Positions 1 through 64,000 are shown, numbered from the stretch's first letter. The stretch: DNA of 64,000 nt from an uncultured Lachnospiraceae bacterium (GCA_947173945.1 CAMWGV010000010.1:56-64055); one strand, 5' to 3'. A program made the numbers and translations. Notes: generated from the sequence alone by a model not told the origin.

Positions 1-1620
1 AACAAGAATGGAGTAGATAGAATCACACGTTCAATACGGACTATTAAAGATCAGCGTATTATAGAATTTTTATCAAAGAATAATTTGATACCTAAATATG
101 GATTTCCAGTTGATACCGTAGAATTGCAGGGGATTGGGATTAATAGTGCTAATAGCATGTTACGATTGAATAGAGACCTTTTTTCTGCAATATCAGAATA
201 TGCTCCAGAATCAGAGGTGGTTGCTGATGGTAACCTTATTAAAAGCAGATATGTAAGGAAATTACCCGGATATGAGTGGCCTAAATATAATTATGCAGAG
301 TGTCCAGAATGTTTGACATTAAATAGAACATTGTCAATACACAGGATAAAAAAATGTCGTTGTGGGAAAGAATTAAATGGCAGGGGACATCAGTACATAA
401 TTCCCAAGTTTGGATTTCAGATGGATACAGAAGGAATGAAACCTGTAGGGCTTAATAAGCCAGAGAGAACATATAAAGGTTCTGTGTCATATATCGGGGA
501 TGAAAACAAAATTGAATTCCATGAATATAATATCTGTGGACATCAAGTATTGCTTGGAAATAGCAAAATGGATTTGCTTGCAGTTCTGAACAAGTCATCA
601 TTTTATATTTGTGAAGTTTGCGGGTATGGAATCGTTAACGAAAAGGCCACAGATAGAATTGTGAAATATAATCATAAAAATCCGAATGGTTATAAATGTG
701 TGTCTGATAAGTTGGTTTCTTATGCGCTTGGACATGAATTGCAGACAGATGTTGTTTTGCTAAAATTTCTTGATTGTGAAGTTTACAAACAGGATGAGGC
801 ATGGACGATTCTTTATTCCATGCTTGAAGGATTAAGCAGAACTATGAATATTGATAGAAATGAACTATCAGGATGTTTACAATGGTATCGTGAGAATGAT
901 AATACACCAGGAAATTTTGGTTTTGTATTATTTGATAATACTCCTGGTGGTGCTGGATATGTTCGGAAGCTGATTGAGCCAACAATATTTGCAAATATGC
1001 TAAGAGAAGCTTTTTATATTGTAAGTAATTGTGAATGTGGAGGAGAAGCGGCCGATACAGCATGTTATAGCTGTTTATGCAATTATTACAACCAAAAGCA
1101 GCATGATATCCTTAAAAGAAAATATGCAATTGAGTTTTTCCAACAATTTAGCCTCTCATATAATGATGAATGGCCTGCAACACGAAATGAAGAAATATAT
1201 GTGAAGCCTGTAGTTGAAACTGTACCACAAAAAATCATAAAAGAAGTTTTTGTAAATACAAAGGAGCATTTTCAATTAGAATATGGTGATGATGGGCAAA
1301 ATCAAGAGTCTGAAACGGCAGAAGAGATATGGGACAATTTATTTGAGGATTGTTATACTGATGCGGAGCAACACCTTATTGCAGAAATAAAAAGTCGTAA
1401 TATTGTGAATATAGTAAAACCTGTCTATCAGCAAACGATAAAGATATTGGAAACAGGAGAAAAGATATATACAGATTTAATATGGAGAAGTAAAAAAGTA
1501 ATGTTGTTTTTAGATGAAAATAGGGATAGTTATGAGATAGCCAGAAAAACTGGCTGGTATTGTTATTGTACTTCGGAAACATTTGATATTGACGAATTTT
1601 TAGAAAGGATACAAGTGTGA
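1..1620 (+). CDS. C-terminal part of a large DEAD/DEAH-box helicase with DUF1998 (MrfA-like Zn-binding) domain; 5' end lies upstream of the window
   Basis: Frame 1 is open from base 1 (NKNGVDRI...FLSKNNLIPKYGFPVD). DUF1998-like motifs LGHELQTDVV, FVLFDNTPGGAGYV and CECG...ACYSCLCNYYNQ are present. A ~120-aa C-terminal extension (DLIWRSKKVMLF...GW) follows. Confidence 0.8.
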   Translation, partial: NKNGVDRITRSIRTIKDQRIIEFLSKNNLIPKYGFPVDTVELQGIGINSANSMLRLNRDLFSAISEYAPESEVVADGNLIKSRYVRKLPGYEWPKYNYAECPECLTLNRTLSIHRIKKCRCGKELNGRGHQYIIPKFGFQMDTEGMKPVGLNKPERTYKGSVSYIGDENKIEFHEYNICGHQVLLGNSKMDLLAVLNKSSFYICEVCGYGIVNEKATDRIVKYNHKNPNGYKCVSDKLVSYALGHELQTDVVLLKFLDCEVYKQDEAWTILYSMLEGLSRTMNIDRNELSGCLQWYRENDNTPGNFGFVLFDNTPGGAGYVRKLIEPTIFANMLREAFYIVSNCECGGEAADTACYSCLCNYYNQKQHDILKRKYAIEFFQQFSLSYNDEWPATRNEEIYVKPVVETVPQKIIKEVFVNTKEHFQLEYGDDGQNQESETAEEIWDNLFEDCYTDAEQHLIAEIKSRNIVNIVKPVYQQTIKILETGEKIYTDLIWRSKKVMLFLDENRDSYEIARKTGWYCYCTSETFDIDEFLERIQV

Positions 1621-1624
1621 TAAT

Positions 1625-3343
1625 ATGGCTACAATGATACCGGATAAACCAAGAGAATTTGAGGCAAACAGTCTTGAAGATATCATGTTTGATGAACTGG
1701 CGAATTTATCCAGAGAATATTATGTTTTTCATTCATTCTCTATTGTGTCAGTAACTGATTCTGTTTTGTACGAAAGTGAAACCGACTTTGTTGTTTTTCA
1801 TCCGGAGAAAGGATTATTGTGTATAGAAGCTAAAGCGGGACAGATAAATTATACAGATGGGCATTGGAGATATGGTAGTGGAGGCATTATGTCTCATGAT
1901 GGACCATATAATCAAGCAGATATCAATAAATGGAAATTGGGAAAGTACATGGAAAAACAAAAGTTAGCGTATTTGAAAGACCGGTGTAAAATGCTCCATG
2001 CTGTATGGTTTCCATCAATTAGTAAGTCAACATTTGAAAGAGTGACACTTCCAAGTGAGGCTGATATGGATATTACTTTAACCAGTGATACTTTTGGTCA
2101 TATAGAGGAAGAAATTGAGAGAATATTTACCCTAGAGGTTCCACGACATGTCAGAACTGATTTGAATGCAATAGATATTAAAAATATGATTAATCGTGTA
2201 TTGGCTCCTTCATTTAATTTAGTTTCAATTCCACAGGTTAAAGCAAATCATGACAAAATAGTATTTAAGAAAATGCTAAGAGAACAGATGTTGTTGCTAA
2301 ATTATCTTGAAGAACAAAATAATGCTGTGATCAATGGTCTTGCAGGAACTGGAAAAACAATAATGGCAGTTGAAAAGGCAAGAAGACATGCCGATGAAGG
2401 AGAGAAGGTATTATTTCTTTGCTATAATAAAAATTTAAAAAAACATCTACAAGACACTTATAATCATGAAAATATATTTTTCTTTACTATTGATGGATTG
2501 GCATGTAAATTATGTGATACTGTATCACCTAATTATTCATTGCTTAAGGAAGTGTTGGAAGATATGTATATTGTAGGTAATTTCCCATATCAACATATTG
2601 TGATTGATGAAGGTCAAGATTTTGGAAAGAGAGGGATGGAGGAAGCAGGACTTATAGAGTTGTTAAAAATGAATGTGCTTAATGATGAAAGTAAAAATGG
2701 TACTTTCTATTTGTTCTATGATAAAAATCAGATGGTGCAATCATATAATGTGCCTGGATACATTAATGATGCAGATTGTAGATTGACATTATATCGTAAT
2801 TGTAGGAATACAGAAAATATTGCAGTAACTTCGTTAAGATTATTAGGTACAGATAAGAAACCGAAATTGTTCCAAGGCTCTGTAGTTGGTGATTTGTCAG
2901 AATTGTTTTTTGCATATGATGAAGAAAGTACGTTGGAAATCATTAACGCTATAATTAAAAAGAATTGGGAATTGGGATATGATGATATTACAATTTTGAC
3001 CTGCAAGACGGAGAGCAATAGCATAATCAGTAATGAATGTTCAGATGGCGTATATTTTTATCAAGGAAAAAAAATAAGATTTGCAACATGTAGAACTTTT
3101 AAAGGGCTTGAATCTGATGTTGTAATTTTAATTGATATGGATAATAGTTTATTTGAGTTGGATAATGAACAGCTAATGTATGTTGGTTCCTCTAGGGCAA
3201 GATTAAGGTTGGCATGCATATCAGCTCTTACTGATAAACAGTGCGAAAAAATATTAGACAATATGGGAGCAAGAAAAAGTCGTAATGTGAAAAAATCTAT
3301 GGCAGTAGCAATGAATGCAAAATATATTGAAATAAAAAGGTAA
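1625..3343 (+). CDS. NERD (PD-(D/E)xK) nuclease fused to a superfamily-1 (UvrD/DUF2075-like) helicase
   Basis: N-terminal ETDFVVFHPEKGLLCIEAKAG nuclease motif; Walker A GLAGTGKT; Walker B VIDEGQD; NCRNT; TFKGLESDVVIL; YVGSSRAR. Starts 4 bp after the upstream stop. Confidence 0.85.
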   Translation: MATMIPDKPREFEANSLEDIMFDELANLSREYYVFHSFSIVSVTDSVLYESETDFVVFHPEKGLLCIEAKAGQINYTDGHWRYGSGGIMSHDGPYNQADINKWKLGKYMEKQKLAYLKDRCKMLHAVWFPSISKSTFERVTLPSEADMDITLTSDTFGHIEEEIERIFTLEVPRHVRTDLNAIDIKNMINRVLAPSFNLVSIPQVKANHDKIVFKKMLREQMLLLNYLEEQNNAVINGLAGTGKTIMAVEKARRHADEGEKVLFLCYNKNLKKHLQDTYNHENIFFFTIDGLACKLCDTVSPNYSLLKEVLEDMYIVGNFPYQHIVIDEGQDFGKRGMEEAGLIELLKMNVLNDESKNGTFYLFYDKNQMVQSYNVPGYINDADCRLTLYRNCRNTENIAVTSLRLLGTDKKPKLFQGSVVGDLSELFFAYDEESTLEIINAIIKKNWELGYDDITILTCKTESNSIISNECSDGVYFYQGKKIRFATCRTFKGLESDVVILIDMDNSLFELDNEQLMYVGSSRARLRLACISALTDKQCEKILDNMGARKSRNVKKSMAVAMNAKYIEIKR

Positions 3344-3370
3344 AATAGTTTAATAAAGGTTTCGAGAAGG

Positions 3371-3400
3371 AACAGTCAGGTCACTCTGGCTGTTTTTCTT
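3371..3400 (+). terminator. Rho-independent terminator of the helicase operon
   Basis: aacagtcag-gtcact-ctggctgtt stem followed by a T-rich run. Confidence 0.75.
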
Positions 3401-3570
3401 TGCGATATTTTATGTTTGTGACTATGAAGTGTTTCTCTGCACTGGCATTATAAAAAATGCTGTTGATTATGTCATGTCTGGCATTTATTTTTTGAGGCAA
3501 AAGGTGCTAACTGTAAAGCACAGCAGTTTTTACACTAATAGGGGACAGGGGGATATACCCTCTGCAAGTG

Positions 3571-3689
3571 AATTTTTACAGATGCTCCGCAGGAAAAAAT
3601 CTGTAGAAATTCTGCCTGTGGACGTCCACAGGCAGTGCTTGCTATTCCAGAAATGGAATGCAAATGATTTTAGTCTGCATAGGCAGACT
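3571..3689. repeat. Cluster of four adjacent inverted repeats/hairpins
   Basis: 13-bp stem at 3571-3611; perfect 24-bp palindrome ctgcctgtggacgtccacaggcag at 3612-3635; attcca-gaaa-tggaat at 3644-3659; agtctgc-atag-gcagact at 3672-3689. Confidence 0.8.
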
Positions 3690-3820
3690 GTTCCAAAACT
3701 AATAGGAGCGTTACCGCGCATACTGACTGAAAAAATCTAAAAAAGTTTTTGTAAATAGGAAGGAATTTTGCACCTTTACCATTTACTATAATAAAGGGCT
3801 GGACAAGAGGAGGGAACTAT

Positions 3821-4031
3821 ATGACCACCGCAGACTGCAGAATGGAAAATTGTCAGTATTTTTGTGTTCAGTGCTCACGTTACATCAAGGGATTATGAGC
3901 AGGAATTTAGCGTTTGTGTCCGCACGATACGTAACGACATTGTAGCCCTTTCCGATGGTTATCCCATATACACAATGCAGGGAGCAGGTGAGAGAATTTT
4001 TATCATGGACAGCTATAAGCTGAAACTTTAG
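3821..4031 (+). pseudogene. Frameshifted small HTH (HTH_11/DeoR-like wHTH) regulator typical of Clostridial integrative elements
   Basis: RBS gaggaggg, ATG at 3821. Removing one A at ~3848 gives MTTADCRMEIVSIFVFSAHVTSRDYEQEFSVCVRTIRNDIVALSDGYPIYTMQGAGERIFIMDSYKLKL*, which has the EFxVxxRTIRNDI helix-turn-helix signature. Not in the ORF track. Confidence 0.65.
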
Positions 4032-4227
4032 GACATGTATATCAAAAACTGAATACATAAATCCGCATATGATCCAGCAATTCTTCCCAACTGTTTGCAG
4101 ATGTTTTCAAGGGATTTTGAATTATATTCATTAACACAGCGCAAGGGCAGTTACAGACTTATGGGAAAGGTATGGACTGTTCTTTTTGTGCGTTTAAGGA
4201 GGCATTTATAGAAGGAGGCGAAAGCCA

Positions 4228-4422
4228 ATGAAAGAAGTTCCGATTTGGGAAAAGAGCAATTTAAGCCTTGAAGAAGCGGCAGCTTATTCAGGAATTGGCG
4301 TTAATAAACTGCGTGAGCTTACCAATGAAAAAAACTGCCACTTTGTTTTGTGGGTTGGTAATAAGCGGTTAATTAAACGCCGCTTGTTCGATTAATACAT
4401 TGAGCAGGAGTATTCTATCTAA
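4228..4422 (+). pseudogene. xis: Excisionase (Tn916 Xis-like) with a premature stop
   Basis: RBS aaggagg. Manual translation MKEVPIWEKSNLSLEEAAAYSGIGVNKLRELTNEKNCHFVLWVGNKRLIKRRLFD*YIEQEYSI*, with internal TAA at 4393-4395. Confidence 0.85.
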
Positions 4423-4496
4423 CATGAATAGTATTCTTTTGTTTTTTGTGAATCTTGTGGTGTAAAATCGGCTTTGATATGGTAAAATAACGAGGA

Positions 4497-4609
4497 AAGC
4501 ACTGCTCATGCTTGCATGAAGCAGTGTTTGACGACAAAATCCATCGAGACGTTAGTCGAGATGGATTTAGAATGAGTCATGTCAAGGCTCTTTCCACTAC
4601 GGAAAGGAG
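4497..4609 (+). promoter_or_regulatory. Structured leader between xis and int; the third hairpin sequesters the int RBS
   Basis: Hairpins at 4497-4529 and 4537-4568, and ctctttcc-actac-ggaaaggag at 4588-4609, which contains the SD sequence aaggag. Confidence 0.55.
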
Positions 4610-4616
4610 TTTGAAA

Positions 4617-5848
4617 ATGTATGAGAAACGGAAAGACAATAAAGGACGAGTCTTAAAGACAGGGGAGAGGCAGAGAAAAGACCTGATATATCAATACCGT
4701 TACACGGATACCCACGGAAAGAGGTAGATTATTTTTTCCTCTTCTTTAAAAGAATTGCGGGAAAAGGGAAAGACGATCCTGAAGCAGCTTGATGATGGGA
4801 TTACTTATGTAGTCGGAGAAGTTACCATTGTTGCCCTCTTGGAGCGCTATATTAGTCTGAAACAGGGTGTACGCTACAATACCAAAGTCGGATACAATTT
4901 TGTGTTGAATCTGATTAAAAAAGAAGATTTTGGCTACTGACAGATAAAGGATATTAGGATATCGGACACCCAACAATGGATTGTGAAGCTGCATAATGAC
5001 GGAAAAGGATACAGTAACATTACAAGTGTCCGTGGTGTCGTCAAGCCAGCTTTTCAGATGACATATAATGAAGACATTATCCGAAGAAATCCATTTGATT
5101 TTAAGCTGCTTGATGTTGTGCCAAATGATTCACAAAAACGTATCACTATGACAGAGGAACACCAGGAGCGTTGGATAGGTTTTATCCGTGAAGATAAAAC
5201 CTACGCAAAGTATTATGATGAATTTGTTGTGCTGTTGGGAATGGGAATGCGTGTCAGCGAGTTTTGTGGCTTGACAAAAAGTGATCTGGATTTTGAAAGC
5301 CGGAAAATCCGTGTGGATCATCAGTTTGTTAGGGAACGGGGTGGAAAGTATTATGTTGAGAAAACCAAGACAGAATGCGGATGCCGCTTTATCCCTATGA
5401 CAGAGGAAGTCTATCGAAGCCTGAAAAATATCCTTGCTCGTCGTAAGAACTTAAAGACAGAAATGATTGTTGATGGATACAGCAACTTTCTTCTGTTGGA
5501 CAAGGATGATAAACCGAAAGTAGCGTTGCTTATCGAAAATGAGATGCGGTGGGTAATAAAGAAATACAAGAACTTTATCCAGATAAACCATTGCCGAACA
5601 TCACGCTTCATGTGTTCCGGCACACCTTTTGTAGCAATATGGCCAAGTTTGGAATGAACCCTAAAACACTTCAGTACCTTATGGGGCATTCAGACATTTC
5701 GGTTACAATGAACACTTACACGCATTTTGGATTCGACGATGCCAAGGATGAAACGATCAGGCTTGAAGAACTTGAGGTGGCCAAGAAGGAAGTAGAGAAG
5801 GTAACAGGAGAAAAGCCAATAAGTCAGAAAATGTTTAAAGCAATTTAA
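4617..5848 (+). pseudogene. int: Tn916-like tyrosine integrase, inactivated
   Basis: MYEKRKDNKGRVLKTGERQRKD N-terminus; in-frame TAG at 4725-4727 and TGA at 4938-4940; 1-nt frameshift near 5570. Catalytic motifs GMRVSE, HVFRHTF, LMGHSD and TMNTY are recognisable. Confidence 0.9.
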
Positions 5849-5871
5849 TATAGAAGAATATAGGACGAAAA

Positions 5872-5907
5872 CCTCGGTGGCAATGTTGCTGCCGGGGGCT
5901 TTTTTTT
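5872..5907 (+). terminator. Rho-independent terminator after int
   Basis: cctcggtggca-atgt-tgctgccgggg followed by T8. Confidence 0.8.
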
Positions 5908-6018
5908 GTAGAAAAAAGGCAGCTGTTATGCTATGATAATGATATATTAGGCGGAGTGTTGCTCCGTGGTAAATTTCGAGTTTGTTAACGATAAGAAATA
6001 AAATGGGGACAATGTAAA

Positions 6019-6375
6019 ATGATTAAAACAGAGTTTGGTATAATTTGCGATTTTGATGAAAATGAAGACTATGATGGGTATCATCCCGAAAAGTATAATT
6101 GTGTAGCAATTGATGATGACTTATATTTGAACGATTGGTGGGAGAAACTGAAGAGTATAGACACTTTCAATGTTTTGAGTAAAGGTGTTTTGCAGCCACA
6201 GAAGGCACTTTCGCGCTGGGGAATTACTATAATACCTCCCACATCATTGTTACATTTCCTTGAAATAGTGAAAAATGATAAACGATATCATGAAGATGAG
6301 CATTTAGTGGTGTTAGCGGCGCTGATTGAGGAGGCCATCAAAAATCAAAAGTACATGATTCATTATGGAGTATAG
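6019..6375 (+). CDS. Hypothetical protein (118 aa)
   Basis: ORF with upstream gggg RBS-like sequence; no family recognised. Confidence 0.7.
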   Translation: MIKTEFGIICDFDENEDYDGYHPEKYNCVAIDDDLYLNDWWEKLKSIDTFNVLSKGVLQPQKALSRWGITIIPPTSLLHFLEIVKNDKRYHEDEHLVVLAALIEEAIKNQKYMIHYGV

Positions 6376-6401
6376 AACATGTAAAATTTAAAGGTGATAA
6401 A

Positions 6402-6824
6402 ATGGATAAAAAAGTCAGAGACCTAATAGAATTTTTGAATACTACTAGAGATACTGATACCACATATTGGTATCCTTTATGCACGTTGAAAATTGATATA
6501 CCAGTAGTTGCATGTAATATTGATAAAATATATAAAGATAATCAAATTTGTTTATTAGAACAGATATTGCAATTGTGCACAATAAGTAATGTAACAATGA
6601 TACAGTTGAATCCAGGAGAAGTATTTGAAAACAAAAATTTAGTAGAAATATTATATGCTCGTGATAAAGATGGATATGATTTCCCTTGGTGTGTGGAAGC
6701 ATATTATTATGATGCAACTAAACAATGGATGATATATGTTTCACATGAAGGTACTATTACATTTGTTGGAGAAGAAATGGTAAAATTCGCAAAGGAAATA
6801 ATACCAGAGAAATATATTCTTTAA
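6402..6824 (+). CDS. Hypothetical protein (140 aa)
   Basis: RBS aaggtg; 26 bp after the previous ORF; followed by a terminator. Confidence 0.7.
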   Translation: MDKKVRDLIEFLNTTRDTDTTYWYPLCTLKIDIPVVACNIDKIYKDNQICLLEQILQLCTISNVTMIQLNPGEVFENKNLVEILYARDKDGYDFPWCVEAYYYDATKQWMIYVSHEGTITFVGEEMVKFAKEIIPEKYIL

Positions 6825-6857
6825 AAATATGGAAGAATAAGAACGATACTGAATATG

Positions 6858-6894
6858 GCAGGTGGCAGAGCAGAATGCCATCTGCTTTTTCTTA
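6858..6894 (+). terminator. Rho-independent terminator
   Basis: gcaggtggca-gagcagaa-tgccatctgc followed by ttttt. Confidence 0.75.
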
Positions 6895-7094
6895 TTAAAA
6901 AGACGTATACATTGTTGCAAACTTTTAGTCGTTTTATTCAGCTGCAATGACAAGAATGATTAGAATAGAATTTCCTGTAACGGCAAAAAAGAATTAAATA
7001 ATTCTGAACTTATTGAAATTTTTGCCGATGATGTGGTATACTATACAGTAAATCAGTGAAGTTTTTTGATTCGATTTATAATGGAGGATAGCAG

Positions 7095-7985
7095 ATGCGA
7101 TACCTTTCGGTTACTGAAATAGCGAAAAAATGGGATGTGTCGGAGCGCAGCGTTAGGAATTACTGTGCCCAAGGACGTTTGATTGGTGCATTTCTTACCG
7201 GCAAGACATGGAACATTCCTGAAAATGCAGAAAAACCAGAGCGTACCAATAAAAGAAAAGAGCAACCTATTACTCTGTTGGATATTCTGAAAGAGCAGAA
7301 AGCAAGCAAATATTCCGGCGGTATTTACCATAAGACACAGATTGATCTGACATACAATTCTAACCACATTGAGGGCAGTCGTCTGACACACGATCAGACC
7401 AGATATGTCTTTGAAACCAACACCATTGGCGTGGAGAATGAAGTTCTCAATGTGGATGATGTGATCGAAACAGTAAACCATTTCCGCTGCATTGACAAGA
7501 TTATTGAAAATGCAAAAACGACGCTGACTGAGAAATTCATCAAGGAGCTTCATCTGATTCTGAAGAACAGCACCAGTGATTCTAGAAAAGATTGGTTCGT
7601 TGTTGGTGATTATAAGAAATTACCAAACGAGGTTGGCGGCACGGATACCGCCTTTCCGGAAGAAGTTGCCAATAAGATGAAAGCATTACTGACAGAGTAC
7701 AACGCCAAGGAAGAAAAGACCTTTGAAGATATTCTGGATTTCCATGTGAAGTTTGAAAGAATTCATCCGTTCCAGGATGGTAACGGTCGTGTGGGCAGAC
7801 TGATTATGTTCAAAGAGTGTCTGAAATATAATATAGTTCCGTTCATTATTGAAGATAATCTAAAATTGTTTTATTACCGTGGATTGAAAGAATGGAATAA
7901 TGAAAAAGGTTATCTGACAGATACCTGCCTAACTGCACAGGACAAATATAAAGCGTGTTTAGATTATTTTAGGATTGAACATTAA
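7095..7985 (+). CDS. Fic-family protein with N-terminal HTH
   Basis: Canonical HPFQDGNGRVGR Fic motif; SNHIEG inhibitory motif; N-terminal YLSVTEIAKKWDVSERSVRNYC HTH; RBS ggagga. Confidence 0.9.
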   Translation: MRYLSVTEIAKKWDVSERSVRNYCAQGRLIGAFLTGKTWNIPENAEKPERTNKRKEQPITLLDILKEQKASKYSGGIYHKTQIDLTYNSNHIEGSRLTHDQTRYVFETNTIGVENEVLNVDDVIETVNHFRCIDKIIENAKTTLTEKFIKELHLILKNSTSDSRKDWFVVGDYKKLPNEVGGTDTAFPEEVANKMKALLTEYNAKEEKTFEDILDFHVKFERIHPFQDGNGRVGRLIMFKECLKYNIVPFIIEDNLKLFYYRGLKEWNNEKGYLTDTCLTAQDKYKACLDYFRIEH

Positions 7986-8031
7986 TAAAGAAAAACCAAG
8001 CAATACCAAGATATAAGGAGCTATAAGCGTT

Positions 8032-8526
8032 ATGATTAAAATATTATTTATTTGCCATGGAAACATTTGTCGTTCCCCAATGGCGGAATTTATATTAAAG
8101 GACATGGTTCAAAAACAGGACCTTGCAGACCAATTTTACATTTCTTCCGCTGCAACCAGCACAGAGGAAATCTGGAATGGGTCGGGCAATCCTGTCTATC
8201 CGCCTGCAAAGCAGGAGCTTAAAAAGCATGGGCTTTCCTGTGGGGACAAGCGTGCAATATTGTTAAAACGTGAAGATTATGATAAATATGACTATCTAAT
8301 CGGGATGGATAGTGCTAATATAAGAAACATGAAAAGAATTTTAGGCGGAGATCCACAAGGGAAGATATATAAGCTTCTTTCATTTGCAGGAAGTGACAGG
8401 GATGTAGCAGACCCATGGTATACAGGACATTTTGATGTCACATATACGGATGTTGAGTCCGGCTGCAAGGGACTACTCGCATTTCTAATGAAACAACAAG
8501 CTTCACAATCACCTGAAACAATATAG
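8032..8526 (+). CDS. Low-molecular-weight protein-tyrosine phosphatase
   Basis: FICHGNICRS P-loop (CX5R) and DPWY motif. Confidence 0.92.
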   Translation: MIKILFICHGNICRSPMAEFILKDMVQKQDLADQFYISSAATSTEEIWNGSGNPVYPPAKQELKKHGLSCGDKRAILLKREDYDKYDYLIGMDSANIRNMKRILGGDPQGKIYKLLSFAGSDRDVADPWYTGHFDVTYTDVESGCKGLLAFLMKQQASQSPETI

Positions 8527-8545
8527 CAAAACGGGGGAAATAAAA

Positions 8546-9706
8546 GTGACTGGTATCGAAAAGGTAAAACGAAGAACCTTTGATATAATTCAAATTGGCA
8601 ATAAAACAGATTTTGCGAGTACATTATTTGATTATGTTATTTCTTTTTTAATTGTAACAAGTATAGTAGTAACATTTTTACAGACCTTTGAGGAACTGGA
8701 ATTTCTGCATCCTTCTTTATTTACAATTGAACTTATCACAATCATTGTATTTCTTTTTGAATACATTTTAAGGCTATGGACAGCAGGCTATTTATATGAA
8801 GATTTAAAGCCTGCGAAAGCTGTGTGCAAATATATTGTGTCCTTTTACGGAATTGTAGATTTACTTACAATTGTCTCATTTTTTATTCCAGTTATATTTA
8901 CAAATGGTTTTGTGGCGTTGCGAATGCTTCGTGTTGTGAGAATTATGAGATTATTTAAATTAAATGCCACATATGACGCATTCAATGTTATTACGGATGT
9001 ACTTAACGACAAAAAGGATCAGATTATATCCTCTATTTTTATTATTACAGTCCTTCTGTTGGCATCGTCCATGTGTATGTACAGCCTTGAGCATGATGCA
9101 CAGCCTGACAATTTCAAAAATGGATTTTCGGGAATATGGTGGTCTGTGTCAACCATGCTTACAGTAGGATATGGTGACATTTATCCCATAACAATTGGCG
9201 GAAGAATCATGGCAATCATAATATCGTTTTTGGGAGTGGGAATAGTCGCTATACCTACAGGTATTATCAGTGCCGGTTTTGTAGAGCATTACACAAGGAT
9301 GAAGACGGGAAATTACTCCCATAAAAATTCTGAATTTGTTGTTTTGGATGTTCCAAACGGTCACAGTTTTATAGGTAAAAAAATAAATGAACTGAAGCTA
9401 CCTGAGGGACTGTATCTGGCGGTTGTTATAAGGGGTGAGGATACCCTGACCCCATACTCTGAGCTTGTGATTAAACAATACGACAGCCTGTTGCTGGCAA
9501 GCACCAGCAATAGAAGGGTACATTCTGACATAGAGGAGGTTAAGCTTCACACCAATCATCCGTGGATAGGAAAGAAAATAAAAGAGCTGGATATATCCAG
9601 ACAAATTTTTATAATCATGATAAGAAGAAAAGACAGAGTGGTAAAGCCGGAAGGAAATACAGGGTTGCTTGAGGATGATGTAATTGTATTGCTTGACAAG
9701 AGGTAA
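8546..9706 (+). CDS. Voltage-gated-type K+ channel (ion transporter) with C-terminal TrkA-C/RCK_C domains
   Basis: TVGYGD selectivity filter; S4-like LRMLRVVRIMRLFKL; C-terminal IGKKIxEL repeats. Confidence 0.88.
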   Translation: MTGIEKVKRRTFDIIQIGNKTDFASTLFDYVISFLIVTSIVVTFLQTFEELEFLHPSLFTIELITIIVFLFEYILRLWTAGYLYEDLKPAKAVCKYIVSFYGIVDLLTIVSFFIPVIFTNGFVALRMLRVVRIMRLFKLNATYDAFNVITDVLNDKKDQIISSIFIITVLLLASSMCMYSLEHDAQPDNFKNGFSGIWWSVSTMLTVGYGDIYPITIGGRIMAIIISFLGVGIVAIPTGIISAGFVEHYTRMKTGNYSHKNSEFVVLDVPNGHSFIGKKINELKLPEGLYLAVVIRGEDTLTPYSELVIKQYDSLLLASTSNRRVHSDIEEVKLHTNHPWIGKKIKELDISRQIFIIMIRRKDRVVKPEGNTGLLEDDVIVLLDKR

Positions 9707-9800
9707 GATAAATAATATCAACTTAAAAATAACAGTTGATTTTATAAAAATGTGAGCTATAATATATCTTTGTAAATGCAATTTGAAAAGGAGAATTGAA

Positions 9801-10412
9801 ATGGTTAAGAAAAATTTATTTAAGAAGTTAGCTGTGCTTACTATGGTTGGTGTAATGTCACTTTCACTTGTTGCATGTACAGAAAAAAAGGATAAAGATA
9901 TGGAGACAGCAAGTCCAACTTCTGAGCAAAATACAGAAGATACAAATTTAGATAATCAAGATACAGAGGAGGCTACTGATACAGAGGAAGCTGTATCTAC
10001 AGAGGCGTATACAGAGGAAGACGGAGTTCTCACAGTAAAGCATGTAAAGCTGAACATTCCTGAGGGATTCGAGTTTTTCCAGAATATGAGCGGAACTATA
10101 ACATATGCAACAGCTGCTTCAGACAAGAGCTTTGCTTTATATGCAGAGGATAATAATACATATGGTGAGGAAGACATTACCAATGCATATGTACAGCAGG
10201 TAAAAAATGTTTACGGTGATCAGGTTACAACTGACACAAAGACTTATAACGGACATGAGTATACTGTTATGAATATTGATAGTCCGACCGGAAACTTTAT
10301 CGGTAACGCTGTTATTTTATGTGAAGGTTCAACTATAGTATATCTGGAATATGTAACAACAACAGATGATAAGTCAGATTTTGATACAATTATGAATAGT
10401 ATTAGCTTCTAA
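9801..10412 (+). CDS. Lipoprotein of unknown function
   Basis: RBS aaggag before ATG 9801; signal peptide with lipobox LVAC; acidic T/E-rich linker. Confidence 0.8.
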   Translation: MVKKNLFKKLAVLTMVGVMSLSLVACTEKKDKDMETASPTSEQNTEDTNLDNQDTEEATDTEEAVSTEAYTEEDGVLTVKHVKLNIPEGFEFFQNMSGTITYATAASDKSFALYAEDNNTYGEEDITNAYVQQVKNVYGDQVTTDTKTYNGHEYTVMNIDSPTGNFIGNAVILCEGSTIVYLEYVTTTDDKSDFDTIMNSISF

Positions 10413-10458
10413 AGACAAATATTAAGTGCAGCAAAACAGAACATTTGAAACGAATTCA

Positions 10459-10500
10459 CAAAGGGGCTTCGCACTGCGGAGTCCCTTTGATGTTTTATTT
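10459..10500 (+). terminator. Rho-independent terminator
   Basis: caaagggg-cttcgcactgcggag-tccctttg followed by a T-rich tail. Confidence 0.65.
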
Positions 10501-10517
10501 TTCTAATTGGAGGACAT

Positions 10518-11153
10518 ATGACAAAGAAGCAGAGAACCTTAGAGATTATAGAGAGACTGAAAAATGAATATCCGGATGCAGACTGTACATTGGAATATGA
10601 TGAGGCGTGGAAGCTTTTGGTGGAAGTGAGGCTTGCAGCACAATGTACGGATGCAAGAGTCAATGTGGTTGTCAAGGATTTATATGCCAAATTTCCTACC
10701 GTTGAGGCACTTGCCATGGCAGATGTAGATGATATAGAGGCAATTGTCAGACCATGTGGGCTCGGCAAAAGCAAGGCAAGGGATATAAGTGCCTGCATGA
10801 AGCTTTTACATGAGAAGTATAGTGACCGTGTGCCGGATGATTTTGATGAGCTGCTAAAGCTTCCGGGTGTGGGAAGAAAAAGTGCAAACCTTATAATGGG
10901 AGATGTGTTTGGCAAGCCTGCCATAGTAACGGATACCCACTGTATAAGAATATGTAACAGGCTTGGGCTTGTTAATAATATCAAGGAACCGAAAAAGGTT
11001 GAGATGGAGCTTTGGAAAATAGTACCCCCTGAGGAGGGCAGTGATTTTTGTCATAGATTAGTTTATCATGGCAGAGCTGTCTGTACAGCAAGAACCAAAC
11101 CATATTGTGATAAATGCTGTCTGTATGACGTGTGTAAGAGAAACGGCGTATAG
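10518..11153 (+). CDS. nth: Endonuclease III
   Basis: LAAQCTDARV, HhH motif LPGVGRKSA, VDTH-like VTDTH, and C-terminal 4Fe-4S motif CTARTKPYCDKCCLYDVC. Confidence 0.95.
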   Translation: MTKKQRTLEIIERLKNEYPDADCTLEYDEAWKLLVEVRLAAQCTDARVNVVVKDLYAKFPTVEALAMADVDDIEAIVRPCGLGKSKARDISACMKLLHEKYSDRVPDDFDELLKLPGVGRKSANLIMGDVFGKPAIVTDTHCIRICNRLGLVNNIKEPKKVEMELWKIVPPEEGSDFCHRLVYHGRAVCTARTKPYCDKCCLYDVCKRNGV

Positions 11154-11249
11154 TGTATTAAATATAATTTAACAGGGAATATTTATAAATATGAAAGGCA
11201 GATTATGCCATGAAAATTAATTATATTTGATTCCAAGAGGAGTACGCTG

Positions 11250-11996
11250 ATGAAAATCAGAATGTCTATAGAGCAGTCAGATGATGAAAAAATAATTAAA
11301 AAGGTAATGGAAAAGTATCATTTTGATAAGGAAGCAGAAAATGAGCTTAAGGCAGTATACAAAAAAATGCTGCTTTGCATGAGTCCGTATGCCATATATA
11401 AAATGAATCAGAGAGATACAGGCGTAAAGTTTGTGGATGACAGACAATCCGCTATCGTTGCAATGACCTTGGGCTGTGGTGTAGACAGCTTAGAGGAAAG
11501 GCTTACAAATGAGGGAAAGCTGGATGAGGCATACATGCTGGAGTGTATTGCAGGTGAAATGCTTCTTAATATGTACAAGGATTTTAACCGGTCATATGCC
11601 AGATTTCATCGCAGATATGTGGAACGATATGTGTTTATAGGTGACGAAATACCCGTGACGGTAATTCCCAGGCTTCTTGAGGAGATTAAAGGCTCAAAAC
11701 CGGGAATAACAACCGGTACCGTGACTGATGCGGAAGCATCGGAGGAACTGTCTGTTTTGGATGAAGATGAGATAGGACTTAAGACAGCCGTGGATGCCGA
11801 TGAAATAACGACCAATGAGTACGGTGTTCTTTCCCCGTCAAAAAGTGTAATTTTTTATGCCATTCTTACAGAAAATCCAAATCAGGTATGTGAGGGAATC
11901 TGTAATTCGTGTCAAAATGACAGATGTGATAATAGGATTAAGGACAGACATTTACAATTAGAGCATTGCATGTTATATTGTCGTAAAAAGGATTAA
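11250..11996 (+). CDS. Cobalamin-dependent methionine synthase activation-domain-like protein
   Basis: AMTLGCGVDSLE...AYMLECIAG, a PSKSVIF motif and a C-terminal C-x2-C-x4-C pattern resemble stand-alone Met-synthase reactivation-domain proteins. Confidence 0.5.
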   Translation: MKIRMSIEQSDDEKIIKKVMEKYHFDKEAENELKAVYKKMLLCMSPYAIYKMNQRDTGVKFVDDRQSAIVAMTLGCGVDSLEERLTNEGKLDEAYMLECIAGEMLLNMYKDFNRSYARFHRRYVERYVFIGDEIPVTVIPRLLEEIKGSKPGITTGTVTDAEASEELSVLDEDEIGLKTAVDADEITTNEYGVLSPSKSVIFYAILTENPNQVCEGICNSCQNDRCDNRIKDRHLQLEHCMLYCRKKD

Positions 11997-11998
11997 AT

Positions 11999-13096
11999 AT
12001 GAAAATACTACATTCAACTCCAACTAAAGATGGTTATTTTATGCCGGCAGAGTATGAACACCATACGGGCTGCTTTATGATATGGCCGGAAAGAGCGGAT
12101 TCGTGGCAGTATGGCGCAGTTTATGCAAGAAAAGCATTTGCCGACGTTGCCCACGCTATAGCGAAATCAGAAAAAGTAACGGTTTTCACAAGCTTTGAGG
12201 GCTATGATACGGCAAGAAAGATGCTGAAAGACCACATACGTGTTGTGGAAATGTCGTCAGACGATTCGTGGGCAAGGGATGTTATGCCTACATTCGTAAA
12301 GAACAGTGATGGAACAATCCGCGGTATCGATTGGGGCTTTAATGCGTGGGGCGGTCTTTATGACGGATTGTATTTTCCGTGGGACAGGGACAACCGTATG
12401 GCAAGAAAGGTATGCGACCTGCTTGAGGTTGATGTGTATGATAAAAGAAGCTTTGTTATGGAAGGCGGTGCATTCCACGTTGACGGACAGGGCACTGCAA
12501 TCGTTACAGAGGCATGTCTGCTCAGCAAAGGCCGTAATCCCCATATGACAAAGCAGGATATAGAGATGGAGCTGAAACAGACGCTTGGTGTCACTCATGT
12601 TATATGGCTTCCGTGCGGCATATATGAGGACGAGACAAATGAGCATGTTGATAATATATGTACATATGCTGAACCGGGACATGTAATTCTTGCATGGACT
12701 GATGACAGAGAAGACCCTCAGTATGAAATGTCACGTAGATGTCTGGAGGTACTTGAACATGAGACGGATGCAAGGGGCAGAAGTATAAGGGTTACAAAGC
12801 TTCCAATGCCGGCACCTGTATATGTGACAGAGGATGAGTGCAGTGGCCTTATTGATTTTGATGGGGAACCTACAAGAAAAGCAGGAGACAGGCTGGCAGC
12901 ATCTTATGTAAACTTCTACATATCGAATGGGGCAATTGTAATGCCTCGTTTTAATGATGAAAATGACGATAAAGCAGCAGATATTTTAAGAAATATATTT
13001 AAGAACAGAGAAATCATTCAGATTGATGCGAGAAACATACTGATAGGGGGAGGTAATATTCATTGCATAACCCAGCAGATACCTGGAGGTAGATGA
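11999..13096 (+). CDS. aguA: Agmatine deiminase
   Basis: MPAEYEHH, WARD, EGGAFHVDG, TNEHVDN and GGGNIHCITQQIP motifs. Confidence 0.95.
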   Translation: MKILHSTPTKDGYFMPAEYEHHTGCFMIWPERADSWQYGAVYARKAFADVAHAIAKSEKVTVFTSFEGYDTARKMLKDHIRVVEMSSDDSWARDVMPTFVKNSDGTIRGIDWGFNAWGGLYDGLYFPWDRDNRMARKVCDLLEVDVYDKRSFVMEGGAFHVDGQGTAIVTEACLLSKGRNPHMTKQDIEMELKQTLGVTHVIWLPCGIYEDETNEHVDNICTYAEPGHVILAWTDDREDPQYEMSRRCLEVLEHETDARGRSIRVTKLPMPAPVYVTEDECSGLIDFDGEPTRKAGDRLAASYVNFYISNGAIVMPRFNDENDDKAADILRNIFKNREIIQIDARNILIGGGNIHCITQQIPGGR

Positions 13097-13097
13097 T

Positions 13098-13979
13098 ATG
13101 AGAAAAGTTACTGTGGCAGCAGTACAAATGAAGATGGAACGCGAGACATCGAAAAATATTTGTAAGGCCGAAAGGATGGTTAGGGATGCAGCAGCAGGAG
13201 GAGCGGGTGTAATTCTTTTACCTGAGCTTTTTGAAAATTTGTATTTTTGTCAGGAAAGAAAGTATGAACACTACGAGCTTGCACTTCCGGTATCTGAAAA
13301 TCCGGCAGTCCGTATTATGTCAAAGCTTGCAAAGGAGCTTAAGGTAGTTATTCCCGTAAGCTTTTATGAAAGGGACAAAAATAGTTTATTTAACTCGGTG
13401 GCAATGATAGATGCGGATGGCAGTATATTGGGAGTATATCGGAAAACCCATATTCCGGACGACCATTTTTATCAGGAAAAGTTTTATTTTTCTCCGGGGG
13501 ATACAGGCTTTCGGGTCTGGAATACGGCATTTGGAAAAATCGGAGTCGGAATATGCTGGGATCAATGGTTTCCCGAAGCAGCAAGATGTATGGCATTAGA
13601 CGGAGCTGAGCTTATTCTTTATCCTACTGCAATCGGTGAGGAACCCATACTTGAATGTGACAGCATGCCACATTGGAGGAGATGTATGCAGGGACATAGT
13701 GCCGCAAACATAATACCCGTTGTAGCAGCAAACAGAGTTGGGACGGAAGAAATTGTTCCGTGTATGGAAAATGCAAACCAGAAATCATCTCTTGAATTTT
13801 ACGGTTCGTCATTCATAACAGACGAAACGGGAGAAATACTGAAAAGTGCTTCGAGACATGAGGAGGAAATCATTCTTCAGGAGTTTGATTTAGATAAAAT
13901 ATTTGAAAACAGGTTGGGCTGGGGGTTATTCAGAGACAGAAGACCGAACTGCTACAGCACAATTACAAAAGGAATATAA
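13098..13979 (+). CDS. aguB: N-carbamoylputrescine amidase
   Basis: Nitrilase triad context LLPELF, YRKTHIP, ICWDQWFPE; adjacent to aguA. Confidence 0.93.
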   Translation: MRKVTVAAVQMKMERETSKNICKAERMVRDAAAGGAGVILLPELFENLYFCQERKYEHYELALPVSENPAVRIMSKLAKELKVVIPVSFYERDKNSLFNSVAMIDADGSILGVYRKTHIPDDHFYQEKFYFSPGDTGFRVWNTAFGKIGVGICWDQWFPEAARCMALDGAELILYPTAIGEEPILECDSMPHWRRCMQGHSAANIIPVVAANRVGTEEIVPCMENANQKSSLEFYGSSFITDETGEILKSASRHEEEIILQEFDLDKIFENRLGWGLFRDRRPNCYSTITKGI

Positions 13980-14013
13980 AACCCCAAAATAATACATAAA
14001 CAGGAGAAAAGCA

Positions 14014-15474
14014 TTGGATAATCATTCACTTAGTCAGGAATCGCTGCCAATTTTTGAAGCATTGGAGAAGCAGGCCTTAGACAGGCTTGTTCATTTTGAT
14101 GTGCCCGGACATAAGGGCGGACGCGGAAATAAGGATTTAAAAAAGTACCTTGGAGAGACATGTGTAAAGCTTGATGTTAATTCCATGAAGCCCCTTGATA
14201 ATTTATGTCATCCTTCATCAGTTATAAAGGATGCACAAATTCTGACTGCAAAGCTTTTTGGTGCAGATGAGGCTTTTTTTATCGCAAACGGAACAACGGC
14301 AGCAGTGCAGGCAATGATTATGTCAACCTGTAAAACTGGTGATAAGATTATTATGCCAAGAAATGTCCACAGGTCAGCAATAAATGCCCTTGTAATTAAC
14401 GGAGCTGTTCCTGTCTATGTAAATCCGGGAATTGACAAGCGTCTTGGTATACCGCTTGGCATGTCCTTTCAGGATGTTAAAAAGGCAATAGAGGAAAATC
14501 CGGATGCTAAGGCGGTCATGGTGAATAACCCTACATATTATGGTATATGCTCTGATTTAAAAGCAATTGTGGAGCTTGCACATGAGTATGGTATGCTTGT
14601 CCTTGCCGATGAGGCACATGGTACACATTTTTACTTTGGTGAAGATCTGCCTGTGTCTGCTATGGAGGCAGGTGCGGATATGTCATCCGTAAGTATGCAC
14701 AAGACAGGTGGATCACTTACCCAGAGCTCAATACTGATTACAAGGAACACTGTAAACCCTGATTATGTAAGACAGGTTATAAATCTTACACAGACAACGA
14801 GTGCATCCTATCTTTTGCTCTCGTCACTGGACATTGCCAGAAGAAATCTTTATAGAAACGGTAAGGACATATACGCAAAGGCAAAGGAGCTTGCCACATA
14901 TGCCAGAGGCGAGATTAACCAGATTGGCGGCTACTATGCATTTGGAAGAGAGCTTGTAAATAATGATGATATATTTGATTTTGACCCGATTAAGCTGTCC
15001 ATACATACAAAGGATATCGGTCTTGCAGGTATAGAGGTTTATGACCTGCTTCGTGATGAGTATGGAATACAAATAGAGTTTGGTGATATCGGTAATATAC
15101 TTGCCATAGTCTCAGGCGGTGAAAGACGTATCGAGATAGAAAGGCTTATCGCAGCACTTTCAGAAATAAAACGGAATTTCAGGCAGAGTACGAAGGGAAT
15201 GTTTGACCATGAGTATATTAATCCGCAGGTCATTATGCCACCCCAAAAGGCATTTTATGCTGAAACTGAGGCGGTGAGGCTTGAGGAAAGTGAGAATAGA
15301 ATATGCAGTGAGTTCGTAATGTGTTATCCTCCGGGAATTCCGATTCTTGCACCGGGTGAAAAGGTTACGAAGGATATATTAAGCTATACGTTTTATGCAA
15401 AAGAAAAAGGCTGTATGATGCTTGGAACTGAGGATATGAGCATGGAATACCTGAATGTAGTTGCAAAAGCGTAA
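14014..15474 (+). CDS. speA: Fold-type I PLP-dependent Arg/Lys/Orn decarboxylase (probably arginine decarboxylase)
   Basis: HFDVPGHKGG, DEAHG and SMHKTGGSLTQ (PLP lysine). The substrate is inferred from the aguAB context. Confidence 0.8.
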   Translation: MDNHSLSQESLPIFEALEKQALDRLVHFDVPGHKGGRGNKDLKKYLGETCVKLDVNSMKPLDNLCHPSSVIKDAQILTAKLFGADEAFFIANGTTAAVQAMIMSTCKTGDKIIMPRNVHRSAINALVINGAVPVYVNPGIDKRLGIPLGMSFQDVKKAIEENPDAKAVMVNNPTYYGICSDLKAIVELAHEYGMLVLADEAHGTHFYFGEDLPVSAMEAGADMSSVSMHKTGGSLTQSSILITRNTVNPDYVRQVINLTQTTSASYLLLSSLDIARRNLYRNGKDIYAKAKELATYARGEINQIGGYYAFGRELVNNDDIFDFDPIKLSIHTKDIGLAGIEVYDLLRDEYGIQIEFGDIGNILAIVSGGERRIEIERLIAALSEIKRNFRQSTKGMFDHEYINPQVIMPPQKAFYAETEAVRLEESENRICSEFVMCYPPGIPILAPGEKVTKDILSYTFYAKEKGCMMLGTEDMSMEYLNVVAKA

Positions 15475-15492
15475 GAAGATTGAGGTGAATAT

Positions 15493-16341
15493 ATGGATTT
15501 ATGGTATACGGACAATCACACGGATAATGTGAGATTTTCAATGAAGGTTGAGAAACAGCTTTATTCAGAGGAAAGCCACTATCAGAAAATAGAAATTCTT
15601 CAGACAACGGACTATGGAAAAATACTTGTGCTGGATGGAGAATTGTTTACAACCGAGAGGGATGAGTTTGTCTACCACGAAATGGTGGTGCATGTTCCAA
15701 TGGCAGTCCATCCGGACATAAAAACAGTGCTTGTAATAGGTGGTGGAGACGGTGGAACCGTTAGGGAGCTTACAAAGTATGATGGGATAGAGACAATAGA
15801 TCTGGTAGAGCTTGACGAGAAGCTTGTTGAGGCAAGCAGGAAATATTTGCCTGAGCTTTCTGCAAAGCTGAATGACCCGAGAGTGTCCATATACTTTGAG
15901 GAGGGCATCCGCTTTGCCAGAATGGTGAGAGATAAATATGACCTCATCATAGTAGATTGTGCTGACCCGTATGGACCTGCAGAGGGACTTTTTACAAAGG
16001 AATTTTACGGCGTGTGCTGGAATTCCCTGAAGGAGGACGGAATACTGATTAATCAGCATGAAAGTCCGTTTTACCGTCAGCATGCAAAAAGTGTACAGCT
16101 CGCCCACAGGAATATCCAGTCAGCCTTTGAGTGCAGCATGATTTACCAGTGCCATATACCATCGTATCCGTCAGGACACTGGCTGTTTGGGTTTGCCTCA
16201 AAGAAATATCATCCGATTGATGATATGGATAAGCAGGAATGGGAAAAGCAGAAAATAAAAACAAAATATTACAACACGGACTTACATAAAGGAGCATTTT
16301 ACCTGCCTACATATGTAAAGGAGTTGCTTGGACTTGAGTAA
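15493..16341 (+). CDS. speE: Polyamine aminopropyltransferase (spermidine synthase)
   Basis: YHEMVVH, VLVIGGGDGG and IIVDCADP motifs. Confidence 0.93.
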   Translation: MDLWYTDNHTDNVRFSMKVEKQLYSEESHYQKIEILQTTDYGKILVLDGELFTTERDEFVYHEMVVHVPMAVHPDIKTVLVIGGGDGGTVRELTKYDGIETIDLVELDEKLVEASRKYLPELSAKLNDPRVSIYFEEGIRFARMVRDKYDLIIVDCADPYGPAEGLFTKEFYGVCWNSLKEDGILINQHESPFYRQHAKSVQLAHRNIQSAFECSMIYQCHIPSYPSGHWLFGFASKKYHPIDDMDKQEWEKQKIKTKYYNTDLHKGAFYLPTYVKELLGLE

Positions 16342-16455
16342 GAATTATTAAAATTTAAATATAAAGTTTAGTTTACAGTGTTACAATTGATTATGACAAA
16401 ATTGGAAAGGAGAGTATGGATGTATTGAATTAAGAATACATCATACAGGAAAAAT

Positions 16456-17658
16456 ATGGGTAGAGCGTTAATAATAGGTGCCGGCGGAGTTGCAGGTGTG
16501 GTAGTTCACAAGTGCTGTCAGAACAGTGAGGTGTTCCAGGAAATCTGTATTGCGAGCAGAACAAAATCAAAGTGTGATGTACTGAAGGAAAAGCTTCAGG
16601 ATAATACCGCTACAAAGATAACCACTGCAGAGGTGGATGCAAATGATGTGGAGCAGCTGATTCGTCTTATTAATTCCTATAAGCCCGATATTGTTATGAA
16701 CATTGCATTGCCGTATCAGGATTTAACGATTATGGATGCATGCCTTGCCACGAAAACACATTATCTGGACACTGCAAATTATGAGCCGGAGGATACTGCC
16801 AAATTTGAGTACAGCTGGCAGTGGGCATACAGGGAACGGTTTGAAAAGGCAGGAATAATGGCACTTTTGGGGTGCGGCTTTGACCCGGGAGTAACAGGTG
16901 TGTTTTCAGCTTATGCTGCAAAGCATTATTTTGATGAGATAAGTGAGATAGACATACTTGACTGTAATGGGGGTGACCACGGATATCCGTTTGCAACAAA
17001 CTTTAATCCGGAGATAAATATACGGGAAGTAAGTGCGAAGGGAAGCTATTGGGAAAATGGTAACTGGGTTGAAACGGAGCCAATGGAAATAAAGAGAGAG
17101 TATGTGTTTGATGAAGTGGGTAAAAAGGATATGTATCTGCTCCATCATGAAGAGCTTGAGTCATTGGGACTTAACATAAAGGGTATTCAGAGAATACGAT
17201 TTTTTATGACATTTGGACAGAGCTACCTTACACATCTTAAGTGTCTTGAAAATGTGGGAATGACGTCAATTGAGCCAATCGTATACGAGGGCAGGGAAAT
17301 TATCCCATTGCAGTTCCTTAAGGCGGTTCTGCCTGACCCTGCTTCGCTTGGTGAAAGAACAGTGGGAAAGACAAATATCGGATGCATATTTAAAGGAACA
17401 AAGGATGGACAGGAAAAGCATTATTATGTATATAATGTGTGTGATCATCAGGAGTGCTACAGGGAGGTAGGCTCACAGGCAATATCATATACAACAGGAG
17501 TTCCGGCGATGATAGGAGCTATGCTTGTTATGAACAAAACATGGTTTAAGCCGGGCGTATATAATGTTGAAGAATTTGATCCGGATCCATTTATGGATGC
17601 ATTAAATAAATGGGGACTTCCGTGGAAAGAGAATTTTGATCCTGTTATGGTTGATTAG
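16456..17658 (+). CDS. Carboxy(nor)spermidine dehydrogenase (saccharopine dehydrogenase family)
   Basis: IIGAGGVA, YLDTANYE, GCGFDPG, FATNFNPEINIRE and YTTGVPAM motifs. Confidence 0.92.
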   Translation: MGRALIIGAGGVAGVVVHKCCQNSEVFQEICIASRTKSKCDVLKEKLQDNTATKITTAEVDANDVEQLIRLINSYKPDIVMNIALPYQDLTIMDACLATKTHYLDTANYEPEDTAKFEYSWQWAYRERFEKAGIMALLGCGFDPGVTGVFSAYAAKHYFDEISEIDILDCNGGDHGYPFATNFNPEINIREVSAKGSYWENGNWVETEPMEIKREYVFDEVGKKDMYLLHHEELESLGLNIKGIQRIRFFMTFGQSYLTHLKCLENVGMTSIEPIVYEGREIIPLQFLKAVLPDPASLGERTVGKTNIGCIFKGTKDGQEKHYYVYNVCDHQECYREVGSQAISYTTGVPAMIGAMLVMNKTWFKPGVYNVEEFDPDPFMDALNKWGLPWKENFDPVMVD

Positions 17659-17672
17659 AAAGGACTTACAAA

Positions 17673-19037
17673 ATGGACGACAGAAAAGAATTATTTGAAA
17701 ATTCACCGGTGAGGCATGCTGTACTTACAATGGCAATTCCCACCATAATATCAATGCTTGTTGTAGTTGTGTACAACATGGCAGATACATATTTTATAGG
17801 AAAAACAAACGACGAAATGCAGGTGGCGGCAGTTTCTCTTGCCACACCTGTATTTATGCTTTTTATGGCACTTGGTAATTTATTTGGAATCGGTGGATGT
17901 TCGGCTATATCCAGAGCTTTGGGTGAAAAGAACACAAAAAGGGCAGCGAAAATTTCTTCCTTCTGCTGTTACAGCTCTGTTGGTGTAGGCCTTATTATGG
18001 TACTTATTTTTATGACATGCATGGATTTCATATTGAAGATAATACAGGCAAGTCCGAACACAATAGATTACGCAAGGGAATATCTTACATATGTTGCGCT
18101 TGGTGCTCCGTTTATAATGTTTGCAACTGCATTTGGAAATATTGTAAGGGGTGAGGGGGCAACAAGGGTTTCGATGATAGGAAATCTTATCGGAACAATA
18201 GTTAACATAATACTTGACCCTGTTATGATTTTAGCGCTTAATATGGGAGTTAAGGGTGCCGCAATAGCGACTGTAATAGGAAATATTTTTGCTTCCCTTT
18301 TTTATATCGGGTATTTTATTTTCAGGAAAGATACTGCACTGTCAATAAAGCTTAAGGATTTTTCGGCGGGAGAGAATATTGCAAAGGTTGTTTTGGCAAT
18401 CGGTATTCCGGCGTCACTGAATAACGTGCTTATGAGTGTTGCCAATATCTTGTTAAATAATGTACTTGGAAAGTATGGAGATATACCTGTTGCGGGAATG
18501 GGTGTTGCCATGAAAGCAAACATGCTTGCCGTGCTGCTTCAGATTGGATTATGTACAGGTATACAGCCACTGATTGGATACAGCTATGGTGCAGGAAACA
18601 GCAGAAGGTTGAAAGATGTATTTAAATTTACTGCTCTCTGTGCTGTTATAATGGGAACCACACTTACTGTTATGCTTGCAGTTGCAAGAAATGGAATAAT
18701 CGGAGGATTTATTGACAAGCCTGATGTTGTTGAAATTGGTGTAAAAATGATGATGGCACTTCAGATATCATGTCCTGTTCTGGGAATACTGTTTTTATGT
18801 GTTAATACATTACAGGGAATGGGAAAAGCGTTGCCATCATTGATACTTACACTGTCCAGACAGGGTGTGGCATTTATACCTATGCTTTATATTATGGACT
18901 ACCTGTTTGGATTGGATGGTGTAATATATGCACAGGGAACTGCTGATTTTATTTCGATAATTATTGCCTTGAGTATAACATATTTTGTAATCAAAAAAAT
19001 GGATAGGAGCAGAAAGGAAATAGAAGTAAATGGCTGA
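17673..19037 (+). CDS. MATE-family efflux transporter
   Basis: ~12 TM segments; YNMADTYFIG, RGEGAT and GVKGAAIATVIG motifs. Confidence 0.92.
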   Translation: MDDRKELFENSPVRHAVLTMAIPTIISMLVVVVYNMADTYFIGKTNDEMQVAAVSLATPVFMLFMALGNLFGIGGCSAISRALGEKNTKRAAKISSFCCYSSVGVGLIMVLIFMTCMDFILKIIQASPNTIDYAREYLTYVALGAPFIMFATAFGNIVRGEGATRVSMIGNLIGTIVNIILDPVMILALNMGVKGAAIATVIGNIFASLFYIGYFIFRKDTALSIKLKDFSAGENIAKVVLAIGIPASLNNVLMSVANILLNNVLGKYGDIPVAGMGVAMKANMLAVLLQIGLCTGIQPLIGYSYGAGNSRRLKDVFKFTALCAVIMGTTLTVMLAVARNGIIGGFIDKPDVVEIGVKMMMALQISCPVLGILFLCVNTLQGMGKALPSLILTLSRQGVAFIPMLYIMDYLFGLDGVIYAQGTADFISIIIALSITYFVIKKMDRSRKEIEVNG

Positions 19038-20127
19038 TAAAAAAGATGTGCTTATCAATATAATGGAAGATAGAAAATTGGATGGACTGTTAATTACAGA
19101 TGGTTATAATATCCATTATCTTTCAGGATATTCGGGACATGAGGGTTGTATGCTTATAACAAAAGAGGAAGCATATATACTGACTGATTCAAGGTACACA
19201 GAACAGCTTGAAAAGCAGGCACCGGATTTTAAATGTGTAGATATAAAAGGAAAAAGCTATTCGTATAGAATAAATGAACTGCTTGGCAATGGAGCTGTCA
19301 GCTTAAACCGGAAACCCAATATTGGATTTGAGAACATGCACATATCCTATAACCAATATGATAAATTCAATCAGACATTTGGAGATACTGTAAATTTAGT
19401 AAAGCTTGATGATACAATCAATGATCTGCGAGCCGTAAAATCCGATGCTGAGCTTGAAAAGCTGGCTATGGCAGAGGCTTTAGGTGACAAGGCATTTCAT
19501 CATATTATTTCATTTATCAGAGAGGGAATGACGGAGAAAGAGGTTGCATTGGAGCTTGAATATACAATGAAAAAGCTTGGTGCAGATGGTCTTAGTTTTG
19601 ATACCATTGTTGCTTCCGGTGAAAATTCCTCCATGCCTCATGCAGCAGTGTCGGACAAGGTAATTGTCAGAGGTGATTTTATTACTATGGATTTTGGCTG
19701 TATATATGAAGGCTATTGCTCTGATATGACAAGAACGGTCATTATGGGTGATAGCGTAAGTGATAAGCAGATTGAGGTATATAATACGGTTTTAAAGGCA
19801 CAGACAGAGGCATTAAAGCTTGTTAAGCCGGGTGTTAAATGCTCGGATGTAGATGCCTGTGCAAGGCAGATTATAGCGGATGCCGGATATGGAGACTATT
19901 TTGGACATGGGTTAGGACATGGGGTTGGATTGTTTATACATGAGGAACCCAGATTTTCACCGAAATGCGATAAGGTTTTACAGCAGGGAGTATGTATAAC
20001 TGTTGAGCCGGGAATATATTTACCGGGTAAGTTTGGAGTAAGAATAGAGGACATGATAGCCATAACAGATAATGGGTATAAAAATCTGACCACATCGCCG
20101 AAGGAACTGATTCGGATTGATGTGTAA
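19030..20127 (+). CDS. Xaa-Pro aminopeptidase (M24B)
   Basis: DFGCIYEGYCSDMTRT, HGLGHGVGLFIHEEP, TVEPGIY and GVRIEDM motifs. Confidence 0.92.
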   Translation: MADKKDVLINIMEDRKLDGLLITDGYNIHYLSGYSGHEGCMLITKEEAYILTDSRYTEQLEKQAPDFKCVDIKGKSYSYRINELLGNGAVSLNRKPNIGFENMHISYNQYDKFNQTFGDTVNLVKLDDTINDLRAVKSDAELEKLAMAEALGDKAFHHIISFIREGMTEKEVALELEYTMKKLGADGLSFDTIVASGENSSMPHAAVSDKVIVRGDFITMDFGCIYEGYCSDMTRTVIMGDSVSDKQIEVYNTVLKAQTEALKLVKPGVKCSDVDACARQIIADAGYGDYFGHGLGHGVGLFIHEEPRFSPKCDKVLQQGVCITVEPGIYLPGKFGVRIEDMIAITDNGYKNLTTSPKELIRIDV

Positions 20128-20167
20128 AAGACTGATGTTCATAGTGAATCGTTGAGAGGGAAGTTGA

Positions 20168-21295
20168 ATGGAATTGAATCATATACAGACACCTGCATAT
20201 GTGATTGACAAGGATAAGCTAAAGGAAAACCTTGAATTGTTGGATTTTGTCCAAAAAAGCTCAGGAGCTAAAATTCTGCTGGCTCAAAAGGCTTTTTCCG
20301 CATATTCTCTTTACCCTGTTATTGGACAGTATCTTGCAGGAACTACTGCCAGCGGGCTGTTTGAGGCAAGGCTTGGATATGAGGAAATGAAGGGCAGAGA
20401 AGTACACGTTTATTCACCGGCATACAGTGCCGATGAAATGGAACAGCTTGTAAAATTTGCTGACCATATCGTATTTAACACGCCAACCCAATGGGAACGG
20501 TTTAAGAAAATTGTTGAAGCATCGGGGAGAAAGATAAAGTGTGGTATCAGGGTAAATCCTGAGTATTCGGAGATAGAGACAGATATTTATAACCCATGTA
20601 TATCAGGCTCAAGGCTGGGAACAAAGAAGGAACAGCTCCTGAAAATGGATTTAACAGGGATATCGGGAATACATTTTCATACTATGTGTGAGCAGGGAGC
20701 AGAGGTACTTGACAGAACATTGGATGTTGTGGAGGACAAATTTGGTGAATATCTGCATAAGCTGGAATGGATCAATATAGGTGGAGGACATCACATTACG
20801 AAGGATGGGTATAATACATCGCTCCTGATAGAGCGGGTAAAAGGACTCAGGGAAAAATACAATATAGAAGTATACATAGAGCCGGGGGAGGCCATTGCCT
20901 TAGATGCAGGATATCTCGTAACGGAAGTAAGGGAGATTATGAATAACGATATTGACATAGCCATAGTGGATACCTCTGCGGCATGTCATATGCCGGATGT
21001 GCTTGAAATGCCATATAGACCATTTATTGTGGGTTCAGGTATGGCAGGGGAAAAGAAGTATACCTATCGTTTGGGAGGACCTACATGTCTTGCAGGGGAT
21101 ATTATAGGTGATTACTCATTTGATGAGCCGCTTGAAATTGGGCAGAGACTTGTATTTACAGATATGGCAATCTATACAATGGTTAAAAATAATACATTTA
21201 ACGGGATGCCTCTTCCCTCAATTTATATAAATAGTGGTGACAAAACAGAGCTTGTAAAAAGTTTTTCTTATGAAGATTTTAAAAGCAGACTATAA
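20168..21295 (+). CDS. nspC: Carboxynorspermidine decarboxylase
   Basis: LAQKAFS, YNPCISGSRLG, IHFHTMCEQ, HMPDVLEMPY and CLAGD motifs. Confidence 0.93.
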   Translation: MELNHIQTPAYVIDKDKLKENLELLDFVQKSSGAKILLAQKAFSAYSLYPVIGQYLAGTTASGLFEARLGYEEMKGREVHVYSPAYSADEMEQLVKFADHIVFNTPTQWERFKKIVEASGRKIKCGIRVNPEYSEIETDIYNPCISGSRLGTKKEQLLKMDLTGISGIHFHTMCEQGAEVLDRTLDVVEDKFGEYLHKLEWINIGGGHHITKDGYNTSLLIERVKGLREKYNIEVYIEPGEAIALDAGYLVTEVREIMNNDIDIAIVDTSAACHMPDVLEMPYRPFIVGSGMAGEKKYTYRLGGPTCLAGDIIGDYSFDEPLEIGQRLVFTDMAIYTMVKNNTFNGMPLPSIYINSGDKTELVKSFSYEDFKSRL

Positions 21296-21385
21296 TTTTT
21301 TGCAATCCTAATTAATTTATGATACAATGACAGGTGGACATTTACTTATTTAAATTATGATAAAATGGTACAAGGGGGTTTAATC

Positions 21386-22879
21386 ATGGACGAAAATATG
21401 GCTGTCGAACAAAAGGAGATGGCAAGGAACAACCGGTTTGTATTAATTGGCTATACAATATACAATATAGTGTTGTTGGCATGTTATGTGGTTGAAGTAG
21501 TTAAGAAAAGCAGAACGATAGGATATTTTTTAATCTTTGCGGCACTTTCACTTATTCCGCTTATTTGTATGCATGTTATATACCGCAGTGATCCAAGCAG
21601 CAGATACATACGACTTATACTTGGTATAGGGTATGCTATTTTCTACTCATTTACAGTTTTTACCACATATTCACCTGTAGCATTTGTATATGGAATCCTT
21701 ATATCATTATTTGTTCTTGTATATGGTGATGTGGCATATACAAAAAAAATGGGATGGGGACTTTTTACGATTAATATTTTGAATGTTGCATATATGCAAA
21801 TCCAGGGGAAAATTTCATCGGAAGATTTACCTAATGTGGAAATACGAATTGGATTTGTAGTTTTATACCTTGTGTTTATGGTATTTATGTCTAACACAAT
21901 GCTTAAAAACAATAATGACAAGCTGGCTAAGATAGAAGCGGACAAAGCAAGAGTTTCTGATATGCTGAACCAGATAATGGAGATATCTGCCCGTATGACA
22001 GGAGATATACATGTAGTATCAGAGAAGATGGGGGACCTTAAAGATTCTTTTGTAAAAACCAAGGTTTCTATGGAGGAAGTTTCTAATGGAACAAATGATA
22101 CGGCATATTCGATTCAATCCCAGCTTATGAAGACGGAAGAAATTCAGGACTTTGTACACAAGGTTGAAGATGTATCCGGTCAGATTGAAAGAGGCATGGA
22201 GGATACAAATGCTGAGATATCTGTGGGACGGGAAAAAGTAGACGAACTCATAAATCAGGTTAAGGTTTCTGATGATGCAAGTAAAAAGGTTTCAGCAGAG
22301 CTTGATAAGCTTTCTGAATACACCGGACAAATGCAGTCCATCATAGAGCTTATAGATGGTATAACATCACAGACAAGTTTGCTTGCACTTAATGCATCTA
22401 TTGAGGCAGCAAGAGTAGGAGAAGCAGGAAAGGGATTTGCGGTAGTTGCATCGGAGATATCAAATCTTGCAGATCAGACTCAAAATGCTACAGTTGACAT
22501 TACGGATCTGATTGAGAACATTTCACAGGAGCTTGAATTAGTTGTAAATGTAATCAGTCATCTTATGGATAACAGTAAGCTTCAGGGAGTAGCAGCAACA
22601 GAAACTGCATCAAGCTTTGAGACGATAGCAATACGCACAAGTGATATACAGCAACAGACAGAGGAGCTTTCAGAGCTTGTTTCAGAGTTGGCAAGCTCAA
22701 ATGAAGCAATTGTTGAAAGCATCCAGACAATATCGGCTGCAACAGAGGAGGTTACTGCACATTCAAGTGTTACTCTTGAATGCAGTGAGGAAAACACAGC
22801 TATTGTAGGTGATGTTGGAACAGTGGTTGATGAGCTTCAGACGCTTGCAGAAAGGTTAAATGCTTTAAACAACAATTAA
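21386..22879 (+). CDS. Methyl-accepting chemotaxis protein
   Basis: Multi-TM N-terminus; signalling hairpin [30 protein letters not shown]. Confidence 0.93.
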
Positions 22880-22888
22880 GGGCATAAA

Positions 22889-23260
22889 ATGAGTGGCAAA
22901 TCACAAACATTTATAAAAAAGTATATGGCGGATTTTATATTGATTGTGGTAGTTATGGTAGTCGGAATAGCTGCATTGCTTATACAAAAACAGCTGATGA
23001 AAACAGGGAAAACGGTGCATGTTATCATAGCCGGAAATGAAACACAAAGCTTTTCATTGGATGATGATATGGAGTATAAGATAGAGACAGATGATACCAG
23101 ACCTGCCAAAGAATATAATATTCTTGTGATAAAGGATGGGAAAGCATACATATCAGAGGCTACCTGTGGGGAACAGATATGTGTGAAGCATAATGCCATA
23201 AGTAATACAGGAGAAACAATCGTGTGCCTGCCACACAAGCTTACAGTGGAAATAAAATAA
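22889..23260 (+). CDS. NusG domain II-containing (DUF1312-like) membrane-anchored protein
   Basis: N-terminal TM helix; ATCGEQICV...IVCLPHKL motif. Confidence 0.85.
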   Translation: MSGKSQTFIKKYMADFILIVVVMVVGIAALLIQKQLMKTGKTVHVIIAGNETQSFSLDDDMEYKIETDDTRPAKEYNILVIKDGKAYISEATCGEQICVKHNAISNTGETIVCLPHKLTVEIK

Positions 23261-23444
23261 CATACGAAGAACGGTTACATTAAAAATCATAATATAATAA
23301 TGGATCGTACAAAATAAGTACAGAGGAGTTTATGGAAAAACTGTAATCACCTCTGTATTTCCTTTTCTATTTTTAATATAAAAACGATAGATATTGATAT
23401 AGTAAAAAAAACCAAAATAGGATATAATATGCCCTAAGGAGGGA

Positions 23445-23545
23445 CCCAACGAAGTTGGGAGGATATAGCAAGGTCCGAAGGACCGTGCCACAGCGAAGCT
23501 AGGAGGATATAGCAAGGTCCGAAGGACCGTGCCACAACGAAGTTG
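23445..23545 (+). repeat. 44-bp tandem direct repeat built from C-GAA-G triloop hairpins (REP-like)
   Basis: Copies at 23458-23501 and 23502-23545 differ at 3 positions. Hairpins: cccaac-gaa-gttggg, ggtcc-gaa-ggacc (x2), agc-gaa-gct, caac-gaa-gttg. Confidence 0.9.
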
Positions 23546-23569
23546 ATTTTTTGAAGGAGAAATATATTT

Positions 23570-24223
23570 ATGGATAAAAGTGTTTTTAGAAATATGTCAT
23601 ATGGTGTTTATATCGTAACAACGATGGATGGTATGCGTCCAACAGGCTGTGTTGCAAACAGCTGTATGCAAATCACATCGGATCCGTCAGTAGTTGCGGT
23701 CAGTATAAATCATGATAATTACACAAATAAGTGCATAAGCGAGTCTAAAAGTCTTGCTGTAAATATTTTAACAGAACAGACAGACATGACATTGATTGGC
23801 AGATTTGGATTTCAGTCTGCAAAGGATATAGACAAGTTTGAGGGGATAGCTTTTGAATGGGCATATGGCAATCCGGTTTTTACAGATAGCTGTGGCTGGT
23901 TTGCCGGTGATGTGATAGGCAGCTATGAGACCAGCACACATACTGTATTTTTTGTTGAGGTAAAGGATGCAAAGTCACTGCCGGGAACACCTATGACCTA
24001 TGCATATTATCATAAGGTAAAAAATGGAACGAGCCCTAAAAATGCACCTACGTATCAGGCAGATGAGCCTGCGGAAAGCAGTTTGGAAGCTGCTTCGGCT
24101 TCAAGGTGGATTTGTTCAATATGTGGATATATTTATGAGGGAGATGTACCATTTGAGGAGCTTCCGGATGATTGGGTGTGTCCTGTTTGCAAGCAGCCTA
24201 AATCAGTGTTTAAAAAGGGCTAA
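23570..24223 (+). CDS. Flavin reductase-like protein with C-terminal rubredoxin domain
   Basis: [28 protein letters not shown]; [10 protein letters not shown]...WVCPVCK rubredoxin motif. Confidence 0.9.
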
Positions 24224-24254
24224 GAAGATTTACTTGATTGAGGAGAAATATGAT

Positions 24255-24521
24255 ATGTATTATGTACCGGATGATACGGAAAAATGTGGCTATTATGAGT
24301 GTTCCTGCTGTAGAACAAGATTTTTATCATTGCAGACCATGAATGAAATTCCATGTCCCTATTGTGAGGCTGACATTGATTTGGAAATAGGACCTGATGA
24401 GGATATGGCAAAGCTGACAGATAGTGCCAAGCTGATAAAAGTAGTTTGTGGTGAGGACGTTGAGAAAATGGATGCGTTGCTTAGTCTTGCTATTACGGGA
24501 GGAAATTACGAATGGATATAG
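24255..24521 (+). CDS. Small Zn-ribbon-like hypothetical protein (88 aa)
   Basis: RBS gaggag before ATG 24255; CSCC...CPYC motifs. The track start at 24024 overlaps the previous gene. Confidence 0.7.
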   Translation: MYYVPDDTEKCGYYECSCCRTRFLSLQTMNEIPCPYCEADIDLEIGPDEDMAKLTDSAKLIKVVCGEDVEKMDALLSLAITGGNYEWI

Positions 24522-25411
24522 TTAAGATTGCAGTCTTAGGTCCAAAGGGAACATTTAGCGACATGGCATATATGGAGTACAGGCAATTAGTTTTGGAGCG
24601 TTTCAGAGATAAGGGTGATAAGCTTTGCATTGAAGCTGAATATTATCCGACCATTGATGAAGTTTTTAATGCCGTGTGTGATGATGCCGGAAATGGTGTG
24701 TGCGATATGGGAATTGTCCCGATTGAAAATACACTTGACGGTTATGTTCAGAGGACATTGGATTTACTGTTAGAAAAACAGGTTGGTATATTAGATGAGC
24801 ATACAGTGCCTGTGCAATTTGCATTAGTTGCAAATGGTGCATCTACAGAGGAAATATCTACACTTTATGTTCAGTTTAAAGCAAATGGACAGTGCAGAAA
24901 ATTTATTAATTCCTTAAATAATGTGAATATTGTGTCAACAGAAAGCAATATGGAATCTTATTATAAGCTTAAGGATATACAGGGAAATGCTGCAATTGTT
25001 CCAAGTCATGTGGCATCATGGGAAAAGAACAGTGACAGTAACCGGCTTGTGCAAGAGGGCATAACAGATGCAGAAAATAATTACACAAGATTTGTCGTGT
25101 TTAAAAAAGAGGACAAGGTGAGCTTTAATGGATATGTTACGAAAAATAAAGTGAGAATTCCAGTTTACATAATGCCGAAGTCCGACAGACCCGGACTGTT
25201 ATTTGAGATATTGAAGGAATTTTATGATAAGGACATAAACCTGATATCAATTATGTCAAGACCGACCAAGCAGGAGCTGGGTACATATAACTTTTATATT
25301 GAGATAGATGGGTATGCCAGTACCATAAGTACAATTAAGGAGGCACTTGCCAACATAAAGGTATATAATGATATAAAGGTTTTAGGTATATATGAAGAAG
25401 ACGGTATTTAA
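24512..25411 (+). CDS. pheA: Prephenate dehydratase with ACT domain
   Basis: AVLGPKGTFS, VPIENTLDG, NYTRF, DRPGLL, ISIMSRPTK and YNFYIEIDG motifs. Confidence 0.9.
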   Translation: MDIVKIAVLGPKGTFSDMAYMEYRQLVLERFRDKGDKLCIEAEYYPTIDEVFNAVCDDAGNGVCDMGIVPIENTLDGYVQRTLDLLLEKQVGILDEHTVPVQFALVANGASTEEISTLYVQFKANGQCRKFINSLNNVNIVSTESNMESYYKLKDIQGNAAIVPSHVASWEKNSDSNRLVQEGITDAENNYTRFVVFKKEDKVSFNGYVTKNKVRIPVYIMPKSDRPGLLFEILKEFYDKDINLISIMSRPTKQELGTYNFYIEIDGYASTISTIKEALANIKVYNDIKVLGIYEEDGI

Positions 25412-25445
25412 TCGGTTCAAATTGGAAGGAATGGAGGCAAAAAGG

Positions 25446-25994
25446 ATGGATGGTTTTAAAGGTTACATATATGACCTTAGAAAGGGACATGGAGTCAGGC
25501 TCCTTATGCTTATTTTAGGTATCCTGTTCACTGCATTTCCCGGAACAGCACAAAAAGTGCTGGGAACTGTTATAGCTATCGTATTCGTCGTGCTGGGAGT
25601 AGTTAAAATACTTAGTTATTTCAGGAAACCGCAGGAAAATATTTATGGTTATATGGAATACAATTCAAAATCGGTTATAGTTATCGGTGTTCTGTATATT
25701 GTACTTGCTGCGTTGATAAGCAAGGTACTTTTGGCTGTTATACCTGTCGTTCTTGGAATTATCATTATGACAAACGGGCTGATAAAGCTTCAGTTTGGTT
25801 TTGAAATTAAGAGAAATTCTGATGACAATGGCTGGTTATTTATGATAGTTACATCAATTATTATGATAGCACTGGGTGCAGCATTGCTTTTTAATCCATT
25901 TAAGGCTAATAATTTCTTCATTAGAATTATAGGTATTGGTCTTCTTTTTGACAGTGTTTTTGATTTGATTGCCAATTTCAAATACTCAAAATAA
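25446..25994 (+). CDS. DUF308/HdeD-like membrane protein
   Basis: Six short TM helices with a repeated GxxxI pattern; RBS ggagg before ATG 25446. Confidence 0.65.
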   Translation: MDGFKGYIYDLRKGHGVRLLMLILGILFTAFPGTAQKVLGTVIAIVFVVLGVVKILSYFRKPQENIYGYMEYNSKSVIVIGVLYIVLAALISKVLLAVIPVVLGIIIMTNGLIKLQFGFEIKRNSDDNGWLFMIVTSIIMIALGAALLFNPFKANNFFIRIIGIGLLFDSVFDLIANFKYSK

Positions 25995-26044
25995 TGTGCA
26001 GGAAAGCAGAACTTACAAAATGACATGGATGAGGAGGTTGTCAG

Positions 26045-26488
26045 ATGTCAGGAGAGGAAAACAGAGAGCTTGGATGTATTGCACTTTCTGAGCAAGAAAT
26101 TATTTTGCGACTTAAGGAAAAAGGTTTTAGAATGACTGCACCAAGAAAGCTTATTGTAAATATAGTGGCAAATGAAGAATTCTCATGTTGTAAAGAGGTA
26201 TATTTTCTTGCTCATAAAAGGGACTCTAGTATTGGAATAGCAACGGTCTACAGAATGATAAACGTTCTGGAAGAAATAGGTGCTGTAAGCAAAAAAAATA
26301 TACATAAAACAAACTGTAACGGAAGATGCTGTGATATGAAGGGCGGTTGTACCGTTGTCACTGACAAGAGTAAACATATTATTTTATCTGAAGCAGATGT
26401 TGAAGAAGCGCTAAGGTACATTATGAAGAAAAACGGGTATAATGATGTTGAGGAAATAAAAGCGGTTTTTGCAAATCATAATGTGTAA
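26045..26488 (+). CDS. Fur-family transcriptional regulator (atypical, Cys-rich)
   Basis: GFRMTAPRKLI and SIGIATVYRMINVLEEIG motifs. Confidence 0.85.
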   Translation: MSGEENRELGCIALSEQEIILRLKEKGFRMTAPRKLIVNIVANEEFSCCKEVYFLAHKRDSSIGIATVYRMINVLEEIGAVSKKNIHKTNCNGRCCDMKGGCTVVTDKSKHIILSEADVEEALRYIMKKNGYNDVEEIKAVFANHNV

Positions 26489-26505
26489 ATGTGGAGGTAC
26501 ATAGA

Positions 26506-27078
26506 ATGGGTCTTATAGAATTATTTATTCTTGCTGTAGGGCTTTCCATGGATGCATTTGCGGTATCTGTTTGTAAGGGGCTTGCTACCAAGAGCATAAA
26601 TGTTAAACAAATGGTTCTGGCAGGTGTATGGTTTGGAGGCTTTCAGGCATTGATGCCTGTTATCGGATATTTACTTGGACAGGCATTTGCAGGTGCAATA
26701 AAAAAATATGACCATTGGGTTGCGTTTGTTCTGCTGGTCTTTATTGGCGGAAATATGATAAGAGAAGCATTTTCTGACGGAGATGACAGTAATGAGTCAA
26801 ATGATTCATTTGGTGCAAGGACAATGCTTATTATGGCAGTTGCCACAAGCATAGATGCACTTGCGGTTGGTGTAACTTTTGCATTTTTGCAGGTGAATAT
26901 ATTTGCTGCGGTTACCATGATAGGCGTGACTACCTTTACACTGTCATTTGTGGGAGTGAAGGTAGGAAATGTCTTTGGTGCAAAATATGAAAAAAAGGCA
27001 GAATTGTCCGGCGGAATCATTCTGATTCTTATAGGTCTGAAAATCTTGTTGGAGCATCTTGGAATAATCAACTTTTAA
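26506..27078 (+). CDS. mntP: Manganese efflux pump MntP
   Basis: GLSMDAFAVS, FGGFQALMP and ATSIDALAVG motifs; RBS ggagg. Confidence 0.92.
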   Translation: MGLIELFILAVGLSMDAFAVSVCKGLATKSINVKQMVLAGVWFGGFQALMPVIGYLLGQAFAGAIKKYDHWVAFVLLVFIGGNMIREAFSDGDDSNESNDSFGARTMLIMAVATSIDALAVGVTFAFLQVNIFAAVTMIGVTTFTLSFVGVKVGNVFGAKYEKKAELSGGIILILIGLKILLEHLGIINF

Positions 27079-27082
27079 TTAT

Positions 27083-28162
27083 TTAAGCTCCGCAAATAAC
27101 ACCGCCACCTACCACAATATCATCATCATATAGAACAACAGACTGCCCCTTTGTTATGGCACGCTGTGGTTCGTCAAATTCCACATGTATGGTATCGGAA
27201 TCAATCTGGGTTACAGTTGCCCATTGTTCCTTATGTCGGTATCTAGCCTTTGCCTTGACGCGCATTGGCTCGCTTATTTCTGACACAGAAATAAGATTAA
27301 TGTTTTTTGCAGTCAGTGAGCGGGAAAAAAGCTCCTCATGGCGTGCAAGTGTTACTGTATTTGTGAAAGGGTCAACATGGGATACATACATAGGCTGTGG
27401 GAAGGAAAGTCCCAGTCCCTTACGCTGCCCTATGGTGTAACGTATGATTCCTCTATGGGTACCGAGAACGTTACCTTCTGTATCAATAAAGTTACCCTCA
27501 GGATATGTTTTGCCTGTATATTGTTCTATAAAATCAGCATAGCGTCCGTCCGGTATAAAGCATATATCCTGACTGTCGCTTTTTTTTGCGTTTGTAAAAC
27601 CATTTTCCTCAGCAAGTGCGCGAACCTCTGCCTTTGTCATTGAACCCAGTGGGAAAAGGGCATGGGAAAGCTGTTCCTGAGTAAGGGAATAAAGAACATA
27701 GCTTTGGTCTTTTGTTATGTCAGATGCCTTTTTTAATTCGTATCTGCCTGTCGTCTCGTTTCGGCTTATCCGGGCATAGTGCCCTGTGGCTATAAAGTCA
27801 TAGCCAAGCTCCCTGCTGCGGCGGAAAAGCTCTTCAAACTTAAGATGTCGGTTGCATTCGATACATGGATTGGGTGTCATTCCATTTTCATAGGCGAAAA
27901 CGAACCTGTCTATTACACATTCCTTAAATCTTGTTGAAAAATTAAAAACAGAAAAAGGTATGCCAAGCCTGTTTGCGATATGTTCCGCATCCATAATATC
28001 CTGTGAGGTAGTGCATGAATTGGGTTCGGATATTTCAATATCACTGCCATGATAAAGGCTCATTGTTGCACCCATGCATTCGTAGCCCGACTGCTTTACA
28101 AGATATGCTGTTACACTGGAATCAACGCCTCCACTCATGGCTATAAGTGCTTTCTTATTCAT
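27083..28162 (-). CDS. mnmA: tRNA-specific 2-thiouridylase
   Basis: AMSGGVDSS, PNPCIECN, ATGHYA, KDQSY, DSQDICF and TIGQRKGL motifs. Confidence 0.97.
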   Translation of the reverse strand: MNKKALIAMSGGVDSSVTAYLVKQSGYECMGATMSLYHGSDIEISEPNSCTTSQDIMDAEHIANRLGIPFSVFNFSTRFKECVIDRFVFAYENGMTPNPCIECNRHLKFEELFRRSRELGYDFIATGHYARISRNETTGRYELKKASDITKDQSYVLYSLTQEQLSHALFPLGSMTKAEVRALAEENGFTNAKKSDSQDICFIPDGRYADFIEQYTGKTYPEGNFIDTEGNVLGTHRGIIRYTIGQRKGLGLSFPQPMYVSHVDPFTNTVTLARHEELFSRSLTAKNINLISVSEISEPMRVKAKARYRHKEQWATVTQIDSDTIHVEFDEPQRAITKGQSVVLYDDDIVVGGGVICGA

Positions 28163-28249
28163 GGTATACCTCCTCATTTTATGGTATAATAAGTCAACAA
28201 TCATTCTATGACATTTTTAAACAGATGGCAAGTCACAGGAGGAAAATAT

Positions 28250-28741
28250 ATGGCTGACAAGGGAAAACTTGAAAATGAAAAGACGAACGTAATGAGAATA
28301 TTGGATAGTAAGAAAATAAAATACAACAGCTATTGCTATGTGGAAACAGGGGAGACAAATGGTGAGAAGGTGGCAGCCATACTTGGACAAAATCCGGACT
28401 GTGTATTTAAGACTCTTGTTACTGTTGGAAAAACAGGAACAAACTATGTGTTTGTCATTCCTGTAAATAAAGAGCTGGATTTGAAAAAGGCGGCAAAGTC
28501 TGTTGGAGAAAAATCCATACAGATGCTTGCGGCAAAGGAGCTTCTTCCATTGACCGGTTATATACATGGGGGATGCTCACCAATAGGTATGAAGAAATTC
28601 TTCAAAACCACCGTACATGAGACCGCAAGAGAATGTGACAGCATTTATTTTAGTGCAGGCAAAGTTGGATATCAGGTCAATGTGACCTGTGATGACCTCG
28701 CAAAGGTTATAAAATTTCAGTTTGCCGATGTGATTGTTTAA
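28250..28741 (+). CDS. ybaK: Cys-tRNA(Pro) deacylase
   Basis: KTNVMRIL, VFKTLV, TGYIHGGCSPIGMKK and SAGKVG motifs. Confidence 0.93.
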   Translation: MADKGKLENEKTNVMRILDSKKIKYNSYCYVETGETNGEKVAAILGQNPDCVFKTLVTVGKTGTNYVFVIPVNKELDLKKAAKSVGEKSIQMLAAKELLPLTGYIHGGCSPIGMKKFFKTTVHETARECDSIYFSAGKVGYQVNVTCDDLAKVIKFQFADVIV

Positions 28742-28747
28742 CATGAC

Positions 28748-29584
28748 TTAAAGCTTTTTTATGTCCTCAAGCAGCTTGTAATGAACTCTCATATTACCGC
28801 GGCCGGCACCGAGTCTGATATTTGGCTTTATTATTCCGTGGAAGTCTGAGCCTCCGGAAATTTTAAGGTCAAGACCGGCTGCTATCTGGCGGAGTCTGTC
28901 GCTTTCATATGCATTGTTTGAGGAGTGGTATGCCTCAAGTCCTTTTAGTCCCAAAGATTTTAGATAAATAAGCAACTCCTCTATCTGGGAATAGCCAAGG
29001 TGGTAGAGAAGTGGGTGTGCAAGAAAGGATGCCTTGCTGTATTTTGTCAGGATGTTCATAGCTGTTTCACAGGTTACCTGCGGTTTTGGCAGGTAATATT
29101 TACAGCCAATACCGATGTATTTTCTGAACGCAGTATCCTTATCCTTACAGATTCCTTCCTCTACAAGCACTCTTGCGAAGTGTGCCCTTGTAATTACACT
29201 GTCGGGATTTCCGTGCAAAAGCTTTTCCATTGTTACGTTTAATCCGTCCTTTTGCATAAGCTCCACCATTTTAATATTTCTGCCTTCTCTGGCTTCCTTC
29301 AAAACCTTAAGCTCACGGTTAAGCTCAGGATTTTCGTAGTCAACGTAAAAACCGAGTATGTGAACCTCACGATTTTGGTAATAGCAGGAAAGCTCAATTC
29401 CGGGAACAACCTCCAATTGCCTGTCCTTTGTATAGTCTATGATTTCAGCTATGCCGTCAATTGTGTCGTGGTCCGTAAGTGCAATTGCTTTAAGACCTGC
29501 ATCTATTGCAAGGTCAGCAACCTGTGATGGTGTAAATGAACCGTCAGAGGCATTTGAATGTACATGTAAATCTATTAAATCCAT
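28748..29584 (-). CDS. PHP-domain metal-dependent phosphoesterase
   Basis: DLHVHSNASDG, ALTDHDT, PGIELS, LAHP and GGSDFHG motifs. Confidence 0.92.
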   Translation of the reverse strand: MDLIDLHVHSNASDGSFTPSQVADLAIDAGLKAIALTDHDTIDGIAEIIDYTKDRQLEVVPGIELSCYYQNREVHILGFYVDYENPELNRELKVLKEAREGRNIKMVELMQKDGLNVTMEKLLHGNPDSVITRAHFARVLVEEGICKDKDTAFRKYIGIGCKYYLPKPQVTCETAMNILTKYSKASFLAHPLLYHLGYSQIEELLIYLKSLGLKGLEAYHSSNNAYESDRLRQIAAGLDLKISGGSDFHGIIKPNIRLGAGRGNMRVHYKLLEDIKKL

Positions 29585-29753
29585 AAAAACTCCTGTTAAT
29601 TAATTGTTATTTCATATATAATAAATCATGTGGATATCATACTGAGAATATTCATATTCAGAATATAAATATTGTTAGTGTGACAGCCACATTATATCAG
29701 AACATAAAATGAAAAACAATGAACGATATGTAAATTCGATTGGGAGTAATATT

Positions 29754-30305
29754 ATGCAACAGCTAATTGAATTAGATGGCAGCATTCTTTTATGGATTCA
29801 ACAGCATTTAAGAACGGATATCATGACAGCTATCATGAAGGCTGTGACAATGCTTGCAGACAGAGGGATTTTTTTGATAGCTGTGGCGGTTTTGCTTATG
29901 GCATTTAAACCGACAAGAAAAACAGGTATAGCTGCCATGTTAGGTCTTATTATTAATTTACTTATTGTAAATGTATGGCTGAAAAATATGATTGATCGTA
30001 CAAGACCGTACTATATGGTTGAAGGGCTCAACAGTCTTTTGCCGCCTCAGCTCGATTCCTCGTTTCCATCCGGACACACAAGTCATGCTTTTGCAATGGC
30101 TGCCGTTATATGGTCAACAGCGGAAAAGAAATATGGTATTGCAGCCATTGTTTTGGCAACAATGATTGCATTTAGCAGGCTTTATCTTGGGGTACATTAT
30201 CCTTCCGATGTTTTTGCCGGTGTTTTGATAGGGATTCTTTCGGGATTTATTAGTGTTGTAATTGTAAAACGATGGAAAATGTCAAATACAATCGAAGAAA
30301 ATTGA
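29754..30305 (+). CDS. PAP2-family phosphatase (BcrC-like)
   Basis: KNMIDRTRP, SFPSGH and SRLYLGVHYPSD motifs. Confidence 0.92.
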   Translation: MQQLIELDGSILLWIQQHLRTDIMTAIMKAVTMLADRGIFLIAVAVLLMAFKPTRKTGIAAMLGLIINLLIVNVWLKNMIDRTRPYYMVEGLNSLLPPQLDSSFPSGHTSHAFAMAAVIWSTAEKKYGIAAIVLATMIAFSRLYLGVHYPSDVFAGVLIGILSGFISVVIVKRWKMSNTIEEN

Positions 30306-30337
30306 CTTAAGTATAGTAAAAATACACAAAAAATAAA

Positions 30338-30367
30338 TTGACGGCAATTATATATTTATATATAATT
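30338..30367 (+). promoter_or_regulatory. Sigma-70/A promoter overlapped by a 10-bp inverted repeat
   Basis: TTGACG (30338-43), 17 bp, TATAAT (30361-66); IR aattatatat-tt-atatataatt at 30346-30367. Confidence 0.75.
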
Positions 30368-30435
30368 ATTATTGAAGTAAGTAGCTAAAAGCAGATATTT
30401 TGCACAATATGAGCTACACGAAAGGTGGAATAATT

Positions 30436-30753
30436 ATGACATACGAAGAGATAGTGGAATCAGTAAGAAAGAGACTTAAGGACGTTGATACAAGTTCTGT
30501 AAAGGATTTACTTGCTATTCAGGTAAACATTACAGGAGAAGGTGAGGGTGCATTTTATGTAGAAGTAAAGGATGGAGTACTCTCAGTTGAACCTTATGAG
30601 TATTATGACAGACAGGCAAAGATTACAATGAAGTCTAAGAATTTTATTGCTCTTATGGATGGAAAGCTTGATCCTGTTGCAGCGTTTACTTTGGGCAAGC
30701 TTAAGGTAGACGGAAGCATAGAAAAGGTACTGGAATTCAGCAAGCTTCTGTAG
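30436..30753 (+). CDS. SCP2 sterol/lipid-binding domain protein
   Basis: FIALMDGKLDPVAAFTLGKLKVDGS motif. Confidence 0.9.
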   Translation: MTYEEIVESVRKRLKDVDTSSVKDLLAIQVNITGEGEGAFYVEVKDGVLSVEPYEYYDRQAKITMKSKNFIALMDGKLDPVAAFTLGKLKVDGSIEKVLEFSKLL

Positions 30754-30789
30754 CATTTTTCTTTCATAGGGAACACACAGGAGGATTGT

Positions 30790-31788
30790 ATGGCAAAAAA
30801 CGAACATCAAAAGCTCAAGCTAATATACATTTTGGAAATGTTTTACCGTGAAACGGATGAAAATCATGGAGTTACGATAAAGGATATACAGAGTATGCTT
30901 GAAGGACATGATATAAAGTCTGAGAGAAAAAGTCTTTATAATGATATAGAGACACTGTGTTATCACGGAATGGATATTGTAAAGGAAAAACGTGACCGAA
31001 ATATGTATTACAAGCTTGTTTCAAGAGACTTTGAACTTGCTGAGCTTAAGCTTTTGGTGGATGCTGTACAATCCTCCAAATTTATTACCGTAAACAAGAC
31101 CCATGAGCTGATAAAAAAATTGGAAAGCCTGACAAGCAGGCATGAGGCAGGAGAGCTTCAGCGACAGGTTTACGTGGTAAACAGGATAAAAAACCCAAAT
31201 GAGAAAATTTACGTTTCAGTAGATGCCCTGCATAAGGCAATACATAAAGGGGTTCAGGTTGAATTTTTGTATACTGCATGGAATATGAAAAAAGAGCTGG
31301 AACCAAGACATAATGGGAAAATATATAGGGTAAGTCCGTGGGAGCTTGTCTGGGATGATGAAAACTATTATCTGATTGGGTACGACGAGACCGACCATAT
31401 AATAAAGCATTACAGAGTGGATAAGATAGACAGGCTTACAGAGACTGATATTCCAAGACAGGGAAAGGAATGCTTTGAAAATTATGATCCGGCAACCTAT
31501 TCAAAGAAAACCTTCGGTATGTACGGAGGAAAGGAATATCAGGTAAAGCTCAGGGTAGAAAATCGTCTTGTAGGAGTTATCATAGACCGGTTTGGAACTG
31601 GTGTTATGCTTCATAAGGAGAAGGATTCGGAGCATTTTACGGTAAATGTAGATGTGGCAGTCAGTGAACAGTTTTTAGGCTGGATAGCAGGTCTTGGAAG
31701 CGGTGTCGAGATTGTTGCACCTGATGATGTCAGAAATAAAATGGCTGATATGGTAAGAATGCTTAGCGAAAAATACAATGTAAAGTAA
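30790..31788 (+). CDS. WYL-domain (YafY-like) wHTH transcriptional regulator
   Basis: N-terminal wHTH (KSERKSLYNDIETL), YRVSPWELVWDDENYYL and YRVDKI motifs. Confidence 0.9.
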   Translation: MAKNEHQKLKLIYILEMFYRETDENHGVTIKDIQSMLEGHDIKSERKSLYNDIETLCYHGMDIVKEKRDRNMYYKLVSRDFELAELKLLVDAVQSSKFITVNKTHELIKKLESLTSRHEAGELQRQVYVVNRIKNPNEKIYVSVDALHKAIHKGVQVEFLYTAWNMKKELEPRHNGKIYRVSPWELVWDDENYYLIGYDETDHIIKHYRVDKIDRLTETDIPRQGKECFENYDPATYSKKTFGMYGGKEYQVKLRVENRLVGVIIDRFGTGVMLHKEKDSEHFTVNVDVAVSEQFLGWIAGLGSGVEIVAPDDVRNKMADMVRMLSEKYNVK

Positions 31789-31801
31789 AAGTGGTAGTGA
31801 T

Positions 31802-32842
31802 ATGCAGGAAGCGGATAAACTGATTTCGGGAGAAAAACTTACACATGGTGAATATGTACGGCTTGTGGAAAGCTATAAGGATGAACATGTCCGTGAGGCT
31901 TTGCAAAACGAAGCTGTGCGCATAAGAAGTGTGCATTATGGCAGACGTGTATTCATTAGAGGGTTAATTGAATTCACAAATTACTGTCGTAATGGATGCT
32001 TTTATTGTGGAATAAATTCCTCATGCAAAAGCGTAACAAGATACAGGCTTACAAAGGAGGAAATTTTAGAATGCTGCTCCAAGGGGTACGAATACGGATT
32101 TAGGACATTCGTGCTTCAAGGTGGTGAGGATATGTATTTCACGGATGATATTTTAGTTGACATAATATCATCTATAAAAAATATGTTTCCTGACTGTGCC
32201 GTAACGTTGTCGGTAGGCGAAAGGGAATATTCAAGCTATGCAAAGCTGAAAAAAGCGGGTGCGGACCGATATTTGTTAAGACATGAAACGGCTGACGAAC
32301 AGCATTATAAAAGGCTTCATCCGAAGGGCATGAGCCTGTCAGAAAGAAAAAGATGCCTGTATAACCTAAAGGAGCTAGGATATCAGGTGGGAGCAGGGTT
32401 TATGGTAGGTTCACCGGGGCAGACAAGCGATACGATTGCTTCAGATTTGGAGTTTTTAAGTGAGTTGTCACCCCATATGATAGGGATAGGTCCGTTTATT
32501 CCCCATCATGACACAATCTTTGCAAAGGAGGAGCAGGGCAGTGTTGAACTTACCCTGCATTTGCTGACAATACTTAGAATTATGTTTCCGAAGGTACTTC
32601 TTCCTGCAACAACGGCACTTGGTACAGCTGAGACTGACGGAAGGGAAAGGGGCATACTTGCAGGTGCCAATGTAGTCATGCCGAACCTATCACCTGTAAA
32701 TTACAGAAAGGAGTATGCTCTTTATGACAATAAAATATGCACCGGCGATGAGGCTGCCGAGTGCATAGAAAATCTTAAAGAAAAATTCCTGAAAATAGGG
32801 TATGAAATTGTTCAGGATAGAGGAGACTATCCATTTGGTTGA
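31802..32842 (+). CDS. hydE: [FeFe]-hydrogenase H-cluster radical SAM maturase HydE
   Basis: RGLIEFTNYCRNGCFYCG, YLLRHET, IGIGPFIPH, GANVVMPNLSP and YALYDNK motifs. Confidence 0.9.
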   Translation: MQEADKLISGEKLTHGEYVRLVESYKDEHVREALQNEAVRIRSVHYGRRVFIRGLIEFTNYCRNGCFYCGINSSCKSVTRYRLTKEEILECCSKGYEYGFRTFVLQGGEDMYFTDDILVDIISSIKNMFPDCAVTLSVGEREYSSYAKLKKAGADRYLLRHETADEQHYKRLHPKGMSLSERKRCLYNLKELGYQVGAGFMVGSPGQTSDTIASDLEFLSELSPHMIGIGPFIPHHDTIFAKEEQGSVELTLHLLTILRIMFPKVLLPATTALGTAETDGRERGILAGANVVMPNLSPVNYRKEYALYDNKICTGDEAAECIENLKEKFLKIGYEIVQDRGDYPFG

Positions 32843-32855
32843 CATAATTCGTTTT

Positions 32856-33722
32856 CTACCGGTTCTGCTGTGTGGTTAAAAGATTTAGAAGCTCGTCCGG
32901 TGAGAATGTATATTTTGTACGACAGAAATCACATACTACTTCGATTGGCTTGTCTTCGTCAATCATGTCGGCAATTTCCTTACGTCCAAGACTTATTACT
33001 GCCTTTTCAACACGCTCCTTGCTGCAGTCGCACATGTAGGCACAGGATAATTTATCAGTAATATTGACATCATAACCCTCAAATATAGTTTCTATTATTT
33101 TCTCAACGGACATTCCCTGTTCCAACATGGAAGTAAAAGAAAAATCCTTTAGCTTTTCTTCCAGAAAAGCAATTATTTCTTCTTTTGCAAAAGGCATAAG
33201 CTGTATTATAAAACCACCTGCAACGAGAACAGATGCGTCGTTATTTAGAAGAACACCGAGGGCAACCGAGGATGGTATCTGCTCACTTGTCACAAAGTAG
33301 TAGGTAAGGTCCTCAGCAATTTCGCTGCTTACAAGGTGTGTCTGTCCCACATATGGCTCTTTCATTCCGATATCTTTAATAACGCTCATGACACCTAAAT
33401 CAATTGCTTTTGCGACATCCTTTGCAGGAAGCATAACATCCGCTTCACTTACATAGCCTTTGACGTTTCCGTTTGAGTCAGCAGTTACAAGCAGACCATG
33501 TATAGGACCCTGGCATTCTATTCTTATGGTTAAAGTGTCCGAATCATTTTTGCACATGGCACCCATCAGTGCACCGCCTGTTAAAAGTCTGCCCAGAGCA
33601 TTTGTTACAACAGGGCTTGTATTGTGTGTTATTCTGGCTTTTTCTACTGTTTCTGTGGAACAGCATGCAAAAAATCTAACCTGATTATCAGCAGCCATAC
33701 CTCTTACTATATAATCTGACAT
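32856..33722 (-). CDS. hslO: Hsp33 redox-regulated chaperone
   Basis: ALGRLLTG, SEQIPS, AGGFIIQLMP, CDCSKER and CDFC motifs. Confidence 0.95.
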   Translation of the reverse strand: MSDYIVRGMAADNQVRFFACCSTETVEKARITHNTSPVVTNALGRLLTGGALMGAMCKNDSDTLTIRIECQGPIHGLLVTADSNGNVKGYVSEADVMLPAKDVAKAIDLGVMSVIKDIGMKEPYVGQTHLVSSEIAEDLTYYFVTSEQIPSSVALGVLLNNDASVLVAGGFIIQLMPFAKEEIIAFLEEKLKDFSFTSMLEQGMSVEKIIETIFEGYDVNITDKLSCAYMCDCSKERVEKAVISLGRKEIADMIDEDKPIEVVCDFCRTKYTFSPDELLNLLTTQQNR

Positions 33723-33764
33723 TTAAGTAAAACCTCCTGAAATATATGTGATAATATGAGTAAT

Positions 33765-34520
33765 CTATTTTCCATGTTCACGTGCGATAACGTAAATACG
33801 TTCACTGTCATTTGTTGCAGAGTCATGTGTAAATGCATCATAAGCACATACAAGCTCAAGCCCTGACTGTTCAACTAATGTTATCATTTCCTCTAAAGTA
33901 TACCCTTTTTGAAGATGGAGCTCTTCATATTTGCGAAAAAGATCATCATCTGTTTCTCTTATAAAAAGGCTGAGGGCAAGCTCATTTATGTTGGACTTGG
34001 CATCATAGTAATTGTCCCATATAAAGCTTATGTCCTCCCTGTCCTCGGCGATTGTCGCATCGGCAACTACATCGAGATAGTAATGACGTGTGTTAAAATC
34101 AAAAATAAATACGCCTTTTGGGTCCAGGTAATTATTTACAAGGGAAAATACATGTACAAGCTCATCCGGCTCCAAGATATAGTTAATGCTGTCACAGACA
34201 CTTACAACTGCGGATACGGTTCCATAAAGCTCAAACTCCCTCATATCCTGACAAAGGTACAGGGATGTTGAGGCTTCGCTTTTTTTTGATCTTGCCATGT
34301 TAAGCATGGACGGGGAAGTGTCTATGCCAATCATATCATAGCCAGATACGGCTAATCGTTCAGTTATATTACCGGTTCCGCAGCCCAGCTCAACTATTAT
34401 GCCATTTTTTATACCATATTCCGTCAATAAACCATGTATATAGTCAAACCAGTCATCGTAAGGAATATTATCCATCAACCGGTCATAAACCAAAGCAAAA
34501 TCCGAGTATGCCTCTGCCAT
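33765..34520 (-). CDS. Class I SAM-dependent methyltransferase
   Basis: FALVYDRLM, VELGCGTG and DSINY motifs. Confidence 0.9.
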   Translation of the reverse strand: MAEAYSDFALVYDRLMDNIPYDDWFDYIHGLLTEYGIKNGIIVELGCGTGNITERLAVSGYDMIGIDTSPSMLNMARSKKSEASTSLYLCQDMREFELYGTVSAVVSVCDSINYILEPDELVHVFSLVNNYLDPKGVFIFDFNTRHYYLDVVADATIAEDREDISFIWDNYYDAKSNINELALSLFIRETDDDLFRKYEELHLQKGYTLEEMITLVEQSGLELVCAYDAFTHDSATNDSERIYVIAREHGK

Positions 34521-34706
34521 GAAAACACCTGCCTTTGTGTTATATAATAATACATTTTAATTACCGCTAAATTATAAGATAAAAAAAAGACAAATACAAG
34601 CATGTTTACTTAGACTTTTACTTATGCTAAACTAAAAAATACTTGTCAAAAAGCAACAACATGGATATAACCGGATTGGCGCTTGGATGATTAATAAAAA
34701 TATTGC

Positions 34707-36713
34707 GTGGAAAGGAAAAGAAAAATGGCAGGATTTATTACATATCCCCTTATTATGATATACTTGGAAATCATGTTTCATGTGGCGGTATATGGTGGAG
34801 TAAACAGATTTATTATTTATCCCATTGTGTTTGGATTTGCCATAGGAATATCTGTTTTTGCCATTTTAAATTTATTGCCACGTCTTGCCGGAAAAATAAC
34901 AGGCAGTGTTGTTGTGGGACTTTTTTGTATTTATTACATAGTGCAGCTTATATATTTTAAAATATTCGGTACATTTTTAAGTCTTGTTTCTGTGGGTGGT
35001 GCCGAAAATGCAATGAATTTCAAGAGCATTTTATATGAAAAGCTTGGGGAAAATGCGGGATGGATTGTGGCACTTATGTTGCCGCTTGTACTTCTGATTT
35101 TTCTGAATATAAAAGGGTTATTGAAGAAAACAGATTTGAAAGGAAAGCTGATTGGGGCGGGAGCTTCCGTGGTAAGCTTTGTTGCCGCAGTTTTGTCGTT
35201 AAATTTACATGGAAGAAATATGTATTCACCGTATAACCTGTTTCATGAGAAGTATGTGCTTGAACTTTCCATGAATAAGCTTGGAGTGGCAGTCACCACT
35301 GTAAGGGACGGAATGAGCCTTATGGGAAAAGCAGATGATGTAAAAAACTTTGAAATGCCTGCCCAGGCTGAGGAGGAACAAAAAGTGAATGCCTATATGG
35401 GTGTTGCAAATTTAAATATGTCGGGGGATACTGACAACATTATCCTATATGAAGCATGGATAGATGAAACGATTGATTTTAATAAGCTTTATAATGAGAC
35501 TGACGACAGTGAACTGAAAAACATAACTGCATACATGACAGGCTGTGAACCTTCATACAAAAATGAGTATACCGGAATGTTTAAGGACTATAATTTAGTG
35601 TTTGTCACTGCGGAAAGCCTTAGCAGATATGGTATATCGGATGCATGTACGCCAACTCTTTACAAGCTTATGAATGAAGGCTTCGTATTTGATAATTTCT
35701 ATAATCCTATATGGTATCACAGCACGATAGACGGGGAGTATGTGAATTGTCTCAGCCAATACCCATGCTCGTCACAGTGGAGCTTTTATAAGTCAGGGGA
35801 AACGTATCAGCCATATGCGCTGGGAAACGCATTGAATTCATACGGATATGAAAGCTATGCATACCATGATTTTGTTTTTTATTATTATGACAGAAGCATT
35901 ACCCATCCGAATATGGGATATGATTTTAAGGCAGTAGATTATGGACTTGATATACCATGCTATGTTATGTATTCAGACATAGACATGATTGAGGCATCAT
36001 ATGAGGAATTTATAGACAAGGATAAATTTCATGTGTATTACATGACCTTCAGCGGACATCTTCCCTATAACTATAATGATAATTCCATGTGTGTGAGAAA
36101 CAGGGAGGAGGCAGAGCAGCTTACGGCAAACATGGGGCTTTCTGAGGAGGCTGTGGCATATATTGCGGCGCAGATGGAGCTTGATAAGGCACTTAATATT
36201 TTAATTGAGAAACTTGATGAACAGGGGAAGCTTGAAAACACATTGTTTGTTGTCACACCTGACCATTATCCGTATGGTCTTTCCAAAGGAACATACAATG
36301 AACTGGCAGGAATGGAAATTGAAAATGATACATTTGAAATTAACAGGTCTTGTCTCGGAATATGGAGTGCATCCATGAAGGAACCGATAAGGGTTACTAA
36401 GCCATGTGCTAGTGTTGATATACTTCCTACCGTGCTTAATCTGATGGATGTGGATTTTGACTCCAGACTTTTGGCAGGACGGGATATATTGTCAGACTCA
36501 GAACCGCTTGTAATATTTGCGGACCACAGCTTTATGAATGACAAGATAAAGTATAATACGGGTACGGGTGAGATTACATATTTGGCAGGGGAACAATATG
36601 CAAGTGAATATTATCTGGAAAAAATGATAGAAGAGGTGGAAAACAGGCTTTACATTTCAGATTTGATAATAGACAAGGACTATTTTTCGTTTGTCTTCCA
36701 TTTCCTCGATTGA
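34707..36713 (+). CDS. LTA synthase/sulfatase-family membrane protein
   Basis: N-terminal TMs; VFVTAES, STIDGE, SGHLPY and PDHYPY motifs. Confidence 0.85.
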   Translation: MERKRKMAGFITYPLIMIYLEIMFHVAVYGGVNRFIIYPIVFGFAIGISVFAILNLLPRLAGKITGSVVVGLFCIYYIVQLIYFKIFGTFLSLVSVGGAENAMNFKSILYEKLGENAGWIVALMLPLVLLIFLNIKGLLKKTDLKGKLIGAGASVVSFVAAVLSLNLHGRNMYSPYNLFHEKYVLELSMNKLGVAVTTVRDGMSLMGKADDVKNFEMPAQAEEEQKVNAYMGVANLNMSGDTDNIILYEAWIDETIDFNKLYNETDDSELKNITAYMTGCEPSYKNEYTGMFKDYNLVFVTAESLSRYGISDACTPTLYKLMNEGFVFDNFYNPIWYHSTIDGEYVNCLSQYPCSSQWSFYKSGETYQPYALGNALNSYGYESYAYHDFVFYYYDRSITHPNMGYDFKAVDYGLDIPCYVMYSDIDMIEASYEEFIDKDKFHVYYMTFSGHLPYNYNDNSMCVRNREEAEQLTANMGLSEEAVAYIAAQMELDKALNILIEKLDEQGKLENTLFVVTPDHYPYGLSKGTYNELAGMEIENDTFEINRSCLGIWSASMKEPIRVTKPCASVDILPTVLNLMDVDFDSRLLAGRDILSDSEPLVIFADHSFMNDKIKYNTGTGEITYLAGEQYASEYYLEKMIEEVENRLYISDLIIDKDYFSFVFHFLD

Positions 36714-36739
36714 TATAATAGGCCTAAATAATATTGTAA

Positions 36740-37060
36740 CTATACATCATGGTTCATTCGAATGAAAACCTTACATTGTTCAATACATATATGTTGTTGT
36801 TCTTCTGTTAGCGAACGGAAAATGCGTAACATTTCAATTTCGTTATCAGTATTTCTAGTATTTGAAGTATAGTCTAAAAGATAATCAATTGAAACATCAA
36901 AGTAATTTGCAAGTGACTTTAGTGTTGAAAAATCTGGCTCACGTGTATTTTGGACATAACTGCCCAGAGTAGATGGAGCTATATTTAATTGTGATGCTAA
37001 TTCTTTTTGTGTCATATTCCGTTCAGCTATTAAAATACGCAATTTATCACCCAAACTCAT
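36740..37060 (-). CDS. XRE-family HTH transcriptional regulator
   Basis: MTQKELASQLNIAPSTLGSYVQNTREP...YFDVSIDYLL. Confidence 0.92.
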   Translation of the reverse strand: MSLGDKLRILIAERNMTQKELASQLNIAPSTLGSYVQNTREPDFSTLKSLANYFDVSIDYLLDYTSNTRNTDNEIEMLRIFRSLTEEQQHICIEQCKVFIRMNHDV

Positions 37061-37130
37061 GCTATATACCTCCTATTTTCTATATACTAAATGAAAAAAA
37101 ATATGTTTTCTTTATAAAATACAATAAGAG

Positions 37131-37159
37131 TTGACTAAACACAAAATGAGTTGTAAAAT
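37131..37159 (+). promoter_or_regulatory. Sigma-70/A promoter divergent from the XRE gene
   Basis: TTGACT, 17 bp, TAAAAT. Confidence 0.6.
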
Positions 37160-37217
37160 GAAATAGATATATTTTGGTATGTAGAAAAATAGCGTGAGAG
37201 AGGTTATATGAATACAA

Positions 37218-37649
37218 ATGATTAAAGATAGTGCGAATATGAAAGAAGAGAGCAATGCTGGTAAGCAACAGCCTGAAGAACAAAATAAAGTCATTGTTGA
37301 AAATGCAGCTCTTTGCTCTGTATGTGGAAGATATATAAACGAAGCGAATGATAGCTGCCCTTATCGTGGATGTGGCTATGCTTATAACCAGCAGTGTTAT
37401 TGCCAAACACCAGACGGAAATCCAAATAGCATATTGAGCGTTTTGGCTTGTGTGTTGGCATTATTTACAATTTTATCTCCAGTTGCTTTTGTTTTGGCAC
37501 TTGTCGATTTAGGAATCAATGACAAAAGTAAAAAACATACTGGTTCTTGGTTTGCAATAGTATACCCCCTTATATTGATGGGCATTGTTATTGTTGTATT
37601 TTTATGCCTGACTTTGACAGTTATAAAAGAGCTTTCACTATATGCTTAA
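37218..37649 (+). CDS. Small membrane protein with Cys-rich N-terminus (DUF4190-like C-terminus)
   Basis: CSVCG...CPYRGC; two to three TM helices. Confidence 0.6.
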   Translation: MIKDSANMKEESNAGKQQPEEQNKVIVENAALCSVCGRYINEANDSCPYRGCGYAYNQQCYCQTPDGNPNSILSVLACVLALFTILSPVAFVLALVDLGINDKSKKHTGSWFAIVYPLILMGIVIVVFLCLTLTVIKELSLYA

Positions 37650-38074
37650 TCGTCAAAATCAACATCAATATAGGAAGATGTATCGAACGGTATATCAGTA
37701 CCTGTTGTGTTTGCTGTGTCATTCGTTGTTTGGGTCTGTGGCAAAATAAAAGCTTCTCGTTCTAATATTGTGCCATCGGATGCTTTGACTACATATTCAT
37801 ATTCCGTATTATTGGCGAAAAACGATACTTCATATGCGAAATGTCCGTCTTCAAATTCGAATTCGGTATGGACAGCATGAGCTTCCGCTGCATGGATGCC
37901 CGCATCTGCAAATGCATAGTTTTTTGCATCATTGGCACCAATAGAAGTTTTTTTGGCAATCATATTTACTATAAAAGTAATACCTGCAATAAAGATTAAC
38001 AGTAATGGTATAGCACAAAGAATAGAAACTATTGTTTTTGCAGGAGAATCAAAAAAATGTTTTTCCCTTTTCAT
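37646..38074 (-). CDS. PepSY-domain membrane-anchored protein
   Basis: TM helix, then AKNYAFADAG...YEVSF...EYEYVVKASDGTIL PepSY pattern. Confidence 0.7.
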   Translation of the reverse strand: MKREKHFFDSPAKTIVSILCAIPLLLIFIAGITFIVNMIAKKTSIGANDAKNYAFADAGIHAAEAHAVHTEFEFEDGHFAYEVSFFANNTEYEYVVKASDGTILEREAFILPQTQTTNDTANTTGTDIPFDTSSYIDVDFDD

Positions 38075-38284
38075 AATAAAATGTCCTTTCCGGTTGGCAA
38101 GACCATATAAATGCCTGATAATATATTTATAATATGGCATATTTTATGGCAATAATATTCGTTTACGGAAAAAAATCTTTATATACTTAGCTACACTTTT
38201 CAACATTTATTAGAATTAATTTTAGATTGCACTTATAGGTTGCGAAAAAGAACGGGAAGGTTGATAGTCTTAATTGCGACAGTT

Positions 38285-39214
38285 TCAACACTCGTCCGTC
38301 TGGGCTGGATTTACATGCACCATGATATGTTTTACCTTTGGGAAATTCTTTTCAATATCCACATGGACTTCTTCCGCGATTTCATGGGATTTCTTCAGAG
38401 TATAGGAGCCATTCACTGCAATTTCTATATCTATATATATTTTGTTTCCAAAAATGCGTGTGTGGAGGGAATCTATTCCCATAACGGATTCATTGTTCAT
38501 AACGCGTTCATAAATCTGATGTTCTGTTTCCTCATCACAGGAATGATCCACCAATTTATTGACAGCATCCTTAAAAATGTCATATGCAGCTTTCATGATA
38601 AATACAAAAATTACCAGACTAGCAATGGAATCCATAACCGGAAAGCCAAGCCTTGCTCCCGCAATTCCGATCAAAGCCCCTACAGAGGAAAATGCATCTG
38701 AACGGTGGTGCCATGCATCCGCCAGAAGCGCACTGGAGTCAATTCTTGTTGCGTTGACCTTTGTATACCAGAACATAGCCTCTTTGCCTACAATGGAAAC
38801 GACGGCTGCAACCAGCGCTAAAATCCCCGGTATTTGCAAATCACTATAATTGCCGGACAGAATATTTTTCAATGCTTTCATTCCAATGCCAAGTCCTGTC
38901 ATAAACAGAATCATTGCCAGTATAATGGCTGCTACGCATTCCATGCGCTCATGTCCATAAGGATGTTCTTTATCTGCTTCCTTTGAAGCAAGCCGAATCC
39001 CGATAATTACCACTATCGTACTAAACACGTCCGATGCGGAATGAACAGCATCACTGATCATTGCATTGGAATGAGCCACAATACCCGCTATAAGTTTAAA
39101 TACAGATAATATCAAATTGCCGGCAATGCTTACAGCTGACACCTTGTCTGCGACACGCTGGAAATTATTGTCTGACCCGATAGACTTCTTTTTTGTCACT
39201 TGTTTTCCCCTCAT
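38285..39214 (-). CDS. Cation diffusion facilitator (CzcD/FieF-like) metal efflux transporter
   Basis: ISDAVHSASD, HPYGHERME, DAWHHRSD and MVHVNP motifs. Confidence 0.93.
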   Translation of the reverse strand: MRGKQVTKKKSIGSDNNFQRVADKVSAVSIAGNLILSVFKLIAGIVAHSNAMISDAVHSASDVFSTIVVIIGIRLASKEADKEHPYGHERMECVAAIILAMILFMTGLGIGMKALKNILSGNYSDLQIPGILALVAAVVSIVGKEAMFWYTKVNATRIDSSALLADAWHHRSDAFSSVGALIGIAGARLGFPVMDSIASLVIFVFIMKAAYDIFKDAVNKLVDHSCDEETEHQIYERVMNNESVMGIDSLHTRIFGNKIYIDIEIAVNGSYTLKKSHEIAEEVHVDIEKNFPKVKHIMVHVNPAQTDEC

Positions 39215-39293
39215 ACTTAAGTTACCTCCTAAATGTTAGATAGCTCTATGACACCAATATATGTGGGAATTTAGAGGATTGCCTTTATATAAA

Positions 39294-39342
39294 GAATAAA
39301 AAATACCCACGAACCAGTATTAGTAACTACTGTCCCGTGGAT
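39294..39342 (-). terminator. Riboswitch-controlled intrinsic terminator overlapping the NiCo 3' strand
   Basis: Minus strand ccacgggacagtag-ttacta-atactggttcgtggg followed by a U-rich tail. Confidence 0.75.
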
Positions 39343-39408
39343 AGAAGATTCCACTGCCACTCATGTGACCCGACTCCATGACACATGGTCACGGTCTGTT
39401 CAGTTTGT
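39325..39408 (-). ncRNA. NiCo (czcD) Ni2+/Co2+ riboswitch
   Basis: Minus strand reads ACUG-AACAGAC-CGUGAC-caugu-GUCAUG-GAGUC-GGG-UCAC-auga-GUGG-CA-GUGGA-aucuucua-UCCAC-GGGA-CAGU. This is a four-way junction with NiCo-type junction bases, directly upstream of a CDF gene. Confidence 0.88.
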
Positions 39409-39500
39409 ACTGTAGATTTATATGCAGTGCAAAAAGCAGTTATAGGCTAACATAGGCATCTGATATTGTCAAGCAAATTTGGAGAGTAAAAATTCTACGA

Positions 39501-39529
39501 TTTACTTTTGAACCTTGATATGCTATACT
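39501..39529 (+). promoter_or_regulatory. Probable extended -10 promoter of ychF
   Basis: TTTACT, 17 bp, then TGc-TATACT. Confidence 0.55.
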
Positions 39530-39606
39530 ACCGTAGATATTGTGGCTCTTTTTTTGAAAACCAAAAATTTATAAAACTAAGTAGATCCAAAGGAGATTAA
39601 GATAAA

Positions 39607-40704
39607 ATGAAACTCGGAATCGTCGGGCTCCCGAACGTGGGAAAAAGTACATTATTTAACTCGTTGACAAAGGCAGGGGCGGAATCTGCAAACTATCCGT
39701 TCTGTACAATAGACCCTAACGTTGGGATTGTTCCCGTGCCGGATAAAAGACTGGATGCTTTGACTAAAATGTATAATTCTGCAAAAACTACACCTGCAGT
39801 TATTGAGTTTGTGGATATTGCGGGACTTGTGAAAGGAGCATCAAAGGGTGAGGGACTTGGTAACCAGTTTCTTTCTAATATAAGAGAGACGGATGCAATC
39901 GTACATGTTGTAAGATGCTTTGAGGATTCCAATGTAATTCATGTCGATGGCAGCGTTGACCCGATTCGGGATATTGAGACAATAAATCTTGAGCTTATAT
40001 TTGCAGATGTGGAAGTGTTGGACAGAAGAATTGCAAAGACGGTAAGAGGTGCAAATAACAACAAGACTCTTGCAAAGGAGCTTGAGCTTCAAAAGAAAGT
40101 AAAGGAGCATCTTGAGGAGGGAAAGCTTGCAATATCATATACGACTGATGACGAGGACGAGCTTAAATGGCTGAAAGAGTATAACCTTCTTACAGGTAAG
40201 CCTGTTATATATGCAGCTAATGTTTCTGAGGATGATATAGCAGACGATGGTGCGTCAAATGAGTATGTTCAGAAGGTAAGGGAATATGCAGGAAAGTTCG
40301 GTAGTGAGGTATTTGCCGTATGTGCCCAGATTGAACAGGAGATATCAGAGCTTGACGATGATGAGAAAATGATGTTTTTAGAGGAGCTTGGCGTTTCGGA
40401 GTCAGGTCTTGATAAGCTTATCAAGGCAAGCTATTCACTTCTTGGACTTATCAGTTACCTTACTTCAGGTGAGGATGAGACGAGAGCGTGGACGATTACA
40501 AAGGGAACAAAGGCACCTCAGGCAGCAGGAAAAATACACACGGATTTTGAAAGAGGCTTTATAAAGGCAGAGGTAGTTGCGTTTAGTGACCTTATGGAAG
40601 CGGGTACAATGCTTGCAGCAAAGGAAAAGGGGCTTGTAAGACAGGAAGGTAAGGAGTATGTTGTTAAGGATGGAGATGTAATTCTGTTCAAATTTAATGT
40701 ATAG
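39607..40704 (+). CDS. ychF: Redox-regulated ATPase YchF
   Basis: GIVGLPNVGKST, NYPFCTIDPN, DIAGLV and GLGNQFL motifs. Confidence 0.97.
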   Translation: MKLGIVGLPNVGKSTLFNSLTKAGAESANYPFCTIDPNVGIVPVPDKRLDALTKMYNSAKTTPAVIEFVDIAGLVKGASKGEGLGNQFLSNIRETDAIVHVVRCFEDSNVIHVDGSVDPIRDIETINLELIFADVEVLDRRIAKTVRGANNNKTLAKELELQKKVKEHLEEGKLAISYTTDDEDELKWLKEYNLLTGKPVIYAANVSEDDIADDGASNEYVQKVREYAGKFGSEVFAVCAQIEQEISELDDDEKMMFLEELGVSESGLDKLIKASYSLLGLISYLTSGEDETRAWTITKGTKAPQAAGKIHTDFERGFIKAEVVAFSDLMEAGTMLAAKEKGLVRQEGKEYVVKDGDVILFKFNV

Positions 40705-40714
40705 AGGTTAGAAT

Positions 40715-41653
40715 ATGTTTGATATAAGATTTCCGAATCTTGGAGTTGTTCTAAAAAACGTAAAGGATGGCTTTTCGGTTTTTGGATTTGAAATAAAATT
40801 TTATGGTATAGTAATTGCTCTTGGATTCCTGTTGGCATATATAGTAGTGTCAAAGGAGGCAAAGCGGACGGGACAAAATGATGAGCTTTACCTTGACTAT
40901 GTTCTCTGGCTTATTATTCCATCCATCATAGGTGCGAGGCTGTACTATATAATATTTAGCTGGAAAGACTATTTTCGTGCGGGAAAGGGCTTTAAGAATA
41001 CGTTTATTGATGTAATAAACATAAGAGGCGGCGGACTTGCCATATATGGCGGAATTATCGCAGGGGTAATTGTGACTGTTCTTTTCGCAAAAAAGAAAAA
41101 GGTGAAGTTTTCTCTTATGGCAGATACGGTATGCATAGGACTTTTGATTGGTCAGATAATGGGAAGATGGGGCAACTTTTTTAACAGAGAGGCCTTTGGA
41201 GAGTATACTGATTCTCTTTTTGCCATGTGTATTCCATTGGAGTACTTTAATGCCGGTTCCTCACTGAACGGACTAGTAAATGCCGGTGTCATAACACAAA
41301 AAATGGCTGAAAATATAGTTTCCATAGATGGAATGACCTGGATCAGCGTTCATCCTACATTCCTTTATGAATCCTTGTGGAATTTGGCACTGCTTATATT
41401 TATTATGGCTTACAGAAAGCATAAAAAATTTGATGGAGAAATGTTTCTTATGTACCTTTGGGGGTATGGACTTGGAAGAGTGTGGATAGAGGGCCTTAGA
41501 ACAGATTCCCTCCTGGTGCCGGGTATAAATGTAAGAGTATCACAGCTTCTTGCTGCTATATGTGTTTTAGCTGCGTCAATAATATTGATTAAGAAACGTA
41601 TGGACTATGTAAAAATGGCAGTTTCAGAAAGTAAAGTGGATGTGGAAGAATAA
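40715..41653 (+). CDS. lgt: Prolipoprotein diacylglyceryl transferase
   Basis: GARLYY, GGLAIYGG, GRWGNFFNREAFG and HPTFLYES motifs. Confidence 0.95.
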   Translation: MFDIRFPNLGVVLKNVKDGFSVFGFEIKFYGIVIALGFLLAYIVVSKEAKRTGQNDELYLDYVLWLIIPSIIGARLYYIIFSWKDYFRAGKGFKNTFIDVINIRGGGLAIYGGIIAGVIVTVLFAKKKKVKFSLMADTVCIGLLIGQIMGRWGNFFNREAFGEYTDSLFAMCIPLEYFNAGSSLNGLVNAGVITQKMAENIVSIDGMTWISVHPTFLYESLWNLALLIFIMAYRKHKKFDGEMFLMYLWGYGLGRVWIEGLRTDSLLVPGINVRVSQLLAAICVLAASIILIKKRMDYVKMAVSESKVDVEE

Positions 41654-41718
41654 AAGAATTGTACAAAATGCACAAAAATAAAACGTGTGTTTTGTTATGT
41701 TTTTAAGCTTATATGATG

Positions 41719-41755
41719 AAAGAATTGCAATTTGCCTATTGCAATTCTTTTTTTT
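41719..41755 (+). terminator. Rho-independent terminator after lgt
   Basis: aaagaattgcaat-ttgcct-attgcaattcttt followed by a T run. Confidence 0.8.
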
Positions 41756-41774
41756 ATGTAATAAAATGAGTGAA

Positions 41775-41810
41775 GTGGATGTGAAGTGGTGCTACAGTGT
41801 AGTACAGTGG
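41775..41810 (+). promoter_or_regulatory. MraZ-binding direct repeats
   Basis: GTGG/GTGT boxes at 41775, 41786, 41797 and 41807 (10-11 bp period) upstream of mraZ, matching the known MraZ box architecture. Confidence 0.75.
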
Positions 41811-41878
41811 AGTTACATAATACATCTACAGTATACCTTGGGAAGACGTTCTTACAGGTGGAAAGGAAAAAGCGGAAG

Positions 41879-42322
41879 ATGACAAAGGGCATGAAGGGCC
41901 AATCGAATCATAATCTGGACACAAAGGGCAGATTAATTATACCGGCGAGACTGAGGTACGGTCTTGGCGATAATTTTGTGCTTTGTAAGGGAATGGATCA
42001 TAACATTTACGCCTATCCGGAAAGTGAGTGGGAAGCATTTTCAGAAAAGTTAAATGCTTTGCCTGTATCGGATGTAAATGCCCGTAAGTTTAAAATTTTC
42101 TTCCAGGGCTCAGCAACTGACTGTGAAGTCGACGGACAATTCAGAATTGTTATTCCACAGACTCTTCGAACATGGGCAAACATAGATAAAGAGGTAGTGC
42201 TTGTAGGAAACGGTTCCATAGCTGAAATATGGGACAAGGATTCATGGGAGAAGTTTAACGATGTTGAAGAGTTGGATATCAATGAGATATCTATGGATGT
42301 AAGCTCAAAATATGGAATATAG
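41879..42322 (+). CDS. mraZ: Division/cell wall cluster transcriptional repressor MraZ
   Basis: HNLDTKGRLIIP and DGQFRIVIP motifs. The start could also be 41891. Confidence 0.93.
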   Translation: MTKGMKGQSNHNLDTKGRLIIPARLRYGLGDNFVLCKGMDHNIYAYPESEWEAFSEKLNALPVSDVNARKFKIFFQGSATDCEVDGQFRIVIPQTLRTWANIDKEVVLVGNGSIAEIWDKDSWEKFNDVEELDINEISMDVSSKYGI

Positions 42323-42332
42323 GAGATAGTAA

Positions 42333-43277
42333 ATGGAATTTAAGCACATTTCGGTTCTTCTGAATGAAACAATAGAGAGCTTGAATATAAAACCAGGTGG
42401 AATATATGTTGATGGAACCTTAGGCGGTGGGGGACATTCTTTGGAAATATGTAAGCATCTTGGCGATGGAGGAAGGTTAATCGGACTTGATCAGGATATG
42501 GATGCAATAGCCGCTGCAACGAAAAGACTTGTTAATTACATGGATAAGGTAACAATTGTCCATAGTAATTATCAGGATATAGACTCCGTATTAAAAGGAC
42601 TATCCATTGGCGGTGTCGATGGGATAGTCCTCGACCTCGGAGTATCTTCTTATCAGCTTGATAATGTTGAGAGAGGATTTACTTACAAGGAAGATACGCC
42701 GCTTGATATGCGTATGGATCAGAGCATGGGTATAACTGCCAAAGACATAGTGAATGATTACTCCGAGATGGAATTGTTCCGGGTGATTAGAGACTATGGC
42801 GAGGATGGCTTTGCCAAAAATATTGCAAAGCATATTGTGAAAGCAAGGCAGGACAAGCCAATAGAAACGACAGGCGAGCTGAATGAGATAATTAAAGCAG
42901 CCATTCCTGCCAGAGTAAGGCAGGGAACAGGTCATCCATCCAAGAAAACATTTCAGGCTATCCGAATTGAACTGAATCACGAATTAGACGTTTTGGAAAA
43001 TTCCATAGACAAAATGATAGAACTTCTGAATCCGGGAGGACGACTTGCGATTATAACGTTTCATTCTCTTGAGGATAGAATAGTAAAAACTATTTTTAAA
43101 AGAAATATGTATCCATGTATATGCCCACCGAATTTTCCGGTGTGTACATGTGGCAGAATATCGAAAGGAACAGTTGTTACAAGAAAACCGATTGTACCGG
43201 GAGAAGAGGAACTTAGTATAAATAAGAGAGCAAAAAGCTCGAAGCTAAGGGTATTTGAAAGGAAGATGATCACATGA
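42333..43277 (+). CDS. rsmH: 16S rRNA (C1402-N4)-methyltransferase
   Basis: [35 protein letters not shown] and FHSLEDR motifs. Confidence 0.97.
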
Positions 43278-43774
43278 ATGAAAGAATAAAAAACATGTAT
43301 TACATAGAGGGTAGTGCAGTAAGAAAAGTTGAGGCAGTACCTGAGAGACATGAAAGACCGGAAAGGCACGAGCGACCTGAAAGAGAGCAAAGAAAGGGAC
43401 AGACAAGAAAAAACAGGCAGAATATACCGGCATCGCTTGACAGGGCACTCGCTTTTGACCTTAAGTATACAATATTCGTTGTGTCAGCTGTTTTTATTAT
43501 GATAGCAGCGTGTACGACGATGCTTTTTATGGAATCTAGAGTAAAGGAACAGCAAGATAATATAAACAGCTTAGAGGCACAGCTTGAAGCGATTCAGACA
43601 GATAATGCGTCATATAAGGCAAGTGTGGATAGCATGTATACATTAGATGAGATATATGATGTAGCTACCAATGAACTTGGAATGGTGTATGCAAGAAACG
43701 GACAGATTGTATATTATGACAGTGCCGATGAGGATTACGTAAAACAGTATCAGGATGTTCCTGAGGCGAATTAG
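43274..43774 (+). CDS. ftsL: FtsL-like cell division protein
   Basis: Position after rsmH; single TM plus coiled coil; ATNELGMV motif. Confidence 0.7.
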
Positions 43775-43824
43775 TCTCGGGAGATTTTGATGTTTGGGAA
43801 ATATAACAAAGGTGGAATGCTGCT

Positions 43825-45882
43825 GTGGCAAAGAGAAGGAAAAAAAGAAGAAAATTTCTGGCGAGGATGAAGACAAGACTGCTTATTGCACTTGGAATAT
43901 TCCTGGGCATTTTCGCTGTTCTTGTTTTCAGACTTATACTGTTAAATGTAAATGACGGTGCGAGATATGAACAGAAGGTACTTGCACAGCAGGGATATAC
44001 CAGCACTGCTATACCATATAGGCGTGGAGATATCGTTGATAAAAATGGAACTGTGCTCGCCACGACAAAAAAAGTATACAATCTTATTCTGGAACCAAAG
44101 AATATACTGAATCCCATAAATAAAAAATCGACTGACATTACAAAAAACGCATTAAAAAAATATTTTGATATGTCGGATGAAGAAATAAATAAGTTTCTTA
44201 AAAATGAAGAATCCTATTATGAGATAGCCAGAAAAAAATTGGAATATGATGTGGTGAAGCCGTTTGATGACTACAGAAAATCAGACGAGGGAAAGCTTGT
44301 ATCAGGTGTTTATTTTGAGGAGGAATATGTAAGGGTATATCCTAACAATGAACTGGCCTGCCATATTCTTGGCTTTACAGTAAGTGGAAATGTTGGAATG
44401 TATGGAATAGAGCAGGAATACAACAGCTATCTGAATGGAAGCAATGGCAGGGAATACTCCTATTTAAATGACGATTACAGTATGACAAATACACTGGAAC
44501 CGGCAGTAAATGGTTACAACCTTGTCACAAGCATAGATGCAAAGCTACAGTCTCTCGTTCAGGAAAATGTGGACGAGTTTATGGCTGGTGAAGAAAGTGC
44601 AAAAAATGTTTCGGTGCTTATTATGGATCCTCAGACATGTAATGTGCTTGCACTTTATAACTCACATACTTTTGACCCGAATGATGCTTACGACCTTGAA
44701 GCGACAAGGTATCAGTTTCCGGAAATGTCAGATGACGAATTCAAGGAATATATGAAAAATGCATCTGACGAGGAGACGGTTAATGCATTGAATAAGCTTT
44801 GGAGAAATTTTGCAATCAGTGATGTTTATGAACCGGGCTCCACGTATAAAGCTTTTACGGTTGCCGGAGCTTTGGAAGAAAATGTGATAAACAGTAATGA
44901 CACATTTCTTTGCGATGGTGGAGAACAAAAGGATATATATTATGTAAAATGCTGGTATCATGCAGGACATGGTATGGAGACGATTGCACAGTCACTTGAA
45001 AATTCGTGTAATGATGCACTCATGCAGATTGCTGCTGCTGAGGGGGCTACAAACTTTGACAAATATCAGGTGAGATTTGGTTTTGGACAAATGACCAATT
45101 TGGACATTCCGGGAGAACCGGATGCAGACTCATTTGCAACTGTTATATACCATAGAGACAGGCTGAATGAAGTGGAACTTGCAACGTCCTCATTCGGACA
45201 AGGCTTGTGTGTATCCATGATACAGCTTGGAACAGCATTCTGTTCCCTAATAAATGGAGGCTATTATTATGAGCCGAGCATTGTTCAAAGAATACAAGAT
45301 GAAAATGGAAATATAATTGATAATAAAGAAAATGTTCTTGTAAGAAGAACGATATCAGAGGAAACCTCAGCAACAATGAGAGATATATTGTTTAAGGTTA
45401 TCGATCAGGGTACCGGCGAACAGGCAAGCGTTGAGGGATATGAGGTCGGTGGAAAAAGTGGTACAGCAGAGAAGCTGCCAAGAGGAAATGGTAAATATAT
45501 ACTTTCCTTTATAGGCTTTGCACCGATTGATAACCCACAGGTCATGATATATGTTGTTGTGGACGAGCCGGGAAAGCAGTCTGACAGCCTTGCAGCAAAA
45601 AATTTGTTCAGGGAGATTGCAGAGGATGTATTTCCATACATGAACATTTATAAGCTGAATGACAATTACAATCTGGATTTGACAAATACAACCAATGAAG
45701 TTGTTGATTCTATATATGGAGACGTTATTCCTGAAAATGATATGGCAAGCGGTGAAAATCCGTATGGTGATAGCACAGGAGGGGATACTACAGAGGAACC
45801 GGAAGAAGGGGAAACAACGGAAGGAGAAAATACTGAAGAACCGGAGAACACAGAAGAAAGTACAGAAGAATCAACGGAATAA
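43825..45882 (+). CDS. Class B penicillin-binding protein (FtsI-like) with acidic C-terminal tail
   Basis: YRRGDIVD, RVYP, EPGSTYK (SxxK), SCN and KSGT motifs. Confidence 0.92.
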   Translation: MAKRRKKRRKFLARMKTRLLIALGIFLGIFAVLVFRLILLNVNDGARYEQKVLAQQGYTSTAIPYRRGDIVDKNGTVLATTKKVYNLILEPKNILNPINKKSTDITKNALKKYFDMSDEEINKFLKNEESYYEIARKKLEYDVVKPFDDYRKSDEGKLVSGVYFEEEYVRVYPNNELACHILGFTVSGNVGMYGIEQEYNSYLNGSNGREYSYLNDDYSMTNTLEPAVNGYNLVTSIDAKLQSLVQENVDEFMAGEESAKNVSVLIMDPQTCNVLALYNSHTFDPNDAYDLEATRYQFPEMSDDEFKEYMKNASDEETVNALNKLWRNFAISDVYEPGSTYKAFTVAGALEENVINSNDTFLCDGGEQKDIYYVKCWYHAGHGMETIAQSLENSCNDALMQIAAAEGATNFDKYQVRFGFGQMTNLDIPGEPDADSFATVIYHRDRLNEVELATSSFGQGLCVSMIQLGTAFCSLINGGYYYEPSIVQRIQDENGNIIDNKENVLVRRTISEETSATMRDILFKVIDQGTGEQASVEGYEVGGKSGTAEKLPRGNGKYILSFIGFAPIDNPQVMIYVVVDEPGKQSDSLAAKNLFREIAEDVFPYMNIYKLNDNYNLDLTNTTNEVVDSIYGDVIPENDMASGENPYGDSTGGDTTEEPEEGETTEGENTEEPENTEESTEESTE

Positions 45883-45954
45883 TGCTTTCGGTTGTTATAC
45901 AATCTGCAAAATAACAATACAATGAAAGTAAGATTGTAAAATGGAAGATGGAAA

Positions 45955-47739
45955 ATGTCTGACAACAAATCAAATCTGTTTGTTGTGCACAATATGCACA
46001 GACTCAGTGTTTTCATTGGCTTCGTTATATTGTTTTCGGCTGTGGTTATAGCCAGACTTACCAATATAATGGTGTTGGAATCTGAAAAGTATGCAGGACT
46101 TGCAATTCAGATTCAGGAGAGGGAGCGGAGTATAAAAGCAAGACGGGGATTGATATATGACAGAAATGGTACATGTCTTGCAAGTAATAAACCGGTATGC
46201 TCCATCTCAGTCATACACAGCCAAATAACGGATGCAGAAACCGTAATAAAGACCTTGTCAACCAAGCTTGGCATGGATGAAGCGGAAATAAGAAAAAGAG
46301 TGGAGAAGGTTTCATCCAGAGAAAAAATAAAGAGCAATGTAGATAAGGAACTGGCAGATGAAATCAGGGAAATGAATCTGGATGGAGTGATGGTTGATGA
46401 TGATTATAAGAGGTATTACCCTTATGAAACACTTGCATCTAAGGTCATTGGATTTACGGGAGCTGACAATCAGGGAATTGTTGGAATAGAGGTATGGTAT
46501 GATGAGGTGCTGTCCGGTATAAATGGAAGCATTAATACACTTACTGACGCCAAGGGAATAGAAGTAGAAAATAAGGCAAAAAACAGGGTTGAACCCATAC
46601 CGGGGAATAATCTTGTACTTACAATAGATGTAAATATTCAAAGCTATGCAGAATCAAAGGCTATGGAGGTGCTTCAAAAAAAATCGGCAAAAAGAGTGTG
46701 TATTATAGTTATGAATCCGCAAAATGGGGAAATATATGCACTGGCAGATGTGCCGGAATACAACCTTAATAAGCCGTTTGAATTAAATATATCAAGTGAT
46801 GATGAAACCGGAAGCACGCAGGATAAGCTCAATAAAATGTGGAGATGCTTTTGTATCAGTGATACTTATGAACCCGGCTCTGCATTTAAGATTGCAACGG
46901 CGGCTTCAGCCCTTGAGGAGGGTGTTGTTTCTGAAAATGATGGATTTTACTGTCCGGGTTACAGGGTTGTTGACGACCGGAGGATAAGATGCCATAAGGT
47001 ATCCGGCCATGGACAGGAAACCTTCAAGGAAGGAATTATGAATTCCTGCAATCCTGTTTTTATGGATGTAGGAGCAAGGCTTGGCGTTGATAATTTTTAT
47101 AAACATCTGAAAGCCTTGGGACTTTTTGAAAAAACCGGAGTTGATTTGCCGGGCGAAGCCACATCAATATTTCACAAGCAGGAAAATGTCAAAACAGTTG
47201 ATATGGCTGTAATGTCATTTGGACAGTCTTTTCAGATTACACCTTTGCAGCTTGTGAGAGCAGTGTCAGCAGTGATAAATGGGGGAAAGCTTGTAACACC
47301 TCATTTTGGATTATATATTACAGATGAAAATAACAATATTATAGAAAAGCTGAAATATCCGGAAAAGGAAAATGCCATAAGTACTGAGACATCAGAGGAA
47401 ATGAAATATCTTCTGGACGCAGTCGTGTCTGAGGGTACTGGTGGAAAGGCATATGTTGAAGGATATAAAATAGGCGGAAAAACAGCAACAAGTGAAAAGC
47501 TTCCAAGAGGAAACGGAAAATATATCGCTTCCTTTGTTGGATTTGCACCATCAGATAATCCACAGGTATTGACCCTGGTTCTGATAGATGAACCACAGGG
47601 ATTATATTATGGCGGAACAATTGCCGCACCGGTTGCAGGGGAAGTATTCAGGAATATTCTACCTTACCTGGGATTTGAAAAAAGTGCTGTTGAAGAGGAA
47701 AAGAAAAGTACAGACGTATTTATTGATACCGTGTACTAA
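45955..47739 (+). CDS. Class B penicillin-binding protein (SpoVD/FtsI-like)
   Basis: RRGLIYDRNG, EPGSAFK, SCNP and KTAT motifs. Confidence 0.92.
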   Translation: MSDNKSNLFVVHNMHRLSVFIGFVILFSAVVIARLTNIMVLESEKYAGLAIQIQERERSIKARRGLIYDRNGTCLASNKPVCSISVIHSQITDAETVIKTLSTKLGMDEAEIRKRVEKVSSREKIKSNVDKELADEIREMNLDGVMVDDDYKRYYPYETLASKVIGFTGADNQGIVGIEVWYDEVLSGINGSINTLTDAKGIEVENKAKNRVEPIPGNNLVLTIDVNIQSYAESKAMEVLQKKSAKRVCIIVMNPQNGEIYALADVPEYNLNKPFELNISSDDETGSTQDKLNKMWRCFCISDTYEPGSAFKIATAASALEEGVVSENDGFYCPGYRVVDDRRIRCHKVSGHGQETFKEGIMNSCNPVFMDVGARLGVDNFYKHLKALGLFEKTGVDLPGEATSIFHKQENVKTVDMAVMSFGQSFQITPLQLVRAVSAVINGGKLVTPHFGLYITDENNNIIEKLKYPEKENAISTETSEEMKYLLDAVVSEGTGGKAYVEGYKIGGKTATSEKLPRGNGKYIASFVGFAPSDNPQVLTLVLIDEPQGLYYGGTIAAPVAGEVFRNILPYLGFEKSAVEEEKKSTDVFIDTVY

Positions 47740-47782
47740 ATATAAACCGGAACCTGAAAGGTTCAGGAAAGGGAGCAGAGAT

Positions 47783-48742
47783 ATGAATAAAAATGATGTT
47801 ATATTACCGATACTTATCTCCTTTGGAATAAGTGTAATATTAAGTCCTATAGTGATTCCTTTTTTAAAGAAGCTTAAATTCGGACAGTTTGTAAGGGATG
47901 ACGGGCCTGAGTCACATCTTAAAAAATCAGGTACACCAACTATGGGAGGACTTATCATTTTAGTCAGCATAGTTATAACATCATTATTTTACCTGAAAGA
48001 TTATCCGAGGATAATACCTGTTCTTTTTGCGACACTCGGTTTTGGAATAATCGGGTTTTTGGATGACTATATCAAGGTTGTTATGAAACGTTCCATGGGG
48101 CTCCGTGCATGGCAGAAAATGCTTGGACAGTTAGTCATAACAGGGGTATTTGCTTATTATATATATGCACACACCGACCTTGGTACAGATATAATTATAC
48201 CGTTTATGAATAAAAGCATTGATATAGAATGGTTATACTTTCCATTGATGTTTTTTGTCATGCTTGGTACTGTAAACGGAGCAAACTTTACGGACGGACT
48301 GGATGGACTTGCTTCATCCGTTACAGTGCTTATAGCAACATTTTTTACGATAGTTGCTGTGGCATTCAGATCGGGAATAGAGCCGATTACATGTGCAACA
48401 GTAGGAAGTCTTCTGGGCTTTCTTGTATATAACGTATATCCGGCGAGAGTGTTTATGGGAGACACAGGTTCATTAGCCTTGGGAGGCTTTGTGGCCTCCA
48501 CGGCATATGTACTGAAAATGCCGCTTATCATTCTTATTGTGGCATTTATATATTTTGCTGAAGTGCTTTCTGTTATTATACAGGTCACTTATTTCAAGAA
48601 GACAGGCAAGAGAGTATTCAAAATGGCTCCTATCCACCATCACTTTGAACTGTGTGGCTGGCCGGAGACAAAGGTAGTAGCAATCTTCTCCATAATTACA
48701 GCAATTCTTTGCTTAGTTGGTATGCTTGCCGTGAATGTTTAG
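47783..48742 (+). CDS. mraY: Phospho-N-acetylmuramoyl-pentapeptide transferase
   Basis: KSGTPTMGG, GFLDD, NFTDGLDG, FMGDTGS and MAPIHHHFEL motifs; RBS gggag before ATG 47783. Confidence 0.97.
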   Translation: MNKNDVILPILISFGISVILSPIVIPFLKKLKFGQFVRDDGPESHLKKSGTPTMGGLIILVSIVITSLFYLKDYPRIIPVLFATLGFGIIGFLDDYIKVVMKRSMGLRAWQKMLGQLVITGVFAYYIYAHTDLGTDIIIPFMNKSIDIEWLYFPLMFFVMLGTVNGANFTDGLDGLASSVTVLIATFFTIVAVAFRSGIEPITCATVGSLLGFLVYNVYPARVFMGDTGSLALGGFVASTAYVLKMPLIILIVAFIYFAEVLSVIIQVTYFKKTGKRVFKMAPIHHHFELCGWPETKVVAIFSIITAILCLVGMLAVNV

Positions 48743-48761
48743 TTCAACAGGGAGGAAAAGG

Positions 48762-50120
48762 ATGTTTGAGAAAAAGGTTTTGGTTGCAGGAGCAGGAAAG
48801 AGCGGAATAAGTGCCGCCAGGCTTTTGCTTAGAAACAATGCAAAAGTAATATTGTTTGATGAAAACAAAGAAATTGACGTTGAAGATTTAAATAAAAGGA
48901 TAACAGATGGAAAGAAAAGTGAAGCATTGGAAATAGTCTTGGGAGAGCTTGATGCCCAGATAATAAACCAGTGTGAGATTATGGTTATAAGCCCGGGCAT
49001 ACCTACAGATGCAGATTTTGCCATTCAGGTAAAAGAGGCTGGCATTGCCTTGTGGAGCGAGATAGAACTGGCATATTTCTTTGAGAAGGGATGTGTCGCT
49101 GCAATAACAGGGACAAATGGTAAGACTACAACGACCACTCTCGTAGGAGAAATTATAAAAGCATACAACGCTAAAACAATCGTAGTCGGAAATATAGGTA
49201 CACCATATACAAGCTTTGCAGATAATACAGATCAGGATTCTGCTACGGTGGCTGAAATCAGCAGCTTCCAGCTTGAGACAATACATAAATTCAAGCCTCA
49301 TGTAAGTGCAATATTGAATATTACACCTGATCATCTGAACCGACATTATACATTTGAAAATTATGCCGGCTGTAAGCTCGACATAACGAAAAACCAGACA
49401 AAAGATGACTATGCAGTTATAAATTATGATGATGAAGAAACAAGGAAGCTTGCAGATAAAATTCCTGCAAGAACGATACCGTTTAGCAGGCTTTCCGTTC
49501 TCGAAGAAGGAGTGTATGTTGAGGATGGAAAAATTGTAATAAGCGACGCAGATGTCAAAACAGAGGTTCTTAGTCTTACGGACATAAAGCTTTTAGGAAC
49601 CCATAATATTGAAAACGTGCTTGCTGCAGTTGGCATTTCCTACTATATGGGAGTGCCTGTAGACATAATAAGAAAGGTATGTACTGAATTCAAGGGAGTT
49701 GAGCATAGAATTGAATATGTGGCTACAATTGACGGTGTAGCATATTACAATGATTCGAAAGGCACGAACCCTGATGCTGCTATTAAGGCAGTTCAGGCAA
49801 TGACAACAAGCACTCTGCTGATTGGAGGAGGATATGATAAACATTCCTCATATGATGAGTGGATTGAGAGCTTTGAGGACAAAATCAAATACCTTGTGCT
49901 TATAGGTGAAACAGCAAATGATATAGAATGCTGTGCAAAAAAACATGGCTTTAACAATACAGTGATATTAGACAGCTTAAAGGATGCGGTAAACTTCTGC
50001 CATGAGCATGCCGTTTCAGGGGATGCGGTTCTGCTATCGCCTGCATGCGCAAGCTGGGGAATGTTTGATAACTACGAACAACGCGGTGATATGTTCAAAA
50101 GCTATGTGCACGAGCTATAA
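48762..50120 (+). CDS. murD: UDP-N-acetylmuramoyl-L-alanine--D-glutamate ligase
   Basis: ITGTNGKTTTT, EISSFQL, NITPDHL, NDSKGTN and SPACASWGMF motifs. Confidence 0.97.
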   Translation: MFEKKVLVAGAGKSGISAARLLLRNNAKVILFDENKEIDVEDLNKRITDGKKSEALEIVLGELDAQIINQCEIMVISPGIPTDADFAIQVKEAGIALWSEIELAYFFEKGCVAAITGTNGKTTTTTLVGEIIKAYNAKTIVVGNIGTPYTSFADNTDQDSATVAEISSFQLETIHKFKPHVSAILNITPDHLNRHYTFENYAGCKLDITKNQTKDDYAVINYDDEETRKLADKIPARTIPFSRLSVLEEGVYVEDGKIVISDADVKTEVLSLTDIKLLGTHNIENVLAAVGISYYMGVPVDIIRKVCTEFKGVEHRIEYVATIDGVAYYNDSKGTNPDAAIKAVQAMTTSTLLIGGGYDKHSSYDEWIESFEDKIKYLVLIGETANDIECCAKKHGFNNTVILDSLKDAVNFCHEHAVSGDAVLLSPACASWGMFDNYEQRGDMFKSYVHEL

Positions 50121-50134
50121 GGAGTGATTAATTA

Positions 50135-51283
50135 GTGGATAGAGTTGGCGAAACAACCTCATCACAAAAAAATAGAAGAACACTTAATAACAGCTTTTGG
50201 GTCAAAGGCGGATATTTTGATTACCAGATTTTGTTCATTATCATGGTTATAGTATTATTTGGCGTTATGATGGTGTACAGCTCAAGCTCCTACAGAGCTG
50301 TTTTAAATGGACTTCCAAGCTCTTATTTTGCAAAACGACAGGCAGAGTTCGCTGTACTTGGAATTGTTGTTATGATAATAACTTCCAAGGTGAATTACAG
50401 ATATTACCGACAATTGTCAATGCTTTTTATGTATGTGTCAATTGCCCTGTCAGCACTGGTTTTTGTTATTGGTACAGCCAGTCATGGAGCTACAAGATGG
50501 ATTCCGTTGGGACCGATACATTTCCAGCCGTCAGAAATTGCAAAGCCTGCAATTATTATATACATGGCACATGCGTGTGTGACGCAGTCATCGCTTCTGA
50601 ACAGTATAAAAGGAATAATAAGACTGATATTTTTACCCACTGTGTGTGTTGTACTTATAGGAAAGGAAAACCTGAGTACCGCAATTGTATGTTTTGCTAT
50701 CATTGTTGTCATTATGTTTGTTGCAAGTCCTAAATTCTGGAACCTGCTTATGTTGGGACTGGCAGGTGTGGCCGTTGCAGCGGCGGCAATTATGCTTGTT
50801 GGATATCGCGGTGACAGAATAGATGCATGGCTTCATCCTGAGACAAGCGAAAACGGATTTCAGACGATGCAGTCGCTTTACGCGATTGGTTCGGGAGGAT
50901 TATTTGGCAGGGGACTTGGAGAGAGCATACAGAAACTGGGATTTTTGCCGGAGTCTCATAATGACATGATTTTTTCAGTTATATGTGAAGAATTGGGACT
51001 TTTTGGAGCAATAGGAGTTATAAGTTTGTTTGTTATACTGCTGTTAAGATGCAGATATGTAGCAAACAATTCACCGGACAGCTTTGGCGGACTGCTTTGT
51101 ACAGGGGTCATCACCCACATCGCAGTACAGTTTATTATAAACATAGGTGTTGTAACAAATACAATACCGAATACGGGAGTTACACTTCCTTTTATAAGCT
51201 ATGGAGGTACCTCACTGGTATTTCTGCTCTTAGAAATGGGAATTGTGCTGGGAGTGTCAAGGCAAATGAGACCTGAAGTATAA
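50135..51283 (+). CDS. ftsW: FtsW/SpoVE peptidoglycan glycosyltransferase
   Basis: FQPSEIAK, FLPESHNDMIF and PFISYGG motifs. Confidence 0.92.
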   Translation: MDRVGETTSSQKNRRTLNNSFWVKGGYFDYQILFIIMVIVLFGVMMVYSSSSYRAVLNGLPSSYFAKRQAEFAVLGIVVMIITSKVNYRYYRQLSMLFMYVSIALSALVFVIGTASHGATRWIPLGPIHFQPSEIAKPAIIIYMAHACVTQSSLLNSIKGIIRLIFLPTVCVVLIGKENLSTAIVCFAIIVVIMFVASPKFWNLLMLGLAGVAVAAAAIMLVGYRGDRIDAWLHPETSENGFQTMQSLYAIGSGGLFGRGLGESIQKLGFLPESHNDMIFSVICEELGLFGAIGVISLFVILLLRCRYVANNSPDSFGGLLCTGVITHIAVQFIINIGVVTNTIPNTGVTLPFISYGGTSLVFLLLEMGIVLGVSRQMRPEV

Positions 51284-51304
51284 AGTATTCAAAGGAAAAT
51301 AATT

Positions 51305-52006
51305 ATGAAAAAGAAAATAGTACTCATTATAATATTGATAGTACTGCTGATTGGTGGAGTTTATGTAAACAATTTCAGATTGACGGATATTCAGGTGTCC
51401 GGATGTAAGATTGTGGATGAAAAAACAATCATTGAGGCAGTTAAAAATACCGGTTATTCCGGAAATACAATAACACTGTATGTAGGAAATAAGCTGAAAC
51501 CTGTTGAAAATATTCCTTTTGTGGCAAAGCTGGACGTGGAGTACATATCCAAAAACAAGGTTTCTGTAACAGTGTATGAAAAATCAATTGCCGGTTGTGT
51601 GGCATATATGGATTCGTATGTGTTTTTTGATAAGGATGGCATAATACTCGAGTCTGCATCTGATATGATAGAAGGCATTCCCTGCATAAGGGGACTTGAG
51701 TTTGAAAGCTGGGAGAAAGGACAAAAGCTCCCTATAAATGAGGATAAGAAGTTTCAATATATTCTCACTATCACACAGCTCGTTGAAAAATATGGGTTGG
51801 AAATTGACAGCATAAGATTTACAGCAGAGGATGAAATAATTTTAATGCATGGTGGTATCACCATAGAACTGGGAGAGGGGGAATACCTGGCAGTACAGCT
51901 TATGAATCTGGGAAGTATCCTGGAGAAACTTAACGGGTTGGAAGGAACCTTGCATATGAAGGACTTTGACAACGATATGGCAACCGCAAGCTTTAGCAGG
52001 AAATAA
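51305..52006 (+). CDS. ftsQ: Cell division protein FtsQ/DivIB
   Basis: N-terminal TM plus POTRA-like region; position between ftsW and ftsZ. Confidence 0.75.
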   Translation: MKKKIVLIIILIVLLIGGVYVNNFRLTDIQVSGCKIVDEKTIIEAVKNTGYSGNTITLYVGNKLKPVENIPFVAKLDVEYISKNKVSVTVYEKSIAGCVAYMDSYVFFDKDGIILESASDMIEGIPCIRGLEFESWEKGQKLPINEDKKFQYILTITQLVEKYGLEIDSIRFTAEDEIILMHGGITIELGEGEYLAVQLMNLGSILEKLNGLEGTLHMKDFDNDMATASFSRK

Positions 52007-52130
52007 TAAGAAATAGTAAAATATCTATTGATTATTTCGCTAAAAAATTATATTATTAATAATAATGCAAAAATGTAGCTAATTAACCAATTTATTTTTA
52101 ATATGAAGTACAATAAAGGAGGAAGATACC

Positions 52131-53333
52131 TTGCTTGAAATAAAATCAAACGATGAAAAAACCCCTGCAAGAATACTCGTTATTGGAGTAGGTGGAGCAG
52201 GAAACAACGCAGTAAACAGAATGATAGACGAAAATGTAGAGGGTGTTGAGCTTATAGCAATCAATACCGATAAGCAGATATTGTCACAGAGTAGGGCAAC
52301 AACTAAGATTCAGATAGGTGAGAAGCTTACAAAAGGTCTTGGAGCCGGAGCTAAGCCAGAGATTGGCGCAAGTGCTGTTGAGGAAAACAGAGAAGAAATA
52401 ACTGACATTATGAAGGATGCCAACATGGTATTTGTAACATGTGGTATGGGTGGCGGTACCGGAACAGGTGCAGCTCCTGTAGTTGCAGAGATTGCGAGAA
52501 ATCTTGGTATTCTTACAGTAGGTGTTGTAACAAGACCGTTTTCATTCGAAGGAAAGCCTAGAATGAACAATGCTGTTAACGGTATTGCAAAGCTTAAGGA
52601 AAACGTAGATACTCTTATAGTAATACCAAATGACAAGCTTTTGCAGATATGCGATAAGCGTACAAGCATACCTGAGGCACTCAAAAAGGCGGATGAAGTT
52701 CTTCAACAGGGTGTACAGGGTGTTACAGACCTTATCAATAAGCCGGGACTTATCAACCTTGACTTTGCTGATATTCAGACAGTTATGCGTGATAAGGGTG
52801 TTGCCCATATAGGTATTGGACGAGCTAGTGGAGACAATAAGGCGGTTGATGCCATTAAGTCTGCAATGGACAGCCCATTGCTTGAGACTACAGTTTCAGG
52901 TGCAACTGACATTATAGTAAACTTTTCAGGTAATATCGGAATTGTTGAAGCATATGATGCTATTACATATCTTACTGAGGTTGCAGGTGACAGTGCAAAC
53001 ATTATATTTGGTACTGTTGACAACGACGTTATGGGCGAGGATGTATGCATAACAATTATTGCAACAGGAATAGAGGGTAAGGCAAACAGAGCTGCTGCAT
53101 CTGCATCAGTTTCAATACCGGCAGGAGGTACTGCTTCAAAGCCTGCGGTTACACCTCTTAAAACGCCTACATATTCGGGACAACCTTTAGCAGGAGCGGG
53201 TGGAAAACAGGCATATACAACTCCAAAGACAGCTGTTCCGGATCTTACAAGTCCGATTAAACCGACTACTGTTAAGCCACAAACCGGCTCTGCCAGTGGA
53301 ATTAAAATACCTGATTTCCTTAAGAGAGGTTAA
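52131..53333 (+). CDS. ftsZ: Cell division protein FtsZ
   Basis: [18 protein letters not shown] and NLDFAD motifs; C-terminal IPDFL peptide. Confidence 0.98.
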
Positions 53334-53343
53334 TCAGAGTTAT

Positions 53344-53381
53344 AAAAATGGGACTATTGTTGTTATCAATAGCCCCATTTT
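53344..53381 (+). terminator. Terminator-like hairpin after ftsZ
   Basis: aaaatggg-actattg...caatag-ccccatttt. Confidence 0.7.
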
Positions 53382-53415
53382 GCATTGTAAATAATTATAA
53401 TTTAGGAGAATTTGC

Positions 53416-56013
53416 ATGAGCATGAATAACACAGGGGATAAGACAGTATATTATGATTCGGCTATGCTTGCAGAAATGGAGAAATCTGCAGGGAAGAAAA
53501 AAAATACAATAGTTATAGTTGATAACAACGGAATAAACGAGATTGATTTAAGTGGATATCAGGATGCGGTTTATACTTTCGGAAGAGCAAATGACAACAG
53601 CATTGTCATAAACTCAGAGATTGTATCGGCACATCACGGTGAGATATATATTACCGGAGGAATATTTTATCTTAAAGATAATAACAGCTCCAATGGTACA
53701 TATATTGCCGGCGGACAGCAGTTTTTTCAGGTGGCACCGGGACAGTATTATGGCGGTGATGGCAGGGATATGGTGGTGCGTCTTGGTACAACACAGGCTA
53801 TGGCAGGCTGCCGCTCTGTTTTGATGCTCTATGACAGTAATGCTACAGATGGCAAATGGAAAACATATAATCTGCATGATGGTGACAACAGTATAGGTAG
53901 AGATCCTTCGTGTGATATAAAAATTAAAAATGTGGCTGTTTCACGTATACATGCAGGAATAAGATGTGCAGGAAATGAGGCATATTTATTCGACAACAAG
54001 TCAACAAATGGTGTATATTTAAACGGAGTGAAAATTGATAAGCCCGTAAGACTGTCGGATAAAGATATTTTTACAATATTAAATACTACTTTTATATGCT
54101 CGGGAAACCAGATTTTTTATAAGGTTAATACAGAGGGAATCAATCTTGAAATAAGAAAGCTGAACAAAGAGGTTCCGGCAAAAAATGGTAAAAAAACCAT
54201 ACTGGATAAGGTTGATTGCAGTATAGGGGCAAATGAATTTGTTGCCATAATAGGTGGGTCAGGAGCAGGAAAAACTACCCTGATGACAGCTATGAGCGGA
54301 TTTGATACGGATATAACCGGTGATGTATACTGCAACGGAATCAATCTCAGAGAAAATTTCCAGACATTAAAAAATGTGATTGGCTTTGTACCTCAACAGG
54401 ATATAATATATGAGAATATAACGCTTAAGAAAATGCTTTATTATACGGCAAAGCTTAAGATGCCTGAGGACACGTCAAAACAGGAAATAGAAGAGCGAAT
54501 ACACGATGTTTTAGAGATGGTTGAACTTTTAGAACATCAGGATACATATATAAGGCGTCTTTCGGGAGGACAGAAGAAAAGGGCCAGCATAGCAGTAGAA
54601 CTGCTTGCAAATCCGGGACTTTTCTTTCTTGATGAGCCAACCTCAGGACTTGATCCCGGAACGGAGCAGCACTTAATGAATACATTAAGTAAGCTGTCCA
54701 AGGAACAGGAAAAGACAATTATCATGGTAACCCATACAACAAATAATCTGCATCTCTGCGATAAGGTTATTATAATGGGTTATGGAGGACGGCTTTGCTA
54801 TTGCGGAAGTCCTGACGGAATAAAGGATTTCTTCAATACTGACGATATAGTTCAGGTATATGATATGATTACCGCCGATACAAAGTCGTGGGAAGCAAGG
54901 TTTAAGTCTTCGGGAATAAATAAGCTTGGAAGCGATACAGGTTCAAGCGCAGGAAAAGAAATAAAAACCAAAAAGGTTAGTAATATCAATCAGTTGTCCG
55001 TTCTTATACGAAGATATGTTACGCTGATTAAAAATGACATAGAAAGGCTGATTATGATATTTGTTCAGCCGGTTTTAATAGGACTTCTCATGGCACTTGT
55101 TGCAGAAAATGGAATTTATGATAAAATGTTTGAGACACGTTCCATTTTATTTGCCCTTATGAGTGCCGGAATATGGATGGGATTGTTTAACACAATTCAG
55201 GAAATTTACAAAGAACGAGTCATATTAAAGAGAGAGTATATGGCAAATCTTAAGTTGCCTCTTTATATGCTGTCAAAGTATATAGTACAGGCATTAATAG
55301 CGGTTATTCAGTCATGTATTCTTGTTGCAACCTTCGTAATAATAGAGGGGGCACCAAAATGTGCCGGTGTTGTAATAGGCAATCCTACGGTTGAAATGAT
55401 AGTAACAATTTTTGTTACCATATATGTTTCAGCAGGCTTTGGTCTTCTTATTTCGGCAATATCGAAAAATGGAGACCGTGCTATGTCAATAGCACCGTTT
55501 ATACTTATTATACAGCTCCTGTTTTCAGGTATATTATTCTCCTTAAACGGAGTAACGGATAAGGTTTCATATTTTACATTCAGTAGATGGTCTATGGAGG
55601 CTCTTGGAAGCACAAACGACCTGAATGGACTTATTCCTGTCGGTAAGGAAGATGCAGATAAGGCGAAAGAGGAAGCTAAGGACAAGCAGGAGGAGCTTGT
55701 GAATGACTGTAATGAAATGATTGCCGACATGCAGGCTGAATATGATTCAACCATAAATGATTTGCAGAATATGGTAGAGAACTATTCTGCAATCGCAGGC
55801 GACCCACAAAGCTTCGATGAGTTTGTATCGGAAAAAACGGAGGTTGAACTTCCGGAGGACGAGGAGGAAGCCGAGGATAGTGAGGACGACAAAATGTTTG
55901 TAAGAACAAAAAAGCATGTGATGTCATGCTGGGGAATACTGTTTGGAGTGACATTTATATTTGCAGGAGCAAGTATAGCTGTTCTTACAAGGCTAAAGGA
56001 TGAACAAAGATAG
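53416..56013 (+). CDS. Tandem-FHA ABC exporter (FHA-FHA-NBD-ABC2 TMD; Rv1747-like architecture)
   Basis: FHA motifs FGRAND...SAHH...SNGT and IGRDPS...SRIHA...TNG; GGSGAGKT, LSGGQ and LDEPT; ABC2 TMD. Confidence 0.9.
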   Translation: MSMNNTGDKTVYYDSAMLAEMEKSAGKKKNTIVIVDNNGINEIDLSGYQDAVYTFGRANDNSIVINSEIVSAHHGEIYITGGIFYLKDNNSSNGTYIAGGQQFFQVAPGQYYGGDGRDMVVRLGTTQAMAGCRSVLMLYDSNATDGKWKTYNLHDGDNSIGRDPSCDIKIKNVAVSRIHAGIRCAGNEAYLFDNKSTNGVYLNGVKIDKPVRLSDKDIFTILNTTFICSGNQIFYKVNTEGINLEIRKLNKEVPAKNGKKTILDKVDCSIGANEFVAIIGGSGAGKTTLMTAMSGFDTDITGDVYCNGINLRENFQTLKNVIGFVPQQDIIYENITLKKMLYYTAKLKMPEDTSKQEIEERIHDVLEMVELLEHQDTYIRRLSGGQKKRASIAVELLANPGLFFLDEPTSGLDPGTEQHLMNTLSKLSKEQEKTIIMVTHTTNNLHLCDKVIIMGYGGRLCYCGSPDGIKDFFNTDDIVQVYDMITADTKSWEARFKSSGINKLGSDTGSSAGKEIKTKKVSNINQLSVLIRRYVTLIKNDIERLIMIFVQPVLIGLLMALVAENGIYDKMFETRSILFALMSAGIWMGLFNTIQEIYKERVILKREYMANLKLPLYMLSKYIVQALIAVIQSCILVATFVIIEGAPKCAGVVIGNPTVEMIVTIFVTIYVSAGFGLLISAISKNGDRAMSIAPFILIIQLLFSGILFSLNGVTDKVSYFTFSRWSMEALGSTNDLNGLIPVGKEDADKAKEEAKDKQEELVNDCNEMIADMQAEYDSTINDLQNMVENYSAIAGDPQSFDEFVSEKTEVELPEDEEEAEDSEDDKMFVRTKKHVMSCWGILFGVTFIFAGASIAVLTRLKDEQR

Positions 56014-56024
56014 GAGAGAACAAA

Positions 56025-57119
56025 ATGTCTGTTGAGGCAATAGCGAATCATGATGAAATAAAAATTAAATCAATAAAGGGCGGAGAACTTGCGGAAAAGA
56101 AAGTAAAATCCCAAAAATCCCAGTTTGATGATTTGCTTGAAAGCGAATCAAATAAGCTGTCACAGGCAAGGGGAAAAACCTATAATCTGAAAGATATATT
56201 TGCTGAGGCCGCCCAAAAATACGGCTTGAGACAGGATTTGCTTGAGTCGATAGGTTATCATGAGTCCAGATTTCAAGCAGGTGTAACCTCAAGTGCAGGA
56301 GCTATGGGAATTATGCAGCTTATGCCGGGAACAGCCCGTGCAATGGGTGTTAACAATGCTTATGATCCATATGAAAATATAATGGGAGCAGCCAAGCTTT
56401 TAAAAAATCTTTCTGATTTATACAATGGAGACCTTAAGCTTACGTTGGCTGCATATAGTGCAGGTACTGGAAATGTTGCAAAATACGGAGGCGTTCCCCC
56501 TTTTGCAGAGACACAGAATTATGTTGCAGATATTTTAAAAATGCTCGAGTCCGGTAAAAGTTATCTGGAATCTTCCGGTACAGTAAGTGTTGTTTCAAAT
56601 GAAAAGGATAATACTTCCGCAGGTGTGAAAACTGCCAACAGCACAAAGTCTTCTACGTCAGTTCAAAATAATGTGAATGACAACAACGCTGTTAAGGTGC
56701 AAAGTAACAGTAGTACTACTAATAATACTAATACTATTGCAAATAATACTAGTAATGCTACTAACAATACTACAACAGTAAAAAATAACACAGATACTGC
56801 AACGGTTCAAAATAATACAAATACATCCGTATACTCCTCACAGGGTCTTGATAAATATTTTTCCTATACGGAATATGATTTGCTTATGCAGTATTTTTCG
56901 CAGATGCTCAAAATAATATCAAGTATAGGAGATACAGATTTTTCGTCTGATGACGAAGATGATTCTCTTGCAGATTTGTACAATTTGAGTATGCAGCAGA
57001 GGTTGGGAACATTATATACAAATGGTCAGAATATTTCGACTACAACCTCACAACTACATACAACTACTATGTCAGATGTAGCTGCAAAATATATGGCAGC
57101 ATCTAATATGTTGAAGTAG
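56025..57119 (+). CDS. Lytic transglycosylase (SLT) with N/T/S-rich low-complexity region
   Basis: HESRF, GAMGIMQLMPGTA, AAYSAG and PFAETQNYV motifs. Confidence 0.9.
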   Translation: MSVEAIANHDEIKIKSIKGGELAEKKVKSQKSQFDDLLESESNKLSQARGKTYNLKDIFAEAAQKYGLRQDLLESIGYHESRFQAGVTSSAGAMGIMQLMPGTARAMGVNNAYDPYENIMGAAKLLKNLSDLYNGDLKLTLAAYSAGTGNVAKYGGVPPFAETQNYVADILKMLESGKSYLESSGTVSVVSNEKDNTSAGVKTANSTKSSTSVQNNVNDNNAVKVQSNSSTTNNTNTIANNTSNATNNTTTVKNNTDTATVQNNTNTSVYSSQGLDKYFSYTEYDLLMQYFSQMLKIISSIGDTDFSSDDEDDSLADLYNLSMQQRLGTLYTNGQNISTTTSQLHTTTMSDVAAKYMAASNMLK

Positions 57120-57137
57120 TAAGTATGGGAGGATATT

Positions 57138-58640
57138 ATGAGATACATCGCTAACAGCGAAGAAATGGCACTGATTGATAAATATACAATAGAGGAAATT
57201 GGAATACCACAGATGGTTCTCATGGAAAGAGCTGCAATCGGTGTGTTTGACTTCATAAAAAGCAGATTTCAAAATGATATAAAAACACTCATAGTAGTTG
57301 AGGGTGGAAACAATGGTGCTGATGGACTTGCACTTGCGAGATTGATGTCAGGTAAAGGATATGATACTGAGGTTTATTATGTAAATGATATAAGTAAGGT
57401 GTCAGAAGGCTTTAGTAAGCAGTATGCTATAGCAAAAAATCTTGGAGTAAAGTTTGTAGATGAGATCGTTAATTATGGATATGATCTGATTGTGGATGCT
57501 ATGTTTGGTGTGGGACTTTCACGTGCCATTATGGGAAAACATGCAGAGACAATCAATATCATAAACGAGATAAAGGCATATAAGCTTGCAGTTGATATTT
57601 CATCCGGTATCGATGCATCAACGGGCTTTGTTCTGGGTACGGCATTTCATGCTGATACAACAGTGACATTCGGACTTTCAAAGCTTGGACATATGATGAG
57701 TATTGGCAATGAATATAGTGGACAGATTGAGATTGTTGACATAGGCTTTCCGCAAAAGGCAGTTGAATTCATATGCCCTAAGCTTTACACCTATGACAAT
57801 ACGGATGTGGATAGACTTTTACCATTCAGAAAGTCGGATTCACACAAGGGAAGCTACGGTAAAATAGGAATCGTAGGAGGCTGTAAAAATATGGCGGGAG
57901 CTGCATTGTTTGCTGCTGAATCAGCATACAGAATGGGCTGTGGATTGGTCAGAATATGTACTCCATCTGACAATAGGGAGATTATGCAGACAAAGCTTCC
58001 GGAAGCCATGCTTACAACATATGAAAGTAATGACATAAGCTCTGTAAAGAATGCAATTAAGACCATGACGTCATGGTGTGATGTTATTGCATTAGGTCCT
58101 GGACTTGGAAGAGAGGAACCGGCTGGTTTTATAGTAGAGCGTATACTGAGAGATTTTGAAAAAACGATTGTAATCGATGCGGATGCATTAAATATTTTGT
58201 CCGAAAATATGGAATGGCTGAAATATACAAAAGCAAAGATTATAATTACACCACATCTTATGGAGATGTCAAGGTTGACAGGACATAAGACAAGTGATAT
58301 AAAGGGAAATAAATTTGATGAGGCAAGAAAGTTTGCCGCACAGCATAATATAGTTGTAGTCCTTAAGGATGCACGAACGATAGTATCTAATGGGGAGGAG
58401 CAGGCATATATTAATAGTACAGGAAACAATGGAATGGCTACGGGAGGCTCGGGAGATGTTCTTACCGGAATCATTGCCAGTCTTGTAGGTCAGGGCATGA
58501 ATATTTTTGAGGCTGCAAAGCTGGGTGTTTATATGCATGGACTGACTGGTCAGGAAGCATCCATATCTATGGGAAGATACAGTGTTATTGCAGGGGATAT
58601 AGTGAGAAGTATAACCAGGGTTCTGGAAAATATGGATTAG
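57138..58640 (+). CDS. nnr: Bifunctional NAD(P)H-hydrate epimerase/dehydratase
   Basis: GNNGADG, DAMFGVG, HKGSYG, GPGLG, IDADAL, TPHLME and ATGGSGDVL motifs. Confidence 0.93.
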   Translation: MRYIANSEEMALIDKYTIEEIGIPQMVLMERAAIGVFDFIKSRFQNDIKTLIVVEGGNNGADGLALARLMSGKGYDTEVYYVNDISKVSEGFSKQYAIAKNLGVKFVDEIVNYGYDLIVDAMFGVGLSRAIMGKHAETINIINEIKAYKLAVDISSGIDASTGFVLGTAFHADTTVTFGLSKLGHMMSIGNEYSGQIEIVDIGFPQKAVEFICPKLYTYDNTDVDRLLPFRKSDSHKGSYGKIGIVGGCKNMAGAALFAAESAYRMGCGLVRICTPSDNREIMQTKLPEAMLTTYESNDISSVKNAIKTMTSWCDVIALGPGLGREEPAGFIVERILRDFEKTIVIDADALNILSENMEWLKYTKAKIIITPHLMEMSRLTGHKTSDIKGNKFDEARKFAAQHNIVVVLKDARTIVSNGEEQAYINSTGNNGMATGGSGDVLTGIIASLVGQGMNIFEAAKLGVYMHGLTGQEASISMGRYSVIAGDIVRSITRVLENMD

Positions 58641-58650
58641 GAGATACAAA

Positions 58651-59805
58651 ATGTATAACAGGATATATGCAGAGATAAATGTAGATAATATCCGTCATAA
58701 TATATTAACTGTAAAGGCGCTTAATAAGCCGGATATTAAGGTTTTGTCCGTTATCAAGGCAGATGCATATGGACATGGCTCCGTGGAGCTGGCAAAAAGA
58801 ATAGGAGATATATCAGACTATTTTGGTGTTGCCACCATAGATGAGGCAGTGGAGCTTAGGAAGGCAGATATTAAGCATCCGATACTTATTATTGGATATA
58901 CAGCTCCTGATGACTATGATAAACTTATTGATTATAACATCACTCAGACAGTATATAATGTAAGTGATGCAGAGCTTTTGGCAGAGACTGCTAAAAGCAA
59001 GGGGCATAATGCCCGGATACATATAAAGGTTGACACAGGAATGACGCGTATAGGCTTTCAGGTGACTGGGGAGGATGCGGATGCCGTTGCATATATATCA
59101 GGGCTTGATGGCATATATGTGGAAGGAATATTTACACACTATGCAAAGGCGGATGAGAAGGAAAAAAAATATGCAAAGCAGCAGAAAAAAGAGTTTCAGA
59201 CATTTATTGATATGCTTCAAAAAAGAGGTGTAAATCCGGAAATAAAGCACATAGATAACAGCGCAGGTGCAATGGAGCTTCAAGATGATGAATTTGATAT
59301 GATTAGACTAGGTATCGTCATGTATGGTCTTTATCCGTCTGAGGAGATTGATAAGTCAGTTTACATAAAACCTGCAATGATGCTGAAGGCTCATGTGTCA
59401 CATGTAAAAACTGTTTCGGCAGGCAGGGGAATAAGCTATGGCTGGACATTTATAACTGATAGAGATACAAGAGTAGCTACAATTACCGCCGGATATGCTG
59501 ACGGATATCCGAGAGCAATGTCGAATATAGGGCGTGTTATTATAAATGGTTGTTATGCGCCTATTTTGGGCAGAGTATGTATGGACCAGTTTATGGTGGA
59601 TGTTACCGATATTCCCAATGTACAGGTAAAGGATGAGGTTATACTCATAGGCAGACAGGGGGAGGCATGTGTGTCGGTTGAGGAGGTAGCTGCACCGGCA
59701 GTAAGTTTTAATTACGAACTTGTATGCAACATTTCAAGGAGAGTTCCAAGAGTTTATGTGCAGTCCGGTGTGGAGGATAAATGCGTAAACTATCTTGTTC
59801 GCTAG
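58651..59805 (+). CDS. alr: Alanine racemase
   Basis: VIKADAYGHG, KVDTGMTRIG, GYADGY, GRVCMDQ and YELVC motifs. Confidence 0.96.
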   Translation: MYNRIYAEINVDNIRHNILTVKALNKPDIKVLSVIKADAYGHGSVELAKRIGDISDYFGVATIDEAVELRKADIKHPILIIGYTAPDDYDKLIDYNITQTVYNVSDAELLAETAKSKGHNARIHIKVDTGMTRIGFQVTGEDADAVAYISGLDGIYVEGIFTHYAKADEKEKKYAKQQKKEFQTFIDMLQKRGVNPEIKHIDNSAGAMELQDDEFDMIRLGIVMYGLYPSEEIDKSVYIKPAMMLKAHVSHVKTVSAGRGISYGWTFITDRDTRVATITAGYADGYPRAMSNIGRVIINGCYAPILGRVCMDQFMVDVTDIPNVQVKDEVILIGRQGEACVSVEEVAAPAVSFNYELVCNISRRVPRVYVQSGVEDKCVNYLVR

Positions 59806-59874
59806 AATGTATATACAATCTGATTAATGGCAATACTTTGAATAGTTAGAAATAACATTGGGAGTGTGAAATAT

Positions 59875-60216
59875 TTGATAATCAGACGAGGAGATATATA
59901 TTATGCAGATTTAAGACCTGTAATTGGGTCTGAGCAGGGCGGAATTCGTCCAGTACTTATTATACAGAATGAAGCAGGTAATAAACATAGCTCTACAGTC
60001 ATTATAGCAGCAATTACATCACAACTTCACAAGGCAAAGCTTCCAACTCATGTGGAAATTGATGCAAGGTGTTGCGATATAGCTAAGGATTCTGTTATAC
60101 TGTTAGAGCAGCTAAGAACGATTGACAAACAAAGACTCAAGGAAAAGGTGTGTCATTTGGAGCCGCAAATTATAAAAAGGGTAAATGAGGCACTTAAGGT
60201 AAGCCTTGAATTATAA
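59875..60216 (+). CDS. mazF: MazF/PemK-family endoribonuclease (NdoA-like)
   Basis: [36 protein letters not shown] and LEQLRTIDK motifs. Probable TTG start at 59875 after gggag (track start 59866). Confidence 0.92.
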
Positions 60217-60231
60217 TAAAGGAGAAACAAT

Positions 60232-61074
60232 ATGTCCCAAAGTGGTCCCAGTAGCTTAAAGAAGTTATTTGCAAAAAGGGTAAATGAGGAAAAGGTAGAG
60301 GAAGAAATCCTTTCCATGGTAGAGGAAGGACATGAACAAGGTGTCATAGAAGACAGTGAGGTTGAAATGATATCCAATATCTTTGAATTTGGTGATAAAG
60401 ATGCCAAGGATATTATGACAAGCCGGCAGAAGATTATAGCAATGGAAAATATTATTACGGTTGATGAGGCACTGAAATATGCACTTGAAAATTCTTTCTC
60501 CAGATATCCTGTATATGAGGAGGATATAGACAATATTATCGGTGTGATACACCTTAAGGATTTGATAGCTGCGTATTTGGAAAATCAGCATGCATCAATC
60601 ACCACAGTAATGGATGATCCCATATTCATACATCCTACATTTAATATATCGAAGCTGCTTCAGAAGATGCAGACGGAAAAGATACATATGGCAATTGTTG
60701 TTGATGAGTATGGACAGACCGAGGGTCTTGTTGCAATGGAGGATATTATTGAGGAGATAGTAGGTAATATCCTGGATGAGCATGACGATGAGGAGGAACC
60801 AAATATACGACATCTCAAGGATGGAAGAATGATTGTTCAGGGAACAGCTTCATTAGATGAGCTTGCAGATGTGATGGATGTGGAGTTCCCGGATGAGGAT
60901 ATAGAAACACTGAACGGATTTTTGCTCTATAAGCTGGGCAGGCTTCCGGTCGAACACGAAAAAACGGAAATAATTTATGAAGGATATAAATTTACACCAA
61001 TAAAAATATGTGATAAAATGATTACTCTAATTAAAATTGAGAAATCATCGGAAGAAAATGAGGATAAGGAGTAG
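60232..61074 (+). CDS. CBS-pair/CorC-HlyC domain protein (no N-terminal TM region)
   Basis: [30 protein letters not shown] and TLNGF motifs. Confidence 0.88.
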
Positions 61075-61079
61075 ATAAA

Positions 61080-61808
61080 ATGTCTGGACATTCGAAATTT
61101 GCTAACATTAAACACAAGAAGGAAAAAAACGATGCAGCGAAAGGAAAGATTTTTACAATTATTGGAAGAGAAATCGCTGTAGCTGTTAAGGAGGGGGGAC
61201 CAGACCCTGCAAATAACAGTAAACTTCGTGATGTTATAGCAAAGGCAAAGGCAAACAATATGCCAAATGATACCATTGATAGGGGTATAAAGAAAGCAGC
61301 AGGAGACGCAGGAGCAGTAAATTATGTGTCGATTACATATGAGGGATATGGACCAAGCGGAACAGCTATAATTGTAAATGCGCTTACGGATAACAAGAAC
61401 AGAACAGCTTCAAACGTAAGAAATGCATTTACGAAAGGAGGCGGAAACGTAGGTACCACAGGTTGCGTGTCATACATGTTTGATGAAAAGGGGCAGATAA
61501 TTATAGATAAACAAGAGTGTGACCGAGACCCTGATGAACTTATGATGCTTGTCCTGGATGCAGGTGCGGAAGATTTTGCAGACGAGGAGGACAGCTACGA
61601 GATAATTACTGCTCCTGTCGATTTCACTGCTGTGAGAGAAGCTCTTGAAAAAGAGGGAATAGCTATGGCGGAGGCAGAGGTGACAATGATACCTCAGAAT
61701 TACGTTGAGCTTACAAGTGAGGATGACATTAAAAAAATGACAAGAATACTTGATATGCTGGATGAAGATGATGACGTTCAGAGTGTATATCATAATTGGG
61801 ACGAATAG
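61080..61808 (+). CDS. yebC: YebC/PmpR-family protein
   Basis: [22 protein letters not shown] and [10 protein letters not shown] motifs. Confidence 0.95.
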
Positions 61809-61810
61809 GT

Positions 61811-62740
61811 ATGGGTTTAATAATTACTTTTTTAATTATTTATAATATTGCATTTAAGAACAATCCGAGAACATATAAGGCTGTTGAGGGCAGAGTCGGA
61901 AAAATGATTACTGCAATCGTTATTATAAGCATACTATTCTCGATAGGTGTTCCGGGTTTCTTTATTATGTCCTTAGTTGCTATTATGTCGCTTGTGGCTG
62001 TATTGGGAGCATTTGCACTGCCGTTCTATCTTATATATGTTGTGTTAAAGTGGCTTGGAATTATCAAAGTCAAAAATAGGCCAGGGCTTAGAAATGAAGC
62101 GGATAGACAGCGGTATGAGAGTGAATTCAATGCATCGAATGGCAGGAACAAAAAAGGCAATGGATTTTCGCTTACGGGACTTACAAGATCATATCCAAAG
62201 AGACGCAAAATTGTTGTAAAATTCAGTAAAAAATACAAGCTGAATCTTACCGAAAAAGAGGTTGAACGTATCGTCGATGCTTCCTACATGTCTTTCTCAT
62301 GGGAGCGGGAAATATACGATATGTCTCAGGAGTATGATGTAATCTCCCAATGGTATAGCAGGGACACAGACTGGCTCAGGGCATACTTGAGAGTATTTCC
62401 GATACAGTCGGTCTCATCAGATTTTGACAGGCAAAAGGCAATATGTCTGGATGTATTCCGGCAGGTGCTTGGGGATATAAATCCGGATAAGTTCTATACC
62501 ATTGACGAGTGTGTAGATTACTTAAATGATAAATACCTTACCACATTTGATGAAGTAACATTTATGATAGCATACAGATTTTTGGAAGCGAACAAGATAC
62601 ATATAGATTTACCGTCACAGCAGGTAGTAAAAGGCAGTTCCGAATTAGAACGCCTGATGAATAAATATGATGATGAAGCAGATGCATTTGTGGGACAGGG
62701 AAGCTACAGTGAGCCTGACCAGACAAGACTTGGAATGTAA
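61811..62740 (+). CDS. Hypothetical membrane protein
   Basis: Hydrophobic N-terminal third and a soluble C-terminal domain; 2 bp after the yebC stop. Confidence 0.75.
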   Translation: MGLIITFLIIYNIAFKNNPRTYKAVEGRVGKMITAIVIISILFSIGVPGFFIMSLVAIMSLVAVLGAFALPFYLIYVVLKWLGIIKVKNRPGLRNEADRQRYESEFNASNGRNKKGNGFSLTGLTRSYPKRRKIVVKFSKKYKLNLTEKEVERIVDASYMSFSWEREIYDMSQEYDVISQWYSRDTDWLRAYLRVFPIQSVSSDFDRQKAICLDVFRQVLGDINPDKFYTIDECVDYLNDKYLTTFDEVTFMIAYRFLEANKIHIDLPSQQVVKGSSELERLMNKYDDEADAFVGQGSYSEPDQTRLGM

Positions 62741-62750
62741 TTGCAAAAAC

Positions 62751-63161
62751 AAAAAAGGGGCTGTCGAGCTAAATGAAAGATTACACTGTACGGCTAGCCC
62801 GCAGCGGTCATATGCTGCTATATTCATATAAAACACGCTTTCGCTCGTCTCCGACGTAACGGTACTAAGAAGTGCCTGTACGGATGCGGCCTATGCAGTG
62901 ACGAAAAACCGTTTGAAGACGTCGGTACTTAAATTGCCGGTCTAGGGATCCTTATATTGGACTATCTTAGACCGGCAATTTTTAGTACCGTTACGTTGGA
63001 GACGAGCGAAAGCGTGTTTTTGGTCACTGCATAGGCTGCATCCGTACAAGCACTTCAAGTACCGACGTCTTCAAACGGTTTTATTATGAATATAGCAGCA
63101 TGTGACTGCCGCAGGCTAGCCATACAGTATAATCTTTCCTTAATGCGGTAGTCTATTTTTT
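62751..63161. repeat. Composite permuted inverted-repeat element (A B C D E | E' B' C' D' A')
   Basis: A 62775-62827 / A' 63086-63138 (47/53); B 62830-62868 / B' 62982-63020 (38/39); C 62869-62902 / C' 63023-63056 (32/34); D 62905-62930 / D' 63057-63082 (26/26); E 62931-62944 / E' 62968-62981 (14/14). Confidence 0.93.
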
Positions 63162-63164
63162 CGT

Positions 63165-64000
63165 TTACTGCAATCTTACAAGGTTAGAGCAGTGGCGGTT
63201 TCCCTGTATATCCTCAAATATGAACATTCCGAAATATGGAATACCGTCAATCATTTTACCGGAAACAGTGGAAAAACCATCTGACACAGGCTGGGTATTA
63301 TAACGAAGTACAAGGTCGCTCCAGTCTGCTTCGTTCAGAGTTGTCAAGTCCTCCTCAGATGTAAATTCATGGGAGAAGGAACCGAAAGCAATATTCTCGT
63401 AATCATTTGGGTTTATTTCATATCTTTCAGGAAATAAATTTGTGGTATCTCCAGACGCAATATTTGCTATAGGATATGTACCAAGCAGTTGTCCACCAGG
63501 GTTTTCTGCTGATACATCCATGACAAAATATGCATATACGGCATCCGCATCATTAATAGTTTCATTAAAAAGAATACTTGAGAGCAAATACCTGGTATAG
63601 GAGTCTGTTTTTTCCTGAATAGTATACATTACCTCATATTGTTCGGATGTCGTATTGTTCTGCATGTAAATTACGTTTCCGTCAAAGTGTGCGGTTGCAG
63701 TTCCTTTCGAATCTATGGATACATCATTTCCCATTGCAACAAACATATAATTAGATGGATTATCCATGTCCGTTCTTGATATTACAAAGTAAGCATTTTC
63801 GCAGCATGCCTGTTGCTCAGGTGTCAATGTTAATGAAAAGCTCATGTCATCGTTTGCTTGCGGAATCATTGTAGCAACATCCCACTCAGCAGAAAGCGTA
63901 TCGGTTCCTGTCAACAATGTTGAAAATGAGGTTATGTATGATGTGTAATTAGGTGCAAAGCTAAATCCCGTGTATGTTGGAATAAAAATGCTTGTGTATT
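63165..64000 (-). CDS. C-terminal part of a large protein, possibly a clostripain-related (C11) peptidase; 5' end lies beyond the window
   Basis: Frame stays open from 63917 to the window edge (...YTSIFIPTYTGFSFAPNYTSYITSF...). The family call rests on weak resemblance only. Confidence 0.45.
   Translation of the reverse strand, partial: YTSIFIPTYTGFSFAPNYTSYITSFSTLLTGTDTLSAEWDVATMIPQANDDMSFSLTLTPEQQACCENAYFVISRTDMDNPSNYMFVAMGNDVSIDSKGTATAHFDGNVIYMQNNTTSEQYEVMYTIQEKTDSYTRYLLSSILFNETINDADAVYAYFVMDVSAENPGGQLLGTYPIANIASGDTTNLFPERYEINPNDYENIAFGSFSHEFTSEEDLTTLNEADWSDLVLRYNTQPVSDGFSTVSGKMIDGIPYFGMFIFEDIQGNRHCSNLVRLQ

Follow-up and report, generated by a model that had tools for sequence, protein, structure and literature searches.

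In a 64,000-nt stretch of DNA from an uncultured Lachnospiraceae bacterium (GCA_947173945.1, CAMWGV010000010.1:56-64055; this whole stretch is referred to as the window), the gap between two convergent genes is filled by a non-coding element of about 410 bp (62751-63161) that resembles a palindrome whose return arm has been put together in the wrong order. The question raised by this locus is what such a "scrambled" palindrome represents: a pseudoknotted structure or switch, one state of an invertible DNA element, or a member of a repeat family, all of which had been proposed in a first-pass annotation of the sequence.

An inverted-repeat search of 62751-63161 returned five pairs in the order A-B-C-D-E-loop-E′-B′-C′-D′-A′ and, together with the ORF map, confirmed that they tile the gap between the convergent genes in the permuted order that the first-pass annotation had described. 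Pairs A, C and E have a common symmetry centre; B and D are shifted to the left and to the right of it, hence the B, C and D pairs cross. The pairs found by this search were as follows.

62772-62840/63073-63141: inverted pair A, 69 nt, 83% identity
62830-62879/62971-63020: inverted pair B, 50 nt, 92% identity
62869-62909/63016-63056: inverted pair C, 41 nt, 93% identity
62905-62937/63050-63082: inverted pair D, 33 nt, 94% identity
62931-62944/62968-62981: inverted pair E, 14 nt, 100% identity

The modules of the element and the two flanking genes are given below in the order in which they occur.

61796-62740, + strand: upstream gene, 314 aa, without Pfam match; its stop codon is about 10 nt before the element
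62751-62766, + strand: O, 5′ arm of the outermost stem, with an A-run before it; terminus found family-wide, consensus GGGGCTGTCGCACTAAG, degenerate in the window copy
62772-62829, + strand: A, 5′ arm of a variable stem; partner A′
62830-62866, + strand: B, constant long box, AAAAC-ACGCTTTCGCTCGTCTCC-GACGT-AA-CGGTACT; 5′ strand of the outer junction, partner D′ via AAAAC, GACGT and CGGTACT
62837-62844, + strand: mini-hairpin within B, GC-TTTC-GC; GC-GAAA-GC on the minus strand
62867-62904, + strand: C, 5′ arm of a variable stem; copy-specific pairing with C′
62905-62929, + strand: D, constant short box, AAAAC-CGTTTGAA-GACGT-CGGTACT, equal to B minus the mini-hairpin segment; 5′ strand of the inner junction, partner B′
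62930-62944, + strand: E, 5′ arm of the conserved apical stem (TAAATTGCCGGTCTA)
62945-62967, + strand: apical loop region, variable
62968-62981, + strand: E′, 3′ arm of the apical stem
62982-63020, + strand: B′, reverse complement of the long box; 3′ strand of the inner junction, with a 2-nt bulge (TT)
63006-63013, + strand: bulged mini-hairpin within B′, GC-GAAA-GC
63021-63057, + strand: C′, 3′ arm of a variable stem
63058-63082, + strand: D′, reverse complement of the short box; 3′ strand of the outer junction, partner B
63083-63141, + strand: A′, 3′ arm of a variable stem
63146-63161, + strand: O′, 3′ arm of the outermost stem, with a T-run after it
63165-63998 and beyond, - strand: downstream convergent gene, continuing past the window end, without Pfam match

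This inverted-repeat layout is far beyond chance. The folding energy of the element was -238.8 kcal/mol, as opposed to -114.5 ± 6.5 kcal/mol for shuffled sequences (z = -19), and the opposite strand gave z = -22.6. The minimum-energy fold contains the outer stem 62751-62766/63146-63161, with its G-U pairs, that had been noticed earlier together with its A/T tracts. Comparison of the modules bore out that B and D have in common AAAAC, GACGT and CGGTACT, D being B without an internal segment of 12-13 nt. The statement that no recombinase or transposase is adjacent also held, the flanking ORFs being without Pfam match.

We consider it probable that, as a whole, the element belongs to a dispersed family of non-coding long hairpins, of which it is a compound copy folded as a nested rod, with a trans-acting factor whose existence we infer, a terminator role and some form of upkeep of its arms. 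Precisely, one hairpin of this family (the J hairpin, D-E-loop-E′-B′) crowns a second junction (B...D′), whose polarity is opposite, with stem C between the two and stems A and O around them. B and B′ (as well as D and D′) look like inverted pairs crossing C/C′ because the same conserved box is present at both junctions, in opposite orientation. Stems A and C drift and yet stay complementary within each copy, the boxes remaining constant even between orthologous copies of different species. The junction may be the recognition site of a putative trans-acting factor that multiplies or maintains the elements, and the A-run, GC-rich outer stem and T-run would allow the element to substitute for a bidirectional intrinsic terminator. 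The arms could be kept complementary through correction templated by the hairpin, or because selection acts on the single-stranded DNA of either strand. In terms of known classes, the element is a REP/BIME/SPRITE-like structured repeat; it is not a shufflon, and a designed pseudoknot is unsupported.

The J hairpin is the basic unit of the family. Over its length of about 100 nt, a lopsided junction, which is conserved, connects a variable stem at the base with a variable stem-loop at the apex. On the 5′ strand of this junction lies a D-type short box (25 nt), opposite to a B′-type long box (37 nt) on the 3′ strand; the blocks by which they pair are AAAAC/GTTTT, GACGT/ACGTC and CGGTACT/AGTACCG. 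The bases that the long box has in excess protrude as a mini-hairpin that, in the B′ sense, reads GC-GNRA-GC, and the long strand also has a 2-nt bulge (YT) between its ACGTC block and its AGTACCG block. The loop of the mini-hairpin was GNRA in 84 of 86 boxes, with GAAA, GGAA, GGGA and GAGA variants, and compensatory variants were found for its 2-bp stem (e.g. ACGAAAGT, in 5-6 boxes). A hammerhead-like reading of CUGAGA...GAAA in B′, made by eye, was rejected, as this segment is not conserved in some subfamilies and Rfam is silent on it.

Using a covariance model of D-E-loop-E′-B′ (R1), matches of about 100 nt were obtained in 72 of the 250 sampled genera of Lachnospiraceae; with gentler filters, the copies per genome reached at least 89, 70, 45 and 36. 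When the same model was run on an order-level sample of 201 genomes, there was no match in any genome outside Lachnospiraceae. The J hairpins of the other genera were always embedded in longer palindromes, with arms that differed between copies. A genome of another genus (G142) has at least 89 near-identical J hairpins, and the unit repeated there extends over outer arms of about 55 nt; insertion into the loops of pre-existing terminators, considered as the origin of the variable outer stems, is therefore unneeded there. Many of the copies in that genome (for example L080, L084, L091 and L099) are within about 100 nt of contig ends, that is, the repeat fragments the assembly. In other genera we also observed inverted J pairs lying side by side, such as L077 1501-1610(-)/1775-1889(+), L092 1304-1402(-)/1501-1599(+) and L090 1501-1596(-)/1674-1786(+); these doublets are REPIN-/BIME-like and are a compound form distinct from the nested element of the window.

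The genome holding the window (G000) is a draft assembly of 2.84 Mb in 108 contigs. It gave about 25 long matches to the window element plus many partial ones, resolved in module maps as about 20 long copies and 6 short copies, the latter of about 160 bp and containing only D...B′ within stems of their own. By searching the exact D-E pattern, the long form was found only in six further uncultured Lachnospiraceae assemblies, of which two carry the label Bacteroides and one the label Clostridium. BLAST detected it in 4 of the genus's 25 species and in none of 16 other families of the order. The compound form to which the window element belongs is confined to a few species of a single genus and, since the J hairpin is present in 72 of 250 genera, it is a lineage-restricted compound of a wider unit. 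The proposal of a MITE/REP-like repeat family is therefore the one that was borne out, both by the dozens of copies in this genome and by the family-wide relative.

A permissive search of the element against Rfam 15 returned only three matches at chance level (E ≥ 2). There was no match in the phage and plasmid collections (blastn, distant mode) and none in IMG/VR by exact-pattern search, and a literature search for the motif sequence, or for REP or MITE in Lachnospiraceae, returned nothing relevant. This Lachnospiraceae-wide family of hairpin repeats is apparently undescribed so far.

The whole set of long copies considered in the comparisons consisted of 43 copies, parsed by a BLAST-seeded scan. 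In the alignment of copies, B (AAAACACGCTTTCGCTCGTCTCAGACGTAACGGTACT), D (AAAACCGTTTGAAGACGTCGGTACT), the E stem and O (GGGGCTGTCGCACTAAG/CTTAGTGCGACAGCCCC) were nearly constant, and strong variation between copies was seen in A, C and the apical loop. The first-pass annotation had taken A, C and E as a constant scaffold with B and D as variable cassettes, and the alignment reverses this for all of them except E. The C arm had an identity of 0.887 with its own C′ and of 0.595 with the C′ of other copies, the own partner being the best one in 40 of 43 copies. The boxes, by contrast, did not resemble their own partners more than those of other copies, the values within and between copies being 0.917 and 0.872, respectively, for B-B′, and 0.950 and 0.946 for D-D′.

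Several copies share their flanks on both sides with copies in other species. Between these orthologous copies, the boxes were 90% identical and the E stem 91%, as opposed to 64% for the C arms and 58% for the A arms, with a random baseline of 51%; despite this divergence, the arms were complementary within each copy. Boxes that remain at 90% and arms that are near the baseline but still complementary point to purifying selection acting on the sequence of the boxes and, for the arms, on pairing only. Copies at shared sites could instead be different family members that repeatedly colonised the same sites.

As regards gene context, the copies in the genome of the window were in 13 convergent, 10 tandem and 1 divergent gene gaps, almost all of them 0-60 nt from a 3′ gene end, and the J copies of other genera were in 10 convergent, 20 tandem and 1 divergent gaps. 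At the site orthologous to that of the window element, four relatives lacking the family have the same convergent genes with only a hairpin of about 40 bp (A-run, stem, T-run) between them, and one of these four simple terminator hairpins is of the O type. The ends of the window element, read directly, are an A6 run, the outer stem and a T6 run. Given the simple hairpin of the relatives and these ends, the element occupies the place of a bidirectional intrinsic terminator and resembles one, and we infer from the sequence that it stands in for such a terminator between the convergent genes. A scan for intrinsic terminator patterns, which takes only loops of 3-8 nt, reported none at the element; in fact, the scan is blind to it, because the outer stem encloses a "loop" of 380 nt.

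Simple hairpins made of O only are common in the genome of the window. In two of them (contig C55:13796-13859 and contig C22:23658-23709) the loop is a 19-nt segment, ATAACATAAACATGTTTTT or its complement, that the long copies C17:9400-9847, C89:5868-6315 and C2:88401-88844 use as a stem arm. These two hairpins look like remnants of long elements after central deletion, and another locus of the same genome is a D-C-B copy with its centre deleted. Central deletion of long palindromes would be a plausible route from long to short forms.

The same gene context bears on a different reading, in which the elements would be genes or cis-elements for structured RNAs (3′-UTR stabilisers, protein-binding RNAs or sRNAs) and the GNRA junction would act at the RNA level. 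Their position directly past stop codons means that the elements are probably transcribed as 3′ ends. Strong stem covariation, a loop restricted to GNRA and boxes conserved between orthologous copies also speak for this reading. Moreover, the G-T wobbles of the mini-hairpin were 8 on the B′-sense strand versus 2 on the other. However, the orientation of the elements relative to the neighbour genes was unbiased, with co-oriented and opposite copies numbering 5 and 5 in the genome of the window and 8 and 12 in the other genera (13 versus 17 in total), and the two strands showed no asymmetry in stability or in G-U content. Since both orientation bias and strand asymmetry are lacking, a constraint at the DNA level (hairpins of either strand, or correction of the arms) fits better than a sense-specific RNA. 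Rfam gave no match, and at least 89 near-identical copies that break the assembly of one genome look like recent proliferation. We consider the structured-RNA reading unlikely.

Whether the modules pair as a nested rod (B with D′ and D with B′) or in the crossing way (B with B′ and D with D′) was evaluated at the 17 positions common to B and D. Double changes that preserve the nested pairing numbered 20 in the 43 copies, as opposed to a single one preserving the crossing pairing. For a formal covariation count, a gap-free alignment of 29 distinct copies and 500 shuffles were used. The nested structure had 8 pairs, with 10 cells changed on both sides, a result reached by 0 of 500 shuffles; in the same columns (34 shared positions), the crossing structure had 1 pair and 1 cell, which is what the shuffles give on average and was reached by 369 of 500 of them. 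RNAalifold, run on D-E-loop-E′-B′, independently predicted, with compensatory changes, the D:B′ pairing, stem E and a small hairpin within B′.

With covariation for the nested pairing and the crossing pairing at chance, the ground state is one nested rod, made from outside to inside of O, A, B facing D′, C, D facing B′, E and the loop. The complementarity of B with B′ and of D with D′ follows from the conservation of the long and short boxes at two junctions of opposite polarity, and the scrambled order is a by-product of one fully nested rod. The rod proposed by the first-pass annotation, with A/A′, C/C′ and E/E′ as stems, B opposite D′ and D opposite B′, is thus correct, with the difference that the regions described there as internal loops pair with each other and covary. 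The kissing of B with B′ and of D with D′, proposed along with it, finds no covariation at the shared positions or in the D-specific part; the B-specific flanks, on the other hand, do co-evolve with B′.

These flanks are the main point for another reading, in which the crossing complementarity is functional, either as a toggle between the rod and a B:B′ helix or through the pairing of two copies via B and D, so that the element would be a switch or a pseudoknotted assembly. The B-specific positions 19-23 were identical to the reverse complement of B′ in 23 of 43 copies (7.4 expected). Considering only one copy per C type, they were identical in 12 of 20 (2.95 expected), and positions 6-7 of B matched B′ in 16 of 20 (9.4 expected). 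The covariation of the B-specific segments with B′ amounted to 21 cells, compared with 9.0 ± 1.9 in shuffles, although the shuffle control ignores relatedness among copies and the coupling could stem from heteroduplex correction. Sibling copies differ at position 6 in both B boxes. The coupling does not extend to the mini-hairpin itself, for which B and B′ agreed in 8 of 20 copies versus 7.9 expected, nor to the D-specific part, which was uncoupled from D′. According to folding predictions, B:B′ pairs first, as a helix of 37 bp, in a strand exposed no further than B′, and the rod replaces it once C′ becomes available. In the full fold, enforcing B:B′ costs 21 kcal/mol of predicted stability relative to the rod.

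The co-variation of the B flanks with B′, which the nested rod does not explain, would fit a B:B′ duplex that forms transiently and extrudes both mini-hairpins, whether it is corrected by repair or kept by selection. A small part of the kissing idea therefore stays alive, for B only. Nevertheless, with covariation in the nested structure and none at the 34 shared positions in the crossing one, we regard a functional role of the crossing complementarity as quite improbable, and we keep the nested rod as the structure of the element.

The order of the modules bears on the remaining two explanations. Every long copy in the module maps of the genome of the window is B-(C)-D-E-E′-B′-(C′)-D′ or its reverse complement, and the 43 distinct long copies parsed, from at least 7 species-level genomes, all have this one order; A-B-C-B-E or A-D-C-D-E was found neither in the module maps nor among the 43 copies. 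A shufflon-like element rearranging between C and C′ (or B and B′), of which the window would hold one state, has long inverted repeats able to support inversion in its favour, but a single order in 43 of 43 copies, no adjacent recombinase and copies scattered at ordinary 3′ gene ends, where they control no coding or promoter segment, make this proposal of the first-pass annotation very improbable. An assembly artefact, in which a dispersed repeat would have been collapsed or joined into a chimera, is practically negligible and, in practice, excluded: J-family repeats do break some assemblies, but the same order and architecture, with copy-specific stems, recurs at 20 loci inside contigs of the genome of the window and in six other independently assembled genomes, and the flanks are syntenic with relatives.

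Complex loci were also observed. At contig C4:74141-74534 of the genome of the window, and in the upstream flank of L042, portions of two oppositely oriented elements overlap or adjoin one another, and an additional D-E-like module lies right beyond a full copy.

The family can be compared with known systems. With the REP/REPIN-RAYT system of proteobacteria it has in common that imperfect palindromes, short and extragenic, occur in tens to hundreds of copies and form hairpins, with constant boxes and variable spacers. REPINs persist by vertical inheritance at orthologous sites (bioRxiv 10.1101/2021.07.10.451892), and the Lachnospiraceae copies are likewise kept at orthologous sites. Unlike in that system, a cognate Y1/RAYT gene is not present in the genome of the window and there is no association with one over 251 genomes. 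In addition, a REPIN is made of two inverted REPs lying side by side and mutually paired, whereas the window element has nested junctions in which B pairs with D′ and not with B′; the Lachnospiraceae motif is three-way-junction-like and not a 14-bp palindrome, and the host is a Firmicute family.

The BIMEs of E. coli are modular mosaics of constant boxes in alternating orientation, with variable linkers. The window family is similar to BIME and BOX elements in being a mosaic of few constant boxes, with short, long and truncated architectures that coexist in one genome. Compared by architecture, a relation in sequence not being expected, it differs from BOX in that there is no tandem logic of the boxA-boxB(n)-boxC kind, the modules of the window element forming one continuous rod with two junctions of opposite polarity. 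BOX of Streptococcus pneumoniae, RUP and SPRITE are covered among other repeat families in PMC10969869, where families resembling intrinsic terminators in look and site are also described. The window family would be similar to the latter, since its A-run, GC-rich outer stem and T-run lie at the 3′ ends of genes, in the place of the simple terminator hairpin of relatives, and it differs from them in being far longer (150-450 bp) and in having a conserved internal junction.

As in MITEs, the element is small (150-450 bp), non-coding, multi-copy and intergenic, with terminal inverted repeats (the O ends) and a stable fold; ORFs of at least 110 aa were absent inside the copies, except for one chance ORF. 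Unlike MITEs, it has no target-site duplication, no parent IS was seen in the genome of the window, and it is palindromic over its whole length. Integron attC sites conserve structure with variable sequence, and have short basal boxes, extrahelical bases that give polarity and a variable terminal structure. The Lachnospiraceae hairpin is like them in its conserved structure, its short conserved boxes, its polarity given by a bulge and its variable tip, but its copies are single and dispersed over many contigs at the ends of housekeeping genes, not in cassette arrays beside an intI integrase.

We searched for a factor that could mobilise the family. Y1/RAYT (PF01797) was absent from the genome of the window, though it was detected in control genomes, and among 251 Lachnospiraceae genomes it was present in 34 of 73 with a J hairpin versus 110 of 178 without (odds ratio 0.54). 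Y1 genes were also absent from the high-copy genomes G142, G124, G172 and G257. Being absent from these genomes and rarer in J-positive ones, Y1/RAYT was rejected as the partner. No target-site duplication was found, the flanks of 18 O-bounded copies being palindromic A/T runs without direct repeats, and no IS with O-type ends was found in the draft assembly holding the window; O...O′ pairs about 1 kb apart were rejected as IS ends because they were chance matches in housekeeping genes, the candidate on contig C20 lying inside hpt/ftsH-like genes. The J copies in other genera had no recurrent neighbour gene but assorted housekeeping genes.

The only multi-copy transposase-like genes in the genome of the window are PDDEXK_2 ORFs (PF12784; C16:796, C2:15413 and C67:112). 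PF12784 was present in 58 of 73 J-positive versus 92 of 178 J-negative genomes, with an odds ratio of 3.6 that ignores kinship, and it was absent from two high-copy genomes. We consider this weak association with the J hairpin as a lead only. A second family of PDDEXK_2 ORFs was observed in the genome of the window at C21:3873 and C2:83855.

Boxes that are conserved while the stems drift to saturation point to a specific partner protein and, the usual partner (RAYT) being absent, a new hairpin-recognising activity could be approached in a tractable way through this family. We give a small chance to a more specific proposal that combines two elements: the junction would be the substrate of a putative non-Y1 hairpin-recognising enzyme or binding protein of Lachnospiraceae, and the B:B′ helix would form first, to be displaced later into the rod, as a two-step switch for copying or for two-way termination. 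If this were true, the family would be a new kind of REPIN-like replicator or structure switch and not just another repeat.

Lachnospiraceae are major bacteria of gut and rumen, and their interspersed repeats are essentially undescribed. The J family is present in about 29% of the sampled genera, with up to about 90 copies per genome; these are located at the ends of genes and probably serve there as terminators. For the annotation of similar genomes, the covariance model is of use together with a simple explanation of "scrambled palindromes".

Two minor observations concern the genome of the window. Its short copies, e.g. those at contig C21:34432-34590 and contig C2:51113-51270, have A/T-rich inner arms in which an outward-facing, extended -10-like TGATATAAA occurs on both sides and may be part of a promoter directed outward. 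In the window itself, an ORF at 59866-60216 (+ strand, 116 aa) is, by eye, PemK/MazF-type toxin-like.
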